Assembly (NCBI GenBank): GCA_027620445.1
Contig: JAQBYG010000002.1
Coordinates: 1,130 to 65,129, forward strand
Length of the DNA stretch: 64,000 nt
From: a bacterium
GTDB lineage: Bacteria; Patescibacteriota; Microgenomatia; UBA1400; PJMF01
Reading direction: 5' to 3'
Made by a program: the position numbers and the translations under genes
Notes under the pieces: generated by a model
Seen by the model: only the letters and a program-made list of their open reading frames with translations
Database searches by the model: none
What the model was told of the DNA's origin: nothing
Shown: piece by piece, positions 1 through 64,000 of the stretch
Layout: every line of letters starts with the position of its first letter
How positions within the stretch are numbered: the stretch's first letter is position 1

Positions 1-188
1 CCCAAAGGTATGTGATTGCTTCCGTTATATCTATTATAGGATAAAGATAGTACAATGGAGTAACTCTTAATCAACTATTGTTTCTCCGTATTGATTTTGC
101 GCTCCCAAGGCATTTCTAAGCAGAAGCTTTTACATTTGATCGAAATTATTACTACTTGTTAGTTTGAGTTAACAGATACCCTCATTGT

Positions 189-1241
189 ATGATTGCATAT
201 TTTATTCTAGTACATCGTTATCCCAACCAATTCAAAAAACTCTTTTCCGCTATACATGATTCTAAGAATCAGTATCTAATACATATTGATAAAAAAAGCA
301 GCTAAAAATGACCGAAAGCAGATTGAGCTTTTTTTACAAGAATTTTTTAACGCACATATTTTAAAATGCCAAAATGTTGTCTGGGGAGGATATAGCATGG
401 TAGATATAGAACTAAAGGGCATCAAAAAACTCCTCACGCTCAATAAAAAAATGGGAGTACTTTATTAATTTGAGTGGTCAAGATTATCCACTGCAATCTC
501 AAAAGAACATTCGACGATTTCTTACTACTCAGCAGGGGAGCAGTTTTGTGAAGATCAGTAATCAAATTACGGATCGTCCTAACACTCTCAACCGAATTAG
601 AAGCTTTTTTACCGAATCAAAAACCGGATTTACTGGCAAACCATTCAAACGTGACTTCCTGCCAAATGTGACACCTTACATTGGTGGACAATGGAAAATT
701 CTCAGTAGAGAATGTTGCGAGTTTATAACCACAAATCCCAAAGTAGCAAAGTTTAGAAAATACTCTCATTCCTGATGAAAGTTTTTTTCAAACGGTATTG
801 ATGAACACGCAATTCACAGGAAAAATTATCAATGATGATAAACGAGCAATCATCTGGATACCCGATTTTAGAACGAAAAATCAAGCAAAAAAATTGTCTG
901 CACTGACTACAACTGCACTCATTGCAAGTGGAGAGATCAAGCTACGCCCGAAGACATTTAGTGCAAATGATATGCCGTATTTACTGCAAAGCACAGCCTT
1001 GTTTGCGCGAAAGTTTGATGAAACAACCGATGCCACTCTGTTTGATTTGTTGGAGAAGAAAATCAGAAATTATTCATTCTCGAACTTACAAAACATCACC
1101 TCTGGAACCCCTTTCCATGCAAACAGAGAGCTCAAGATGTTTTCAGTAAGTGAACTAGTTAAGATAGTAAAAAATAAAGAACCGTTAATAAGTCTTAACA
1201 CAAGTTCACATCCAAAACTAAAATCTCACTCTTACTTGTAA
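189..1241 (+). pseudogene. Glycosyltransferase family 14 (core-2/I-branching type) gene broken by at least three frameshifts
   Basis: GT14 motifs lie in three consecutive frames. Frame 0 has MIAYFILVHRYPNQ...YLIHIDKKS, frame 1 has NVVWGGYSMVDIEL, frame 2 has YFINLSGQDYPL, and frame 0 again carries the C-terminal third (ORF 798..1241). The frame switches coincide with an A7 run near 291-297, the TTTATT near 460 and a T7 run near 785-791. Confidence 0.55.
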
Positions 1242-1287
1242 TCAACCTTGATATGATCAAGCGCTCTTTGGAATGGTTCTGGACAAA

Positions 1288-1318
1288 AAAAACGACGCTG
1301 GATGAGCGTCGTTTTTCC
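1288..1318. terminator. Bidirectional rho-independent terminator hairpin (ACGACGCTGGATGAGCGTCGT flanked by A-run and T-run)
   Basis: A perfect 8-bp GC-rich inverted repeat has a poly-A tract on one side and a poly-T tract on the other. It sits between convergent genes. Confidence 0.6.
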
Positions 1319-1336
1319 AAAAACTAACTAAAAGAA

Positions 1337-1417
1337 TTACTTCTTCTTAGCAGCCGTTTTTTTTGTAGCTTTTTTAACTGCTTTTTTTGCAGTTGCTTTC
1401 TTCTTTGCGGCAGGCAT
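1337..1417 (-). CDS. 26-aa lysine/alanine-rich small basic protein (MPAAKKKATAKKAVKKATKKTAAKKK)
   Basis: The ORF is below the 60-aa cutoff of the track. It has a strong SD (AAAGGAG) 4-5 nt upstream of the ATG and the terminator hairpin directly downstream. Confidence 0.4.
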   Translation of the reverse strand: MPAAKKKATAKKAVKKATKKTAAKKK

Positions 1418-1522
1418 GTCGCTCCTTTATTCCCTCACTTCAGCAAAAATTGCTTGGTGAGAATGTTATTAGTAATACTACTAAAGAAGCTATACATCGC
1501 ATTGTCAATAGGATTTTGTATA

Positions 1523-2080
1523 TCAGCGAATCATTGTCTCGACCCACCCGCCAAGCACATACGCAGCCACGGCTGCAATCGCACCAACTCCCAGCATCTC
1601 TAAACCACCATAGATCCAGTGTCGCTCCTCAAATCTGGTGCGTAGCGAACCGACCAAAAAGAGTGCGCCAGCTGTTGAAAAAATGGAGAGATTAAACTGT
1701 GCATCTTCGGGAATAGGTGCTCCCAGTGCGCGTGCAAAATAGGGCAGCAATGGCATAGATCCGGCAATGACAAATGCAATGAAGGTGACCAAGCCAGACT
1801 TCCACAATCCTTTTGATTCAGAGTGGCCCGTGTGCTTTTGACGCATGTTTTGCTCTGACCGCTCACCAAGGTAATCACCAAAACCCATAGCCATGCCATC
1901 CGCAATCATGTTTGCGATTCCGAGAATAACTATGATGCTCGCTGCTAAATGTGCACCAGACACACCTGCCACCACAGCAAAAGTCGTAACAATGCCATCG
2001 TTGGCACCATACACAGCTGCTTTGAGTAGGCGGGGATTAAATCGGTAATTCACCAGACTATTTTCGCAGATACAGCTCAC
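1523..2080 (-). CDS. VIT1/CCC1 family iron/manganese transporter
   Basis: YGANDGIVTTFAVVAGV motif plus multiple TM segments, typical of PF01988. Confidence 0.8.
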   Translation of the reverse strand: MSCICENSLVNYRFNPRLLKAAVYGANDGIVTTFAVVAGVSGAHLAASIIVILGIANMIADGMAMGFGDYLGERSEQNMRQKHTGHSESKGLWKSGLVTFIAFVIAGSMPLLPYFARALGAPIPEDAQFNLSIFSTAGALFLVGSLRTRFEERHWIYGGLEMLGVGAIAAVAAYVLGGWVETMIR

Positions 2081-2147
2081 AACTTCAACAGTCGTAGACT
2101 TTGGTCATGTACAGTGCTTTTTTTGCATGCTACCTTTGTTGTAGTAA

Positions 2148-2921
2148 ATGGAAAATAACTACCAGGAATTCTATAAATCCGCACAGATTGCTGTCGACAA
2201 GGCTGAAGCAGTCATTCTCAAGTACTTTCATGAGCAGAACTTTTCTATTGAACAGAAAGCAGATAACACTCCAGTGACCGCAGCAGACAAAGCTGCAGAG
2301 CGGATCATCAAAGAGCACTTACATAAAACCTTTCCTTCGCATGGCTACTTTGGAGAAGAGGAGGGTGACGAGAGCAAAGAAGCAGAGTTTGTCTGGACCA
2401 TCGATCCGATTGATGGAACAAAAAACTTTGTTCGTGGTCTACCGCTTTTTTCTACTGAGCTCGCCATGCTACACAACGGGAAACCAGTTGTTGGTATATC
2501 TAACTTTCCGATTCTCAAACAACGAGCTCAGGCCGCCAAAGGCATCGGGGCATTTGTTGGCACAGAACAAATTACAGTGAGTAAAATAGCAAAACTAGAA
2601 AATGCCTACGTCAGTCACGGCGGTATCAAGCATTTTGACAAAAAAAATCTATTGACACCTTTGCTCAAAATTTCATATCTAGCACAATCGACTCGCGGCT
2701 TTGGCGATAGTTGGAGTTTTCAACAACTCGCCCAAGGTAAAATCGATGTCTCTCTAGAGGCGCATGTTCGGCTCTGGGACATTGCCGCCCAAAGTATCAT
2801 TATCGAAGAAGCCGGCGGCACAGTAACAGACATATATGGCAAACAAATTGGATTTGATACGGCGACAGTTCTAGCCAGTAACGGCCTGCTTCACCAGGAA
2901 CTGCTCGACCTGCTATGCTAG
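2148..2921 (+). CDS. Inositol monophosphatase family protein (SuhB/IMPase-like)
   Basis: WTIDPIDGTKNF metal-binding motif and EEE acidic patch; length 257 aa. Confidence 0.8.
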   Translation: MENNYQEFYKSAQIAVDKAEAVILKYFHEQNFSIEQKADNTPVTAADKAAERIIKEHLHKTFPSHGYFGEEEGDESKEAEFVWTIDPIDGTKNFVRGLPLFSTELAMLHNGKPVVGISNFPILKQRAQAAKGIGAFVGTEQITVSKIAKLENAYVSHGGIKHFDKKNLLTPLLKISYLAQSTRGFGDSWSFQQLAQGKIDVSLEAHVRLWDIAAQSIIIEEAGGTVTDIYGKQIGFDTATVLASNGLLHQELLDLLC

Positions 2922-2925
2922 TTGC

Positions 2926-4182
2926 ATGCATATTTCTCACATAACCGCGTACGAAATAATAGCTTCCGGAGGCTACCCAACTCTCGAGGTGGAACTCACT
3001 CTTTCTGATGGTAGTACGGGAGTGGCCTCAGTCCCTTATGGTGCTTCGGCAGGATCACACGAAGCGACAGTCTTGGTTGATGGCGACAAAAAACGCTACA
3101 ACGGAAACGGGATGCTGACAGCTATCGATCATGTGGATGAAATTCTCAAACCTGTTTTGACCCAGCAAACATTTACAACCCAAGCAGAGCTCGATAAAAC
3201 CATGATTGGCATCGATGGTACTACCAATAAAAAGAAACTTGGTGGCAACACAATTCTCGCAATCTCTCTCGCGTACGCCAAAGCAGTGGCGAGTAGTCGC
3301 AAGCAACCGCTCTATACCTATATTCTTGAAGAATTCAAGTTACCAACCGTCCGCACGCTACCAAAACCAATGCTCGTCACGATCGAGGGAGGCAAACATG
3401 CAGACAACTCAACTGATCTACAAGAGTTCTGTCTTTCGGCGATGGGAAGCAAACCAACCCACGAACAGATCCGGGCGACACTCGAAACATATCATCAGGT
3501 GAAAAAGATTTTGCATAGTGAAGGCCTATCAACAAATGTCGGCAACGAAGGCGCCTTTGCACCGAGCGGTTTGCCATCAAATGAGAAACCACTCGAATAC
3601 TTAGTTGCAGCGATCAAGCAAGCCGGTTACGAGCCAGGCAAGGACATCGGCATCTCAATCGATGCGGCAGCAAGCGAGTACTACATTGATAAGACATATC
3701 ATCTGAAATTGGAAAAAACGAGTTACGACTCAAAACAAATGGTTGAGTATTACCGACCTTGGCTCGAGAAATATCCAATTGTTAGCTTTGAAGATATGCT
3801 GGACGAGGATGACTGGGACAACTGGCCAGCTATGCAGAAGCTTTGCGCTGAGTTTACTGTGCCGCTCATCGGCGATGACCTCACGGTCACCAATACCAAA
3901 CGACTGCAAAAAGCTATCGAACTTTCTGCAGTATCTGGAGTACTCGTGAAGTTAAATCAAATCGGCACGCTCACCGAAACAATCGAGTGCTGCAAACTTG
4001 CACAAAAACATAATTTGATGATCGTACCGTCCCATCGAGGTGGGGGAGAAACAAACGACACCAGTATGGTCGACGTCGCAGTGGCAGTTGGGGCCTCGTA
4101 TATCAAAGTCGGACCCACGCGTGGCGAACGAGTCTCAAAATATAACCGGCTCCTGGAGATAGAACGGGAAGCAACAGCCTAA
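2926..4182 (+). CDS. eno: Enolase (phosphopyruvate hydratase), paralog 1 (divergent)
   Basis: Enolase motifs are present (ISIDAAASEYY, IGDDLTVTN, KLNQIGTLTET, SHRGGGETND, KYNRLLEIE). The sequence has atypical substitutions, for example HRGGGET instead of HRSGET and FEDML instead of IEDPF. Confidence 0.8.
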   Translation: MHISHITAYEIIASGGYPTLEVELTLSDGSTGVASVPYGASAGSHEATVLVDGDKKRYNGNGMLTAIDHVDEILKPVLTQQTFTTQAELDKTMIGIDGTTNKKKLGGNTILAISLAYAKAVASSRKQPLYTYILEEFKLPTVRTLPKPMLVTIEGGKHADNSTDLQEFCLSAMGSKPTHEQIRATLETYHQVKKILHSEGLSTNVGNEGAFAPSGLPSNEKPLEYLVAAIKQAGYEPGKDIGISIDAAASEYYIDKTYHLKLEKTSYDSKQMVEYYRPWLEKYPIVSFEDMLDEDDWDNWPAMQKLCAEFTVPLIGDDLTVTNTKRLQKAIELSAVSGVLVKLNQIGTLTETIECCKLAQKHNLMIVPSHRGGGETNDTSMVDVAVAVGASYIKVGPTRGERVSKYNRLLEIEREATA

Positions 4183-4739
4183 GCTCGAGAAAAATAACTC
4201 ATCGTCGCGGTGTCGATAATCAGCGAGTCACCAGTTTTGACAAAAAGTGGCGCGAGTAGAGAGTGGCCTGTTTCGAGCTCCACCATTTTGCGTGCCTGCC
4301 CAACAGTATTACCACCATCTGCATCTTCGGCGTGCGCGACGACAAGCGTCACTTTGTCTGGCAATCGTACTCCAATGGGTTTTTCGTCGAACATGAGAAT
4401 GTAGACAGATAATTCTTCCTTTAACAATTTGCGCTGCTCACCAACCAAATCCACTGGCACGGTCATTTGTTCAAACGTGCCCCCATCCATAAATACCAAC
4501 TCGTCACCATCTTGGTACAGATACTGCATCTGCTTACTAGATACCTCGACTTGCTCGACATTTTCTTGTGATTTGAAGGTAAAGTCGGTCGTCCCGGTTG
4601 CCAACACACTCTTGAGCTTTACGCGCATCAGAGCAGATCCTTTGCCCGGACTCATAAAATCTGTTTTAGTCACCTGATACGGAGCATTCTTAAAGAGAAT
4701 GTACATACCTTTGCGAATGTTGCCTGCTTTGATCGTCAT
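4179..4739 (-). CDS. efp: Elongation factor P
   Basis: EF-P N-terminal KOW motif with the conserved Lys in the PGKGSA loop; 186 aa; three-domain length. Confidence 0.85.
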   Translation of the reverse strand: MTIKAGNIRKGMYILFKNAPYQVTKTDFMSPGKGSALMRVKLKSVLATGTTDFTFKSQENVEQVEVSSKQMQYLYQDGDELVFMDGGTFEQMTVPVDLVGEQRKLLKEELSVYILMFDEKPIGVRLPDKVTLVVAHAEDADGGNTVGQARKMVELETGHSLLAPLFVKTGDSLIIDTATMSYFSRA

Positions 4740-4774
4740 ACGTCGGAAATTGTATCACAGAGTATACTACCACC

Positions 4775-5473
4775 ATGCCTAGTATAAAATTACAACAAGC
4801 ATTGGCTCAAGCTGGAGTTGCCTCACGTCGCAAGGCGGAAGAGATGATTCTTGCCAAGCGCATCAAAGTGAATGGCGAACTCGCCCATATCGGCCAGCGC
4901 GTCGATCTGGCTCTCGATAAGATAGAGTTTGATCAGCAACTTGTCACCCAGCCAGAGGGTAAGAGGTATTTTCTCGTCTACAAGCCAGCAGGGCTCGTCT
5001 CTACTACTTCCGACGAGCAGGGTAGAGAAACAGTACTTTCACTCTTACCAAAAGATGTGAGTGAACGACTCTTCCCCGTTGGCAGGTTAGATAAAGACAG
5101 CGAAGGCTTATTGCTCCTTACCAATGATGGTGAGTACGCCAATACCTTGCTGCACCCGAGCTTTGGCACACAAAAGACCTACGAAGTTACTGTTACCGGT
5201 AGTGTCAGCAGCAAAGCGCTCGAGCACTTGCGCAGAGGAGTGAAGTTAAAAGAGGGCTATATCGCCCCTGACTCCGCAACAATTCTCGACGTTATCGGCA
5301 GTAGCACAATTCTTGAGGTCGTATTGTCCGAAGGTAAAAAGCATGAGATTCGTCGCATGATGCGTCGCATCGGCTACATCGTGACAAAACTCGTACGTAC
5401 AAAGTTTGGTCCCTATTCTCTCGAAACGCTCGAAGAAACCGATTGCATTGAGCTTCCACCTCCTATTAAATGA
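4775..5473 (+). CDS. Pseudouridine synthase, RsuA/RluB family
   Basis: N-terminal S4 domain (ALAQAGVASRRKAEEMI) and catalytic GRLDKDSEGLLLLTNDG motif. Confidence 0.8.
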   Translation: MPSIKLQQALAQAGVASRRKAEEMILAKRIKVNGELAHIGQRVDLALDKIEFDQQLVTQPEGKRYFLVYKPAGLVSTTSDEQGRETVLSLLPKDVSERLFPVGRLDKDSEGLLLLTNDGEYANTLLHPSFGTQKTYEVTVTGSVSSKALEHLRRGVKLKEGYIAPDSATILDVIGSSTILEVVLSEGKKHEIRRMMRRIGYIVTKLVRTKFGPYSLETLEETDCIELPPPIK

Positions 5474-5513
5474 AAGACGCCGGGAAGATGGAGGCTTTTG
5501 TTATACTAAACCA

Positions 5514-6167
5514 ATGATCAAAGCAGTAATTTTTGACATGAACGGCATCATTATTGATGACGAGCACATCCATGAGCTCGCATTCAGCCACGTTGTGCAG
5601 CGATTTGGAATTGAGATCTCTCACGAACTGTACTTAGAGTGTTGTGCAGGCAGAACTGATAGAGCGGGTTTTGAAACCATTGCAGAACGCTTTTCCGTAC
5701 CACTTCCGATTGACGCAGTTTTGGTCGAAAAAAGCCAAGCCTATCTAACATTATTTCCTAAAACTAAAAAAGCTTTCCCCGGAGTTCTCGAGCTACTTCA
5801 CTCATTAGAAAAAACTGATCTCACCCTAGCACTTGTTTCGAGTGCGTCTCGAATCGAAGTTGAGTTGGTAATCAAAGAGTTTGGACTCACAAATACCTTT
5901 GTACAAACAATCTCAGCCGACGACGTTACACTAGGCAAACCAGATCCAGAACCGTACCAAAAAATGATAAGACTCCTTGGACTAAAAGCTGATGAATGTG
6001 TGGTCATCGAAGATTCGCGAAACGGTGTACTCTCTGCCAAAGCTGCTGGTTGTGCTTGTGTGGCAGTGACGACGACACATGAGAGAGAAGATCTGCTGGA
6101 GGCGGATTTAACCGTGGACAGGTTTGAGGAATTGGATGAGGATAAATTGAGGGCTGTTTCGTCATGA
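5514..6167 (+). CDS. HAD-superfamily hydrolase (beta-phosphoglucomutase-like subfamily IA)
   Basis: Motif I (VIFDMNGIIIDDE) and motif IV (VVIEDSRNGVLSAKAAG). The ORF track starts at 5406, but the likely ATG is at 5514. Confidence 0.7.
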   Translation: MIKAVIFDMNGIIIDDEHIHELAFSHVVQRFGIEISHELYLECCAGRTDRAGFETIAERFSVPLPIDAVLVEKSQAYLTLFPKTKKAFPGVLELLHSLEKTDLTLALVSSASRIEVELVIKEFGLTNTFVQTISADDVTLGKPDPEPYQKMIRLLGLKADECVVIEDSRNGVLSAKAAGCACVAVTTTHEREDLLEADLTVDRFEELDEDKLRAVSS

Positions 6168-6214
6168 AGAATTCCAAAATAATTATCTGAATGATGATTT
6201 AGAGATACAACTGA

Positions 6215-7327
6215 TTATTTGGTTGTATTAGTTGCTGAGTTAGCTCGATTCTCTAGAGCGGCTTGATACTCGAGTAGGTGTTTCTTTCTGGTTTCCACAC
6301 TTGCTCCCGGAACGCCTTCTAGTCGTACCAATTTTGGAAGTCTCGCCAAAAGCCGAGCAAATCTTCGTAATATTTCTTTGCGGACACCATTGTTCGATGC
6401 TGGGTTTTGATTAATAAGCCGCGCATTAGGGTGAATAACGTTGAAATTAGTATGTACAAAAGATAGACCGCGACGATTCGGCCGAGCATCGATGGGTACA
6501 CCAGGCTGATTGATAAAGTCGCACTTGATTGCAACCAAAAAGGTACCGGGAAATGCTGTCACAGACCCATAAGTTCCACCTCCTGCCAAATTAGCTTCAT
6601 TCCCACTGAAAACACAATTCATTAGCTCGGCATAAGAACCCGCCGAAAGTAAATCAATTGCTGCACCTGTATCCTGACATCTGTTATTTTCAAATCTACA
6701 GTTAGTTGCACTGAGGCTACCTCCAAGGTTTGAAATTGCGCCACCACAAATTGCTGAGTAATTGTCGATAAATGTACAATCCTCGAGCTTAACCGTCGAT
6801 GCTTCTCCCATTGAAATTGCACCTCCATCAAGGAAGCGAAAAATGTTCATTCTCTTTTCTGGAGAATTCTCCAAAGGACCTTCATTTTTTTGAAAAATGG
6901 CTTCAGTATTGCCTCCTCGAAATGTTAATCCCTTCACTGAAACTCGAATGCCGTCCTCAATAAACATGAGATGCTGCGCAATACCCTTGCCATCAAGCAT
7001 TGCCTTGCCAACGATCGTAATATCTTCAGTGATTGTCAGCATGCTAAAAGGAGCAGGTGACTCGACAAAAAAATAACCCTCGAGGCGAATTGTTTTGTAT
7101 CCAGCTCTCAGCGCAACATCTACCTGGGATTGCAAAGTATAACGACCATCTGGTCTGATTATACATTCGTTGTTGTTTTCTGCTTCAGGACTGTGCACTT
7201 TATATAATCCCTTCCTTTGTCGGCCCAACCAGCCGCACGTAGTCATTCGCCAACATCCCCACCGAAAATGACTTATCGCCAGCATTGAAAATAATCTTTT
7301 CGTTCTCCAAGAGGGTAGGGTCGACAA
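6215..7327 (-). CDS. Right-handed parallel beta-helix repeat protein (pectate-lyase fold), function unknown
   Basis: Repeated G/N-rich beta-helix rungs (NCVFSGNEANLAGGG, CRFENNRC, FIDNYSAICGGA). The true start is probably downstream of the ORF-track start, which overlaps the neighbouring gene. Confidence 0.5.
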   Translation of the reverse strand: MSTLPSWRTKRLFSMLAISHFRWGCWRMTTCGWLGRQRKGLYKVHSPEAENNNECIIRPDGRYTLQSQVDVALRAGYKTIRLEGYFFVESPAPFSMLTITEDITIVGKAMLDGKGIAQHLMFIEDGIRVSVKGLTFRGGNTEAIFQKNEGPLENSPEKRMNIFRFLDGGAISMGEASTVKLEDCTFIDNYSAICGGAISNLGGSLSATNCRFENNRCQDTGAAIDLLSAGSYAELMNCVFSGNEANLAGGGTYGSVTAFPGTFLVAIKCDFINQPGVPIDARPNRRGLSFVHTNFNVIHPNARLINQNPASNNGVRKEILRRFARLLARLPKLVRLEGVPGASVETRKKHLLEYQAALENRANSATNTTK

Positions 7328-7730
7328 AAACTTCTAGTCCAAATAGATTTCCAAACGGTGGCACACCACCCAGCAAAACCCCGCCAGTAATTTCCAAAAC
7401 TTCCTCCTCAGTCGCAAAACGAATATTTTTCGCCCCAAGTAATTTCTTGACCTTGTCTGAATCAAAGCGAGCGTCTCCTGGCATCACGAGCATCACAAAT
7501 CGCTTTTCGGTACTCGAAATCTTTACTCGGATCAAAATAGCTTTCGCTCCTTGCGCCAGCGTATATCCATCACGAAGTTGGGCGGCTTCCTCACTCGTCC
7601 GTACAGGCTCGTGCTCGAACGTTTCGTGCCAACAATTGTTTTTCTCGAGAATTTCAAGAATCTGAGAAACAACGGGGTGGTAGTTATTCAGTATAGGACT
7701 CTGCATTTCTGTGAGGGAAGTATAACTCAA
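7200..7730 (-). CDS. YbaK/ProX-type aminoacyl-tRNA deacylase domain protein
   Basis: Length (176 aa) and sequence pattern (GAKAILIRVK, GGVPPFG) fit the YbaK/ProRS-associated editing domain. Confidence 0.55.
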   Translation of the reverse strand: MSYTSLTEMQSPILNNYHPVVSQILEILEKNNCWHETFEHEPVRTSEEAAQLRDGYTLAQGAKAILIRVKISSTEKRFVMLVMPGDARFDSDKVKKLLGAKNIRFATEEEVLEITGGVLLGGVPPFGNLFGLEVFVDPTLLENEKIIFNAGDKSFSVGMLANDYVRLVGPTKEGII

Positions 7731-7788
7731 AACGGAACAGCACGGTACTATACTCCCCGAATACTCACTGAGGGGAAAGGAATCTCTA

Positions 7789-8123
7789 TGTCACGTCCTG
7801 AGTCTGAACACCAGGAATCAAAACTAATTTATCTAAAAGAATGGAAGTTAGAGAACAGAAACAGAGTAGTCATTCCCATGATAATTATCAGCAACACTCA
7901 TTCTGGAAGAAAGTGCCAAGTCTGGCTTAACTTTACATTTAGAAGTGAGTTGATAAAAAATCCAGGTGAGATTGTTAGGGGACTTCCACAAGTAAAAATA
8001 GCAGACAATACTTCATTCACAGTCTGGTCTACTGCTTCAGAATTTGACATAGTGCAAATTGTTAGAAAACTCCTGGAAGGCCTCTGCTACGTAGAAGTTT
8101 TGAACACAACTACTTCACAGTAA
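7789..8123 (+). CDS. Hypothetical protein (AT-rich, no recognisable domain)
   Basis: Part of ORF 7551..8123 that does not overlap the gene on the opposite strand. Local GC is lower than surroundings. Confidence 0.25.
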
Positions 8124-9879
8124 CACTTTTCGCCAAATTTCTCGGCTTGTCAGGATCACGATCGAGCAGAAGTGCTAGCTCGTAGGCGAGTAGCTGCATG
8201 CCCACACTATATGCAATGGTGCTGCTCAGACCAGTGTGCCGTATCGGCAAGCAGTACGAAAACACTTCATTCGGCTCATCCGTAATACCAATAGTGTAAC
8301 CACCCCTGCTTTTGATCTCGATTGCGGTAGAGATCATATCTTGATAGCTAGAATCTTTGGGTGCCAACAAAATACACGGCGTACCTGGCTCAATCAATGC
8401 TATCACTCCATGCTTGAGCTCGCCTGCGGCAAATCCTTCCGTGTGTATATAGGTGACTTCTTTTATTTTAAGCGCGCCCTCTAGGGCAGCCGGATACAGA
8501 GCGCCTCTACCCAACACAAATGAGTGCTCGGCTTTTTTCAGCTTTTGCGCCAAAGGTCTGAGGTACTTCTCTCGATACTGCTTGGTCAGTATGCGCGAGA
8601 CTTCTTGTATCGTCGCTTGTAGTTCTTTCTTGCCTTGCTCTAAAGTTCCAGCCATTTCGTGTGCAAGCAAAAAGAGTACTGCGACCTTGGCAGTCCAAGA
8701 CTTTGTTGCCAACACACACTGCTCCGGTCCGGCTCCCAAAAGAACCTTGTGCTCAGTGGCTCGCTCTAGCGAAGAACCGAGTCTATTCACAATGGCGCCA
8801 AACGAGCGCTTGTTCTGCTGTAGGATCGCGACACTCTCGAGCAAATCGATCGTCTCGCCGCTCTGAGAAATGAACGTTACAAACCCATCACTCGTAAACA
8901 GTGAGCGCGCGGCTGCAAACTCGCTACCCATGTAGGCAGAGCTACTTCTCTTTGCCAAACTTGATAAAAAGTAGACTCCAAGCAGGGCGGCATGGTACGC
9001 ACTGCCACACCCAACAAACGCGAGTTCATCGCTCAGCTGTTTGGCAAAGATTGACAAACTCAGGTGTGCAGTGTCATGAACATGTTGTAACACTTTGGGC
9101 TGTTCTGCAATTTCCTTGATCATAAAATGTGGATACTCACCCAGACTCAAGTCTTCCGCAGAAACATCCAGCTTGCTCCACAGAATTTGTTTTTGCGTAA
9201 GGGTTTCAACTTCATAGAATTCGACACTATCGCTCTGACACACAACTAAATCTCCCTCCTGAAAATAATAAACACTCTCTGTGTATTCGCTCAAAGCAGC
9301 AGCATCACTGGCAAGGTACCGCCCCGTACCATCTACTCCCAGAGCTAGTGGAGAGCCTTTGCTAACCGCAATCAACTGATCAGATACAAGATCCATCACC
9401 ACCAAGGCATTGAGTCCCTGAATGTCCAGAACAGCGCGTTGGACTGCGGTCAAAAAGTCGTAGGACTCACGGTAGTAAGAGATCAATTGCACCGCTACTT
9501 CAGTGTCCGTTTCGGAGACAAAAACATACCCTTTTGCACGCAAATCATCTCTGAGCTCTTGATAGTTTTCGATGATGCCATTGTGCACCAAGGCAATTTG
9601 TTTTTTTGTATCCAAGTGTGGGTGTGCATTTTGCACAGTGACACCGCCATGCGTTGCCCAGCGAGTGTGTCCAATCGCACTAGCACCAACAAACTTTGTA
9701 CCCAAAGTAGCTGTGCCAATTTTCCCAACATGCTTCTCTACCAAAAACTGTGGTTTTCCAGTAGCACGCAGCGCAACTCCCCAACTGTCGTAGCCTCGAT
9801 ACTCGAGCAGTTTTAGACCTTTGAGCACAAGCGCTGCAGCGTCATTTTTTGTACCAATATATCCAAATATTCCACACAT
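8110..9879 (-). CDS. glmS: Glutamine--fructose-6-phosphate aminotransferase
   Basis: MCGIFGYIG N-terminal nucleophile Cys2 and two SIS domains. The ORF track gives an extended start at 9903. Confidence 0.9.
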   Translation of the reverse strand: MCGIFGYIGTKNDAAALVLKGLKLLEYRGYDSWGVALRATGKPQFLVEKHVGKIGTATLGTKFVGASAIGHTRWATHGGVTVQNAHPHLDTKKQIALVHNGIIENYQELRDDLRAKGYVFVSETDTEVAVQLISYYRESYDFLTAVQRAVLDIQGLNALVVMDLVSDQLIAVSKGSPLALGVDGTGRYLASDAAALSEYTESVYYFQEGDLVVCQSDSVEFYEVETLTQKQILWSKLDVSAEDLSLGEYPHFMIKEIAEQPKVLQHVHDTAHLSLSIFAKQLSDELAFVGCGSAYHAALLGVYFLSSLAKRSSSAYMGSEFAAARSLFTSDGFVTFISQSGETIDLLESVAILQQNKRSFGAIVNRLGSSLERATEHKVLLGAGPEQCVLATKSWTAKVAVLFLLAHEMAGTLEQGKKELQATIQEVSRILTKQYREKYLRPLAQKLKKAEHSFVLGRGALYPAALEGALKIKEVTYIHTEGFAAGELKHGVIALIEPGTPCILLAPKDSSYQDMISTAIEIKSRGGYTIGITDEPNEVFSYCLPIRHTGLSSTIAYSVGMQLLAYELALLLDRDPDKPRNLAKSVTVK

Positions 9880-9939
9880 ACGGTTTCTCCTGTGATACGA
9901 CAAATACGAAAAAACAAATGAAAATTTTTTTGCGGGCTA

Positions 9940-10120
9940 CTCAAATGTGACTCTTTATTTTTCTCTTTACAGAGAAGGTTTGAAGTACATCTCACGACAG
10001 TAGAATGCCGATGGGTTTCCGCAGATACTTTTTGCCTTACAGCAAAAGTCCGATCCCTAAGCCATAAAAACTTAGGCCCATTCCTCGTATCCCCAAAACT
10101 TGGGGCCACACGCTCAGATT
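9940..10120 (-). ncRNA. Candidate glmS ribozyme/riboswitch in the glmS 5' leader
   Basis: The leader is about 300 nt and has no coding potential. The minus-strand RNA contains AGCG...GGCCCCAAGUUUUGGGG...ACGAGGA...GGGAUCGGACUUUUG...CUGCGGAAACCC...CUUCAAACC...AAAGAGAAA...UCACAU. These match the GACGAGG core and the CUUCAAACC / AAAGAGAAAUCACAU P3-P4 strings of Bacillus glmS ribozymes, compared from memory. Confidence 0.5.
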
Positions 10121-10194
10121 ACAAATTCCGCTTACACCTCCTTTCACAACTCAATACAAAAGTGAGTATACACTGCTGATATACTTGTTAATTA

Positions 10195-10599
10195 ATGAAA
10201 TCAAAAATAAGCATCATCACGTTGGGCGTTTCAGATTTTGACCGTTCTTTTGCATTTTACTGTAAAGGACTAGGATTTCAGCCACATAACTACAGTGAGG
10301 GCGAGAACTATGTGATGCTTGAAATGGAAGGCACTTGGTTGGCGCTCTGTCCAAAAGAAACATTAATCAAAGATGTAGCACTTCCTATAGGAGAACCGGG
10401 GCTTTCTGAGATAACGCTTGCTCAGAACGTTGCTTCAAAAGAAATGGTTGACCAAGTATTCAAAGAAGCGCTTGCCGTTGGAGCCACCGTAATCAAAGAA
10501 CCCCAAGATGCATTTTGGGGAGGTTACTCTGGATATTTTGCTGACCCAGATGGATATTTGTGGGAAGTTGCTTACAATCCGTATACTGATTTGAGTTAA
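10195..10599 (+). CDS. VOC (glyoxalase/bleomycin-resistance) family protein
   Basis: ITLGVSDFDRSFAFYCKGLGF betaalpha-beta-beta-beta module; 134 aa. Confidence 0.65.
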   Translation: MKSKISIITLGVSDFDRSFAFYCKGLGFQPHNYSEGENYVMLEMEGTWLALCPKETLIKDVALPIGEPGLSEITLAQNVASKEMVDQVFKEALAVGATVIKEPQDAFWGGYSGYFADPDGYLWEVAYNPYTDLS

Positions 10600-10711
10600 A
10601 AAGCTGCAACTAACTATTCACCTAAAATAAATCTTTCGATCCAAAGTAGTCAGTCTAGATTTGATATGATTGCTTTATGGGAAAAGCATAAATAGTTATG
10701 ACGAACGCACC

Positions 10712-11332
10712 ATGAGACTCTTCCTCTCCTCTGAAGCTAAGCATCCAGACAGTCTCGCAAAAATGAAGGATTTTGTCGACGGGTTTGAAGGCAAGCGAAT
10801 CGCCTATATTCCTACAGCAGCCAATGGTGAATATATAGGTTCATGGAAAAATGGGGGATCTATACAAGCTGTTCAAAATTTGGGTGCAACTGTTGCTGTT
10901 GTTGAGCTTGAAAATTACTACAAAGAAAACACGCTAGATCGAATTAACCAGGCTGATATTATTTGGATGGCAGGAGGAATGTCAGGATATTTACTGTATT
11001 GGATACGTCGGGTAGAGCTGGAAAAAATACTGCCCGATTATCTAGCTACCGGTAAAATCAATGTTGGTTCTAGCGCTGGAAGTATGATTTGTTCTAAATC
11101 CCAATCACTCGCAGATTGGTATATCGGTGAAACGGAGCTAGGTGCAAGTTTTATACCCGGCTTAGGTTTGATTGATTTTGAAATCTATCCTCATTACACC
11201 GATGATGTATATGAAGAGATAAATCGAAAATGGACAAAAGGAACGTTGTGTTTGTTAAAGAATGGTGAGATGATCACCAAAGATGGTGACAAAATTCAGG
11301 TGTTGGGAGAGGAAAGAATTATTAGGAAATAG
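10712..11332 (+). CDS. Peptidase S51 (dipeptidase E-like) family protein
   Basis: IAYIPTAANGE...IIWMAGGMSGY...NVGSSAGSMIC pattern with nucleophile Ser. The likely start is MRLFLSS, not the ORF-track start. Confidence 0.55.
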   Translation: MRLFLSSEAKHPDSLAKMKDFVDGFEGKRIAYIPTAANGEYIGSWKNGGSIQAVQNLGATVAVVELENYYKENTLDRINQADIIWMAGGMSGYLLYWIRRVELEKILPDYLATGKINVGSSAGSMICSKSQSLADWYIGETELGASFIPGLGLIDFEIYPHYTDDVYEEINRKWTKGTLCLLKNGEMITKDGDKIQVLGEERIIRK

Positions 11333-11336
11333 CGCA

Positions 11337-11855
11337 ATGAAAAACATATTGATTGCCAAAATTACTCAGTTGAATCTTAAGGAAGCGAGCGCGTTGGCTG
11401 ATGGTATTTTCTCAAACGAAGATGTGCCACCAAGTTTGGGACTGGCAGCGAGTTGCGATCCAGCGGCTTTACAGCTACTTAATAGCAACCGCGACAATAG
11501 ATTCAATTGGCTTAGATACTGGGTTGCCATAGATCAAGACACTGACGCAGTAGTAGGAACTGTGGGAATTTATGAAGAAAAAGCTGATTCGACCGATTCG
11601 TGTTGGTTGGGTTGGTACTGCGTAGACCCTTCATATAGAGGTCGGCATGTAGGGACGATGTTAATAGAGTTTGCAATTGATCAGGCTACCGTTTTAAACA
11701 AACACTATTTGAAAGTGTTTACTTCTGTAGGCGATGCTAGAACCGCAGCACATGCAGTATACAAAAAATATGGTTTTGAACCAATTCCAAAAAATCAATT
11801 GAAAAGCAAAGAAGCCAATACAATCTACTTGCAAAAAATACTTTCCATTGCCTAA
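11337..11855 (+). CDS. GNAT family N-acetyltransferase
   Basis: Acetyl-CoA binding motif RGRHVGTMLIEFAI; 172 aa from the internal Met. Confidence 0.7.
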   Translation: MKNILIAKITQLNLKEASALADGIFSNEDVPPSLGLAASCDPAALQLLNSNRDNRFNWLRYWVAIDQDTDAVVGTVGIYEEKADSTDSCWLGWYCVDPSYRGRHVGTMLIEFAIDQATVLNKHYLKVFTSVGDARTAAHAVYKKYGFEPIPKNQLKSKEANTIYLQKILSIA

Positions 11856-12102
11856 TTCAACATCTGTATGACAACAAAAAACTGGAAAAAATTATTGTTC
11901 CAAATCATAAATACTCTTCTCTGTTGAGAAAGTTTGCGACGAAAATTGTTCAGGTCAGCTTGTTTAGAAAAAAAGTAGAGAGATAATAAAAAAAGGAGGC
12001 ATTCCCGCGGTGAAGATAAATCTTACAACCTTTGGTAGTCCTCCTATCGTGATAGGTTAACTATACAAAACAATCTGCTGTTTAGCAACAAAAAGACTCA
12101 AA

Positions 12103-12504
12103 CTACCAAAACAAATCCCAGAACGTCGGCTCATCCAACAATGTATATGAATCGACTCTGATTGCTGTAGTTGGGCCACTATAATTCTGGGCCCGATACT
12201 CTGACTTTGGCAACACGACCATCTCTCCCTTTAGCTTTACAACTGCGCCCGAATCTGCAGACGCAATATCACCCAATAGGGGAGTGTAATTCATTTTGTC
12301 TAAGTCGTATAACCGGTACAGAGGACCACAACCTTCTGGAATAAGACAGTCAACTTCGCTCCCGATCGACAAAAATCCAACATAGGTTGTTTTGAAAAAA
12401 GCCTCGCGTATGGCAATAACGAAAAGGAGACTGAGAGCTAGTACGAGCGAGACGAAAAAGGTGGTGACTAGTTTGGGGGAGGAAATTTTCAATTTTGGTG
12501 GCAT
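12103..12504 (-). CDS. Hypothetical membrane-anchored protein
   Basis: N-terminal TM helix (LVTTFFVSLVLALSLLFVIAI); no recognisable domain. Confidence 0.35.
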   Translation of the reverse strand: MPPKLKISSPKLVTTFFVSLVLALSLLFVIAIREAFFKTTYVGFLSIGSEVDCLIPEGCGPLYRLYDLDKMNYTPLLGDIASADSGAVVKLKGEMVVLPKSEYRAQNYSGPTTAIRVDSYTLLDEPTFWDLFW

Positions 12505-12565
12505 GTTGGACTAGAGTTACCTGGCCACTCTCAATTGTAGAGGAAATTTGGACTTACTACCAATT

Positions 12566-12898
12566 TTAAGCTTCCCTTTTTTCGAACCATTCTCTGTCCC
12601 GATTGAATTGCCATGGATCTCGTGTGTTCGACTTATGGATAGTTATCTCCCGCCAAACATCACCAACAACATACGGCTCTCTATCTAACCAGTTTTGAAG
12701 CTCTGTTTCAGAAGAAAAATCAACTACATACACAGATCCCTTCATAGTTCCATCATCATGCAAAAGAGCAGCGCCGTACCAGAGATTGCCACTGATCAAA
12801 AGCTTTTCTCCCATTTTGATATGGTCTTGCCTAACTGCTTGTCTACGGGAAGGGGCATCTGTGTCTACACCATCTAGTCCGATAACTACAAATTGCAT
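12566..12898 (-). CDS. YciI-like (Dabb) family protein
   Basis: About 110 aa; pattern MQFVVIGLDG...VYVVDFSSETELQNWLDREPY fits PF03795. Confidence 0.5.
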   Translation of the reverse strand: MQFVVIGLDGVDTDAPSRRQAVRQDHIKMGEKLLISGNLWYGAALLHDDGTMKGSVYVVDFSSETELQNWLDREPYVVGDVWREITIHKSNTRDPWQFNRDREWFEKREA

Positions 12899-12905
12899 TG
12901 ACCTC

Positions 12906-14126
12906 CTAACTACTCATGGCTTGTGATTGTTTAGTTGCTATTTTATCAACTCGAAATATTGTCGCAAAAAATATGATGAGAATTCCTGCCAAAATAAACG
13001 GATACGTTGTGTGTTGATTTGCAAACCAACCCATCGTTAGGCCAACTACTGCACCATAGAGACTAACAAACAAATTTATTAGTGATAGTACTGTAGCTCT
13101 TATTTTCTCAGGGATAACTCCATTTTGGTAACTAGAGATAAGTGGGTTCTTAATTTCTGCAGTTCCGTAAGTAAATAGAAATGCAACAAAGGCTATTATT
13201 GGCGTAGGTGCTGCTGCCATAAAAAGGAAACCTATTCCTGGAAGAATTGTACTTGCTATCAAAGTTGTTCTTTTACCCAACCACTGCTCAATCATAAAGA
13301 TGTTCTTTTGTAAGCCAACAGCCAGCAATGCTCCAATCGCTGAGGCAATCCCCATGTTCATTGCTGTTAAGTTAAAGTGAACAAAGTATGGTTGAAATAA
13401 AGAGCCCAGTGTTCCCGAAAATGTAGCAGTAAAAACTGAAATAGCTGTCAACCACAATAAAAAGTTATTACCTCTAATATGTTGGATGCCATGCTTGAGA
13501 ATGATAATTGGAGATTCTTCTTCATGTTCGTATTCTTTTTTTGGCTCTTTTAAAGTGAAAGCTAAAAGCAACGCAATGAATACACTGCATGCTGTAAGAA
13601 AAACAGTAGTAAGAAATCTCTCTAGCGTAAACACAGGAACAAGCAAGCTACCTAGCAAGGGGGCTGCAAAAAAAGCTAAATAATATGCTGCCCCTTTAGC
13701 ACCCATGGCCTTTTTCATTTCATCTTCCCTTTTATCCTTTGGCAGGGTGTCATATATGAGAGCCTCAATACACCCTGAAGCAAAGGAAAACCCGACACCT
13801 GCAATTATGGCTATGACTACAAACACAAGATATGTGTCAGCAAAAATATACCAAACCTCTCCAATCAACTGAAGCAATAGTGCGATGATTATCGATTTTT
13901 TCCGACCGATTTTATCTGCGATTACACCTGTGGGAACTTCTGCTAAAAAGATTGTAGCTACAATAATTGACCAAATAGAGCTAACCTGGAATAAACTAAG
14001 GCTTCTTGCCTGAAGATAAAGTGTGCCAACATGTCCATATAAATACAAACTTGAAAAGAATGTAATTAAGGCAATTTTATGTATGTTGGTAAATTTCCTG
14101 ATGTTTAGTAGCTTTAGTAAATTCAT
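12906..14126 (-). CDS. MFS transporter
   Basis: 12-TM profile with the MFS signature GVIADKIGRKKSII between TM2 and TM3. Confidence 0.8.
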   Translation of the reverse strand: MNLLKLLNIRKFTNIHKIALITFFSSLYLYGHVGTLYLQARSLSLFQVSSIWSIIVATIFLAEVPTGVIADKIGRKKSIIIALLLQLIGEVWYIFADTYLVFVVIAIIAGVGFSFASGCIEALIYDTLPKDKREDEMKKAMGAKGAAYYLAFFAAPLLGSLLVPVFTLERFLTTVFLTACSVFIALLLAFTLKEPKKEYEHEEESPIIILKHGIQHIRGNNFLLWLTAISVFTATFSGTLGSLFQPYFVHFNLTAMNMGIASAIGALLAVGLQKNIFMIEQWLGKRTTLIASTILPGIGFLFMAAAPTPIIAFVAFLFTYGTAEIKNPLISSYQNGVIPEKIRATVLSLINLFVSLYGAVVGLTMGWFANQHTTYPFILAGILIIFFATIFRVDKIATKQSQAMSS

Positions 14127-14163
14127 ACGATCCGGTCAACCACTTCGTGGAATCAGTCTTCTG

Positions 14164-14234
14164 AGCGGGTGAAGGGAATCGAACCCTCTTCTACTCCTTG
14201 GAAGGGAGTCATTCTACCAGTGAACTACACCCGC
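14164..14234 (-). tRNA. tRNA-Gly (anticodon UCC)
   Basis: Folded by hand: acceptor GCGGGUG/CACCCGC, anticodon loop CUUCCAA, T-loop UUCGAUU. Confidence 0.85.
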
Positions 14235-14246
14235 ACTGTGCCTATT

Positions 14247-15455
14247 CTACCTCGAAGTAGCGCTTGGCACAATTTTCTTGACCAAAATCACCAGTGCAAC
14301 CAACATCAGAAGACTCGAAAGACCAAAGATACCCGGCACATAAAAGGTTGCCACAAGACCCGCCATGATCGGACCCAGAATCTGACCAAAGGAAGTGAAC
14401 GACTGACTAATACCAAGAATTTTCCCTTGCTCTTTGTCTGGCGCACTTTCAGAGATAATGCCAGATAGCACCGGAGCCATAGCAGAATTTGGGAGCATAA
14501 AAAAGATCAAAACCAGAGTGAAAATTGGTAAAGTGCTCGCAAAGGCGAGAGCAAGCAAAGCAACTACGGCCAGTGCCAGCAAATACTTGAGCAAACGCTC
14601 TTTGGACGGCACAAACTTTTCGGCAAGCTTGATACCACCAGCCTGTGTAAGCAAGCTCACAAACCCCGCCAGAGTAAAGAGTATGCCAATTTCCCTTGGA
14701 CTTAGTTTGAGAATATCAACAGTAAACGACTGGAAGCCAATGATAAATGCATTGCCGGCTAGTGAGATTATGATCGTCAAAACCAGTAACATGCCGACGA
14801 CAGGCTTTTTGAGTGCGTCTGCCATCCGCAACGGATTAAGCATCGTGAAAGAGGAACTCAGCTCTGATCGCTTGTGCTTAGGATTTGTCTCATCGAGAAA
14901 AAAGAAACCGAGCAGTGTGCCAAGAAGAGCTAAACCAGAGGCAAACCAAAAGGGGAGAGTCAGACTGTACTCACTCAGAAACCCACCAAGTGCCGGACCA
15001 ATCAGAAAACCAAAACCAAAAGATGCGCCTAGCATGCCAAATGCACGCGCGCGCTTCTTCCCCTCGACAGAATCGGCAATCACAGCCTGAGCAACAGACA
15101 TGTTGCCACCGGTAACTCCATCCAAAATACGAGCTAGGAACAGCTGCCAAAGTGCTTGGGCAGACGCAAAAAAAGCGAGGGACAAGCATGTTCCGAAGAG
15201 GCTGATGAGGAGTAGAGGCTTACGACCGTATCGATCAGAGAGCGAGCCGATAACCGGCGTCGCCAAAAACTGAAAGAGGGAAAATGACGCAAACAGCATA
15301 CTCAAACCGAGTGGATTAATCCCAAATCGCGCGGCATACGGGTACAAAAGCGGAATAATCGTGCCGTAACTGAGCGCATTGATCATCATCACGAGCGCTA
15401 GGATAATGAGTGTTTTCTTTTTCATGCCGAAGAAGGGATTATACCTAAGCCCCAA
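14247..15455 (-). CDS. MFS transporter (drug:H+ antiporter-like)
   Basis: 12-TM profile with SLSDRYGRKPLLLISL motif. Confidence 0.8.
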   Translation of the reverse strand: MGLRYNPFFGMKKKTLIILALVMMINALSYGTIIPLLYPYAARFGINPLGLSMLFASFSLFQFLATPVIGSLSDRYGRKPLLLISLFGTCLSLAFFASAQALWQLFLARILDGVTGGNMSVAQAVIADSVEGKKRARAFGMLGASFGFGFLIGPALGGFLSEYSLTLPFWFASGLALLGTLLGFFFLDETNPKHKRSELSSSFTMLNPLRMADALKKPVVGMLLVLTIIISLAGNAFIIGFQSFTVDILKLSPREIGILFTLAGFVSLLTQAGGIKLAEKFVPSKERLLKYLLALAVVALLALAFASTLPIFTLVLIFFMLPNSAMAPVLSGIISESAPDKEQGKILGISQSFTSFGQILGPIMAGLVATFYVPGIFGLSSLLMLVALVILVKKIVPSATSR

Positions 15456-15490
15456 AAAATTGGCAGTGTTATATAATTTGCCTTAAGAAA

Positions 15491-15574
15491 GCCTCGGTGG
15501 CGGAATTGGTATACGCGTCAGACTTAAAATCTGATGGTCTTACGATCTTGTGGGTTCGAGTCCCACCCGAGGCA
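15491..15574 (+). tRNA. tRNA-Leu (anticodon UAA)
   Basis: Acceptor GCCUCGG/CCGAGGC, anticodon loop CUUAAAA, long variable arm (type II). Confidence 0.85.
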
Positions 15575-15575
15575 C

Positions 15576-16019
15576 ATGTTAGCAAAAAACACTCAAGAAC
15601 TACTTGCTATTTCAGTCTCTGATCAAGATGGAAGTGAGGTTAGTTTACAAAACCAACTCGGCCACTACACCGTCCTGTACTTTTACCCAAAAGACGACAC
15701 GCCGGGTTGCACCAAAGAAGCATGTAGCTTTCGCGATGCAGAGGCCGAGATGCAGAAACTTGGTGTAACAGTAATCGGCGTGAGTCCCGACAAACCAGCG
15801 TCACACCAGAAATTTCAGAAAAAATACTCACTATCGTTTCCACTCTGGTCTGATCCAGAACACAAACTAGCAGAAGCCTTTGGTGCTTGGGGAGGGAAAA
15901 TTTTGCGCTCAACATTTGTCATAGATCCGAAAGGAAAAATTGTGGCCGTCTGGCCAAAAGTAAAACCGGAAGCGCACGCCGAAGAAGTGCTAGAGTTTCT
16001 CAGGGAGAACTTGCTATAA
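15576..16019 (+). CDS. bcp: Peroxiredoxin Bcp (thiol peroxidase)
   Basis: YFYPKDDTPGCTKEACSFRD peroxidatic Cys motif. It starts 2 nt after tRNA-Leu; the ORF-track start at 15534 lies inside the tRNA. Confidence 0.85.
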   Translation: MLAKNTQELLAISVSDQDGSEVSLQNQLGHYTVLYFYPKDDTPGCTKEACSFRDAEAEMQKLGVTVIGVSPDKPASHQKFQKKYSLSFPLWSDPEHKLAEAFGAWGGKILRSTFVIDPKGKIVAVWPKVKPEAHAEEVLEFLRENLL

Positions 16020-16034
16020 TACTGACCTTGTAGC

Positions 16035-16108
16035 CGGGGAGTAGCTCAGATGGCTAGAGTGCGCGCTTTGGGAGCGTGAGGTCGCAGGTTCGAGCCCTGT
16101 CTCCCCGA
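16035..16108 (+). tRNA. tRNA-Pro (anticodon UGG)
   Basis: Acceptor CGGGGAG/CUCCCCG, anticodon loop UUUGGGA, T-loop UUCGAGC. Confidence 0.8.
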
Positions 16109-16112
16109 CAAC

Positions 16113-16868
16113 TTACTTTCGCAACACAAACAGCAAATTATTCGGCTGGCGTAAATGAAAAAAACCGTTCACTAATTTTTTTAGTCGATAGTACGAACCA
16201 AAAGCAGTGAAACGATAGATTGATTCGACTCTAAATCCTGCCGTCTCAACTTCGAACCGCAACAACTCCTCGCTGTACACACGCACATGCGCATTCGGAT
16301 TACTTGGCATCATTTCCTCCAAACCCTCATTAATCGGGACGCTCAAAAAAACTCGTCCATTTGGACTAACTACTCTATGCAGTTCTTTGAGAACAGTAAA
16401 AGTCTTTTGGGGCGAGATGTGTTCAAGCACCTCTATGAGGCAAACGGTATCGAATGCATTCTTTTTAAACGGCAGCTTAAAAAGATCAGCTTGCAGAAAA
16501 TGATAGCTTGGATACTGCTTCTTCAGTTTTTTTAGTGACTTGGTTGTAAAATCCGTTCCGGTGAGCACAACTTCATCTGCAAATTTTTTCCAAACGAGTG
16601 CTTCTAGGAAACCTTTTCCAGAGCCAAGGTTGAGAATGTTACTACCTGCCTGCATAAGCGAAACAACTGTTTGATTGCGATCACGCGCCATGGGAAATGT
16701 CTCTGCTTGCGCATCAGTAAATTTCTCTTCCCAAAACTGCGGTGTATTCCCATCTTCTATCTCAGGAAAATTGCTGCTGTACGTTTTTTTTAACTTTGTA
16801 AACTGACGACGAGCCAAATACTGTTTGCGCAGTCGCTCGGTATCAAAGCCTGTTTGTGGTTGTCGCAT
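16113..16868 (-). CDS. Class I SAM-dependent methyltransferase (type 11 domain)
   Basis: LIEVLEHISPQKTFTVLKELHRVVSPNGRVFLSVP and the preceding G-rich SAM motif. Start chosen at the MRQPQ Met to avoid overlap with the mutY-like gene. Confidence 0.65.
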   Translation of the reverse strand: MRQPQTGFDTERLRKQYLARRQFTKLKKTYSSNFPEIEDGNTPQFWEEKFTDAQAETFPMARDRNQTVVSLMQAGSNILNLGSGKGFLEALVWKKFADEVVLTGTDFTTKSLKKLKKQYPSYHFLQADLFKLPFKKNAFDTVCLIEVLEHISPQKTFTVLKELHRVVSPNGRVFLSVPINEGLEEMMPSNPNAHVRVYSEELLRFEVETAGFRVESIYRFTAFGSYYRLKKLVNGFFHLRQPNNLLFVLRK

Positions 16869-16892
16869 GTCTGCTAGTATAGCAACACAAAC

Positions 16893-17693
16893 ATGTTTCA
16901 GACCTACATCCGCAACTGGTATCTTCGCAACGGACGACATGAGCTGCCTTGGCGCCAAACGAGTGATCCATACCACATTCTCGTCTCAGAGCTAATGCTG
17001 CAACAGACGCAAGTCGAACGGGTTATTCCAAAGTATATGAGCTTCATACAAAAATTTCCTAACTTTGGGACGCTGGTCAAAGCAGAACAGGCAGAGGTGA
17101 TGCAGCTCTGGCAAGGACTTGGCTATAACCGACGAGCCAAGTATTTACACCAATGTGCGAAGCAAATAACGAATAAACCATTCCCAACGACGCTCACAGA
17201 GCTAGAGAAGCTACCTGGTATTGGTCCCTATACTGCGACTGCCATTTGTGCGTTTGCCTACAACCAACCCGTCACGATGATCGAGACCAATATCCGGACT
17301 GTCTTTTTGTATCACTTTTTTCCTGATCGAAGTGAGGTCAAGGATGTCGAGCTGTTGCCGCTCATCTGCGAAACACTTGATAACGACAATCCGCGCGAGT
17401 GGTACTGGGCACTGATGGATTATGGCTCGGTACTCAAAAAACTGACGGGCAACCACAATCGACGCAGTTCTAACTACACCAAACAGTCGAAGTTTGTTGG
17501 GTCTCTCAGACAAGTGCGCGGAGAAATTATTCGCTTGCTCACGCGGGCAACTGAGCTAACGGAAGCTGAGTTGCAAACGAAAATTACGGGCAACAAAACA
17601 CACTTTCCTGAGGCTTTTTTGCAGCTACAAAAAGAAGGTATGATACGCCATGGTAAAAAATCCGCGAACAGTCGGCTTGGGTGGCACCTTTGA
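16893..17693 (+). CDS. MutY/EndoIII-family HhH-GPD DNA glycosylase lacking the Fe-S cluster loop
   Basis: MutY-like N-terminus (LPWRQTSDPYHILVSELMLQQTQVERVIPKY) and HhH (LPGIGPYTATAI). The region where the Cys-X6-Cys-X2-Cys-X5-Cys motif would sit contains no Cys. There is no NUDIX C-domain. Confidence 0.65.
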   Translation: MFQTYIRNWYLRNGRHELPWRQTSDPYHILVSELMLQQTQVERVIPKYMSFIQKFPNFGTLVKAEQAEVMQLWQGLGYNRRAKYLHQCAKQITNKPFPTTLTELEKLPGIGPYTATAICAFAYNQPVTMIETNIRTVFLYHFFPDRSEVKDVELLPLICETLDNDNPREWYWALMDYGSVLKKLTGNHNRRSSNYTKQSKFVGSLRQVRGEIIRLLTRATELTEAELQTKITGNKTHFPEAFLQLQKEGMIRHGKKSANSRLGWHL

Positions 17694-18600
17694 CCATTTC
17701 CATCTGGGACATCAGAAATTAATTTCTCAAGCAAGTGAAGTGGGTGAGAAACTCTTAATTGGCGTCACAACTGATGCTTTTGCACGACAACTCGAAAAAC
17801 AGTTTTCCGAATCATTGGAGTCTTACGAATCTCGATCAGCCAGTGTTTCCCGATTCTGTGAAACTTGGGGGTTTGAGTTCGAAGTATTTCCGCTCGATGA
17901 TCCCTATGGGCCCACACTCACAGCAGACACCAAAGTACAGCTCATCTGTGTTTCTACCGATACCAAAAAAACCGCTGACAAACTAAATCACCTACGGGCT
18001 GCTGCAGGATTAACTGAACTACCGGTAGAGATAGTTTCACTTGTGCGATTGGAAAGTGGTGAAATCTTGAGCAGTACGCTCATCCGTCAGGGCAGAGCAA
18101 ATCGAGCTGGAGAACTCTACGAATCAGTTCTGACAAAACCACTCACACTCAGCGAGACACAACGGGCGTTCTTTGCAAAACCGCAAGGGGAGTTCGTCGA
18201 AGAACCAGTAACAGAAAATGGTTTGCGAATAGTGGTTGGTGACTCGTCACTACAGAGATTTATTGCGAATAACTGGAAGTACGATCTGGGCGTCTTTGAT
18301 TATCAAATTGGAAGAAAGCCCTACGATTCACCAGTAATTGCGGCTGAGAACATTGATATTATCGCTGCAAACCCAGCTGGAGCAATCTCAACACACCTCG
18401 TCAGAGTCCTCAAAACTGCCTTAGAGAAAAAGATGTGCAACGTGTTTGTAGAAGGAGAAGAGGACTTGGCAGCGGTAGCTCTAGTGTTACTCGCACCCCT
18501 TGAGGCGGAGATCTTCTATGGGCAGCCAGGCGATGGTCTCGTCTGCATCAGCTGTACCGAAGAAAAGAAGAACACAATTTATAAAATCCTGCTACAGTAG
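17650..18600 (+). CDS. Fused archaeal-type phosphopantetheine adenylyltransferase + DUF359 GTP-dependent dephospho-CoA kinase
   Basis: N-terminal GGTFDHFHLGH nucleotidyltransferase motif (archaeal PPAT type). The C-terminal half carries DUF359 hallmarks (GDSSLQ...PVIAAENIDIIAANPAGAIS...EGEEDLAAVALVLLAPLEAEIFYGQPGDGLV). Confidence 0.65.
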   Translation: MVKNPRTVGLGGTFDHFHLGHQKLISQASEVGEKLLIGVTTDAFARQLEKQFSESLESYESRSASVSRFCETWGFEFEVFPLDDPYGPTLTADTKVQLICVSTDTKKTADKLNHLRAAAGLTELPVEIVSLVRLESGEILSSTLIRQGRANRAGELYESVLTKPLTLSETQRAFFAKPQGEFVEEPVTENGLRIVVGDSSLQRFIANNWKYDLGVFDYQIGRKPYDSPVIAAENIDIIAANPAGAISTHLVRVLKTALEKKMCNVFVEGEEDLAAVALVLLAPLEAEIFYGQPGDGLVCISCTEEKKNTIYKILLQ

Positions 18601-19780
18601 TACTGTGCCACTCGCAGACATTCTTCGACCAACAAGCTTAGCTGAGTACCTTGGACAAAGCCACCTCGTCGGTCCAGGCAAACCCATCACCGAAGCTCTC
18701 AAAAAGGAACAGATGTTCTCGATGGTTTTCTGGGGTCCGCCTGGTGTCGGTAAAACAACGCTCGCTCGTATCATTGCCAGAGAGCAGCGTCGCGAGTTCT
18801 TTGAGCTCTCAGCTGTGTCTGCGGGGAAAGCTGACATACGAGAAATAATCGAGAACGAGCGGAAACAAAAACGATTCGACCAGCCAACCCTGTCACCGGT
18901 GTTATTTCTAGATGAAATTCACCGATTTAACAAAGCCCAACAAGATTTCTTACTGCCGTACGTAGAAACAGGTGAGTTGCTACTCATTGGCGCTACGACC
19001 GAAAATCCTAGTTTCGAAATTATCTCTGCCTTACTTTCGAGAACTAAAGTCTATATTTTAGAGCAGCTAACAGAAAGTGAGCTCAGACAAGTACTCAAGC
19101 GTGCGCAGGAGTACTGGAAGAAAACTGAGGGCAAGACAACAGCCATCGACAAGAAAACTGCTGATTGGCTGATTCAATTTGCCTCGGGCGACGCACGTAA
19201 ATTGCTCAATACGGTTGAGCATACTAAGGCAATTTATGATGCCATCAACATCGAGACTATAAAAACGAGTTTGCAAACCGCTACCCTTCGCTACGATAAA
19301 GCTGGAGAAGAACACTACGACACAATCAGCGCATTTATTAAATCGATGCGAGCAAGCAATGCCGATGCCGCTTTGTACTACTTAGCTCGCATGGTTCACG
19401 CCGGTGAGGATCCCAAGTTTATTGCCCGGAGGATGGTGATTTTTGCGAGTGAGGACATCGGACTAGCGGCACCTACTGCATTAGTCGTTGCCAACGCCGT
19501 CTTTCGTGCTGTGGAGTCGATCGGCTATCCAGAGGCACAAATCAATCTCGCCCACGGTGTCGCCTACCTCAGCAACTGTAAAAAGAACCGCTCGGCATAC
19601 GACGCATACTTTCGAGCGCTCGAGGATGTCAAGACACTCAGCAATCTCCCCATCCCGCTCAAGCTCAGGAACGCGCCAACAAAGCTCATGCAGTCAGCTG
19701 GCTATGGCAAAGGCTATAGTATGTACACCGATGACGATTTATTGCCAGAAAAACTTGGAAACAAAAAGTACTTCTCGTAG
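18500..19780 (+). CDS. rarA: Replication-associated recombination protein A (AAA+ ATPase RarA/MgsA)
   Basis: Walker A FWGPPGVGKTTLARIIA, Walker B VLFLDEIHRFNK, and the MgsA C-terminal domain. The true start is probably one of the internal Mets at 18518 or 18533. Confidence 0.85.
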   Translation: MRRRSSMGSQAMVSSASAVPKKRRTQFIKSCYSSTVPLADILRPTSLAEYLGQSHLVGPGKPITEALKKEQMFSMVFWGPPGVGKTTLARIIAREQRREFFELSAVSAGKADIREIIENERKQKRFDQPTLSPVLFLDEIHRFNKAQQDFLLPYVETGELLLIGATTENPSFEIISALLSRTKVYILEQLTESELRQVLKRAQEYWKKTEGKTTAIDKKTADWLIQFASGDARKLLNTVEHTKAIYDAINIETIKTSLQTATLRYDKAGEEHYDTISAFIKSMRASNADAALYYLARMVHAGEDPKFIARRMVIFASEDIGLAAPTALVVANAVFRAVESIGYPEAQINLAHGVAYLSNCKKNRSAYDAYFRALEDVKTLSNLPIPLKLRNAPTKLMQSAGYGKGYSMYTDDDLLPEKLGNKKYFS

Positions 19781-19821
19781 GCTGCTACAGTTCCTGTCAG
19801 AATCATTCGTAAACTTAAGTA

Positions 19822-21282
19822 GTGACTCCACAAGAAGCGCTGCAGTACTATTTTGGCCTTACAACATTCCGAGCACCTCAAGCAGAAATCATTCAGAGCA
19901 TTCTGTCTGGAAGTGACACGCTCGCGCTACTACCGACCGGAAGCGGCAAATCGCTCTGCTTTCAAATTCCTGCCTTGCTCTTACCACATCTGACCGTTGT
20001 CATATCGCCTCTAATTGCTTTGATGGAAGACCAAGTTGCCCATCTACAAGAGCGGGGGATTGCAGCAACATTTCTCTCGAGTCAACTCAGTACTGAGGAA
20101 CAAAGAACGCGATTAGATGAGGTGGCAGGGGGGAAGTGGAAGCTCTTATACTGCACACCAGAGCGTCTGCAACAAAAAGTTTTTCAAAATGTATTGGCAA
20201 GCTGTGGCATTTCTCAACTTGTAGTTGATGAAGCCCACTGCATCAGTGAGTGGGGACATGATTTCAGACCAGAGTATCGCATGATTCCAGAGGCGATTTC
20301 CTTTTGCAAAGTAAGACCAGTAGTGTCTGCATTCACTGCCACTGCAACCAAAAAAACGGTGGCTGATATTACCCAAAGTTTGCAGCAGGTCACTCCAAGA
20401 ATATTCTCACTGCCACCAATCAGAACAAACATCATGCTCAATGTGCTGCCGTGTGAGAACAAAACAGAAAAGTTGCTCCAGCTCATGCGATTGTTGCAAA
20501 GACATGGAGGAGAAACTGGAATAATCTATGTTGCTACGAGAGCAGCAACGTGGGAAGTGCTAGCCGAGCTCCAAGAAGTGCTTCCTTCCCAGGCAAAGAA
20601 CATGACAAACTACCATGGTGGGATGGAGTTCGATGAGCGAGCAAAAAAGCAGCAGATGTATATGAGTGGAAAAGTGCGGTTACTCATCGCCACAACTGCA
20701 TTTGGGATGGGAATTGATAAGACAAACGTGCGCTTTGTTATTCACTACCATCCCCCAGCGAGTATCGAACAGTACTATCAGGAAGTTGGCAGAGCAGGGC
20801 GCGACGGCAATCCATCTTTTGCCTATACGCTCCTCAGACAAAAAGATTTCAAAGTACTCGTGCAGATTCATCTTGCAAACAAAAGTGGTGAGTTGCTCGA
20901 ACATACACGGTGGAAGTTGCATCAGGTCATTCGACTATTGTACGGACAGAGTTGCAGCACAAAGAAGATTGCAAGGTACTTCTCACAGCCAGCACCGACA
21001 TCTTGCAACACTTGCGACCGTTGTGCAAAAAAATATCGGCAGGATCCTCTCCTGAGAACACTGGCAGAGAAGCGAACGAAAGAGCAGATACAAAAATTAC
21101 TGAAATGGAGAAGAGAGACAGGCAAGACGGAAGAGCAATATCAAATTGCCACAGATTTCCAACTGATGCTACTAGCACATTGTCAACCAAAAACCATCGA
21201 TGCATGCTGCAAGCTGCCTGGCTTTGGCAAAGGTTGGTGCGAACAGTTTTGGCAGACAATCCAGGCATACATGGTACAATAA
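19822..21282 (+). CDS. recQ: ATP-dependent DNA helicase RecQ (short form, no HRDC domain)
   Basis: Helicase motifs ([37 protein letters not shown]) and a Cys4 zinc motif (CSTKK...CNTCDRC). Confidence 0.85.
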
Positions 21283-21288
21283 ACGCTT

Positions 21289-21621
21289 ATGTCAATGTCA
21301 ATACAAAAACTAACTGAGGAGTATCAAGTTATTGCCGATATTCTCAACAAGCTCTGGCCGCTCAAAAATAAACAACACAGAACGTTTGCTAGAACAATGA
21401 AGGTCGTCGAAGAGCTTGGTGAACTCTCAGATGAAATCCTAACCAGCATGAATATCCAGCGAAACAGTAAGATCGCAAAGTTCTCTCATCAAAATGTGGA
21501 AGATGAGTTTGCAGACGTCCTTGGGTCTTTGGTTCTGTTGGCAATTGAGCTCGAAATTGATATAGAAGAAGTGATGAAGCGAAAAATTTTATACACACAC
21601 AAGCGCTTGCTCAACGAATAA
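21289..21621 (+). CDS. MazG-like nucleotide pyrophosphohydrolase
   Basis: EELGELSDEIL...EDEFADVLGSLVLLA EExxE/D motifs of the all-alpha NTP-PPase fold. Confidence 0.65.
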   Translation: MSMSIQKLTEEYQVIADILNKLWPLKNKQHRTFARTMKVVEELGELSDEILTSMNIQRNSKIAKFSHQNVEDEFADVLGSLVLLAIELEIDIEEVMKRKILYTHKRLLNE

Positions 21622-21623
21622 CT

Positions 21624-23426
21624 TTACAATTTACAGTGTTGATATAACTTTCCATTTCGAAAGTGCCGTTTTTTATAGTATTCTTTTGTACCAATGGCTG
21701 AAATTACAGCCAGATTTTTGTATCCATGTTCAGTAGCAACTTTTTTTGCTTCTTCTAACAGCTCGCTGCCCAACCCAATGTGTTGAGATTTTCCAGTATT
21801 TTTCTCTCCCATAGAAACCAGCTGACCATACACATGTAGTTCGCGAATAACTGCTGAGCTGCCAAGCTCGGTAATAAAAGATGGGTCTTCTGGCAGAGAT
21901 AATCGCAAAAATGCGGCGATCTTGTTTTCCTTAGTAACATGCTGCATGAAGACTTCTATGCCAACACTCGTTTTATAGCACAACGTTTTCAGCACTACTT
22001 CTTCTCGTTTCACAGAATTTTCACGAATTTCACGAGCTCTAATGTCCGACTGGATTAAACTCTTTTCCTCAACAGAGCGTGTCGCAATTTCACGAAAGTT
22101 GGTTTTCTTGTTTCCCACCACAATATCCTGGGATGGGATGTCCCTGATTACCCGAGTCAGACGAGAGTACTCCGGGGTATGCGTGAGCGCGTGTGCAACT
22201 ACACTCAGGAGTTCGCTATCTGAGTAGGGCTTCCACAAACCTTGCTTGTGATACTTCGAAAGCTCCGCACTGCTTACGAGAGAACAAGGATACACCTTCA
22301 GTTCGTCAGGACAAAAATCTGGGTCTGAAAATAATTGATCAAAGTCTTCGATATCTTGCTCAACAGATGAACCATACAAATTTGCCATCCAGTGCGCGTG
22401 AATCTTGAACCCTGCTGAGCGGAGCAAACGAAATGCCCTGCGTGTTGCTGCGACATCGTGACCACGATTGTTTTTCTTCAGCACCGAGTCTTGCAGTGAC
22501 TGCACGCCAATTTGTGTCTTGGTACAACCAAGTCTGCGCACTCGAATTACCTCCTCCTCAGAGATTGAGTCTGGTCTCGTCTCGATTACCAAACCAACGT
22601 TTCTGATCTCTGCCGTTTCATTTAGTTTTTGTTCTCGTTCTAACTCTTCCCAGCTCGCTGTTTGGTATACATCGAATCCACCAATTTTCTCTGGGGCTAC
22701 ATAGAGTTCAGAGACGGTTTTGTTGTAGGACTTTTTCAGATCTGCCCCGTCGATCTCAAACTTTTTGAACTCCAATTTATTTTTCTTTGGATCAGAGCTC
22801 AGTGCAGTTCGTAACTTCGACTCTAAGTTTTTGTACTGCTCTAGGACTGCTGAGGATGTGTCCGTCCCAACAGAAAATTCATTGAGTGCGCGGAAACACT
22901 CTTTGATAAACCAAATCTGATACTGTTCTGGATAAAAAGACCAGGTTCCCCCCAAAATAATCAACTCCGCTTTGGAAACATCATGACCAATTGTTTTAAG
23001 AGCGGTTAGACGACTGTAGGTCTGTAAATACGGGTCAAAATAATTGCGTTCAGCTCGCTGTGCACCTGGCTCGTCTGCCAAGTAGCTCTTTGGCATACGC
23101 ACATCATTGGGACAAAAAATACACTTGCCTGGACAGGGAAATGGTTTCGTCAAAACAGTGATCGGAGCCACACCAGACATCGTGCGAGTCGGTTTTTTGA
23201 GCAACAGTGAAAACATGCTTTTTGAAGCCACCAACTCGTCATTGTCTATCAAGAAATGTTTGTAGCCCGCTAATATTTCTGACTGAGAAAATACTCCACC
23301 GTTCTGCTTTGTGAACTTTTTTTTGTACTTTTCAATTTGTAGCCTGTTGAGATTACTATCAGCAAGCAAAACCGCGAGTAATCGAGAAAGTTGCTCTGCT
23401 TCGCTGGTATACTGTGTTCCTGGCAT
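21624..23426 (-). CDS. Elp3-like radical-SAM / GNAT acetyltransferase (tRNA wobble-uridine carboxymethylation family)
   Basis: Radical-SAM Cys cluster (PFPCPGKCIFCPND), about 600 aa. The C-terminal GNAT fold (LGSELLEEAKKVATEHGYKNLAVISAIG) matches the Elp3 architecture. Confidence 0.65.
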   Translation of the reverse strand: MPGTQYTSEAEQLSRLLAVLLADSNLNRLQIEKYKKKFTKQNGGVFSQSEILAGYKHFLIDNDELVASKSMFSLLLKKPTRTMSGVAPITVLTKPFPCPGKCIFCPNDVRMPKSYLADEPGAQRAERNYFDPYLQTYSRLTALKTIGHDVSKAELIILGGTWSFYPEQYQIWFIKECFRALNEFSVGTDTSSAVLEQYKNLESKLRTALSSDPKKNKLEFKKFEIDGADLKKSYNKTVSELYVAPEKIGGFDVYQTASWEELEREQKLNETAEIRNVGLVIETRPDSISEEEVIRVRRLGCTKTQIGVQSLQDSVLKKNNRGHDVAATRRAFRLLRSAGFKIHAHWMANLYGSSVEQDIEDFDQLFSDPDFCPDELKVYPCSLVSSAELSKYHKQGLWKPYSDSELLSVVAHALTHTPEYSRLTRVIRDIPSQDIVVGNKKTNFREIATRSVEEKSLIQSDIRAREIRENSVKREEVVLKTLCYKTSVGIEVFMQHVTKENKIAAFLRLSLPEDPSFITELGSSAVIRELHVYGQLVSMGEKNTGKSQHIGLGSELLEEAKKVATEHGYKNLAVISAIGTKEYYKKRHFRNGKLYQHCKL

Positions 23427-23461
23427 GCGGAGTATTATATCTCGGATAAGGTCATCTCCCT

Positions 23462-24211
23462 ATGGACGACAAAACGATCACACGATTGGCTAACATCACC
23501 ACAAGTTTTTATACGAAGACAGCCAAAGACTTCAGTGCCTCACGCAGCATGCCGTGGGAAGGGTGGGAGCAACTTGTACCCGCAATCTCCAAGATTAGAA
23601 CTAGACCTGTTCGTGTACTAGATATTGCTTGTGGCAATGGAAGATTTGCCCACTTTCTTTCACAAAAGTGCCCAAACACTCCCTTTGAGTATGTAGGGAT
23701 TGATAATAACGACGAGTTGCTGCGCGACGCAAAAAAGCAAAAAGTTGGCGACAATATCACCACAGCTTTTCATAGCACAGATATCATCAGAAAGCTGCAA
23801 CAGGCAGAAAAACTGATTGCTAGTGAGCGGCCATTTGACCTTGTCGTTGCTTTCGGTTTCTTACATCATGTTCCTAGTACCAAGCTGCGAGAACAGCTTT
23901 TTCTCTCAATGGCCGAGCAGGGTACAGATACTAGCTACTTCGTGGTCACTTTTTGGGATTTTATTTCCTCCCAACGTCTCGAAAAAAAACAAGTTGATCC
24001 GAGCATTCTTGGAATCGATCACACCAAGCTTGAGGTCGGCGACTATATTCTTGATTGGCAACGCGGCACAGCAGCACTCAGATACGCCAACCACACAATG
24101 CCAAAAGAGCGCTATCACTTGGCAAAACAATCTGGACTGAAGTTGGTTGACGAATTTCGTGCAGACGGCAAAGAGCATAATCTCAACCATTACCTTGTCT
24201 TACAAAAATAA
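23462..24211 (+). CDS. Class I SAM-dependent methyltransferase
   Basis: VLDIACGNGRFAHFL motif I and DLVVAFGFLHHV motif. Transcribed divergently 35 bp from the Elp3-like gene. Confidence 0.65.
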   Translation: MDDKTITRLANITTSFYTKTAKDFSASRSMPWEGWEQLVPAISKIRTRPVRVLDIACGNGRFAHFLSQKCPNTPFEYVGIDNNDELLRDAKKQKVGDNITTAFHSTDIIRKLQQAEKLIASERPFDLVVAFGFLHHVPSTKLREQLFLSMAEQGTDTSYFVVTFWDFISSQRLEKKQVDPSILGIDHTKLEVGDYILDWQRGTAALRYANHTMPKERYHLAKQSGLKLVDEFRADGKEHNLNHYLVLQK

Positions 24212-24232
24212 CGCGGTACTATACTACTCAAG

Positions 24233-25780
24233 ATGCGACTCGTGCTCTCACTACTACTCGTTTCACTTTCTATCATCGGAATTGCTGACTCAGGGTATAT
24301 CAGCTGGAACGAATGGCAACAAATTATTCCAGAATGCGGTGCTGGTTTTGATTGTGGCACAGTCCTCTCTAGCCAATGGGCGCGCATCGGACCAGTGCCG
24401 CTCGCTTACATCGGGCTCATCTATTACATAACAGCATTTGCGCTCAGCATCCTCCATGTTGTCGATTTAGAAGCTGGATCAATCACAAAAAAATTACAAC
24501 GCTTCAAAGCAACCCCAATAGAGCTTCTCTGGTTGCTCACCCTCTTTGGTTTTGTTTTTTCGCTGTATTTAATTTGGATCATGGCATTTGCGATAGGAGA
24601 GTGGTGTAAGTACTGTCTCATTTCGGCGGCGACCTCTTCCAGTCTTTTCTTGCTTTCGAGCATATATCTCAAAACTACTCTCAAACATCCGGCATACTGC
24701 ATCCGCACCCTCCTACAAAAAAAGTTCGGTTTTCTGTATCGACATATTGTTAAACCTATCTTCTTTCTGTTTGATGCGGAGTTTATTCATACCAGCATGC
24801 TCAAGACTGGTGAGTCTCTAGGAAAATCAGCTATAGGAAAAACACTTCTGCGACACTGTTTCTCCGTGCAACACCAGAGTCTGCAAACGACAAAAGCAGG
24901 CATATCGTTCCCGAATAAAGTCGGTCTCTCAGCGGGCTTCGATTACAACGGACAACTCACTGGGATTTTACCTTCAGTTGGCTTTGGTTGGCACACCATC
25001 GGAACGGTGACACTGGAACCGTACGAGGGCAACAAAAAACCACGTCTCGGAAGGTTCCCCAACTCCAAAGCATTGCTGGTAAACAAAGGTCTTAAAAACC
25101 TAGGCGCTCGAAGAATCATCGCTAATCTCGAGAATCAGCACTTTGCAATCCCCACGGGCATCAGCATCGCCAGTACTAACAAACACTTTGACTCAACCAA
25201 ACAGCAGATGCTCGATATCGTTGAGTGCTTTTGGCTCTTTGATCACTCTCGAGTTGGCCATGCCTTCTATGAAATGAACATCAGCTGCCCCAACACCTTT
25301 GAGGGCGAGCCATTCACCACACCTGATCGGCTGGAGTTGTTGCTATCAGCATTAGATCAACTGCAACTGTCAAAACCGGTATTCGTAAAAATGCTGATTG
25401 ATCAAGGAGAGCAAGAAACGAGAGCCCTTCTCACTGTGACTGCCAAACATAACACGGCCGGCGTTATTTTCGGCAACCTCACCAAAAATAAAGAAAGCTC
25501 TGTCATGACTGCGGAGGATCGAGAGCAATGGAAAAAGATGCGCGGCAATATCAGTGGCAAACCAACTTGGGAACAATCGAACAAGCATATCGCACTCACT
25601 AAAAAAGAATTTGGCAATCGCTTTGTCATTATTGGCACTGGTGGAATATTTTCTGCCGCAGATGCGGCCGAAAAAATTCGCTTAGGCGCTGATCTCGTCC
25701 AGCTTATCACCGGGATGGTTTTCCAAGGACCCCAACTTATCGGTGAAATCAATTTGGACCAATGCTACAATACCCGTTGA
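24233..25780 (+). CDS. Fusion protein: N-terminal VKOR (vitamin K epoxide reductase) membrane domain + class-2-like dihydroorotate dehydrogenase
   Basis: VKOR hallmarks: loop Cys pair ECGAGFDCG, TM helices and CXXC (GEWCKYC). DHODH hallmarks: IGTVTLEPYEGNKKPRLGRF, NKGLKNLG, MNISCPNT (a Cys where class 2 has Ser) and GTGGIFSAADAAEKIRLGADLVQLITGMVFQGP. Confidence 0.75.
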   Translation: MRLVLSLLLVSLSIIGIADSGYISWNEWQQIIPECGAGFDCGTVLSSQWARIGPVPLAYIGLIYYITAFALSILHVVDLEAGSITKKLQRFKATPIELLWLLTLFGFVFSLYLIWIMAFAIGEWCKYCLISAATSSSLFLLSSIYLKTTLKHPAYCIRTLLQKKFGFLYRHIVKPIFFLFDAEFIHTSMLKTGESLGKSAIGKTLLRHCFSVQHQSLQTTKAGISFPNKVGLSAGFDYNGQLTGILPSVGFGWHTIGTVTLEPYEGNKKPRLGRFPNSKALLVNKGLKNLGARRIIANLENQHFAIPTGISIASTNKHFDSTKQQMLDIVECFWLFDHSRVGHAFYEMNISCPNTFEGEPFTTPDRLELLLSALDQLQLSKPVFVKMLIDQGEQETRALLTVTAKHNTAGVIFGNLTKNKESSVMTAEDREQWKKMRGNISGKPTWEQSNKHIALTKKEFGNRFVIIGTGGIFSAADAAEKIRLGADLVQLITGMVFQGPQLIGEINLDQCYNTR

Positions 25781-25782
25781 GT

Positions 25783-25853
25783 TGCCCGATCGTCCAATGG
25801 CAGGACAGCGGCCTTTGAAGCCGTCAATCTTGGTTCGAATCCAAGTCGGGCAT
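25783..25853 (+). tRNA. tRNA-Gln (anticodon UUG)
   Basis: U1-A72 acceptor pair typical of bacterial tRNA-Gln, anticodon loop CUUUGAA, T-loop UUCGAAU. Confidence 0.8.
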
Positions 25854-25876
25854 CAATAGCTGCTATAATTTTCCAT

Positions 25877-26452
25877 ATGAAAAACGCAATCATCTTACAC
25901 GGGGGACCGAGCAAAGATGAGTACTATGATCCAACAATGCCGAGTATGAGCAATGCTCATTGGATTCCTTGGCTGCAAGCTCAATTACTCAAAAAAGATA
26001 TTCCGACAGCAACTCCGGAAATTCCAAATGCCTATGATAGAAATTGGCTGGTATGGAGCAGAGAAGTTGAAAGATTTGATATTACAAAAGAAACAATGTT
26101 AATAGGCCACAGCACTGGCGCAGGATTTTTTATCAAGTACCTTTCCATTCATCCAGAGTTACAAGTAGGTAGAGTTATCTTGGTTGCTCCGTGGTTAGAC
26201 CCAGATAGGACTAAGACAGTTAATTTTTTCGACGACTTTGAAATTGACTCTGAATTAGTAAAAAGGACAAATGGTATTACGGTTTGGTACTCAGATAATG
26301 ACGAGGAAAGTGTTTTAAAAACTGCTGAACTCATTAAAAAAAAGACCTCGGGCATTCAATACAAAGAATTTCATAACTATGGTCATTTTTGTATTGGTGA
26401 TTTAAAGAGCAATGAATTTCCTGAATTATTAGAGCTAATTACAGAAGAATAA
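25877..26452 (+). CDS. Alpha/beta serine hydrolase (RBBP9/YdeN-like)
   Basis: IILHGGPS...GHSTGAGF nucleophile elbow; 191 aa. Lies in a low-GC segment. Confidence 0.55.
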   Translation: MKNAIILHGGPSKDEYYDPTMPSMSNAHWIPWLQAQLLKKDIPTATPEIPNAYDRNWLVWSREVERFDITKETMLIGHSTGAGFFIKYLSIHPELQVGRVILVAPWLDPDRTKTVNFFDDFEIDSELVKRTNGITVWYSDNDEESVLKTAELIKKKTSGIQYKEFHNYGHFCIGDLKSNEFPELLELITEE

Positions 26453-26454
26453 CT

Positions 26455-26895
26455 ATGATAAATGAATTTCCTGCAAAAAACACATTGCTTTTAGAATTAC
26501 ATGTTCCAAGCTTTGAAATAACTAAGGAGTTTTATGAGAACCTAGGCTTCAAAGTTGTGTGGGCACGAAATCCAGAAGGTTTTAAAGGATACTTGGTAAT
26601 GAGTCTTGAAGATAATATTTTATGTTTTTGGGCTGGAAATGAAAATGTATATGAACAAGATTATTTCAAAAAATGGGATAAAAATACAAAGAGAGGTTAT
26701 GGAGTCGAAATCGTTTTAATGGTTGAAGATATTGCTAAATTTTACAATGAAGTTAAATCAAGAATTGAAATATTTGAAAAATTGCAAAAAAGACCATGGG
26801 GATTAGAAGATTTTAGAATTGAAGATCCGTTTGGTTATTATTTACGCTTTACATCTAGGCATAATATGTTTGATGATAAGTATGCTGTAAGCTAA
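26455..26895 (+). CDS. VOC (glyoxalase/bleomycin resistance-like) family protein
   Basis: Size and betaalpha-beta-beta-beta pattern. Very AT-rich. Confidence 0.45.
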   Translation: MINEFPAKNTLLLELHVPSFEITKEFYENLGFKVVWARNPEGFKGYLVMSLEDNILCFWAGNENVYEQDYFKKWDKNTKRGYGVEIVLMVEDIAKFYNEVKSRIEIFEKLQKRPWGLEDFRIEDPFGYYLRFTSRHNMFDDKYAVS

Positions 26896-26974
26896 TATTA
26901 GTTCCCACATAGTACAACCACGCCATCAACGATAATTCCTCAAGGTGAACTTTAATCTGATATGATTTGCTGAT

Positions 26975-27667
26975 ATGAAAAATTGGGAAGACTTCAAAAA
27001 AGATGGGGCAAAATTCTCTCCTACTGAAGAATTAGGATTAAGTTTTTTTAAGCCTCAACACCGAAGAATTTTGAGTGTAGGAATTAGCACGGCAGGGTTT
27101 GCAGAAATTAGAATTGCTTTAGAAGATTCGTCAAGAAGTATAGTTGCGACTACACTAGATGTAGAAGGCATTGAATTCTCAAGAGATTTGGTTAAAAAAT
27201 ACAGTTTAGAAAATCAAATTGAGCTAAAAATTGAAGACATCGCTTCTGATTTACCTTATGAAACTGAGTCATTTGATTTCGTGTATGCAAGATTAGTTTT
27301 ACATTACCTGCCAAAAGATCGATTAAAAAAAGCATTAAAAAGTATCTTTGGTTTGTTAAAAGATGGTGGTGAGCTTTTTATTGTAGTTAGGTCATACGAT
27401 TGGGAATCAGAGATAATTGGGGCTTCGTATGATGAAGAGTCTTGTCTAACCACGTATCCAACCTACGATTCAAATAACAAGATTATTAAAACTTCTACAA
27501 GACACCTTCAGACTGTTGGAAGTATTTCCTCTTATTTAAAAAAATCTGACTTTTCGATCAATTCAGTGAAGTTAATTTCAGAAACTATTTATAGTGGGTA
27601 CGAAAGAATTGCTGAGCAGGAAAATAGACTCCCAGCCAATTTGATTGCTGTTCATGCTAGTAGGTAA
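26975..27667 (+). CDS. Class I SAM-dependent methyltransferase
   Basis: ILSVGISTAGF motif I-like and FDFVYARLVLHYL motif. AT-rich. Confidence 0.5.
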   Translation: MKNWEDFKKDGAKFSPTEELGLSFFKPQHRRILSVGISTAGFAEIRIALEDSSRSIVATTLDVEGIEFSRDLVKKYSLENQIELKIEDIASDLPYETESFDFVYARLVLHYLPKDRLKKALKSIFGLLKDGGELFIVVRSYDWESEIIGASYDEESCLTTYPTYDSNNKIIKTSTRHLQTVGSISSYLKKSDFSINSVKLISETIYSGYERIAEQENRLPANLIAVHASR

Positions 27668-27759
27668 ACTTGTTCTCATATAGAACAATCTGCCATCAAT
27701 TTCTCTGCTATACTTTTGTGAATGAAAATCATTCTAAGTGCGCTTGAGCTGGATGAGAT

Positions 27760-28338
27760 ATGAACAAACACCTCCAGGTCGCCGACTTAGTCAAACAAGC
27801 CTACGAACAATCAGAACAAGCATTTGCGCACTGGATGTGGGAAAACCACGTTCCTCTTGTCGCGAAAAAATCAGAAGAGTTGGCACAAAAGTATGGAGCA
27901 AATGAAGATCAAGTTGTTGCCGGTGCTTGACTACATGACTTTGGCGATGCATTTGTACACAGACATTCGTCTGAGCATAATGCAGTTTCTAAAGTAGAAG
28001 CTACTAAAATATTGACTCAATCTGAATACTCTGACGACGAAATTACGAGGGTTCTGGAAGAAGTTATCTTGCCTCACTCTTGCAAAGAAGGGACTTTGCC
28101 GCAATCGTTAGAAGGACAAATACTTGCTACGGCTGATGCAATAGTGCATCTTTCAACAGATTTTTATCTACAATTCGCATGGATGCATTTGCCTGAGGGC
28201 AAGAATTACGCTGAATTTCTTTTATGGGTCCAAGAAAAATTAGATCGAGATTTCAAAACCAAGATTTTTTTTGATGAGGTCAGAGAAGAGTACCGACATA
28301 AATATGATGCGTTGAAACAGGTTTTTGTGAAGAAATAA
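27760..28338 (+). pseudogene. HD-domain phosphohydrolase interrupted by an in-frame TGA (codon 57)
   Basis: A single frame reads MNKHLQV...NHVPLVAKK...VVAGA*LHDFGDAF...ATADAIVHLS.... The stop falls 1 residue before the conserved HD dyad. The ATG at 27760, the TGA at 27928-27930 and ORF 28012..28338 are all in the same frame. Confidence 0.55.
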
Positions 28339-29015
28339 TGATGAACCTATACTCAGAGTCAGCAGCCAGTTATTGCGAACGAATCGGCACTGGAATTTTT
28401 AGCGAACCCATAAATTTATTCACAAATGTATTCTTGCTTGTTGCAAGTTTTTTTTCTCTCAAGCTGTTACAAAAGCATAATCTTCTCAAAAAAAAGTATG
28501 TTTCGCTAGCGATTTTAGTTGGGTTAATTGGTATTGGCAGCGGACTTTGGCATAGTTTTAGAAACCCTATTACACACGCTATGGACTTCATTCCAATATA
28601 TGCTTTTTTTATCGTCTACCTCTACAGCCTATTCCTCTTGCTGACAAAGAAAAAAATGAGCTCACTTGGGATCACAATCGCATATGTTTTTGCTCAAGTT
28701 TGGCTCTCTGCATACCTTCCACAACTGCTTAATGGATCAATCCGTCATGTTTTTAACCTCGGACTGATTATTGGAGTTTTGCTGTGGTTAAGGACTAGAT
28801 ATCAGAAACTTAACTACCCCCTACTTGCCCTATTTCTAACCTACGGCTTGGGTGTCTTTTTTAGATCAATTGACAAGGCAGTCTGTGAAAGTTTCCCAGT
28901 GGGAACACATTTTGTATGGCACATTGCAGCAGCGATCACTTGCTTTTATGCAGTAAAGTCTCTGGTCTGGATAGAAGAAAATACTGATACTACCAAGACC
29001 AAGACTATCCTATAG
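28338..29015 (+). CDS. Alkaline-ceramidase-like (CREST superfamily) integral membrane hydrolase
   Basis: 7-TM protein with an N-terminal YCERIGTGIFSEPINLFTNV motif resembling the ceramidase/PF05875 signature. Confidence 0.4.
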   Translation: MMNLYSESAASYCERIGTGIFSEPINLFTNVFLLVASFFSLKLLQKHNLLKKKYVSLAILVGLIGIGSGLWHSFRNPITHAMDFIPIYAFFIVYLYSLFLLLTKKKMSSLGITIAYVFAQVWLSAYLPQLLNGSIRHVFNLGLIIGVLLWLRTRYQKLNYPLLALFLTYGLGVFFRSIDKAVCESFPVGTHFVWHIAAAITCFYAVKSLVWIEENTDTTKTKTIL

Positions 29016-29173
29016 TTTGACACCAAATAATCCATGTGTTATACTTCCCATCAGTTGATTGAGAAATATATCTCAACATGGTTTTAGCTCGCGAGAGTTT
29101 TTAAGAAAAGTTCCCTTAAACAAATTCGCTTCTTGTCTTTAACCCAACAGAGTACTTAAAGGAAGAAGTATCT

Positions 29174-30412
29174 ATGCAAAACTTTAATCGTGGTGGTCGT
29201 GGTTTTCAGAACCGGGCCAACAACTATCGTGGTCGGAATAATTTCTCTGGATTTGGAAGTCGCGGCAATCGAGGTGGACGCAGACAGGCAACCTTCGATC
29301 CAACTCCAGTGATTATTCAGGCCGGAATTCAACAAGCAGAAACTGCCAAGAATCTGGATGAGCAAGAGGTCTTTGCACCCAAGCATTTGTTTACTGATTT
29401 TGCCATTTCCGACAAACTCAAGGACAATATTGCGCAGCGAGGCTACAGCACCCCAACGCCAATCCAAGATCAGATAATCCCACATATTCTGGAGGGTCGA
29501 GATGTTGTCGGTATTGCCAATACAGGCACGGGTAAGACTGCTGCATTTTTGATTCCCTTACTAGAAAAAGTTGTCAAAAATCCAAATGAAAAAGTGCTGA
29601 TCATTGTGCCAACCAGAGAGCTCGCACTCCAAGTGCGTGACGAGCTCATGTCGTTTGCCGATGGTCTGCAAATCTACTCGAGCCTTTGCATTGGCGGTGC
29701 GCCGATCTTCCGACAGATTGAATCACTCAGACGTGGTCAACACTTTGTGATTGGCACACCGGGAAGAATTAAGGATCTTAATCAGAGACGCAAAATCCGT
29801 TTTGAGCAATTTACCAATATCGTTTTGGACGAGGTTGATCGCATGCTCGACATGGGTTTTGTGCACGAGATTCGAGAGATCATTAATGTACTACCGAACC
29901 AGCGACAATCACTCTTTTTCTCGGCAACAATGAATCCGCGCGTGAAGGAAATCATGCAAGGATTTCTGAACGACCCAGTCAGTATCTCAGTGAAAACACA
30001 GGAAGCTTCCAATCGGGTGACGCAGGAACTCGTCAAGCTCAATGGTAAGTCAAAAGTTGACGTGCTACACGATCTTCTGAATACCGAAGGGTTTGCCAAG
30101 GTGCTCGTGTTTGGTCGCACCAAACATGGGGCAGAGAAGTTATCCAAAGAACTGCAAACTCGTGGATTTAAAGTCGACGCCATTCATGGCAATAAATCGC
30201 AGGGTCAGCGACAACGCGCGCTCAGAGACTTCAAGAGTAGCTACATCCAGGCGCTGATCGCGACCGACGTGGTCTCTCGCGGAGTTGATATCGATGATGT
30301 TACCCACGTGATCAATTACGATCTGCCAGAGTCATACGAAGACTACATCCATCGCATAGGTCGCACTGGTCGGGCAGATAAAATCGGAACTGCTCTGACA
30401 TTTCTAGACTAA
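29174..30412 (+). CDS. DEAD-box ATP-dependent RNA helicase with N-terminal RGG/arginine-glycine-rich tail
   Basis: Q-motif (FTDFAISDKL...GYSTPTPIQ), AxxGxGKT, DEVD, SAT and HRIGRTGR. The first 40 aa are RGG/RGN repeats. Confidence 0.9.
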   Translation: MQNFNRGGRGFQNRANNYRGRNNFSGFGSRGNRGGRRQATFDPTPVIIQAGIQQAETAKNLDEQEVFAPKHLFTDFAISDKLKDNIAQRGYSTPTPIQDQIIPHILEGRDVVGIANTGTGKTAAFLIPLLEKVVKNPNEKVLIIVPTRELALQVRDELMSFADGLQIYSSLCIGGAPIFRQIESLRRGQHFVIGTPGRIKDLNQRRKIRFEQFTNIVLDEVDRMLDMGFVHEIREIINVLPNQRQSLFFSATMNPRVKEIMQGFLNDPVSISVKTQEASNRVTQELVKLNGKSKVDVLHDLLNTEGFAKVLVFGRTKHGAEKLSKELQTRGFKVDAIHGNKSQGQRQRALRDFKSSYIQALIATDVVSRGVDIDDVTHVINYDLPESYEDYIHRIGRTGRADKIGTALTFLD

Positions 30413-30446
30413 CTCAGCAGCTCATTTTGTGTGATACCATCGTGAC

Positions 30447-31568
30447 ATGCCCAGGTTATTTACCGTAGCCTCCGTTCTAATTGCCGTAAGTATTTTGATA
30501 GCAATTTGGAGCAGACTCTCATACACCGAGTTGGTTTTGGGGAACCGTCCTGTTTTAGACTTGGACAACTACCATCTGACGGCTCAGGAAGTGCTAGCTG
30601 GAGAACATCCATATGAGTTGAGTCATATGGAGACTCTCGGACCACCATCGGTACTCATTCCGTACTTGCTGACATCTCAACTCAGTGAGCGATTAAATAG
30701 AGTCTTTTGGACTACTGCAAATCTATTGGGACTTATCGTCACTGTTGTTCTATTTGCCAAAACACTTGCCAAGAAAAATTTGCTATTAGCTACAAGTTTA
30801 CTACTGATCGTTTCACTGATTTCTTTTCCTGTAAGATTCAGTTTGGAAATGGGACAACCAAACTTGGTAATTGCTGGTCTTATCTCACTCGTTCTATTCA
30901 AAAAAAAGTTCTCTGGTTTCAGCTTGGCAGTTATAGTTTTATTTAAAACTTTTTTTGTAGTGAGTTTAGCTTCGCTTGTCACAAGGAAAAAAGTACTACT
31001 CAGCACTCTCATTTTCGGATCCATTATGTTTCTTGGAACTTTCTGGGTAATAAAACCAGAGTTTTACTATGACTTTATTACAAACAATTTGGCAACAACT
31101 TTAGCTCAAGAAAATATCCAAGCCGGCAGTCTGAACTACTACAATCAATCAATTGTGGCAGCTGTAGCGAGAATGATTGGCAGTAGTGAAACAGGAAGTC
31201 TCAGTATTTTATTTTTAGGACTCGGTCTACTTCTTTGCCACTACTCAAAGAGCCTAAAGATTGGTTTTGTGAGTTCCGTTCTTGTATCTCCAATCTTATG
31301 GCAACACTACATTGCAGCCTTGCTGCCGATCTACTTCCTAACAGGCAAATATGTGTATCAATCAAAGAATTGGTCCCTTATCTCGATCTTTTTGCTGTCA
31401 ATCACACTGCTCTGGGTAGAATTTCCCTGGTTACATCTACATAAAAATGGTGTCTTTCCAGCTCTATTAGCATCTCACTTTCTGGTTGGATTGTTCATGC
31501 AGTTGTGGTTGGTGGCAAAGATGGAAAGGGGCAGTAATCTGATCTCAGATGCAAAATTGACAAACTAG
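30447..31568 (+). CDS. GT87/DUF2029-family polytopic membrane glycosyltransferase (PimE/MptB-like)
   Basis: Multi-TM protein whose first extracytoplasmic loop carries LDNYHLTAQEVLAGEHPYE...GPPS, resembling the DUF2029 signature. Confidence 0.5.
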   Translation: MPRLFTVASVLIAVSILIAIWSRLSYTELVLGNRPVLDLDNYHLTAQEVLAGEHPYELSHMETLGPPSVLIPYLLTSQLSERLNRVFWTTANLLGLIVTVVLFAKTLAKKNLLLATSLLLIVSLISFPVRFSLEMGQPNLVIAGLISLVLFKKKFSGFSLAVIVLFKTFFVVSLASLVTRKKVLLSTLIFGSIMFLGTFWVIKPEFYYDFITNNLATTLAQENIQAGSLNYYNQSIVAAVARMIGSSETGSLSILFLGLGLLLCHYSKSLKIGFVSSVLVSPILWQHYIAALLPIYFLTGKYVYQSKNWSLISIFLLSITLLWVEFPWLHLHKNGVFPALLASHFLVGLFMQLWLVAKMERGSNLISDAKLTN

Positions 31569-31569
31569 T

Positions 31570-33243
31570 TCACAGTTTTTCGAAAATAATGAATCGTTTG
31601 TTGCCATTTGGATAATCGATTTCATGAATTTTAGTGATTTTCGATTCTGCTAGAGTTCCGCCATTTACATCAAGGCAAATTGCGTTGGCAAAATACAAGA
31701 CAGCATCTTGAAGTACATCTGTCTCTGGACAACTCGCGACATCAAACAAATAGTTATCAAATCCATAGTTTCTTCTATTTTCCTCAGTAGCAAAAATGTT
31801 CGAAGGTCGAGTATCTGCCAAAGCCTGTACTCGTCTGGGATCTACTTTGCGATAAAAAAAGTAGAAAATGTCAGGTGCCTCATCGAAACCAAAAACGTGC
31901 ACTCGAATGTACCGTGACTCTACTGTGGATAAAAATGAATATGCTTCTTTATAACCATAATCTCGAGCTAAAATTGTTTCATACTGCGTATGCACGTGAT
32001 ATTGGTTGAGGAAGTAGCCAAATGACCACAGGCACGTCAAAGCAATTGGCAGTAACAACAAGCGACCAAACCTCACTTGCCTCAACCACGAAACTGAAAG
32101 GTATATGCCCTCGGCGATGAAAACATACAGTGGCAAGTATAAAAACATGCTTCGCTTTACATGTGGAAAGGCGGTTGTTGTGAGAACGGCGGGCAGTATC
32201 GCAATACTGATCCAGCCTAGCAAGAGCAAGCGTTGGCGTTGTGTAAAACGAGTTGACACAAATATGCCCAGCAACAAAAATGGTGCAAAAAACGGCAACA
32301 ACTGTCCAGCTCCAGGTACTTCATACCTACCTGGTTTCCCAGCAGAAAAGAACAAAAAATTGCTACTCAAAAACGTGCCTGCATTTCCTATTGTTTGCGT
32401 TGTTAGAGACGCAAGCTTATTGTGAAAAATTCGTGATACCAGAATAGGGACATGCATATTTCCCTCACGAAAAAAATATTCCTGACCGATCGGTTGGGCA
32501 TTTGTAAAAATACTATTGCCTGCAAAATTATCTCCAGCCCCAGGAATTATGTAAACGCTAGCAAATGAAATTATCACGAACACGATGCCAAAAGATACTA
32601 TATGCAACTTTTTTCTGATATCTTTCCACCAATACCATGTGAGTAGCAACTGCAGCAGTGGCAATGCAAGCTTAACCCCGTTGTAGCTAAAAAGTGCCCC
32701 AGCATACAACAATCCAATAATCAACATAACTTTTGTCTTTGGCTTCTTGACCCATTCTGACCACAACAACCACGCCAACAAAGCAAACGCTAATGCAACA
32801 ACGGCTTCACTACCAGAACGCGACTGTACCAGATCCCAAGGAGAAATTGTAACAATTGCAGCTACCACTAAGCCGAGCTCGGTACTTCGAAACAACTTTC
32901 TCACCCAAAGAAAAGAAAGTGGAATTAAGAGTGTTCCGAATACAATTGCTGGCCAACGCTCAGCTAACTCACTCAACCCAAAAACGGGAATTGAAGCTGC
33001 AACCAGGTAATTGTAAAAGGCGGGAGGATAATCACCCAAAGCTTTAGTATGAAGTGGGAGTAGCTGTCCCCAATCATCCCTGCCTGTTTGCAATATGCTA
33101 TAGGCACTATAGGCAATGCCTGCTTCATCACGATGAAAACCAGCAGGAATACTCGGCTGCCCAACAAATCGAAGTAGAAAACCAACCAGTACGAAGGCTG
33201 TGAGAATGAGATACCTATTGTTGACCGAGGCAAGCATTTTCAT
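31570..33243 (-). CDS. GT-C glycosyltransferase, PMT/ArnT (GT39/GT83)-like, paralog A
   Basis: HRDEAG DE-motif in loop 1 after TM1 and about 12 TM segments; 557 aa. Confidence 0.65.
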   Translation of the reverse strand: MKMLASVNNRYLILTAFVLVGFLLRFVGQPSIPAGFHRDEAGIAYSAYSILQTGRDDWGQLLPLHTKALGDYPPAFYNYLVAASIPVFGLSELAERWPAIVFGTLLIPLSFLWVRKLFRSTELGLVVAAIVTISPWDLVQSRSGSEAVVALAFALLAWLLWSEWVKKPKTKVMLIIGLLYAGALFSYNGVKLALPLLQLLLTWYWWKDIRKKLHIVSFGIVFVIISFASVYIIPGAGDNFAGNSIFTNAQPIGQEYFFREGNMHVPILVSRIFHNKLASLTTQTIGNAGTFLSSNFLFFSAGKPGRYEVPGAGQLLPFFAPFLLLGIFVSTRFTQRQRLLLLGWISIAILPAVLTTTAFPHVKRSMFLYLPLYVFIAEGIYLSVSWLRQVRFGRLLLLPIALTCLWSFGYFLNQYHVHTQYETILARDYGYKEAYSFLSTVESRYIRVHVFGFDEAPDIFYFFYRKVDPRRVQALADTRPSNIFATEENRRNYGFDNYLFDVASCPETDVLQDAVLYFANAICLDVNGGTLAESKITKIHEIDYPNGNKRFIIFEKL

Positions 33244-34976
33244 GTTACTTTTTTAAGATCTGTAATCCACTGTTTACAGAAGACTTCCTCACTGAGAGTA
33301 TGCAAGCGAAATTGATCTAAGCTCGAAACCTGTATGAATGTACCTAAATCATACTGTCCACAAACCTTATCATTGAGGATTTCATAGACACTTCCACTAT
33401 CCTTCAGCGCGGGAATGGTAATTTTATTCGCATCTGCAGAAAATTCTGTCAACGCTCTACAACGATCACGAATCGCTTCTGTGACACCCAAAGTTATTCC
33501 ATCGTCGTCATCAACACAGGTATTTTGAAATCTAATGTTATCAAAAGTATATGTCCCAGCGCGAAACGAATCTGAGATCTGTCCAACTGTGTCCTGTGAA
33601 ACTGAGCCCGAGTGCAATAGATAGCTAGAGAATAATATCGGAGGGTCAATGGTGTAGACGACTATCTGCTCGTCTGGATAGCTCTCTCTCGCCCAACCGA
33701 TGTATTGCGCCAGCACCCGTTCTTGAAAGAATCCTGCATCGGCTCCCATGACAGGGTAACGCACAAAGTATTGACTGGCAAAATTGAGTACTGATAGAGC
33801 ATAGAGTAGAACTAACACCCATCGAAATCTCGACTGCCACCAGACAAAAGCACCCCAACTGATTACCAACAACAGTAAAGTATAAGCAAAAAATGAACGC
33901 AATAAGTACCACTCGCTCGTCAGGTTAATAATTACCGGAACTGCAAAAAAGGGTAGTGCAAGTAGAAAGCTTAATCCAATAACCCGAGTCTTCTTCCGTT
34001 GGAGTGCACCAATACCAATCAGCAGTAACGCAATATCTAAGAGGTAAAACAACCCATGACTCCAAACAGCAAACCCACTCGCAGACGGCTCAGAATTGAG
34101 AAATAACAAATGAGGTGAAAATGAATTGAGCAACTTGTCAGCAGACAATTGAATGAGCGCAGTCACTTTATTGGAGAAAAGAGGCGCAATCGGCAATTGC
34201 AAAGCTTTGCGTCTCTGATCATTCGCTATTTCGCTAAGCACAGATTGATCTTGCAACAAAGTTCCTTCAAGGCGGCCATCAACATCTTGGTTCGGTAACA
34301 TAAAAAGCAAGTAGGCCAGGAGCAAAACCACAGAGGCAACAAGAGGAACAATGCGCAACTTCCACGACTCCTTTTTGTGCTGCAAGAGCCAAATGAATGT
34401 GAGCAGTGCCAACCAAGGTACGAGCAGTAATTTGAAACCCTGGTACTGAAAAAATCCTACAGCAAAAACTGGAATAGACCATAAAAATCCTCGCTTCGTG
34501 TTCGAAAAGAACAACGCGCCTCCAAGAAAGTAAAAGAAGGTTGAGTAAACTGCATCGTAGGAAAGCCTACTAAACTGCCACCAAAGAGGGTTTAGCGAAG
34601 CAATTACTGCCGCAATCCAAGCTAATGTTTTATCGCGCCAAATTCCCCAACAAAACCAACCAAAGACGAAGGGAAAAACAATACCCATGAGTGCAGTTGG
34701 TATTCTCACCGCCAGCAACGGATTGTCGGTAACCCAAAAAAGCGGTGTCATAAAAAGAGCTGGCAGCTCTGCATAAAAGGGATGAACCGGTCGCATGCTG
34801 TACCATGCCTGATCTTGTGTGAGTGTCGTACCTTGAACAGCAAAAGACTTAGCAACAATGCCATATACCACCTCATCATGTGTCAAAAAGGGTGGCAAAG
34901 TATCGAGCGATATAAACCTTGTGAGGAATAAGAACAAGAGAATTACTGCCAAAAATAATTTGTTTTTCTGTAACAT
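33240..34976 (-). CDS. GT-C glycosyltransferase, PMT/ArnT (GT39/GT83)-like, paralog B
   Basis: THDEVVYG DE-motif, polytopic N-terminal half plus a soluble C-terminal domain; 578 aa. Confidence 0.65.
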   Translation of the reverse strand: MLQKNKLFLAVILLFLFLTRFISLDTLPPFLTHDEVVYGIVAKSFAVQGTTLTQDQAWYSMRPVHPFYAELPALFMTPLFWVTDNPLLAVRIPTALMGIVFPFVFGWFCWGIWRDKTLAWIAAVIASLNPLWWQFSRLSYDAVYSTFFYFLGGALFFSNTKRGFLWSIPVFAVGFFQYQGFKLLLVPWLALLTFIWLLQHKKESWKLRIVPLVASVVLLLAYLLFMLPNQDVDGRLEGTLLQDQSVLSEIANDQRRKALQLPIAPLFSNKVTALIQLSADKLLNSFSPHLLFLNSEPSASGFAVWSHGLFYLLDIALLLIGIGALQRKKTRVIGLSFLLALPFFAVPVIINLTSEWYLLRSFFAYTLLLLVISWGAFVWWQSRFRWVLVLLYALSVLNFASQYFVRYPVMGADAGFFQERVLAQYIGWARESYPDEQIVVYTIDPPILFSSYLLHSGSVSQDTVGQISDSFRAGTYTFDNIRFQNTCVDDDDGITLGVTEAIRDRCRALTEFSADANKITIPALKDSGSVYEILNDKVCGQYDLGTFIQVSSLDQFRLHTLSEEVFCKQWITDLKKVT

Positions 34977-35009
34977 TGATACCGTATACTATAGTCCGTC
35001 AAACCGATT

Positions 35010-36407
35010 ATGCCTACTCACTTTTTCAAACAATTGCAAAAAAACTGGTATGTAGTTTCACTCAGTCTTGCACTCATACTCATTTGTCTCACCCGAGTTT
35101 ATAAATTAGACGTATATCCCAGAGGTTTTTTTGTTGATGAGTCCTCGGTTGCATATAATGCACTCAGTATTGCGCTCACAGGAAAAGACGAGTACGGCAT
35201 TCCTTTTCCAGTCTACTTCAAAGCATTTGGTGAGTACAAAAACCCAATACTCATCTACTCCCAGGCACTCCTATACTCCTTTGTTCCTGCGACGATTTAC
35301 ACCGCACGACTCGCACCAGCTCTCTGGGGACTCGCTTTTATTATCCTAACCTGGATCTATACCAAAGGGGAGTCTACCAACCTACGACTGATCAAAACAA
35401 TACTAGTTGCTACCACCCCCTGGCTCTTTCATCTAAGTCGTGTGGACTTTGAAGTGATCGTCTTTCCCACGCTAGTGCTAGCAAGCTTGCTTCCTCTGAG
35501 ACGCTTCTTTTCAAAGCGCAAATCAAGAGACTGGCTTCTTTTTGTTCTAATCATTTCTATATCATTCTATAGCTATACCGCTGCACGATTGCTTGCACCA
35601 CTCATTCTCATTCTGGCTGGAGCAATCACCCTCTTGGCACAAAAGCGAGCAGCTCTCAAACCAATACTACTCGGAATAGTGCTCTCTATACTTATCATAA
35701 CTCCTGCAATAATTTGGAATTATTACTACCCTAATAGCTTGCTCGCTCGCTACGAACTCGTAGGCAAAAGTGATGCACCAATAGCAAGGCAACTCAAAAG
35801 TATTGTGTCAAGATATCGCGAGCACACAAGACTTTCATACCTCTTTGAGGTAGGGGACAATAACTTGCGCCACAGTACTGGCAAAGGTCTGTTGCCGCTG
35901 ATTTCTCTGCCATTATTTCTAATTGGACTAACCCAGTTCTGGCAGAAAAGAAAACATCCCTACAACTGGTTTATCTTGGGAGGTCTTTTACTCAGCCCAC
36001 TACCTGCAGCCATGACATGGGATGATGTTCCGCATGCATTGCGGTCAATTCTCTTTGTCGTTTTCTTTTTACTTGTCGTGTTTGCAGGGCTCGATTGGAC
36101 TATCAAACTGAAACAGGGAAAGCGTTGGTTGACTGTCACTACAATAATAATTTTTGCCGAGTTCTTCAGTTACTGGTCACAGTACCGAGCTGTGTATCAA
36201 ACAACCAACTATAAGTGGTTTTTTGTTGGAGATCTTGAAAAGATAACCGAACTGTATGAGCAAAAGCAAGACTTTGAAATTGAGGAGACGACATTCTTTG
36301 GCACGTATGCCACTGTAGCATTTATCTACCACTACCCACCCGAGTTATTTCAGCGAACAAAACAGGGACACAAAACAGAGCGAATTGAATTTATAGAAAA
36401 TAACTGA
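35010..36407 (+). CDS. GT-C glycosyltransferase, PMT/ArnT (GT39/GT83)-like, paralog C
   Basis: FFVDESSVAYN DE-motif; polytopic; 465 aa. Confidence 0.65.
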   Translation: MPTHFFKQLQKNWYVVSLSLALILICLTRVYKLDVYPRGFFVDESSVAYNALSIALTGKDEYGIPFPVYFKAFGEYKNPILIYSQALLYSFVPATIYTARLAPALWGLAFIILTWIYTKGESTNLRLIKTILVATTPWLFHLSRVDFEVIVFPTLVLASLLPLRRFFSKRKSRDWLLFVLIISISFYSYTAARLLAPLILILAGAITLLAQKRAALKPILLGIVLSILIITPAIIWNYYYPNSLLARYELVGKSDAPIARQLKSIVSRYREHTRLSYLFEVGDNNLRHSTGKGLLPLISLPLFLIGLTQFWQKRKHPYNWFILGGLLLSPLPAAMTWDDVPHALRSILFVVFFLLVVFAGLDWTIKLKQGKRWLTVTTIIIFAEFFSYWSQYRAVYQTTNYKWFFVGDLEKITELYEQKQDFEIEETTFFGTYATVAFIYHYPPELFQRTKQGHKTERIEFIENN

Positions 36408-36478
36408 GCGAGAAACGGGGTTCGAACCCGCGGCCTCTTCCTTGGCAAGGAAGCGCTCTACCACTGAGCTATTCTCGC
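36407..36478 (-). tRNA. tRNA-Gly (anticodon GCC)
   Basis: Acceptor GCGAGAA/UUCUCGC, anticodon loop UUGCCAA, T-loop UUCGAAC. Confidence 0.85.
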
Positions 36479-36695
36479 GCGTCGCTATTGTACAACGAGC
36501 TGGTGTATACTCAAAGTATGAGCATGAAATCATATCTTTCGTCGCCAGATTTTAACCGCAGAGCAGGCTATGCCGGGCAAGACACCGCCAAATTTTTGGG
36601 GAAAACGCTTGGGATAATCATCGCTGAAACTGCGAAATTTATAAAAGAACTTCTCATGAGCATGCTGGGCAAAAGGTAAGCACAAAGAAACTTTG

Positions 36696-36768
36696 TGCCA
36701 AGCTCAGGAATCGAACCTGAATTTCATGTTTTTCAGACATGCGCCGTGACCGACTTGGCTAGCTTGGC
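36696..36768 (-). tRNA. tRNA-Phe (anticodon GAA)
   Basis: Acceptor GCCAAGC/GCUUGGC, anticodon loop CUGAAAA, T-loop UUCGAUU. Confidence 0.8.
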
Positions 36769-36772
36769 ACTG

Positions 36773-36846
36773 TGGACGCTGAGGGATTCGAACCCCCGAC
36801 ACCCGCGATGTAAACGCGGTGCTCTAACCAGCTGAGCTAAGCGTCC
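36773..36846 (-). tRNA. tRNA-Val (anticodon UAC)
   Basis: Acceptor GGACGCU/AGCGUCC, anticodon loop UUUACAU, T-loop UUCGAAU. Confidence 0.85.
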
Positions 36847-36863
36847 GATTCTCTCATCGTCTG

Positions 36864-36944
36864 TGCCCGGGAGAGGACTTGAACCTCCACACCTTTCGGC
36901 ATACGCACCTCAAGCGTACGTGTATACCATTTCACCACCCGGGC
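36864..36944 (-). tRNA. tRNA-Leu (anticodon GAG)
   Basis: Acceptor GCCCGGG/CCCGGGC, anticodon loop UUGAGGU, long variable arm. Confidence 0.8.
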
Positions 36945-36967
36945 TCAAATAGCATTATATAACATTG

Positions 36968-37050
36968 TGCCGAAGAGAGGAGTCGAACCTCCATCCCGCA
37001 AGCGGGACACGCTCCTGAAGCGTGCGCGTCTACCATTCCGCCACTTCGGC
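36968..37050 (-). tRNA. tRNA-Leu (anticodon CAG)
   Basis: Acceptor GCCGAAG/CUUCGGC, anticodon loop UUCAGGA, long variable arm. Confidence 0.8.
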
Positions 37051-37075
37051 ACGTAACACAGACCAGATTGTACCA

Positions 37076-37774
37076 TTACTCGGAGAATTTTTGCTTGAAA
37101 GCCTCGATGATTATGTCTCGAGCTCGCGGGACCGTAAAATACGTTGTATTTATTGTCAAATCAAACACATTCCTGCGCCTATTGTCGGTCACAAAGTATT
37201 GTTTGACAAACTCCTCGCGCTCTGCCTCAACTTTTGCAATTGTTTCTTTTGCCTGCTGATTATTGAATCCCTCAAATTCCATTGCGCGACTCACGCGAAC
37301 AGAGTAGGGGGCGGTGACATTTACATGAAGCCCTTTTGCCTGGGGAGTGAAACTGTTGGCGCCTCTACCCAAAATGACAACATTGCCTTTACATGCGTGG
37401 GCAATAATAACCTTCATCATTTCAGAAATAAAAACCGTATCGCTCACGTACTCTACGTTCAGAACTGAGTGAACAATGTCATCAATGCGAGAACGACTTT
37501 TTTCGTCAAGTTCTTTAATAATTGCGCGTCGCTTTTTTGTGGAGTTTGCGATCTCGTCAATGATCTGTTGATCAATAAACTCAAAGTTAAGCTTCTTGGC
37601 AACCGCCATCGCAATCGGTTTGCCACCACTTCCCGGGTCGCGAGCGATGGTAATAAAGGGGCGAGGAAATGCGTCGTCTGTAGGAATGAGACCACTAATC
37701 TCTTTTTTGAGTTGAAATAAACGGAGTGCTTTATCGACCATTTGCGCGTACGATCGTGCCATGTTTCTCGCCAT
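37076..37774 (-). CDS. Cytidylate-kinase-like family P-loop protein
   Basis: ITIARDPGSGGKPIAMAVAKKLNFEFIDQQ matches the Cytidylate_kin2 (PF13189) signature. The ORF-track N-terminus (to 37987) runs through two tRNA genes, so the start was moved to the MARNMARS Met. Confidence 0.55.
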   Translation of the reverse strand: MARNMARSYAQMVDKALRLFQLKKEISGLIPTDDAFPRPFITIARDPGSGGKPIAMAVAKKLNFEFIDQQIIDEIANSTKKRRAIIKELDEKSRSRIDDIVHSVLNVEYVSDTVFISEMMKVIIAHACKGNVVILGRGANSFTPQAKGLHVNVTAPYSVRVSRAMEFEGFNNQQAKETIAKVEAEREEFVKQYFVTDNRRRNVFDLTINTTYFTVPRARDIIIEAFKQKFSE

Positions 37775-37833
37775 TATACTACTCGATCGTAGGATGTCAT
37801 CTGCAAGCTTCACGATGGTATAATTCAACGGCT

Positions 37834-37907
37834 GCACCCGTAGCTCAATTGGATAGAGCGTCTGTCTTCGGAACAGAAGGTTGTGAGTTCGATTCTCGCC
37901 GGGTGCA
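37834..37907 (+). tRNA. tRNA-Arg (anticodon UCG)
   Basis: Acceptor GCACCCG/CGGGUGC, anticodon loop CUUCGGA, T-loop UUCGAUU. Confidence 0.75.
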
Positions 37908-37912
37908 CACGT

Positions 37913-37986
37913 GGGCCAGTAGCTCAGTTGGTTAGAGCAATTGCCTCTTAAGCAATGTGTCCCGGGTTCGAGTCCCGGCTGGCTCA
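37913..37986 (+). tRNA. tRNA-Lys (anticodon CUU)
   Basis: Acceptor GGGCCAG/CUGGCUC, anticodon loop CUCUUAA, T-loop UUCGAGU. Confidence 0.8.
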
Positions 37987-37993
37987 CAAAAAT

Positions 37994-38710
37994 ATGCTAA
38001 ATAATATAAAATGGATATTGCTTTCTGTTCTGTACTTTATTTTCTCTTTCGCCGTTCTCATTACGAATTTCCTAACAATAGCATATGTTATTTTTGTGTT
38101 GGAAATTAATGTCGGCATACCGTTTTGGAATTACTTCCCCACAGCATTCTTTTTTGTGAATGGAGCAATCTTCTTAGCAATTGAGCTTGTTTATCTATTT
38201 TTATTACTACGCGTGCAGGTTGAGGCACAAAAGCATTCCGACATAATACTTAGTAAATTTGAGAAAGTACTTCCAATACTAATTTGGCCTTTTTTTGCTT
38301 GTTTGGTATTTTTTCTGGCAGAGACTTTTGATATACGAGACCTGAAACTGCTATTTTTAATTGGGTATATTTCTGTTTTTTTCACTCATATAACTATCAG
38401 GTACAAGGCAAAACAACTTAAAATATTGCTACTCGCAGGTATCTTAATCGTATCCTCAGAGCTGGTATATTGGTCAATTCGTCTAGCTACTTTCCCAGAA
38501 TGCAGAACCTCTTATGACGTTCCCATTCTGTCTGGGCAACACAGTGTTGAATGCAAAACTGCACCTCGTTTTAACCGAAAAACAATGGAGTTAGTTGTGG
38601 AACAAGTTGCTTCACTTCGCCAGTTACTCTATCCCGCTATAGTTTGTTTTGCATTGACTTTCCCACTAAAAAAAGCAAAAAAGAAGATGGTCGCTAACAA
38701 CCCGATCTAA
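37994..38710 (+). CDS. Hypothetical polytopic membrane protein (AT-rich)
   Basis: Several hydrophobic helices and no recognisable domain. Start moved to 37994 because the ORF-track start lies inside tRNA-Lys. Local GC about 33%. Confidence 0.35.
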   Translation: MLNNIKWILLSVLYFIFSFAVLITNFLTIAYVIFVLEINVGIPFWNYFPTAFFFVNGAIFLAIELVYLFLLLRVQVEAQKHSDIILSKFEKVLPILIWPFFACLVFFLAETFDIRDLKLLFLIGYISVFFTHITIRYKAKQLKILLLAGILIVSSELVYWSIRLATFPECRTSYDVPILSGQHSVECKTAPRFNRKTMELVVEQVASLRQLLYPAIVCFALTFPLKKAKKKMVANNPI

Positions 38711-38810
38711 AGCTTGTACTTTTCCATTATTCTTTGGTAAACTTCAAGAGAGTTTTCAAAATAGGAGTTCCACTTTTGGGACAGATGGCTCACAAAATCT
38801 GTACCTACCA

Positions 38811-39299
38811 TCAAGCTGACACAAATTTGAGTGTCTTGTGGCTTTTTTTGCAAGCATCCCAAGGATAGACCCTACCGCTCATTGCAATATAGACACCTTC
38901 TGTAAGAACATCTATGGCGCCAACCGCTGTCCCAAGATTAAACGCGGCATCTGAGTCGACATGAATAGCAGGCAACAGGGCGCCCGTCAAAACAATCACT
39001 TTCCCCTTAATCTTGTGTAATACGCTCGCGGTTGCAACCATCGTGTCTGTACCGTGCGTGATAATAATTTTCTTCTCTTTGGCACTAAGACAAGCCTCAT
39101 AGATGCGCTCTCTGTCCTGTGCTGTTATATCCAAGCTGTCTTTCTTCATCAGCTCAACCACTCTGTACCTGAAGTTCGGCTGGAACTTTTTTAGGTACTT
39201 GGTAACAGCGGGCTTTGAGATTTCGAACGAATAACTGGCCAAAACTTTGGGGTACTCTTTATCAATCGTGCCACCCGTTTGAATAAATAAGACTGACAT
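38811..39299 (-). CDS. Standalone L-asparaginase N-terminal-domain protein (GatD-like amidohydrolase module)
   Basis: Asparaginase motifs (IQTGGTIDK with the nucleophile Thr, IITHGTDTM, VIVLTGALLP, DSDAAFNLGTAV). Only 162 aa, so the asparaginase C-domain is absent. Confidence 0.65.
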   Translation of the reverse strand: MSVLFIQTGGTIDKEYPKVLASYSFEISKPAVTKYLKKFQPNFRYRVVELMKKDSLDITAQDRERIYEACLSAKEKKIIITHGTDTMVATASVLHKIKGKVIVLTGALLPAIHVDSDAAFNLGTAVGAIDVLTEGVYIAMSGRVYPWDACKKSHKTLKFVSA

Positions 39300-39304
39300 T
39301 TGCC

Positions 39305-39528
39305 TCTCCTTTCACAAAAAAACCCTTGTACTGCATCAAGCGAAACGCTCAATGACGTACAGGGGCTCATGAAATAAGAGCTGTGCCACCCTGCTTTAGA
39401 CTACTCAGATTCTCCAGCTACTGCCGACAAATCTTTCGTTCTGTTACGGGAACTTCCCGGAGAGTTCTACAATGAAAAATCATTTTCTTCTCTCGGCTCA
39501 ATTGTGTTAGCAATTTCATCGCCTGTTA
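39305..39528 (-). promoter_or_regulatory. T-box riboswitch leader (tRNA-sensing transcription antitermination element)
   Basis: The minus-strand leader contains AGCAGGGUGGCACAGCUC, matching the T-box consensus AGGGUGGNAC. It folds into an antiterminator: A1 helix CAGGG/CCCUG, 7-nt bulge UGGCACA, A2 hairpin GCUC-UUAUUUCAU-GAGC. The competing terminator is CCCCUGUAC-(25 nt)-GUACAAGGG followed by U7, then an AAAGGAGAGG RBS and the ATG. Confidence 0.6.
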
Positions 39529-39535
39529 AGGAGAG

Positions 39536-39563
39536 ATTCTAGCAGTGTATGCGGAGTTGTCAA
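39536..39563 (-). promoter_or_regulatory. Sigma-70-like promoter TTGACA-16 nt-TAGAAT driving the T-box leader
   Basis: Exact consensus -35 and near-consensus -10 on the minus strand, about 230 nt upstream of the asparaginase-domain ATG. Confidence 0.55.
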
Positions 39564-39628
39564 ATGGCTCGTAGACGCTATTCAGTGCAAGGGTCGTAGA
39601 AAGTGTGATTATGTAAAAAATAGTCAGA

Positions 39629-39910
39629 TTAACTAGCTGACGCTGCAACCTCTTCCTCTTGAGGAGGTGGCGCAACATCACCTGAGTCGGTCGAGTTCGT
39701 CTGAGCTAACCGTCTAAATTCAGCAATTTCAAGCATTAGCGGTGTATCAAGATCATCGTCTCTGTAATCTACAGCTTCTGGAGTTTGACCTGTCATATAC
39801 TTGGATCCTTTCAAGGATACTTGGATATTACGGCTGATTGTAGCATAGATGTGTATCTCGTCTACAAGATGCTCTACATTTTCAATAATCAAAAATGCGC
39901 CCACCATCAA
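39629..39910 (-). CDS. Hypothetical small acidic protein (93 aa)
   Basis: ORF only; it sits between the promoter above and the next gene. No domain recognised. Confidence 0.25.
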   Translation of the reverse strand: MMVGAFLIIENVEHLVDEIHIYATISRNIQVSLKGSKYMTGQTPEAVDYRDDDLDTPLMLEIAEFRRLAQTNSTDSGDVAPPPQEEEVAASAS

Positions 39911-39969
39911 CTTCTACATTGGCTTTGTGTACTTAGTCCGCGGGGTTAACGAAACAGTAACTCTCACCT

Positions 39970-40656
39970 TCAAAGATACGCCTGAGCCACCAACCGAATA
40001 ACCCCTCCCTCCACCAAGCCATACTCAGCTCGCCCAAACTCAAATCTACCGGTGTTGAGGTATTTACTCGCTCTCACATCGCGCTGTATATGGCTATGAC
40101 CACAAACTAATACTTGATTCTGCTCCATGTGGTTTTCCGCGTAGCGCTGCAGCACCACGTCATCATAGCTATCAGATCTTCGCAGATACCTTCGATATAT
40201 TTCTGAGAGCACCAGGATATTTTTGTCACGAACGTAACAAAGTGTACGGTAGGCTCGCCTAATAAAAGGACTTGAGTTTCTGAAAATAATGTCTGCATGA
40301 AAGAGCGGATTCTGAGTGTCAATGTGGTGGCCATGTCGGATGTCGAGTCTCTGATCTCCAACCTGGAGGAGATGAACCACTGCTTGCCGCACAGAAAACA
40401 GGTTGACTCGCTCGTCACAAAACTGCTCTGTATCATGATTGCCGTACAAATATATGGTCTGCTTTTGCAAAAGGAGCGGAAAGAGTGCAGACCACTTGGA
40501 ATTAAGAAATGACGAAAACGTGCAGTAGTAACCATCCCAAAAATCGCCATTGATGATGACTTGGTCTACAGAGCGGATCAGCTCTGCCAGTGCGTTAAAC
40601 CGTGCGGGTTCAAAAATTGGAGTTAGGTGCGTGTCGGAAAATATCAGCGTGCGCAT
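39970..40656 (-). CDS. Calcineurin-like metallophosphoesterase
   Basis: MRTLIFSDTH, GDFWD, GNHD and GHSH metal-binding motifs. Confidence 0.75.
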   Translation of the reverse strand: MRTLIFSDTHLTPIFEPARFNALAELIRSVDQVIINGDFWDGYYCTFSSFLNSKWSALFPLLLQKQTIYLYGNHDTEQFCDERVNLFSVRQAVVHLLQVGDQRLDIRHGHHIDTQNPLFHADIIFRNSSPFIRRAYRTLCYVRDKNILVLSEIYRRYLRRSDSYDDVVLQRYAENHMEQNQVLVCGHSHIQRDVRASKYLNTGRFEFGRAEYGLVEGGVIRLVAQAYL

Positions 40657-40672
40657 GGGAATAGTTTAGCAT

Positions 40673-41584
40673 TCATTGCGATTCATTCGGCCGGCGATGA
40701 TTCAAAAACATCAGCAGTGCGCCAGCTAGGATTCCTAAGGGTATGGTTACCTTGGCAATACTGCTTAGTTCAACAAAAGACTCCTCAGCAGCTTGACGCA
40801 CTTCGGGTTCGAGAGTAATCGGATAAGTTAGAGCTGCTGCGATCCGTGTCCGTTTTCGTATCTGATACAGATTTCCAAGGATGCCTAGAGCCCCTGTTAT
40901 AAATACCGTCGGCATTTCTATCCCAAGCATTTTAAGTCTTGGAAAGAGACCCCTAAAGAGATTCTCCAGCACTCTATATATCTGGGTGCCTGGAAATCCA
41001 AGCAAGTCTCCGGCTTGTTTTGCTTCTGCTTTTCCTTTTGACTTGATATGCGCATTAACAAGACTTGGACCTGGATCACTGAGGACTTGCAGCATATACA
41101 TTACAATAATAAAGAACAACTTATTCTTATTTTTTTCTTGAAAAAATTCACGAAGAACAACTCCAAATTGACTGAGGGAAATTGATTCTCTGTCTCGCCT
41201 AGTGTCTAGCTTCAGACCTTCGCTTTCATCTCTGGTAATTTCTCCCCGTTTGCAAGCTCGCGCTGCTGCTCCATCAAAGGTGTCAGCGCCAGCAATAGCT
41301 AACCCAAGTAGAAATAACAGACATCTCTGTTTATTTGTCAGATCTTTGTGCTGACGTGCATACTCAACCAAGCAGGCGTCAAATAAAACTTTGGCCGCAA
41401 ACCCCGCATTCGTAATATCGTTGGGAAAATTCTTTTTATCTGGGTAGATTATAAGCAACTGAGCAGCGGTGAGATTTGCTATCCAAGTGACGACTGAGAC
41501 AACAAAATCGAGCGCATTTTTTGCTGCATTTTTTTCTTTTTCACCCCCACCGCTTGGAGACTCAGCACGCTCTACCATCAGCAC
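40673..41584 (-). CDS. Polytopic membrane protein with partial CDP-alcohol phosphatidyltransferase motif
   Basis: Five or more hydrophobic helices. DTFDGAAAR fits the DxxDGxxAR signature, but the downstream G/D spacing is imperfect. Confidence 0.35.
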   Translation of the reverse strand: MLMVERAESPSGGGEKEKNAAKNALDFVVSVVTWIANLTAAQLLIIYPDKKNFPNDITNAGFAAKVLFDACLVEYARQHKDLTNKQRCLLFLLGLAIAGADTFDGAAARACKRGEITRDESEGLKLDTRRDRESISLSQFGVVLREFFQEKNKNKLFFIIVMYMLQVLSDPGPSLVNAHIKSKGKAEAKQAGDLLGFPGTQIYRVLENLFRGLFPRLKMLGIEMPTVFITGALGILGNLYQIRKRTRIAAALTYPITLEPEVRQAAEESFVELSSIAKVTIPLGILAGALLMFLNHRRPNESQ

Positions 41585-41616
41585 ATTCTAGGGCAAGCTA
41601 GTTATTACCTACTCAA

Positions 41617-42123
41617 CTACAACGCAAGCTCAATTCGCTCGACGCTCTTATCGACACTGTCAAAAATAACAAACGTTGGTATACCAGTCTTTCGTCCACA
41701 AAGCTCGCCTGGGTTGATGAGAAATCGCCCATTATTTTGCTCGACATGGTACTCGTGGTTATGACCGTGAATCACAAGGTCATGGATGCCTAAGCCATAC
41801 GCTGCTTGGGCAACTTCTGGGTAGTGATTCATAAAAATACGGACACCAGCAATCGATTTGTCTAGAGTGCCATCTGCCAGGTGGATTCGCTCATGTTCGG
41901 CAATTTTTTTGGTAATTATCTCTACAAAATCATGATTCGGCTCATTATTTCCCCAGACGAAGAAGACATCACCAATAAACTTGGCGAGCACCGCCACACC
42001 CTCTGGCTCAACAAGGTCGCCTGCATGCAGGAGTACCTCGCAGCCCGCTTCATTGGCTCTCGCTACGGCTTGTTCGAGCAAATCCCAACGGTCGTGAGAA
42101 TCGCTCACAATGGCAAATTTCAT
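41617..42123 (-). CDS. YfcE/MJ0936-family metallophosphoesterase
   Basis: MKFAIVSDSHDRW, HAGDLV, GNNEP and IHGHNHE motifs; 168 aa. Confidence 0.75.
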   Translation of the reverse strand: MKFAIVSDSHDRWDLLEQAVARANEAGCEVLLHAGDLVEPEGVAVLAKFIGDVFFVWGNNEPNHDFVEIITKKIAEHERIHLADGTLDKSIAGVRIFMNHYPEVAQAAYGLGIHDLVIHGHNHEYHVEQNNGRFLINPGELCGRKTGIPTFVIFDSVDKSVERIELAL

Positions 42124-42128
42124 ACGGG

Positions 42129-43145
42129 TTATTGTACGCTACTAAGCAAGCGCTGTTCACGCGCTACATTCTCTAGTGCAGCCTGCAGCGCGAGAAGCTG
42201 CGTAGTTGGTTTATCATCTGCAGAAACAAAACTAAACTCAGCAAACGGACCGGGAGCACCTTTATAAATAAACGGGGTGACCGCAACTACTTCGGGCTTG
42301 CTCCAGATGTGTTGGAGAGCGTATTGATAGTATGAGGTTAGCCAACGTCCAGTTGCTTTGGTGTCCCGCCAACCGGTTTCGGTGATGTAGACCGGAAAAT
42401 GTTTGTCTGTTTTCTGGCGTAAGAAGGCGAGCTCGCTCTCAAAACCGCGTAGCGAATCCTTGCCCGTTCGGGTAGGGGAGGCTACAAAGCCCGGGTTTGG
42501 GTACGAGTGAGAGTTCCAGGCGTCCGCGTAAGAGAAAATCTCTGGGTCGTACTCGCTCAGAGCGGAAAGGTAGGAAAATGCCTCTCTAGTGTCTCGAGTG
42601 TTTCCCGCTGCCAGATCCATTGCTGCCGGCAACACAATAAAGCTTTTGTCTACCGCATGCGCCCAGTTGCTTGCAAAAATGAAGTCGCGAGCATACGAGC
42701 TGGGGTCAACCTCGCCACCCCATTCTTTGGCATGATTAACTTCGTTAAACACTATGATGCGCTTTTCTGCCGTTGGCCACTCGAGGGTAGAAAGGAAATC
42801 GAGTAGGGAAGTGATCTCTTTGCGATTTGGTCGCTGCCAACTGCCGTTCTCGAATCTAGTCGCAAGGCGGACTATAGGAATAATACGCTCCTGCTTGGCC
42901 TGGGTAAAAAGCTGTTGCCAGCGAGCCTGGGAATCGAGATCCGCCAAAGTCAGCGGCACGGTCATGTAGTGCCAGGCTTCCTCTGATGTAGAAACTTGAT
43001 TCGGAAAAAGGATGCGCTTCGCATCAGAAAATTCTTCAGGATTGAGGACATGGATGCCAATTTTTTCTACCGAGTCAGCTCGAACTTGGTTCGGGACACT
43101 AAGAGTAAGTAATAAAGCGATGTATAGCGTAAAAATATATTTCAT
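42129..43145 (-). CDS. Secreted clan GH-A glycoside hydrolase (GH5-like)
   Basis: N-terminal signal peptide, VFNEVNH (acid/base NE[PV]) and ITETGW (nucleophile TEtG) motifs. Confidence 0.55.
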   Translation of the reverse strand: MKYIFTLYIALLLTLSVPNQVRADSVEKIGIHVLNPEEFSDAKRILFPNQVSTSEEAWHYMTVPLTLADLDSQARWQQLFTQAKQERIIPIVRLATRFENGSWQRPNRKEITSLLDFLSTLEWPTAEKRIIVFNEVNHAKEWGGEVDPSSYARDFIFASNWAHAVDKSFIVLPAAMDLAAGNTRDTREAFSYLSALSEYDPEIFSYADAWNSHSYPNPGFVASPTRTGKDSLRGFESELAFLRQKTDKHFPVYITETGWRDTKATGRWLTSYYQYALQHIWSKPEVVAVTPFIYKGAPGPFAEFSFVSADDKPTTQLLALQAALENVAREQRLLSSVQ

Positions 43146-43223
43146 CTTAATACTTATAGGATATCATTTTTTCGGGTTATTGTCCAGATACACCCACCTT
43201 TGGTATACTGTACCCTCCGACTC

Positions 43224-43886
43224 ATGAAAAACTTGTTTTTTGCCTTTTCGTGGATATTTCTGTCGACTGGCGTCATCCTGACCAGCGTGGCTGGCGTGCA
43301 GTTCTACCTCCAAGGCATAACCTGGCAAGAATTTATTGGCAACCCAAGTGAAGCAGTGCGCGCAAGCATTACAACAGCGGCAGAAGAAGAAAAACAGGCT
43401 GAGATCACAGCCTTCATGGAAGTACAAGATGCCCGAGCCCAAATCGTGACCAACTTCCTCGCCAGGTACAAAGCGCCACTCACTCCGCACGCAGAGTATG
43501 GCGAACTATTTGTAGAAATCGCCGACGATTACGAGATAGACTTTAGACTACTGCCTTCAATCGCCATGCAGGAAAGCAATCTCTGTAAAGTAACGCCCCC
43601 CGGATCGTACAACTGTCTTGGCTTGGGAGTCCACTCTAGAGGTACCTGGGAGTTCGAAAGCTATGAAGAAAACTTCCGCGCTGCTGCCAACGTGCTCAAA
43701 AACAACTATATTGATAAAGGCTTGACTACTCCAGAACAAATCATGCGCAAGTACACTCCCTCGAGCAATGGTAGCTGGGCGGCCAGCGTCAACCAATGGA
43801 TGGCAGAAATGCGCTATGACGATAGAGGGGCAGGGCGGACCGCAAAAGAGGACGCTGATTTGCTTGAATTTGTTGAGACAAATTGA
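43224..43886 (+). CDS. Hypothetical membrane-anchored protein (possible lysozyme-like fold: IAMQESN)
   Basis: N-terminal TM helix; weak resemblance to SLT/lysozyme-like proteins. The ORF-track start is at 43200. Confidence 0.3.
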   Translation: MKNLFFAFSWIFLSTGVILTSVAGVQFYLQGITWQEFIGNPSEAVRASITTAAEEEKQAEITAFMEVQDARAQIVTNFLARYKAPLTPHAEYGELFVEIADDYEIDFRLLPSIAMQESNLCKVTPPGSYNCLGLGVHSRGTWEFESYEENFRAAANVLKNNYIDKGLTTPEQIMRKYTPSSNGSWAASVNQWMAEMRYDDRGAGRTAKEDADLLEFVETN

Positions 43887-43984
43887 TCTAATTTGAGATA
43901 TATTGACAATCTTATAGTAATTTGCTATATTACTAATACCTCAGAAGGTAAGTTCCTCACCGGAGTTTTCGTTCTGAGACAAAA

Positions 43985-44011
43985 GACCCCCCGCCTCGGC
44001 GGGGGTTTTTT
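43985..44011. terminator. Bidirectional rho-independent terminator (GACCCCCCGCCUCGGCGGGGGUUUUUUU)
   Basis: 9-bp GC stem with a U7 tail on the plus strand and a U-rich tail on the minus strand. Lies between gene 43224..43886 and tRNA-Leu. Confidence 0.8.
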
Positions 44012-44013
44012 TG

Positions 44014-44100
44014 TGCCGAGAACAGGAATCGAACCTGCACGCCTTATTAAAGGGCACTGGATTCTAAGTCCAGCCTGTCTACCAGTTTCAGCATCTCGGC
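44014..44100 (-). tRNA. tRNA-Leu (anticodon UAG)
   Basis: Acceptor GCCGAGA/UCUCGGC, anticodon loop CUUAGAA, long variable arm. Not flagged by any ORF; two spurious ORFs overlap it. Confidence 0.8.
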
Positions 44101-44142
44101 AGCGTTGTTGCCCTATTGTACCGCACCAGCTAAGATAACAGC

Positions 44143-44571
44143 ATGCAGGCAGAGCAAATAGAGCAAAGCGGAACGATCCACCTCCACCCCAACTGGCACA
44201 GCATGCTATTGGCGTATGTTCATCTTGCACGAGCACTTTGGAAAAAAGTAATATTACTCTTCTTGACCGTGCATAGTCTCTATGGGTTATATCTTGCGAT
44301 CATATTTTTGCTACATGACTACCCGCTTCTAGAACAACAACTTGCAGCACACATAATCGACCGGGCGACCGTAGAGGACGTGGTTATCGAAGCAGTTATC
44401 GTGTTATTCGCGACAGTTCTCGAAATAGCCGTAGCCGTCCGGCTAGCCAAGAAAAAAGAGTTCCTCGAAGAAACAATTGATGCTGCAATCGGTACGGCAC
44501 TGCTAGTATTCGCTTCACAAATAAGAGTCTACATTGCTTCACTCGAAATCGTTTCGCTGATCATGAGGTAA
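44143..44571 (+). CDS. Hypothetical membrane protein
   Basis: Three hydrophobic helices; no recognisable domain. Confidence 0.3.
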   Translation: MQAEQIEQSGTIHLHPNWHSMLLAYVHLARALWKKVILLFLTVHSLYGLYLAIIFLLHDYPLLEQQLAAHIIDRATVEDVVIEAVIVLFATVLEIAVAVRLAKKKEFLEETIDAAIGTALLVFASQIRVYIASLEIVSLIMR

Positions 44572-44579
44572 AATACGAC

Positions 44580-45254
44580 ATGCGCGCATACACCCTCAGG
44601 CGATCGCGGCGCTCAGCGAGCATTTCTATTCGCATCAATGGCGATAAAACGATTCACGTCACCGCACCCTATCTTGTCCCCAGTTTCATGGTAGATCTGT
44701 TTGTCAAAAAACAAGCAGACTGGATAGAGCAACAACTCAAAAAGCTACAACACAAAGCAGTGGCTGAAAGTAGTGAGAGTATTTTGTTATTTGGGAAACG
44801 CTACAACAAAAAAAACATTTCAGATCAAACACAACCAACTGGGTTTCTCATCGATGACCAAGATCTCGTCTATAACAACAGAGTGCAATCGATCGCAAAT
44901 AACTCAAGTACTTACACCAATGCAGTTGCGCGGTTTTTGCGCCAAACTGCAGAACTGTATCTACTCCCCAAATCTCACCAGCTGGCAAAAAAAATGCATG
45001 TCCAGTTTTCCAAAATTACCTTGCGCGAACAACGTTCTCGCTGGGGGAGTTGTAGCTCTCAGGGTTCGATCAACTTCAATTGGCGATTGGTTCATTTTGC
45101 CCCCGTTGTGATTGATTATGTCATCGTGCATGAGCTGGCTCATCTCGTACATCACAATCACTCAGCACAGTTTTGGGCCTTGGTTGCAAAGTTTGCACCA
45201 GAGTATCACCAAGCAAAAAAAGAGCTACAAAAATTTTCGATACCAGTCGGGTAG
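44580..45254 (+). CDS. YgjP-like (DUF45/WLM) zinc metallohydrolase
   Basis: HELAHLVHHNH HExxH motif at the C-terminus and WGSCSS upstream, the typical DUF45 arrangement. Confidence 0.7.
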   Translation: MRAYTLRRSRRSASISIRINGDKTIHVTAPYLVPSFMVDLFVKKQADWIEQQLKKLQHKAVAESSESILLFGKRYNKKNISDQTQPTGFLIDDQDLVYNNRVQSIANNSSTYTNAVARFLRQTAELYLLPKSHQLAKKMHVQFSKITLREQRSRWGSCSSQGSINFNWRLVHFAPVVIDYVIVHELAHLVHHNHSAQFWALVAKFAPEYHQAKKELQKFSIPVG

Positions 45255-45458
45255 AGTGTGTATACTACTCACATGAGCACCATTCACTGGACACTTCGTC
45301 ATCAGTCATTTTTGACACGCTTGACAAAGAAAGCGCACTGGCCACACGAAAAAACAAAGTCACACAAAACTTTACGGACCGTACTTACGGTTTGCCTGTA
45401 TCTTGCACACATCTTACTTGGATATCTTTTGGCACAGTTACAACGCATTGCTCAGTAG

Positions 45459-46139
45459 ATGAAAATACTTCATGGCTCGCACAGTGCGCACATTCACGAA
45501 GCGCTCGGTGGTGAGCTTGCAGCAGCAAAAGCCCGAGGCGAAGTGATAGTTCGATTCGCAGCAAAAAAAGGTAGCCTAGCTGATCTTGAGTTACTACTGG
45601 GGGAACAAAACTTATTTGCTCAACCAAAACTGGTTGTGATAGATGAGCTACACAGTTTACCTAAATCGACAGCCAAATCAGAACTCATTGAGTATCTAGC
45701 GAAATTTCAAAAAAACTCGGTCATACTTTGTGAACACAAGGAGCTTACTAAAACAGAACTGAACAAATTTCCTGAAGCGCAAGTCTCGCACTTTCCAACG
45801 AGCTCAACCTTGTTTAAGTGGCTCGACTGCCTTGGAAATTCCAGCGCTACAAAGCAAGCCTTGCTATACCTACAGCAGGCAAAAGAAACGGATGGAGCAG
45901 GGTTTTGCTTTGCGATGTTGACACGACAGGTCCGCCTTCTGCTGCAGACTAAAGATGGCGGGACCATCGCCGGCCCACCTTTTGTCCAAGCAAAACTAAA
46001 AAGCCAAGCGCATCGCTTTTCACTTTCTCAACTATTGGAGTTACACAACCAGTTGCTCGAGTACGACGATCAGAGTAAAAGAGGCGCCACTACGTTTTCA
46101 CTCGAACAAGAGCTTGATCTTTTGACACTCTCATTGTAG
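45459..46139 (+). CDS. holA: DNA polymerase III delta subunit-like (HolA), short form
   Basis: NLFAQPKLVVIDELHSL and YLAKFQKNSVILCE patterns plus a helical C-terminal domain; 226 aa. Confidence 0.5.
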   Translation: MKILHGSHSAHIHEALGGELAAAKARGEVIVRFAAKKGSLADLELLLGEQNLFAQPKLVVIDELHSLPKSTAKSELIEYLAKFQKNSVILCEHKELTKTELNKFPEAQVSHFPTSSTLFKWLDCLGNSSATKQALLYLQQAKETDGAGFCFAMLTRQVRLLLQTKDGGTIAGPPFVQAKLKSQAHRFSLSQLLELHNQLLEYDDQSKRGATTFSLEQELDLLTLSL

Positions 46140-46222
46140 AGTTGGTGGATCAGTCGCTATAGGCGAGTATCCGTATAACTTATTATTAAGGAATACTGCA
46201 ATCACTTGCGTATTAGAAGACT

Positions 46223-47005
46223 ATGATCATCCAGGCAAAAGATTTCACCAAAGACCTCATGGCGGGTAAAAAACTCGTTTCGTTCGACGCTGATGGCACG
46301 CTAGTAGAGAGTAAAACCAAAATGTCTCCCACCATGGTGGGGTTATTCAATTCACTCCTCGAAAAATATTTTGTGAACGTCATTTCTGGCGGCAAGTACC
46401 AGATTTTCGAAGAAAACGTACTCGAGGAAATTTCATCAGATCCAAAATTACTGTCGAACCTTACGCTTTCGCCGACCTGCGGAACAGTAATGTACATCAA
46501 CGAAAATGAAACTTGGAAAATATGCTACAAAGACGCGCTTGACCCGGATGTGGCTGAAGAGATCATCAGGGCAATCGAGTATGCTATGGAAAAAATAGGT
46601 CATAATCCAACAGAAACGTTTGGAGATATTATCGAAAACCGCGAAACCCAAATTACCTTCTCAGCTTTGGGACAAAAAGCTCCGCTTGCACTTAAGGAAG
46701 CTTGGGATCCAGATCAAAAAATCCGCCATAGAATGATCGAGTTTATGAAAGAGCAGCTCTCAAATCTCGACATCAAAATCGGTGGAACAACCTCAATCGA
46801 CGTGACTAAAGCAGGAATCAATAAGGCATTTGGGGTAAAGAAACTGATGGAACACTACGGACTCGGCGTACAGGAGGTTCTGTTTGTTGGTGATGCTTTG
46901 TTTGAAGGAGGCAACGATAAGCCCGTCTCAGACATGGGCGTGCTCTCGGTTCAAGTGAACAGTGTCACAGAGTGCGAAGAACTCATTCGAAAGATACTTA
47001 ATTAA
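46223..47005 (+). CDS. HAD-IIB phosphomannomutase-like (eukaryotic PMM type)
   Basis: FDADGTLVES motif I, GGKYQIFEENV, KIGGTTSIDVTKAG and the C-terminal GDALFEGGND motif IV; 260 aa. Confidence 0.5.
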   Translation: MIIQAKDFTKDLMAGKKLVSFDADGTLVESKTKMSPTMVGLFNSLLEKYFVNVISGGKYQIFEENVLEEISSDPKLLSNLTLSPTCGTVMYINENETWKICYKDALDPDVAEEIIRAIEYAMEKIGHNPTETFGDIIENRETQITFSALGQKAPLALKEAWDPDQKIRHRMIEFMKEQLSNLDIKIGGTTSIDVTKAGINKAFGVKKLMEHYGLGVQEVLFVGDALFEGGNDKPVSDMGVLSVQVNSVTECEELIRKILN

Positions 47006-47968
47006 ATGCATCGACCATTTGACGCCCTCGCTGTTGGCTCCATTTACCTCGACATACACTATGGCATGTTTCCCTTCGACTCGAAGGTGGGCATTACTAC
47101 CGAAACGGAAACGGTCGGATCACAGGTGCTCCTGACTGTCGGCGGATCTGCTGCGAACTTTGCACAAATCGCTGCCAGTCTCGGCTTGCAAACGGCACTG
47201 CTTGGCAAAATTGGACAGGACAGAGTGGGCGATATCGTAACTGAAGAGCTTGGTAAACTCAAAATTCAACAGCTTATTTTTACCGATCCAGGGGTGAGAA
47301 CCAACGTCAGTTCGCACTTCACCAACCCAAGTGGAAGAACAATTCAAACCACGGGTGGCTCTGCCAACGCTGCGCTCAATCCCGAAGATGTCTTTCGCGT
47401 TATTCGCAATTACTTCGACAAAATTTCGACTCTCTACATCGGCAGTTACTTCAAACTCACCGCACTCCAAGCTGGATATTATGATTTGGTCAAAGACGCA
47501 CTGGCGGCAGGCATCGAGGTACTCCTTGACCATGGCATGATTAGCAATGTGGTGGAAAAGTCGCATATCGAAAAAGTACAAAAAATGATTGAACAGGTAA
47601 CCTACTATCGACCAAACGAAAATGAGTTCAAAACAATCTGGGATGTAGATTCTATCGAGGCAGGCTTTAAAAAATTACAACAGCTTTCTACGCGTCCAGA
47701 AACGGTCGTAACTAGAGGAGGAGAAGGCGCCATTGGCCTCGATCAAAGTGGGAATGTGTACGATGTCCCAAGTTTTTCGATCACTCCAAAGAATGCCGTT
47801 GGTGCTGGAGATAGTTTTAATGCGGGCTATCTCTACGCAAGAAAAAGTGGCAAAGAAATGCTAGAGTCAATCCAATTTGCACATGCGGTGGCTGCAGTTC
47901 GTATTTCCGAATCTCCATTACCAACTATAGAGCAAGTAACAAGTATGTTAGGAGCCAAAAATGTCTAA
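47006..47968 (+). CDS. PfkB-family carbohydrate kinase
   Basis: GGSAANFAQIAASLGL motif and C-terminal GAGDSFNAGYL anion hole. Confidence 0.8.
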   Translation: MHRPFDALAVGSIYLDIHYGMFPFDSKVGITTETETVGSQVLLTVGGSAANFAQIAASLGLQTALLGKIGQDRVGDIVTEELGKLKIQQLIFTDPGVRTNVSSHFTNPSGRTIQTTGGSANAALNPEDVFRVIRNYFDKISTLYIGSYFKLTALQAGYYDLVKDALAAGIEVLLDHGMISNVVEKSHIEKVQKMIEQVTYYRPNENEFKTIWDVDSIEAGFKKLQQLSTRPETVVTRGGEGAIGLDQSGNVYDVPSFSITPKNAVGAGDSFNAGYLYARKSGKEMLESIQFAHAVAAVRISESPLPTIEQVTSMLGAKNV

Positions 47969-49043
47969 ACACACTGCCATTCTCGATAATCTTGCCGAGA
48001 TGGACAAGATTGACGCCAATCATACTCGTGGTTCTATCGAGCAAATCGCTCAGCAAGTACAACATGTTTGGGAACAGGCACAGTCACTCACAATCTCTGA
48101 CGAATACAAACAAGTGACAAATATCGTGGTTGGTGGCATGGGTGGCTCAGCTCTCGGGACACATGTCATCCAGACAGTATTCAAAGATGAGTTACAACTA
48201 CCTGTCACCATTGTGCCGGACTATACGCTGCCAGCCTCTGTCAACGAAAAAACCCTTTTTATTGCTTCAAGTTACTCTGGGAGTACAGAGGAAACACTGA
48301 GCTCAACTAAACAAGCACTGGCTCGAGGTGCAAAAGTTGCAGGTATCACTTCCGGTGGGGAGCTCGCGAAAATGCTTGCCGCAGCCGGTGTGCCGAGACT
48401 GGTGTTTACCCCGACCTACAACCCATCTGGCCAACCAAGAATGGCGCTCGGATACTCCGTCTTTGGGCAGATTGCACTCCTGAGCAAGCTCGGTGTGCTT
48501 GAGGTCACAGACAAACATGTTGACGCTGTGTTGGCTGCTATCGCAAGTATGCACCTCAAAGCCGGCGTCGCGGTCTCTGAAGCAGAGAATCCTGCTAAAT
48601 TACTGGCGTACCAAATTGAGCAACGCATTCCTATTCTCACGGTAGCTGAGCACCTAGAGGGTGTGGCGCACGTTTTTGCCAATCAATTGAACGAAAATGC
48701 TAAGACATACTCAGAGTACCGAGTGGTGCCAGAGATCAATCACCACTTGCTCGAAGGTCTGAAGTATCCGATTAACAGAGATGACATGCTCTTTTTCTTT
48801 ACTGTTCTCTCAAAGCTATACCTGCCTGGAAACAGCAAGCGAATGTTGCTCACACAAGAGGTGCTACAAAAAAATAACATCGAGTTCCAGACACTTGAAC
48901 TCACCAGTGAAACAAAACTGGAACAAGCCTTCGAACTTCTCACCTTTGGTGCCTACGTTACCTTCTACTCGGCTATGCTCCATGGCTTTGATCCAGCTCC
49001 AATCCCAGTGGTCGATTGGTTTAAGGAACAGCTCAAACACTAG
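47961..49043 (+). CDS. Bifunctional phosphoglucose/phosphomannose isomerase (SIS-domain PGI/PMI family)
   Basis: VVGGMGGSALG and SYSGSTEETL SIS motifs; 360 aa. Confidence 0.7.
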   Translation: MSKHTAILDNLAEMDKIDANHTRGSIEQIAQQVQHVWEQAQSLTISDEYKQVTNIVVGGMGGSALGTHVIQTVFKDELQLPVTIVPDYTLPASVNEKTLFIASSYSGSTEETLSSTKQALARGAKVAGITSGGELAKMLAAAGVPRLVFTPTYNPSGQPRMALGYSVFGQIALLSKLGVLEVTDKHVDAVLAAIASMHLKAGVAVSEAENPAKLLAYQIEQRIPILTVAEHLEGVAHVFANQLNENAKTYSEYRVVPEINHHLLEGLKYPINRDDMLFFFTVLSKLYLPGNSKRMLLTQEVLQKNNIEFQTLELTSETKLEQAFELLTFGAYVTFYSAMLHGFDPAPIPVVDWFKEQLKH

Positions 49044-49068
49044 CCTCGAGTTGTGCTAGGATGGTTGT

Positions 49069-50559
49069 ATGCCTGCCGCATACTTGCTTGAACAACTACC
49101 TATTTCTAGTGGAGTGCCAAATCGCTTGCGCTTGCTACGCCAAGCACAGATGCTTGGTTTGCCCGTAGCTCCCACGCTCTACATTTCTCCCGGAGCTATA
49201 TTTGCTTCATTTTTGCAGCAAAAAAACTGTGCCCAACTACTCGAAGAGAGGAGAGCTTTTGGTGACGACCCTGCATTAGTACACCTCGCCGAAGCAAAAA
49301 TACTCCAACTCTTTCGTGCCACTACTCTCGATACTTCACTCGCAAAAGATATCATGCAACACTACCATCAGCACCTGCGGGGTTCGTTTGTTCGAGTATT
49401 TTTCACTCGAGGGATTGCCACAAATACCGACAACATTCTCGGCGACAGCAACCTGCTTGAATCAATCATCCTGGCTTCACATATGCTTTTGGAACTTGCG
49501 CTCGCGGCAAGTCGATCTGCTCCGACATCTGTTCTCGAAGTTGCCGCTGGCATGTGCATACAAACACAACTACAAGCCTCTGGCTCGGGCACAACGTACT
49601 CAAAACATCCGCTTCATCCAGAAAAAAATGTGTTTGCTATCTCGGCGCGATTCGGCGTGACACCTCCAGGAAAAGCCAGCGAGCAACTGGATTGGTACGA
49701 GATACACAAATCAACAGGACAAGAAACTGCTGTGGCGATCGGAACAAAAACCCTTACCTACAAACGTACTGCTGATTCTCTCGAAAAAAAAGGTGTGGCG
49801 GCAAAGCAACAGCTACAACGGGTTTTGTCGAAAAAGCAAAGTGAGTTGCTCGCCAAACTAACAGCAAGTATCTCGCAAAAAGAATTCCTCCCTCTCAGAG
49901 TGGACTGGGAAATGGAGGGGAACAGCATTTCGATTACTGAGATTACAGAACTCGATCAACCAAAGACAGCACAAAAATCTGCGACCGTCCACACAACACA
50001 AGTCGTACAACCAGCCGACAGCTTGTGGGTTCGAATTGACCCTTCATGGAAACAACGACCCGACCACCTGGTCACCCTCATCGCAGAACTCGCCAATACA
50101 CATCAATTGGAACCAAAAACCAATATCATCGTGCCCCACGTTACCTCAAGTCATGAGCTTGCAGTCATGCGCGAACACCTCCTTGCAGCCACACTCGCTC
50201 ACCAGAGCCGAAGTTATTGGCCAGAAATCACAAGCGTTGGGATGCTACACACATTACCTGAGAGTCCTGCGCTCGAGTTCTTCGCCGGTATTATTCTGGA
50301 TGTCCCGATGCTGCTTCGGTCATTATTTGTGACCCCGAGCTGGGACGAGGCAGAGCTTGAACTACTATTTTCTCTCATCGAGGAGCACGTGCCTACGCGT
50401 CTGAATCGGGGTATTGTCCTACATGCTGTAACTCCAACCATCATTTCGCATCTTTCGGGACAAGTGTACAAACACGTACACACTCCAACAGACTTGGTCC
50501 AAAAAGTAAAAGCAGTACTATCTGATCTTGAAGTCGAAAGGCTGAACACGCTACCATAG
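49069..50559 (+). CDS. PEP-synthase/PPDK-like protein lacking the phosphohistidine motif (degenerate PEP-utilising enzyme)
   Basis: N-terminus resembles the PPDK_N ATP-grasp (GVPNRLRLLRQAQMLGLPVAPTLYISPG, VRVFFTRGIATNTDNILGDS). C-terminus resembles the PEP-utilising TIM-barrel (IIVPHVTSSHELAVMREHL). No GGxTSHAAI-type central motif is present. Confidence 0.35.
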   Translation: MPAAYLLEQLPISSGVPNRLRLLRQAQMLGLPVAPTLYISPGAIFASFLQQKNCAQLLEERRAFGDDPALVHLAEAKILQLFRATTLDTSLAKDIMQHYHQHLRGSFVRVFFTRGIATNTDNILGDSNLLESIILASHMLLELALAASRSAPTSVLEVAAGMCIQTQLQASGSGTTYSKHPLHPEKNVFAISARFGVTPPGKASEQLDWYEIHKSTGQETAVAIGTKTLTYKRTADSLEKKGVAAKQQLQRVLSKKQSELLAKLTASISQKEFLPLRVDWEMEGNSISITEITELDQPKTAQKSATVHTTQVVQPADSLWVRIDPSWKQRPDHLVTLIAELANTHQLEPKTNIIVPHVTSSHELAVMREHLLAATLAHQSRSYWPEITSVGMLHTLPESPALEFFAGIILDVPMLLRSLFVTPSWDEAELELLFSLIEEHVPTRLNRGIVLHAVTPTIISHLSGQVYKHVHTPTDLVQKVKAVLSDLEVERLNTLP

Positions 50560-50565
50560 ACACAC

Positions 50566-51861
50566 ATGCCAAATATTCAAGGAGTATACGCCAGAGAAAT
50601 ACTTGATTCCCGTGGATTACCGACGATTGAGTGCACCTTGTGGCTTGATACCGGTGGTATCGTTCTGACAAGTGTTCCTGCGGGCACATCTGTCGGCAAG
50701 TACGAAGCACACGAGCTCAGAGATAAAGACCCCAATCGCATGATCGGCATGGGAGTGCTCCAGGCGGTAAATAATATCAACACAATTATCGCACCACAAC
50801 TTGTCGGCAAAGACCCGACTCAGCAAGCAGAAATCGACCAGCTGCTCATCGCACTTGATGGCACACCAGATAAATCAAAACTAGGCGCCAATGCAATTCT
50901 CGCTGTCTCACAAGCTGTCTGCAAAGCTGGGGCTCTCACCAACAATGTTGCTTTGTACTACTACATTTTCAACAAGTTTCAGCTTGCACAAGAGCTCATC
51001 ATTCCGACAAATATTTTTACCGTCATAAACGGCGGCGAGCATGGAGCCGACAACCTTGATCTGCAAGAGTTTCAACTCTTGCCCGCAAGTCATATATCCT
51101 TCCCAGATTCGCTCAGTATGGCTGTCACGCTCTATCAAAAACTAGAAGAAGTACTGATTTTGAAAGGCGCTATTCACTCAGTTGGCCTTGTCGGTGGCTT
51201 CACCCCGAATCTGTACAGCAACAGCGATGTGTTCGATATCTTGGTAGAAACAATCAAGTCGAGTCAATACACGCTTGCCCAAGACCTGTTTTTTGGCATC
51301 GATGCCGCAGCTGACGAGTTTCACAGTGCTGGCAAGTACACCCTGCGGGACCGATCACAGCCCTACTCGAGCAATGAGCTTATTGAGTACTACAGAAAAA
51401 TTCGTAGCTTGTATAACGTGTTTTATGTTGAAGACCCCTTTTCAGATGATGATCTTGGTGCATGGGCAACGATAACAGAGTATCTTGGCGACACCACCAA
51501 AATTGTTGGAGATAGTTTGCTCGTGACAAGTCAGGAAAAAGTAAAGGAAGCCATCGAAAAAAAATACTGCAACACACTGCTGGTAAAACCAAATCAGGTA
51601 GGAACCATTACCGAAACAATCGCTGTTATCTCTCTTGCTCGTCAAGCAGGCTGGAGTATCGTTGTGTCACATCGTAGTGGTGAAACCAACGATGACTTTA
51701 TCGCAGACTTTGCAGTCGGGGTTGGCGCAGAGTACACCAAGTTCGGCCCGCCAAACAGAGGAGAGCGAACAGCCAAGTACAACCGCCTCTCGCAGATCCA
51801 CCAAGAGATCGAAATGTCTCGCCAACAACAGGCTGCCGCACCACAACAAGCTCAGTCATGA
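50566..51861 (+). CDS. eno: Enolase (phosphopyruvate hydratase), paralog 2
   Basis: Canonical enolase motifs (GIDAAADEFH, YVEDPFSDDD, VKPNQVGTITET, SHRSGETNDDFIADFAVG, KYNRLSQIHQE). Carries VGDSLLVTS where VGDDL is usual. Confidence 0.9.
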   Translation: MPNIQGVYAREILDSRGLPTIECTLWLDTGGIVLTSVPAGTSVGKYEAHELRDKDPNRMIGMGVLQAVNNINTIIAPQLVGKDPTQQAEIDQLLIALDGTPDKSKLGANAILAVSQAVCKAGALTNNVALYYYIFNKFQLAQELIIPTNIFTVINGGEHGADNLDLQEFQLLPASHISFPDSLSMAVTLYQKLEEVLILKGAIHSVGLVGGFTPNLYSNSDVFDILVETIKSSQYTLAQDLFFGIDAAADEFHSAGKYTLRDRSQPYSSNELIEYYRKIRSLYNVFYVEDPFSDDDLGAWATITEYLGDTTKIVGDSLLVTSQEKVKEAIEKKYCNTLLVKPNQVGTITETIAVISLARQAGWSIVVSHRSGETNDDFIADFAVGVGAEYTKFGPPNRGERTAKYNRLSQIHQEIEMSRQQQAAAPQQAQS

Positions 51862-53552
51862 CACAACCAGCAGTTGCACCAATTCTCTCAAGCAAACCGC
51901 TTGACCCTTCGCTTTCACAAAACAATTACACGGGACCAAAACCGGTCGTGCTTCTCGTGCTCGATGGTTGGGGGATCGGACCAAAAAACGCAGGCAACGC
52001 AATTGCCCAAGCCAAAACACCAAATATGGATGGCTACTGGGTCTCGTATCCACATACCCAACTCACTGCCAGTGGCCAGGCTGTCGGCTTGCCGCAGGGA
52101 GAAGACGGCAATACCGAAACCGGTCACTTAAACATTGGCGCCGGACACATCGTGTACCAAGATTTGCCCAGAATTAACATGTCCATTGCAGATGGTTCGT
52201 TTTTCTCTAACCAAGCATTGCTAAACGCTGCCCAGCACGTCAAAAATAATAGCAGCACCCTGCACTTGATGGGCCTGGTTGGGGCGGGCGGCGTCCACTC
52301 AAATATCGAGCACCTCTATGCACTCCTCAACTTTGCCAAACAGCAAAATTTGACAAAAGTGTACATTCACGCCTTCACAGACGGCCGAGACTCGCCGGCA
52401 ACAGCAGGTATCGAGTACATCAAGCAACTGATGGCGAGCTGCGAACACATGGGAGTCGGCCAAATTGCTACACTCATGGGGCGCTACTATGCTATGGACA
52501 GAGATCATAAGTGGGAACGAATCGAGAAAGCGTACGATGCCCTAACTCTTGGAAGTACTGAATCATGCGTACTAGATCCACTACAACTGTTTCAAGATCA
52601 GTACGACAAGGGCGTTACCGACGAATTTATTGAACCGATCAGTATCTGTGGTCATGATAAGCAGAAGCGAACGATCGATAAAAATGATGCGGTGATTTTT
52701 TTCAACTTTCGCGTCGATCGTCCTCGCGAACTGACTCGAGCCTTTGTCACGCCAGACTTTGAACAAGGTATACACACCGCCGCATTCGATCCATACACAG
52801 AAAAGTATGAAAAGACAAATATTCAAAAACCAATCACTGGTCAAACGTTTCAACGAAAAAAACGATTGAGCAACCTGTACTTTGTGACAATGACTGAGTA
52901 TGAAGCTGGTCTACCAGTAGATATTGCCTTTCCTCCCCAAAAAATCCTGCATCCCCTCGGACAGGTTTTCTCTCAACACGGCTTGCGACAACTCCGCATT
53001 ACCGAGAGTGAAAAAGAACGCTTTGTCACGTACTACATGAATGGGCAGCTAGAGACAATGTATCCTGGTGAGGATCGGGTTATTATTCCGTCAAAAGGGG
53101 TAAAGTCGTACGATCAGGCTCCCGAAATGAGTGCCTTTGAGATTGCGCAAGAAATGATCTCACGCATCATGACCGACACCTACCATGTCATTATTTCCAA
53201 TATCTGCAACGGGGATATGGTTGGACACACGGGCAATTTTGAGGCTGCTGTGAAAGCCTGTGAGTATGTCGATCAGGTTGTGGGACAAATTGTTGCTGCC
53301 GTAACCCAAAAAGGCGGTGTTGTACTCATCACCGCTGATCATGGCAATGTCGAGGAGATGATCAATGTCGAAACCGGCGCAGTTGATACCGAGCACTCGG
53401 TATACCCCGTGCCACTCCTGATCATTGGCAACCAGTTTGCACAAAAACCAGTTATGTTGCCGACCGGCATTTTGGCCGACGTGGCACCTACGATGCTCAA
53501 GTTAATGGGCATCACTCCACCGGAAAGTATGACGGGCAGATCTTTGATATAG
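51858..53552 (+). CDS. gpmI: 2,3-bisphosphoglycerate-independent phosphoglycerate mutase
   Basis: VVLLVLDGWGIG N-terminus, the catalytic Ser region and ITADHGN. Its start overlaps the enolase stop (ATGA). Confidence 0.9.
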   Translation: MTQPAVAPILSSKPLDPSLSQNNYTGPKPVVLLVLDGWGIGPKNAGNAIAQAKTPNMDGYWVSYPHTQLTASGQAVGLPQGEDGNTETGHLNIGAGHIVYQDLPRINMSIADGSFFSNQALLNAAQHVKNNSSTLHLMGLVGAGGVHSNIEHLYALLNFAKQQNLTKVYIHAFTDGRDSPATAGIEYIKQLMASCEHMGVGQIATLMGRYYAMDRDHKWERIEKAYDALTLGSTESCVLDPLQLFQDQYDKGVTDEFIEPISICGHDKQKRTIDKNDAVIFFNFRVDRPRELTRAFVTPDFEQGIHTAAFDPYTEKYEKTNIQKPITGQTFQRKKRLSNLYFVTMTEYEAGLPVDIAFPPQKILHPLGQVFSQHGLRQLRITESEKERFVTYYMNGQLETMYPGEDRVIIPSKGVKSYDQAPEMSAFEIAQEMISRIMTDTYHVIISNICNGDMVGHTGNFEAAVKACEYVDQVVGQIVAAVTQKGGVVLITADHGNVEEMINVETGAVDTEHSVYPVPLLIIGNQFAQKPVMLPTGILADVAPTMLKLMGITPPESMTGRSLI

Positions 53553-53578
53553 TTATATATTTTAAGATGTGGTTGCGA

Positions 53579-53593
53579 GTTCGTGAGTTGTTC
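53579..53593 (+). promoter_or_regulatory. Candidate LexA operator, direct repeat GTTC-N7-GTTC (GTTCGTGAGTTGTTC)
   Basis: Located 54-68 nt upstream of the lexA ATG and before the AAAAGGAGGA RBS. It matches the alpha-proteobacterial-type SOS box rather than the CGAAC-N4-GTTCG palindrome. Confidence 0.4.
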
Positions 53594-53646
53594 GGTTATC
53601 CTATGGAAGGTTTGGGAAACATACGCCCAAACAAAAGGAGGACTTC

Positions 53647-54273
53647 ATGGCCGTAACATTGTACAAACGTCAGAGACAAATTGTAGACTTCATTGCACAG
53701 TACATACAAAAAAACGGCTACTCACCAACCTTGCGTGAGATCGCCGAGTCTCTCAACGTTTCGTCTTTGGCTACTGTTCACGAGCACCTACAGGCGCTTC
53801 AACGCAAAAAGGTAATCAAACGACATGAAGGTGCCGTTCGAGGTATTGAATTGATTGATCGCACATTTATGCGCATCACTGACAGTGTCGACTTACCGCT
53901 ACTTGGCTTCATCGCAGCTGGCTCACCAATCGAGCCACACACCGATTCAGCTGCTTCTTTCAAGGTTTCCCCAGAGATGATCTCAGGCAAGAAACGATCC
54001 TACGTACTGCAGGTAAAAGGAAAATCAATGATCGAGGATCACATCGATGATGGTGATTACGTCGTGATCGAAGAAACCCAAAATGTCACTGATGGCGACA
54101 TCGTGGTCGCGCTCCTCGACAACGGTCTTGCAACACTCAAGCGATTCTACAAAGAACTCACTCGAGTACGCCTTGAGCCAGCAAACTCCAGCATGAGCCC
54201 CATCTATGCTACCAATGTGCAAATTCAGGGCAGGGTAGTTGGTCTGATCAGGAAGTTTCAGTACGAGCGATAA
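53647..54273 (+). CDS. lexA: LexA repressor
   Basis: N-terminal wHTH (TLREIAESLNVSSLATVHEHLQALQRKKVI), cleavage-site region (LPLLGFIAAGSPIE) and Ser/Lys dyad (GKSM...TLKRF). Confidence 0.9.
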   Translation: MAVTLYKRQRQIVDFIAQYIQKNGYSPTLREIAESLNVSSLATVHEHLQALQRKKVIKRHEGAVRGIELIDRTFMRITDSVDLPLLGFIAAGSPIEPHTDSAASFKVSPEMISGKKRSYVLQVKGKSMIEDHIDDGDYVVIEETQNVTDGDIVVALLDNGLATLKRFYKELTRVRLEPANSSMSPIYATNVQIQGRVVGLIRKFQYER

Positions 54274-54814
54274 ACTGTCGCTCGGCGAATGAGACTTGCT
54301 CATTTACGAAACAGCGCAAGAGATACAAATAGTCGGATAGTCTGTTGATATATCGCATAACTAAAGGTGATTGTGTTTCCTCCCTGTTGAGCTTGACCAA
54401 TACCCGTTCGGTACGACGACAGACTGCACGAGCTACATCACAATGCGCCCCAAGCTGTGTGCCGCCCGGAAACACGAACTTTGTGTGCCAATTATCCGAC
54501 AGAGCTGTCTGTAGTTGCTCAGCCTGATGCTCTAGTTTCTTGAGAGCAGCCTGCGTAATGACCGCTGTCTTGGAACCAGCGAGCTCAGCACCGAGATAAA
54601 AGAGCTGCTCCTGAATCGTGACTAACTGTTTTTTTTGCGGCTCAAACTGATTATCAAACTGGGAAACCACCAAGCCCAACCATGAGTTGAGCTCATCTAC
54701 TGTGCCAATTGCCTCAAATATATTAGCGTCCTTTGCCACACGTTCCCCAGTAATTAGTCCTGACTCTCCGCCATCTCCAGTCTTGGTCGAAATTGAAATT
54801 ATTGACTTTGGCAT
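54248..54814 (-). CDS. PduO-type ATP:cob(I)alamin adenosyltransferase family protein
   Basis: TKTGDGGESGLITGERVAKDANIFEAIGTVDELNSWLG matches the PF01923 N-terminal signature. Confidence 0.7.
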   Translation of the reverse strand: MPKSIISISTKTGDGGESGLITGERVAKDANIFEAIGTVDELNSWLGLVVSQFDNQFEPQKKQLVTIQEQLFYLGAELAGSKTAVITQAALKKLEHQAEQLQTALSDNWHTKFVFPGGTQLGAHCDVARAVCRRTERVLVKLNREETQSPLVMRYINRLSDYLYLLRCFVNEQVSFAERQFIARTETS

Positions 54815-54844
54815 ATTGGACTACCGTATACTATACGATCTGCT

Positions 54845-55852
54845 ATGAGCTACACAACAGACATTCTTACAACCGAATCAGCCTTCGAATCGCTCGAAAA
54901 TGAGTGGCAACCACTACTAGAAGCTAGTGCAACCAATGAGGTGTTTCAAACATTTTCGTTTCTGCATACCTGCTGGAAAAGCTTTGCACCAGGAAAACTC
55001 TCGCTCATCACCGTGAGAGATGATCTCGGCAAGCTACTCGCACTTGCGCCACTTTTCCTACAAGAAGCGGCGGGGACAACCAGTGCGCAATTGCTTGGCT
55101 GTAGTACAGTCTCTGATTACCTTGACTTGCTTGTCGATGCTACCTTACAAAATAAACTATATCCAGTCCTCTTGCAAAAAATCGAGGAGTTGCCTTGGGA
55201 TACGCTTGCATGGTGCAGCCTGCCAGAAGCCTCTCCTACAAGAACGTGGCTTAAAAACTTTTTCTCAGGCGAACAGGTGAGAGAGATGCAACAAGATGTC
55301 TGTCCACAAATTATGTTGCCAGCATCCTGGGAAACCTACCTTGCGAGTATTGATCGGAAACAGCGTCATGAGATCAGACGAAAGGAGCGACGACTGTTGG
55401 CTTTTGAACAAAGCTTTGAAGAAATAGAGCAGCCGAGTACTTTGGACATAGCGGACTTTATTCGCCTGCATAAAGCGTCCTCACAAAACAAACGTGCGTT
55501 TTGGGATGACACGCATCTTGCTTTTTTCTCACAAATACTTCCAAGCCTGGGGAAGCAGAGATGGCTTAAACTATTCTTTCTGAAAGTAAAGGGGGTTCGG
55601 GCTGCTAGCATGCTGATCTTCGATTACAACAATGCTTTTCAACTGTATAACTCTGGATTTTTGCTCAGCGAGTTTCGAGAACTCAGCGTTGGCTCACTTC
55701 TCACTGCTCACACGATTAAACGGGCAATACAAGAAAAGCGAACAATGTACGATTTCCTGCGAGGCAATGAGGAGTACAAATTTCGCTATACCGCACAAGC
55801 CAAACCAATCTTTGACATCACGATTTCCCGCGACCGCCAGTCTGCCAAGTAA
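54845..55852 (+). CDS. BioF2/CelD/FemAB-like GNAT-fold acyltransferase
   Basis: About 335 aa with the FemAB-type double GNAT pattern; the C-terminal YDFLRGNEEYKFRY motif is typical of PF13480. Confidence 0.45.
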   Translation: MSYTTDILTTESAFESLENEWQPLLEASATNEVFQTFSFLHTCWKSFAPGKLSLITVRDDLGKLLALAPLFLQEAAGTTSAQLLGCSTVSDYLDLLVDATLQNKLYPVLLQKIEELPWDTLAWCSLPEASPTRTWLKNFFSGEQVREMQQDVCPQIMLPASWETYLASIDRKQRHEIRRKERRLLAFEQSFEEIEQPSTLDIADFIRLHKASSQNKRAFWDDTHLAFFSQILPSLGKQRWLKLFFLKVKGVRAASMLIFDYNNAFQLYNSGFLLSEFRELSVGSLLTAHTIKRAIQEKRTMYDFLRGNEEYKFRYTAQAKPIFDITISRDRQSAK

Positions 55853-56576
55853 CCGCGCTTAAAATTGGAGCGTACACATCGTCATCTCGAGAAATATAGA
55901 GAGCCTGAATCTCTGCAGCGGTTGGTGGAGCAGCCTGAAATACTATACGTGGTACTTCAGTAACAATCGCTAGCGGTTGTCTTTCTGCGCTTTCACCCAT
56001 CTCAAAAGTTGCAACCTCTGCCAATGACTCGGCAACATTCACCGTTGTCATCTTCAGCTCTCTCCCAAGTAAATCTTTTTCGCCAATATGACTATTGATT
56101 GCAACAAACCCACAATGTCCGAGTGCGGTTCCAACTGAGCCCCACTTGAGTGGAATTGTTCTACTGTCGGTGATAACGACACCCAGTTCTGTTATTTTGT
56201 AGTGTTGTTTGAGAGCTTTCCAAATCTGTACTGCTAATCCATAAGGATCTTTGGGAAGCAGGGCATAGACACCAGAAACGTTTGACTCATCTACGCCCGC
56301 ATTCACGGCCAAAACTTGATGCTTAATGGTCAACATGAGGTTGTACTGCGATGCGTCGGGCGGCAAGTAGTAGTCTGCCTCACGGGCAACCACGGCGTGC
56401 TTTTCCGCACGCGTCCCTTCCTTAATCGGTATGACAGAGCCTTCGCACAAGGCAGCAATTTTGGAAGTGATGCAAAGCACTGACTGCTCCGGTATTTGAG
56501 GAATGGCAGAGAAAATATGCTGCAGTAGATCGTCGTTTGGATGGACAATTTCAGTTTTATATGCAGTGCACTTCAT
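55818..56576 (-). CDS. CofE-like (F420-0:gamma-glutamyl ligase family) protein
   Basis: Size and motif pattern (ITSKIAALCEG...AVNAGVDESN...VVITDS) of PF01996. Confidence 0.45.
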   Translation of the reverse strand: MKCTAYKTEIVHPNDDLLQHIFSAIPQIPEQSVLCITSKIAALCEGSVIPIKEGTRAEKHAVVAREADYYLPPDASQYNLMLTIKHQVLAVNAGVDESNVSGVYALLPKDPYGLAVQIWKALKQHYKITELGVVITDSRTIPLKWGSVGTALGHCGFVAINSHIGEKDLLGRELKMTTVNVAESLAEVATFEMGESAERQPLAIVTEVPRIVFQAAPPTAAEIQALYISRDDDVYAPILSAVTWQTGGRGKS

Positions 56577-56629
56577 AGATCGCTCCTTCGAGCAAGTTCA
56601 TTGTACAATAGAGGGTCACCAAATCAGCC

Positions 56630-58882
56630 ATGTACAAAAATAAGTTCAAACTAGCAGCTCCATACTCTCCAGCTGGGGATCAGCCAACAGCGATCGCCCA
56701 CCTGGTCGATGGAGTATCAGAGCATCAAAAACACCAAGTTCTCCTCGGAGTCACTGGCTCGGGCAAAACCTACACCATGGCTAAGGTAATTGAGGAGTCG
56801 CAACTTCCAACGCTTGTCATTGCCCACAACAAAACCCTGGCGGCCCAACTATACCAAGAGTTCCGTGATTTTTTTCCCGAGAATGCTGTGAGCTACTTTG
56901 TGTCGTACTACGACTATTACCAACCGGAAGCCTACATTCCTTCCACCGATACGTATATTGAAAAAGAAGCAACGATCAACGACGAGATTGACAAACTTCG
57001 CCTGGCTACCACAACTAACTTGCTCACTCGCAGTGATGTTATTATCGTTTCTTCTGTTTCGGCGATCTATAATCTCGGCTCACCGTTGGAGTATGGGAGT
57101 CAAACACTGGAACTAATTGAGGGCGAACTTATCCCCCGAAAGTCACTCCTCCTCCAGCTCAGCAACCTGCAGTATGTCCGATCTGATGTCGAGCTAAAAA
57201 GAGGCGCCTACCGTGTGCATGGTGATACGATTCAGATCTGGCCAGCGTACGAGGGTACTGCACTCAAACTCGAGCTCGCTGGTGACACCATTGAGCACAT
57301 CCATTGGATTGACCCAATTACCGGAAGTAACACGACGCCAGAAAAACCAGTTACAGCAAATGAGTTTTCGCAAAATACTTCTGAGACCCGCAACAAACGA
57401 TTTACCATTTATCCTGCCAAACACTATCTGGCTGGCGTGCGTGATCAAACAGCTGCCATCAAGCAAATCGAACAAGACTTGGAACAGCAGGTGAGCGAGC
57501 TAAAACAGCAGGATAGATTGATTGAAGCCTATCGATTGCAACAAAAAGTTTCTTATGATCTAGACATGATAAAAGAGTTTGGTTTTACCAATGGCATAGA
57601 AAACTACTCGCGATACTTTGATGGCAGAAGTCCAGGACAACCACCGTACACACTTCTCGAATACTTTGCGGAAAATGCACGTCGCCAAAATATTCCCTCA
57701 TTCCTCACTTTTATTGACGAAAGTCACATCACACTGCCACAAATCTCTGGCATGCACCGGGGAGATCGTGTTCGCAAAGAGACGCTGATTAAGTATGGTT
57801 TTCGCTTACCAAGCGCACTCGACAACCGCCCACTCACTCAACCAGAATTTCAGGAGCGCACGCCGCAAAACATTTATGTTTCGGCTACACCAGGACCAAC
57901 TGAGCTCTCCCTAACTAACAACACAGTCGTTGAACAACTTGTTCGGCCAACTGGCCTGCTTGATCCAGTTATTCAGCTCAGACCGTCTGAAGGCCAAATC
58001 GAGAACCTAGTGCTAGAAATCCTCAGTAGAAAGCAGCGAGGTGAGCGAGTACTCGTCACTACACTAACGAAAAAAATGGCTGAGGCTTTGACAGAATTTC
58101 TCAACACACCGTCCAAAATACTGGGACTAGTAGCAACGCATAACAAAAAAGTGACGGAGCAATCTGCAGACACTCCTATCGTCCGCTACGACTCTGTTCC
58201 GCTCGAACACCTTGAGGTGGGTAAGATTAAAACGCATCTGCATTCGAGTACTCTGATTGGCGCACTGTCACCTTCGGATGAGAGTTTGCCAAAAGTCGCA
58301 TACTTGCACTCTGACATCGAAACGCTTGAGCGCTCCGACATTCTTGATGACCTACGGACCGGAGTGTATGACGTGCTAGTAGGAATTAATCTCTTGCGGG
58401 AGGGTCTCGATCTGCCAGAAGTTTCACTGGTGGCGATACTCGATGCGGACAAAGAAGGATTTCTGCGCTCTGTCACATCGCTCGTGCAAACCATGGGTCG
58501 GGCAGCACGACATGAACAGGGAAGTGTACTCCTCTACGCTGACAACATGACCAAATCTATGCTACAAGCCATAACCGAAACGACAAGAAGACGAGAATAC
58601 CAGATCGCCTTTAACAAAACACATCACATCACCCCGACTGGGATACAAAAACCCATCAAACAGCGTATGCTACCAAAACTTGTCCCAACCGGGAAAAAGC
58701 AAAAGGATGCGAAGACTGCTGCTGAGCACAGCGACGCATACTCGGTTCAAGATCTTGACTCACTCACTCCAGCGGATCGAAAAAAGTATGCGATTCATCT
58801 GCGCAAAAAAATGCAAATAGCAGTAAAAAATATGGCCTTTGAGCAAGCGGCAGAGATCCGCGACATACTGGCACAACTATGA
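56630..58882 (+). CDS. uvrB: Excinuclease ABC subunit B with a ~60-aa insertion in helicase domain 2
   Basis: GVTGSGKTYTMA Walker A, beta-hairpin region, DESH, and YLHSDIETLER...GINLLREGLDLPEVSLVAILDADKEGF. Extra segment NTPSKILG...SLPKVA lies between EFL and YLHSD. Confidence 0.95.
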   Translation: MYKNKFKLAAPYSPAGDQPTAIAHLVDGVSEHQKHQVLLGVTGSGKTYTMAKVIEESQLPTLVIAHNKTLAAQLYQEFRDFFPENAVSYFVSYYDYYQPEAYIPSTDTYIEKEATINDEIDKLRLATTTNLLTRSDVIIVSSVSAIYNLGSPLEYGSQTLELIEGELIPRKSLLLQLSNLQYVRSDVELKRGAYRVHGDTIQIWPAYEGTALKLELAGDTIEHIHWIDPITGSNTTPEKPVTANEFSQNTSETRNKRFTIYPAKHYLAGVRDQTAAIKQIEQDLEQQVSELKQQDRLIEAYRLQQKVSYDLDMIKEFGFTNGIENYSRYFDGRSPGQPPYTLLEYFAENARRQNIPSFLTFIDESHITLPQISGMHRGDRVRKETLIKYGFRLPSALDNRPLTQPEFQERTPQNIYVSATPGPTELSLTNNTVVEQLVRPTGLLDPVIQLRPSEGQIENLVLEILSRKQRGERVLVTTLTKKMAEALTEFLNTPSKILGLVATHNKKVTEQSADTPIVRYDSVPLEHLEVGKIKTHLHSSTLIGALSPSDESLPKVAYLHSDIETLERSDILDDLRTGVYDVLVGINLLREGLDLPEVSLVAILDADKEGFLRSVTSLVQTMGRAARHEQGSVLLYADNMTKSMLQAITETTRRREYQIAFNKTHHITPTGIQKPIKQRMLPKLVPTGKKQKDAKTAAEHSDAYSVQDLDSLTPADRKKYAIHLRKKMQIAVKNMAFEQAAEIRDILAQL

Positions 58883-61842
58883 ACAACACACCCGACTACA
58901 TAAAAATCACTGGTGCGCGCGAGCACAACTTGCAAAATATCTCGATTGATATTCCCAAAAATAAACTCGTCGTGTTTACCGGGCTTTCTGGCAGTGGCAA
59001 AAGCTCACTCGCATTCGACACGCTCTACGCCGAGGGGCAGAGACGCTACGTCGAAAGCCTCAGTTCGTATGCCCGCCAGTTCTTGGGCTTGATGCAAAAG
59101 CCAGACATAGATCATATTGAAGGCCTCTCACCTGCAATCTCAATTGATCAAAAGACAACTTCTCACAATCCGCGCTCAACCGTCGGGACAATTACCGAAA
59201 TTTATGATTACCTGCGACTTCTATTCGCCCGTGTCGGACACCCTCACTGTCATAACTGTGGTCGAGAAGTTTCCTCGCAGTCACTCGATCAGATTCTCGA
59301 GAGAATTCGATCTGAAATGGAACAGCGCTTTGCGAGCGGACAAGTTCGCTTCATGATCTTGGCACCACTGATCAAAAATCGCAAAGGTGAGTTCGCCGCT
59401 TTATTTCAAAACCTGCAACAACAAGGCTACTCCCGCGTCCGGATTGACGCAGAACTCTATTCGCTCGATGAAGATATTACACTCATCAAGACCAACAAAC
59501 ACTCAATTTCCGCTGTCGTAGATCGATTAACCTTCACGCGCCAACAAGCAAAATCAGCAGCCGAGAATAAAAGCTTCACCCAACGACTCTCGCAATCGGT
59601 AGACCAAGCACTGAAATTGTCGGACGGTGAAGTCATTGCCACTTTTATAGACGATGACTCGTTTGCGTTTCCTGAGAAACCAAAAGTCACCACAGACTTT
59701 CTCTTTTCGGAACAACGCGCCTGCGTTGAGTGTGGTATTTCCTTCGCAGAGCTCGAACCAAGGTTGTTTTCTTTTAACTCTCCGGAAGGTGCTTGTGGTA
59801 CCTGCAACGGCTTGGGAACGTTACTCAAAATCGACCAGGAAAAAATCATTGCACCATCACTTTCATTGAGTGAAGGGGCGATCATCCCATTTGCTCGGGT
59901 ACTCAGCAACGACTCATGGTGGTCAAGGTTGGTACGCGAAGTAGCAGAGCAGGGCGGCATCGACTTTCGCAAAACGACCTTCGAAAATATGACTGAGGAA
60001 CAACAACATCTATTGCTCCACGGCTCAGACAAAATATATACCGTTTCTGGGGAAAACAGATTTGGCAGCGAGACTGCTATCCAAGAAAAATTTGAAGGGT
60101 TTCTGACCAACCTTGAGCGACGTTACAGCGAAACAGACTCAGAGTACATCCGCAAAGAGATCAGTCAGTACATGCACAAAGAGGTCTGTCCGTCCTGTAA
60201 TGGCCAGCGACTCAAAAAGGAAGCACTGAGTGTTGAAATTGATCACAAACACATTGCCAGTGTTACCGCACTTCCAATTGATATCTGTCGCACTTGGATT
60301 GATTCGCTGGATGCGACTGTTTTCTCAGAGCAAGAACGAGTCATTGGTCAATCGATTGTTCGGGAGATCTCACTGCGACTCGAGTTTTTGCACGCAGTTG
60401 GCCTCAATTACCTCACTCTCGATCGAGAAGCGGCGACTCTGGCTGGAGGAGAAGCGCAGCGTATTCGACTCGCCTCACAGATCGGCACAGGGCTTACTGG
60501 TGTGCTGTATATTCTTGACGAACCAACTATCGGTTTGCATCAGCGAGACAACCAACGATTAATAGCAACGCTCAAAAATTTACAGGAAAAGGGTAACAGC
60601 GTCATCGTTGTCGAACACGATCGTGACGTCATGCTTGCCTCTGATCATATTTTTGACTTTGGTCCGGGCGCTGGCACTGCTGGTGGAAACATCATCGCAT
60701 CTGGTACGCCACAAGAGTTAATGGAAAACAAAAAATCGATTACAGGTCAATACCTCGCGCGAAAGAAGGATGTGGTTCGAAAAAAATCTGCACCTGAACG
60801 AAAAATTGTTGCTCTCGACCAGGACGACTCGACAGAACACATCAAAATTACTGGTGCCCAAAGACATAATCTGCAATCAGTTGATGTATCGTTTCCGCTT
60901 GAGAAGTTTTGCTGCATTACCGGCGTTTCAGGTTCAGGAAAATCAACCCTCTTGCACGATATTCTCTACTCAAATCTGATTAAACACCTCGGTCGCCAAT
61001 CTCAGGAACAAACCGGGGCAGTAGAGCAGATCATGATTCCAGATACAGTGCAGCGCGTTACCCTCATCGACCAAAGCCCGATCGGTAAAACGCCCCGCTC
61101 GAACCCTGCTACCTACACCAAGGCATTCGACAACATCCGTACGTTGTTTGCACAAACAAAAGATGCAGCCATCCGTGGGCTCAAACCAGGCAACTTTAGC
61201 TTTAATGTGCGAGGCGGACGATGCGAAAGCTGTCAGGGCGATGGACAGATCAAAATCGAGATGCAGTTCTTGCCAGATGTGTATGTCACCTGCGAGGTCT
61301 GTGATGGCAAACGCTACAACCAAGATACGCTTGAAATTCACTATAAAGGAAAAAACATTTCCGAAGTGCTCGACATGAGCATCACCGAAGCCAGCGTTTT
61401 CTTTCAGTCTCATTCTGGCATTGCGAGCAAACTCGATACGCTTTGTGATGTTGGACTCGGGTACCTTAAGCTCGGTCAACCAGCGCCGACACTTTCTGGG
61501 GGTGAAGCCCAACGGGTAAAACTGGCAAAAGAACTCTCGACCAGAAACCCCCACCATGTCGTGTACTTACTCGATGAGCCAACAACCGGACTACACTTCG
61601 CAGATATCCAAAAACTCTTGTACGTGCTCGATAAACTGGTGTCTCAGGGCAACTCTGTGATCGTCATCGAGCACAACCTTGATGTCATTAAAAATGCCGA
61701 CTGGCTCATTGATCTCGGTCCCGAAGGCGGCAGCGGTGGAGGCACAATTGTCGCAACTGGGACGCCAGAGCAGGTAAGTCAGAACAGCAAATCGTATACG
61801 GGACAGTTTCTCAAACAAGAGTTTCTCGAGCAAGCTCAGTAG
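58879..61842 (+). CDS. uvrA: Excinuclease ABC subunit A
   Basis: Two ABC ATPase modules ([33 protein letters not shown]) and zinc-finger Cys pairs. Its start overlaps the uvrB stop (ATGA). Confidence 0.95.
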
Positions 61843-63722
61843 TGCAGTACAATAAGACTCGTATGTTTTTTCGCAGCGTGTTTGTGTTTTTTGTGGCAGT
61901 GCTCCTCTCGGTAAGAGTAGCTCAAGCTGTCGAGTCCGACCAACCGTTTGAGTCCAGCATTCACACTACTTACGCAGTTTCTCTAGCGGGTGAGACAACC
62001 ATTTCGCATGAGTTTTCTCTTAAAAATCTTACTGCTACCAGTTTTATTTCTCAGTACGCGCTCAAGAGCCCCTTGCAGAATCTCGAGCGGGTGAGTGCAA
62101 ATAGTAACGGAAAAGAGGTGAAAACTAGCATTGTCGAAACCGAAGATGGCACAACTATTTCGCTCGCATTTGACGACCAAGTAGTGGGAGAAAATAAAGT
62201 TAGAAAATTTACTATTTCGTATAGCTCAATCGACACTGCAATCATCTCGGGAAATGTGCTGGAGCTCTACGTCCCAAGCATCTCTGGAGATGAGCTCTAC
62301 AAAAAGCGAAGCGTGACTCTCAAAACCCCACTGCGCTTTGGTCGAGCTACCCGAGTCACTCCAGAACCAGAAGCGGTGAGCTTCACCGACACAACAGCTA
62401 TTACCAACTTTCCTGACCTCGGCAATCAGGGTGTTGTAGCACTGTTTGGTGATCGCCAATTTTACTCACTGACCTTGCGCTACAACCTAGAAAACACAAG
62501 CAACTCGCAGGGAATCGCGCAAGTTGCTCTCCCACCGGATACCCCGTACCAAAAAATGCAGTATCAATCACTCGATCCAGCGCCAAAAAAACTGCAAATC
62601 GATCAGGATGGTAACTGGATAGCTACCTATGAACTAACACCAAACTCAGCCCAAGCAATTTATCTCACAGCCCAAGTCCGAGTTGGACTCTGGCCATCCC
62701 CAGATGCTCCCCAAACACCAGTCTTACCAGAACACACGCGGTCACAGCGTTTTTGGGAGATTGATACTCACGCCATCTTAGACGTTGCCAAGACTCTCGA
62801 TACGCCCCAAACAATCTATGAGTACGTGGTCGACACACTAAACTATAACTTGCCAGAAAATACCAAAGAGCTCACGCGAAAAGGGGCGGTGGATGCACTG
62901 GGAAATCCTGACGATGCTGTCTGTCAAGAATTCACTGACACATTTATAGCGCTCGCTCGAGCAAAGAACATCCCTGCGCGCAGAGTAACCGGGTACGCCT
63001 ACAGCTCCAATAATGAGCTGAGACCCCTCAGTCTTGGGGCAGACATTCTCCATGCATGGGCAGAATTTTATAACGTCGAAACGAATCAGTGGCAGCAAGT
63101 CGACCCAACCTGGGGCGACACGACGGGTGGGGCAGATTACTTTTCTCAGTTTGACCTCAACCACATTGCCTTTGCGATAAATGGTGTATCGAGTACCACC
63201 CCGTATGCCGCCGGATCGTATAAGTCGGAGTCGTTCGAAAGCAAAGATGTGTCGGTCGAGCTAATAGATGCATTTGTCCCTACTGCCCCAGACCTCTCAC
63301 TTGCTCTAGAGCCGAGAAAGTTGTTTGGACTCTCAATCCCTGGACTGTACTCGGGTCAGATCACCAACAACACCGGGGAAGCCTGGTATGGACTCTCTGT
63401 CTCGCTGAGCACCAACAGCAGTGATGCCAAAACACACATGAGCGACCCCGCAGATAACCTCACCATTCTGCCGTTTCAAACTATTACACTGCCATTTCTT
63501 GTCGTGACAGATCAGGTACAATTGCCGCAGGAAGTGGAGTTGCATGTTCGCAGTACATTGAGCGAAGGATATGACAAAACCATCACCTTCCAAAAGGTAA
63601 AAACGGGCCTTCGCGCCTACCACTATTTTAATGAAACAATCATCGCCATTATCTTGGTCAGCTGTCTTACCCTCGGTACCCTTATCACCGGGAGTTTACT
63701 GGTTTTTAGACGACGCCGGTAA
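61842..63722 (+). CDS. Secreted/membrane-anchored transglutaminase-like cysteine protease domain protein
   Basis: Signal peptide plus a C-terminal TM anchor. Cys-His-Asp core: DAVCQEFTDTFIALARAKNIPARRVTGY, HAWAEFY and QQVDPTWG. Confidence 0.65.
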   Translation: MQYNKTRMFFRSVFVFFVAVLLSVRVAQAVESDQPFESSIHTTYAVSLAGETTISHEFSLKNLTATSFISQYALKSPLQNLERVSANSNGKEVKTSIVETEDGTTISLAFDDQVVGENKVRKFTISYSSIDTAIISGNVLELYVPSISGDELYKKRSVTLKTPLRFGRATRVTPEPEAVSFTDTTAITNFPDLGNQGVVALFGDRQFYSLTLRYNLENTSNSQGIAQVALPPDTPYQKMQYQSLDPAPKKLQIDQDGNWIATYELTPNSAQAIYLTAQVRVGLWPSPDAPQTPVLPEHTRSQRFWEIDTHAILDVAKTLDTPQTIYEYVVDTLNYNLPENTKELTRKGAVDALGNPDDAVCQEFTDTFIALARAKNIPARRVTGYAYSSNNELRPLSLGADILHAWAEFYNVETNQWQQVDPTWGDTTGGADYFSQFDLNHIAFAINGVSSTTPYAAGSYKSESFESKDVSVELIDAFVPTAPDLSLALEPRKLFGLSIPGLYSGQITNNTGEAWYGLSVSLSTNSSDAKTHMSDPADNLTILPFQTITLPFLVVTDQVQLPQEVELHVRSTLSEGYDKTITFQKVKTGLRAYHYFNETIIAIILVSCLTLGTLITGSLLVFRRRR

Positions 63723-64000
63723 AGTTCTCTACGTTGGTAAAGCAATCCGACTAAGAACTCGATTGCGTTCGTACACACAACTCTCAAAACTCTCCGACCG
63801 CATCCACACTCTCTCCACAACTGCGACAACGGTACGCTGGTTGGAACTGGGAAACGAACTCGAAGCGCTCCTCACCGAAGCAGAGCTCATCGGCACCTAC
63901 CAACCACCATTTAACATTTTGCTCAAAGATGACAAAAGTCCTCTGTATATCTACATTTCAAAAGACGCATTTGCCACTATCACCACATTGAGAAAACGAG
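63631..64000 (+). CDS. uvrC: Excinuclease ABC subunit C (5' part; gene continues beyond the window)
   Basis: Not in the ORF track because there is no stop in the window. The frame from the ATG at 63631 reads MKQSSPLSWSAVLPSVPLSPGVYWFLDDAGKVLYVGKAIRLRTRLRSY, the UvrC GIY-YIG domain. It overlaps the last ~90 nt of the preceding gene. Confidence 0.8.
   Translation, partial: MKQSSPLSWSAVLPSVPLSPGVYWFLDDAGKVLYVGKAIRLRTRLRSYTQLSKLSDRIHTLSTTATTVRWLELGNELEALLTEAELIGTYQPPFNILLKDDKSPLYIYISKDAFATITTLRKR

Follow-up and report, generated by a model that had tools for sequence, protein, structure and literature searches.

An atypical T-box leader ahead of a short-chain L-asparaginase gene in Candidatus Pacebacteria

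How is the gene of a small asparaginase controlled in an ultrasmall bacterium, and which tRNA could take part in its control? This question is raised by a window of 64,000 nucleotides (the whole stretch of DNA analysed here), where positions 39563..39316 of the minus strand, ahead of the gene 38811..39299, combine a near-consensus promoter with a T-box leader that ends in a strong terminator. The host lineage is Candidatus Pacebacteria (Patescibacteria/CPR), an ultrasmall bacterium: its UvrA shares 83-87% identity with proteins bearing the name Candidatus Pacebacteria, in agreement with the small-genome lineage suspected in a preliminary description of this DNA. Patescibacteria are devoid of amino-acid biosynthesis and, according to a recent perspective, their gene regulation is almost unexplored (PMC11665869). 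The best reading of the whole, to which we give a probability of about 0.75, is that a tRNA-sensing T-box, belonging to an unannotated subclass, controls the transcription of a short-chain L-asparaginase in Pacebacteria and provides aspartate when tRNA-Asn is uncharged. Nine orthologous leaders, found on related metagenomic contigs, share the architecture of the window leader with abundant compensatory changes. These ten sequences with their covarying helices bear out the expectation that the structure is conserved in relatives.

The promoter is of the sigma-70 type (39536..39563, minus strand). It includes a -35 box TTGACA (39563..39558), a 16-nt spacer and an extended -10 element TG-C-TAGAAT whose box lies at 39541..39536. 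With a score of 11/12 plus the extended -10 (TG), it is the top promoter-like site in a 3-kb scan (38000..41000), and the TTGACA-16-TAGAAT promoter formerly assigned to this gene is indeed present, each of the listed sequence features being located where it had been placed. Promoter-like sites scoring at least 10/12 are also found 3-9 nt 5' of Stem I in four orthologous loci (L091, L098, L103 and L109). Transcription would start at about 39529, some 7 nt past the TAGAAT box, and the leader would thus span about 230 nt from this predicted start to the AUG at 39299. A Shine-Dalgarno (SD) region, AAAGGAGAGG (39303..39312, minus strand), was read from the sequence 3 nt 5' of the AUG, with its GGAG core 6 nt 5' of it. 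It is located 3' of the terminator, 7 nt beyond the U7 tract and outside the hairpin, and is unsequestered.

The 3' half of the leader carries two competing structures. The antiterminator, or discriminator core (39360..39393, minus strand), consists of the helix A1 CAGGG/CCCUG (39393..39389 with 39364..39360), the 7-nt T-box bulge UGGCACA (39388..39382) and the helix A2 GCUC/GAGC (39381..39378 with 39368..39365), all on the minus strand, as is the T-box core AGGGUGGCAC (39392..39383). The T-box sequence AGGGUGGCACAGCU (39392..39379) agrees with 12 of the 14 positions of the conserved T-box sequence AGGGUGGNACCGCG (PMC11297988), and the class consensus of the leaders, AAGGUGGCACCGCG, with 13 of them. 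Taken in isolation, the window segment folds into A1-bulge-A2 at -9.8 kcal/mol. The intrinsic terminator (39316..39365, minus strand), made of the arms CCCCUGUAC (39365..39357) and GUACAAGGG (39331..39323) followed by U7 (39322..39316), reaches -24.8 kcal/mol. An equivalent hairpin with a U-tract is found in 10/10 leaders (-14 to -33 kcal/mol vs -4 to -10 for the antiterminator) and is always the more stable, by 9-27 kcal/mol. In all of them the 5' arm of the terminator overlaps the 3' strand of A1, and its formation therefore excludes the antiterminator. Thus, the mutually exclusive folds proposed earlier are both present and their competing design is kept in the ten leaders, with A1 and A2 95-98% paired and three compensatory pairs in each.

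The bulge reads UGGC in seven of the ten leaders and UGGU in the other three. UGGC is complementary to a G73-CCA 3' end, and G73 is the discriminator of bacterial tRNA-Asn and tRNA-Asp; the proposal that the bulge suits a G73 tRNA is in line with the predicted specifier, which is that of Asn (AAC). UGGU would pair with G73 as a wobble only. The basal A2 pair is a G-C in 10/10 leaders (columns 193/214). The T-boxes studied so far have a conserved G-U wobble at this place, to which the role of steric sensor for the aminoacyl group is ascribed (PMC7583486). Without this G-U sensor, the discrimination of charged tRNA may therefore differ or be weaker.

Upstream of this core, Stem I is ultrashort (29 nt, 39495..39523, minus strand). 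It is composed of a basal helix GGC/GCC, a K-turn, an upper helix AAUUG/CAAUU and a 6-nt loop CUAACA (39510..39505). The K-turn (GA motif) comprises a GAU bulge and G-A at 39520..39516 opposite G-A at 39499..39498, and this G-A/G-A arrangement is kept in 9/10 leaders. The length of 29 nt is found in 10/10 leaders, with an upper helix of 4-5 bp; pairing reaches 96-100% in its basal and upper helices, where 7/8 pairs show compensatory changes. In the window leader, 3 nt stand in for about 73 positions of the Rfam Stem I model, and the distal platform that binds the tRNA elbow (AG bulge and distal loop) is missing. The label "canonical", previously given to this T-box, has to be abandoned, as the distal part of Stem I is wholly absent and the Rfam score is about one third of the threshold. 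The leader is a real but atypical T-box, with a drastically shortened Stem I, below the standard annotation thresholds.

The loop of this stem holds the predicted specifier, AAC for Asn (39506..39508, minus strand). The purine that comes next (A 39505) directly adjoins the helix that leads to the K-turn. As expected for a T-box, the basal K-turn and a specifier followed by a purine are thus both found, with the specifier in a terminal and not in an internal loop. The terminal loop follows the pattern NN-[A/G]AC-R, with AAC in eight leaders and GAC in two (L087 and L103). The specifier position always precedes A or G, the two preceding bases vary freely, and RAC-R is the sole conserved stretch. 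From their position and context, AAC and GAC are predicted to be the specifiers, and these putative Asn and Asp specifiers swap within one orthologous leader. The AAC reading put forward in the preliminary description is borne out; its location is corrected to the Stem I loop (39508..39506). The AAC triplets of GUAACAGAACGAAAGA (39448..39433), formerly considered for this role, sit in the IIA/B pseudoknot and the linker. No tRNA-Asn or tRNA-Asp gene was found in the window or in the 14 loci of close relatives that were scanned.

Between Stem I and the antiterminator, three other elements are conserved. Stem II (39460..39494, minus strand) consists of a basal helix GAGAG/CUCUC, a purine-rich internal region (the S-turn region) with the strands GAAGAA and AGUAGAA, and a distal hairpin that varies. 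Pairing is complete (100%) in the basal helix, with compensatory changes in 4/5 pairs, and the internal strands are invariant across the leaders; among them, G38, A40-A43 and U59-A62 correspond to GAA/AGUA in the Stem II consensus of Rfam. The distal helix is unsupported on the MAFFT alignment (37% paired) because its length varies, and it was dropped from the model. Stem II is followed by the Stem IIA/B pseudoknot (39438..39459, minus strand), in which the invariant IIA CGGG-AAGUU-CCCG (39459..39447) exposes a loop GUU (39453..39451) that pairs with AAC (39440..39438). The three IIB pairs are 100% paired and all compensatory (GUG/CAC in L098, UGG/CCA in L102). The S-turn of Stem II and the IIA/B pseudoknot of T-boxes are thus both recognized in the leader. 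Stem III (39407..39434, minus strand) displays an outer 5-bp helix, an invariant internal loop UGU/GAG and an inner hairpin. Its outer helix is 98% paired, with compensatory changes in 4/5 pairs, and U101, C102 and G114-G116 are invariant.

The covariance search that had been suggested does detect a T-box, with a low score. The RF00230 model matches 39528..39358 from end to end (model positions 1-219) with 29.8 bits (E = 7.3e-5 in a 501-nt search at permissive settings) vs a gathering score of 93 bits; its antiterminator part has a high posterior probability. The score is low because the approximately 73 Stem I positions are missing. As it is far below 93, the T-box was missed by the scan of the whole window at gathering thresholds, which returned 12 tRNAs only. 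In the same way, six orthologous leaders reach 36-49 bits and L087 falls below E = 0.1, so that neither the window leader nor the orthologous ones attain the gathering threshold.

The structure is nevertheless well supported by other means. The window leader is more stable than its shuffles (z = -3.7). On a MAFFT alignment of eight leaders, 90.9% of the cells are paired vs 26-46% with the partners slid, and 28/43 pairs are compensatory, including all three pseudoknot pairs, a level reached by 0/500 shuffles. The MAFFT alignment of the ten leaders was set aside as L106 (which has an A2 insertion) and L109 were misplaced; on the model-guided alignment that replaced it, and which leans toward the modelled structure, 98% of the cells are paired and 21/31 pairs are compensatory. 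Furthermore, the model built from eight leaders recovers the two untrained ones at 129 and 110 bits. That the leader is kept with compensatory changes across proteins that are about 58-68% identical points to strong purifying selection on the structure and not to decay.

The useful leaders came from look-ups of the contigs encoding exactly the homologous proteins, where 9/12 close homologues have a leader. Besides the assembly of the window, GCA_040960095.1 (a 1.07-Mb contig), GCA_023484305.1, GCA_964017085.1 and GCA_964408485.1 carry it. A screen of 80 GTDB family loci for the motif GGTGGNAC gave near-gene matches that are T-G-G-T codons inside coding sequences and no leader; the custom model detected none in these 80 loci or in L081-L084, L097, L101 and L105, and a metagenome scan with the protein gave four loci, none of them with a leader. 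With filters off, a single copy of the class was found in the window, and in the loci of relatives that were examined no such T-box precedes AspRS, GluRS, AlaRS or LeuRS-like genes.

The comparison with known T-boxes reveals a mosaic. Like the canonical transcriptional T-boxes (RF00230; for example those of Bacillus tyrS and glyQS), the window leader has a basal K-turn, a specifier followed by a purine, a GAA/AGUA Stem II, the IIA/B element and Stem III, then the T-box sequence, with A1, a 7-nt UGGN-ACC bulge and A2 competing with a stronger terminator with its U-tract, all under its own promoter. Unlike them, the ten leaders carry a 29-nt Stem I with the specifier in its terminal loop and no AG bulge, distal loop or elbow platform, whereas this distal platform is generally required by transcriptional T-boxes (review PMC7583486). 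They also differ by a basal A2 G-C instead of G-U, by scores of 30-49 bits vs the gathering score of 93, by the invariant UGU/GAG loop of Stem III, by their Patescibacteria host and by the asparaginase gene. Ultrashort Stems I are documented for translational T-boxes, as cited in PMC7583486, with the ileS leaders of Actinobacteria (Sherwood et al. 2015) and the structures 6UFG and 6UFM from Mycobacterium and Nocardia. In the same review (PMC7583486), class II T-boxes are defined by a truncated Stem I without elbow platform and by the retention of Stem II and IIA/B, all features shared by the window leader. However, the actinobacterial class II elements sequester the Shine-Dalgarno sequence and control ileS with an Ile specifier, whereas the window leader combines an intrinsic terminator with U7, a free SD, a predicted Asn/Asp specifier, an asparaginase gene and a CPR host.

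The regulated gene (38811..39299, minus strand) encodes a 162-aa protein that matches PF00710 with 86 bits and is a short-chain L-asparaginase (scASNase, RrA family) with a full predicted catalytic set. Among solved structures, it comes closest to the 185-aa chains of RrA (8UOO and relatives, E = 4e-27), ahead of two-domain asparaginases at 3e-13 or worse. The residues T11, K14, Y16, S55, T84, D85 and K152 align to T16, K19, Y21, S58, T87, D88 and K158 of RrA, where Thr16, Tyr21, Ser58, Thr87, Asp88 and Lys158 are catalytic and Lys19 is specific to the family (PMC10949315). In 22 homologues, no variation is seen at K14, Y16, S55, T84 and D85, and the conservation of T11 is 90% or more. By its size (160-185 aa in the family), by its homology to the class 1 N-domain only and by the retention of the catalytic residues and of the family Lys, the protein resembles the RrA-type scASNases. 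These are listed in eight bacterial phyla, CPR and archaea not being among them, with no physiological role or regulation given (PMC10949315). Unlike the published scASNases, the window gene is under a T-box and is linked, through its orthologues in relatives, to AspRS.

This link comes from the operons of relatives. In four of them (L098, L102, L103 and L106), an AspRS gene is located 3' of the asparaginase gene that is under the T-box. It was identified by the aspartate--tRNA(Asn) ligase equivalog (487 bits) or by the bacterial AspRS model (604 bits) and, in L106, by Pfam architecture only. A tRNA_edit (YbaK-like) domain follows in L091, L102, L103, L106 and L109. In the window, the asparaginase gene stands alone, its link to AspRS being by orthology only, and no asnS, aspS or gatCAB, nor any other aaRS or gat gene, was found among the 21 large ORFs scanned. 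The recurrence of AspRS and YbaK-like partners argues for a supply of aspartate for tRNA charging and not for a supply of ammonia.

Several other explanations of these data can be considered. The switch could be mainly translational, with a sequestrator and an anti-sequestrator as in the actinobacterial short-Stem-I T-boxes, and the U-tract would then be incidental. Ultrashort Stems I have indeed been tied so far to translational T-boxes (PMC7583486, PMC11297988). Furthermore, in five orthologues (L086, L087, L091, L098 and L109), the AUG comes 0-3 nt after the U-tract and the sole SD-like run, GAGGG or AAGGG, belongs to the 3' arm of the hairpin, which would therefore also hide the ribosome-binding site. 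Such a mechanism seems unlikely as the main one, since 10/10 hairpins have a GC-rich base and a run of 5-8 U behind them, as is typical of intrinsic terminators, and since a strong separate SD (AAAGGAG) lies unsequestered 3' of the hairpin in the window, L085, L102 and L106. The class II sequestrator platform is not found in the window leader, and both mechanisms could operate in the five orthologues; termination joined with sequestration is the more likely description for some orthologues. The tRNA could also be another one, if the loop triplet were ACA or ACG, which are synonymous Thr codons, or if the short hairpin had no specifier. A-C-[A/G] is as conserved as [A/G]-A-C, yet the specifier of a T-box precedes a conserved purine and then the K-turn helix, an arrangement that RAC-R alone fits, whereas ACR would be followed by a pyrimidine, C or U, of the closing pair. 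The first position varies solely between A and G, which is the exact difference between Asn and Asp; the operon couples an enzyme that turns Asn into Asp with AspRS, and UGGC fits the G73 of tRNA-Asn and tRNA-Asp, bacterial tRNA-Thr having generally A73. Sensing of tRNA-Thr, or of a tRNA unrelated to the loop, thus appears very improbable.

The enzyme itself has been interpreted differently. The preliminary description viewed it as a GatD-like ammonia donor for a tRNA-dependent amidotransferase, the T-box inducing the amidation of Asp-tRNA-Asn or Glu-tRNA-Gln. GatD and the window protein do have in common the fold of the asparaginase N-domain, weak matches to the NCBIfam GatD models exist, and the gene has an Asn-type specifier and adjoins, in relatives, that of AspRS, which would be the enzyme making Asp-tRNA-Asn. 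However, these matches (45.9 bits on NF003217, 37.1 bits on TIGR02153) are far under the respective cut-offs (310 and 324) and do not exceed the match to the type I asparaginase model (50.6 bits). GatD is a protein of about 420 aa, with an extra N-terminal domain, an asparaginase C-domain and GatE as partner, and no GatB/GatE family gene was found in any relative neighbourhood with called genes that was examined or among the 21 large ORFs of the window. RrA, the nearest relative to have been characterised, works as a free tetramer and is an almost pure asparaginase, its glutaminase activity being at least 1000-fold lower and thus negligible (PMC10949315), and the family is also widespread without any T-box or aaRS context. 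All this makes the amidotransferase role improbable, and the claim is not retained. It could finally be supposed that tRNA-Asn is sensed in a host having AsnRS, where the enzyme would release ammonia or nitrogen or remove inhibitory Asn, or that the leader is a relic devoid of regulatory role. If the hosts have AsnRS, the induction of an asparaginase upon a shortage of Asn-tRNA would be counter-productive and the physiological model proposed below would fail; a literature search on CPR together with AsnRS or GatCAB retrieved no pertinent paper. Impaired sensing could be indicated by the G-C pair of A2 and by the absence of the elbow platform. The strong purifying selection on the leader structure weighs against this supposition, which would also leave unexplained the co-transcription with AspRS and the swap between Asn and Asp specifiers, and it can be regarded as having very little chance of being right.

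The reading favoured here is therefore that of a transcriptional switch that probably turns on the supply of aspartate when tRNA-Asn is uncharged. We observed directly the sequence and the structure with its covariation, the conserved terminator alternative, the family of the enzyme and its operon partners; from them we infer the identity of the tRNA, the direction of the regulation and the logic of an indirect pathway. The nascent leader would form the 29-nt Stem I and present AAC and the purine in its terminal loop, without a distal platform to grip the elbow. The conserved Stem II (S-turn) and the IIA/B pseudoknot presumably dock on the duplex of codon and anticodon, in the manner of the actinobacterial ileS T-boxes with a short Stem I. 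The GCCA end of an uncharged tRNA-Asn (anticodon GUU, G73) would pair with the UGGC of the bulge and stabilise the weak antiterminator (about -10 kcal/mol), allowing RNA polymerase to read into the gene; with a charged tRNA, the much stronger terminator (about -25 kcal/mol, U7) would form. In hosts that scavenge amino acids, a non-discriminating AspRS could charge tRNA-Asn with aspartate before its amidation, and uncharged tRNA-Asn would then, like uncharged tRNA-Asp, report a shortage of aspartate. The response would be the production of asparaginase (Asn -> Asp + NH3) and, in the relatives with a shared operon, also of AspRS and of the YbaK-like deacylase.

A comparable logic is reportedly known in Clostridium acetobutylicum, where a T-box with an Asn specifier is said to control the tRNA-dependent asparagine pathway through an operon of AspRS, GatCAB and AsnB, without asparaginase, behind a Firmicute leader with a long Stem I. 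Both systems would associate an Asn specifier with a non-discriminating AspRS context, uncharged tRNA-Asn reporting the need for Asp-dependent charging; the Pacebacteria leader differs by its short Stem I and its link to asparaginase. The swap of Asn and Asp specifiers could be a mark, within the genomes themselves, of the indirect Asn-tRNA pathway. A bolder proposal, rather doubtful at this stage, is that of a class specific to Patescibacteria that terminates without elbow platform or G-U sensor, and in which the trio of asparaginase, AspRS (often YbaK-fused) and deacylase forms a dedicated module that turns scavenged Asn into the Asp of Asp-tRNA-Asp and of Asp-tRNA-Asn. At its strongest, the proposal would have the asparaginase act on tRNA-bound substrates in physical association with AspRS or the YbaK-like domain, which would provide a minimal pathway of Asn-tRNA metabolism independent of GatCAB. 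If this class is real, its capture of tRNA and its sensing of charge would be kinetically and structurally unlike those of any T-box studied.

The literature search yielded no paper describing T-box control of an asparaginase, nor any describing T-boxes in Patescibacteria/CPR, in agreement with the preliminary description. The link to AspRS and the proposed induction by uncharged tRNA-Asn or tRNA-Asp would give short-chain asparaginases their first physiological context; together, T-box and AspRS suggest that these enzymes feed aspartate to tRNA charging in hosts unable to make amino acids. The leaders also challenge the rule that terminating T-boxes need a long Stem I platform for the fast capture of tRNA and, lacking both this platform and the G-U sensor pair, they form a natural experiment that tells how little may be needed to sense a tRNA. 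Annotation has a blind spot here, since the members score one third to one half of the Rfam threshold and the short-stem model of TBDB is applied only to Actinobacteria. Besides, this conserved cis-regulator of Patescibacteria is experimentally accessible and could double as a tool for inducible expression in these bacteria.

The T-box that the preliminary description placed in front of the asparaginase gene 38811..39299 (minus strand) is upheld both by a sub-threshold Rfam match and by covarying orthologous leaders, and its parts are present as described. On the minus strand, an extended -10 promoter (TTGACA, 39563..39558; 16 nt; TG-C-TAGAAT, 39541..39536) scores 11/12 and is the top-ranked promoter-like site in a 3-kb scan. 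The T-box core AGGGUGGCAC (39392..39383) can be read directly from the sequence. The antiterminator, made of helix A1 (CAGGG/CCCUG), a 7-nt bulge UGGCACA and helix A2 (GCUC/GAGC), competes with a terminator hairpin CCCCUGUAC...GUACAAGGG followed by U7 (39322..39316). The Shine-Dalgarno sequence AAAGGAGAGG, 3 nt 5' of the AUG with its GGAG core 6 nt 5' of it, is free, and the leader folds more stably than its shuffles (z = -3.7). A 9-mer of the core, GGGTGGCAC, is found again inside the CDS (39276..39268, minus strand), where it encodes the catalytic T-G-G-T motif. Judging from the orthologues, in which this DNA sequence is not conserved, the repeat is a coincidence. Owing to these T-G-G-T codons, asparaginase genes are picked up by simple GGTGGNAC motif screens.

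An Rfam scan of the whole window at gathering thresholds reported only 12 tRNAs and no T-box. A permissive scan of 39200..39700 gave RF00230 as its sole match (model positions 1-219; 39528..39358; E = 7.3e-5), with 29.8 bits for a gathering score of 93. This low score is due to Stem I, where only 3 nt stand against 73 model positions; the model does align to the K-turn, Stem II, Stem IIA and the T-box/antiterminator. Six orthologous leaders reach 36-49 bits and that of locus L087 gives no match at E ≤ 0.1. The entire leader class lies below the Rfam threshold, and threshold-based annotation misses it. The short-Stem-I model of TBDB is restricted to Actinobacteria and to sequences that RF00230 had already detected (PMC7778990). 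At L086:510-1088, failure to recognise the leader has led to a misannotated database protein (P0003, 192 aa), whose start was placed within the T-box leader; translation most likely begins at the ATG at ~577, 3' of the terminator.

Standalone asparaginase-domain proteins of ~162 aa form a very large family (4165 matches). No such leader occurs in 80 loci fetched from GTDB (Proteobacteria, Bacteroidota, Verrucomicrobiota, archaea and one Saccharibacteria; ≤57% identity). Of the 12 nearest homologues examined by contig look-ups of exact proteins (~58-68% identity), 9 have a homologous leader (L085, L086, L087, L091, L098, L102, L103, L106 and L109, plus duplicate contigs). An explicit T-box structure was written on the window sequence and its pairs were counted over alignments. 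In a MAFFT alignment of eight leaders, standard pairs occupy 90.9% of cells, versus 26-46% after sliding the partners by 1-3 columns, and both sides have changed in 28 of 43 pairs; none of 500 shuffles reached the observed values. The supported helices are the base and upper part of Stem I, the base of Stem II, the outer part of Stem III, A1 and A2. All three pairs of the IIB pseudoknot are also supported (GUU/AAC to GUG/CAC, UGG/CCA). Stem IIA (CGGG/CCCG) does not vary, and the distal Stem II, variable in length, is the sole misaligned part. A covariance model built from these eight leaders scored two leaders outside its training set at 129 and 110 bits. The model-guided alignment of all ten leaders, biased towards the modelled structure, has 98% of cells paired and compensatory changes in 21 of 31 pairs.

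The structure is kept in the orthologues: A1 and A2 covary, and the alternative hairpin, whose 5' arm takes up the 3' strand of A1, is followed by a U-tract in 10/10 leaders. Predicted stabilities are -4 to -10 kcal/mol for the antiterminator versus -14 to -33 for the terminator, which amounts to the classic default-OFF arrangement. In seven leaders, promoter-like sites (≥10/12) or boxes of the extended -10 type are located 3-9 nt 5' of Stem I. In L102, the leader begins at 4717, with a tmRNA gene (4238-4642, 95.8 bits) as its immediate 5' neighbour. The terminator of the window element is of textbook form, and its hairpin leaves the Shine-Dalgarno sequence free. Five orthologues have the AUG right next to the U-tract, with the 3' arm of the hairpin as their only SD-like run; there, termination and sequestration may be combined.

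Several features depart from canonical T-boxes. Stem III carries an invariant internal loop UGU/GAG (39429..39427 and 39414..39412), with a covarying outer helix on one side and a variable inner hairpin on the other; to our knowledge, it is no described T-box motif. Stem I is only 29 nt long (basal helix, K-turn, helix of 4-5 bp, 6-nt terminal loop) and, unlike in canonical T-boxes, the elbow-binding distal platform is missing in all ten leaders. Its loop reads CUAACA in the window and CAAACA, AUAACA, GUAACG, CUGACA or AUGACA in relatives. The conserved part, [A/G]AC plus a purine, adjoins the helix towards the K-turn, which is the specifier position; eight leaders are accordingly predicted to have an Asn specifier (AAC), and two, L087 and L103, an Asp specifier (GAC). 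The preliminary description had sought it in GUAACAGAACGAAAGA, which is instead pseudoknot and linker, the AAC specifier lying at 39508..39506 (minus strand). Transcriptional T-boxes generally need a long Stem I, and intermediate or 'ultrashort' Stem I are those of translational T-boxes (2020 review PMC7583486; also PMC11297988). In contrast to the latter, the window element has a terminator and an unsequestered Shine-Dalgarno sequence. Furthermore, the basal pair of A2 (window helix 39382..39365) is G-C in 10/10 leaders, whereas the T-boxes studied so far conserve a G-U wobble at this position, described as the main steric sensor of the aminoacyl group (PMC7583486). The window element is thus a T-box of a non-canonical subclass from Patescibacteria, with ultrashort Stem I, intrinsic terminator and G-C sensor pair.

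As for lineage, proteins that NCBI names Candidatus Pacebacteria share 83-87% identity with the UvrA of the window, and the source assembly of L103 is named Patescibacteria group bacterium. Among the papers searched, none treats T-box and riboswitch together with either Patescibacteria or the 'candidate phyla radiation'. According to a 2024 perspective, regulation in Patescibacteria is virtually unknown and amino-acid biosynthesis is missing (PMC11665869).

The regulated protein (PF00710, 86 bits) had been likened to GatD, as an amidotransferase subunit. This reading is not supported: GatD models give 46 and 37 bits versus cut-offs of 310 and 324, and no GatE or GatB gene lies in any fetched neighbourhood. 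The closest solved structures are chains of RrA, the short-chain asparaginase of Rhodospirillum rubrum (185 aa; 8UOO and relatives; E = 4e-27), two-domain asparaginases being far behind. T11, K14, Y16, S55, T84, D85 and K152 of the window protein are kept, as T16, K19, Y21, S58, T87, D88 and K158 in RrA. Short-chain asparaginases, cytoplasmic enzymes of 160-185 aa with a millimolar Km, have as their prototype RrA, whose glutaminase activity is at least 1000-fold below its asparaginase activity (PMC10949315). Short-chain asparaginases from CPR are 58-60% identical to those from DPANN and Bathyarchaeia (proteins P0019, P0084, P0118, P0120; loci L001, L105). This level of identity suggests that archaea and ultrasmall bacteria have exchanged them; the T-box is absent from the archaeal loci. 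The published phylum list for these enzymes includes neither CPR nor archaea (PMC10949315).

In relatives, the T-box is always immediately 5' of the asparaginase gene, and an AspRS gene lies further downstream in L098, L102, L103 and L106 (487 bits for the aspartate--tRNA(Asn) ligase equivalog or 604 bits for bacterial AspRS; L106 by Pfam architecture only). A YbaK/ProX-type tRNA_edit domain is fused to the C-terminus of AspRS in L103:5543-7408 and L106:808-2676 (621-622 aa). It stands alone, after the asparaginase or AspRS gene, in L102:6791-7288, L091:3469-3963 and L109:10491-10976 (161-165 aa). With only 62-67 bits for YbaK_EbsC (cut-off 153), it belongs to a distinct subfamily. The bacterial-type AspRS of L098 (10839-12239) has only 466 aa and matches the 590-position model in two stretches, so that the GAD insertion domain is apparently missing. 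L097:3001-5276, from a close relative that lacks the T-box, has the asparaginase gene adjacent to one for an AlaRS-like protein (tRNA-synt_2c, 594 aa), a further association with an aaRS.

The best reading, we infer, is that the T-box controls the use of asparagine as a source of aspartate, in a system coupled to AspRS. A non-discriminating AspRS would charge tRNA-Asn with Asp, amidation coming next; uncharged tRNA-Asn and tRNA-Asp would both signal Asp shortage and induce the asparaginase. Induction by uncharged tRNA-Asn would be sensible only if free Asn were not directly usable for charging, as would hold for this indirect route. In this model, AAC/GAC switching among orthologous leaders would arise because both tRNAs report the same shortage. 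A T-box with an Asn specifier on the indirect pathway, reportedly described by Saad et al. 2012 in Clostridium acetobutylicum, would be a precedent.

A scan of 21 large window ORFs revealed neither an aaRS nor a gat gene, and no tRNA-Asn or tRNA-Asp gene lies in the window or in 14 close-relative loci scanned. The window does carry a cluster of five tRNAs (Gly, Phe, Val, Leu, Leu; 36406..37050, minus strand) and two divergent ones (Arg, Lys; 37834..37987, plus strand). The latter are overrun by a mechanical ORF (37076..37987), the real gene being cytidylate-kinase-like (~37076..37720). A bacterial homologue of Elp3, the radical SAM/GNAT enzyme of tRNA U34 modification, is encoded at 21624..23426 (minus strand, 479 bits). 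The 64-kb window, part of a reduced genome, also has two full-length enolase paralogues, at 2926..4182 and 50566..51861 (both plus strand; 457 and 455 bits, eno equivalog).
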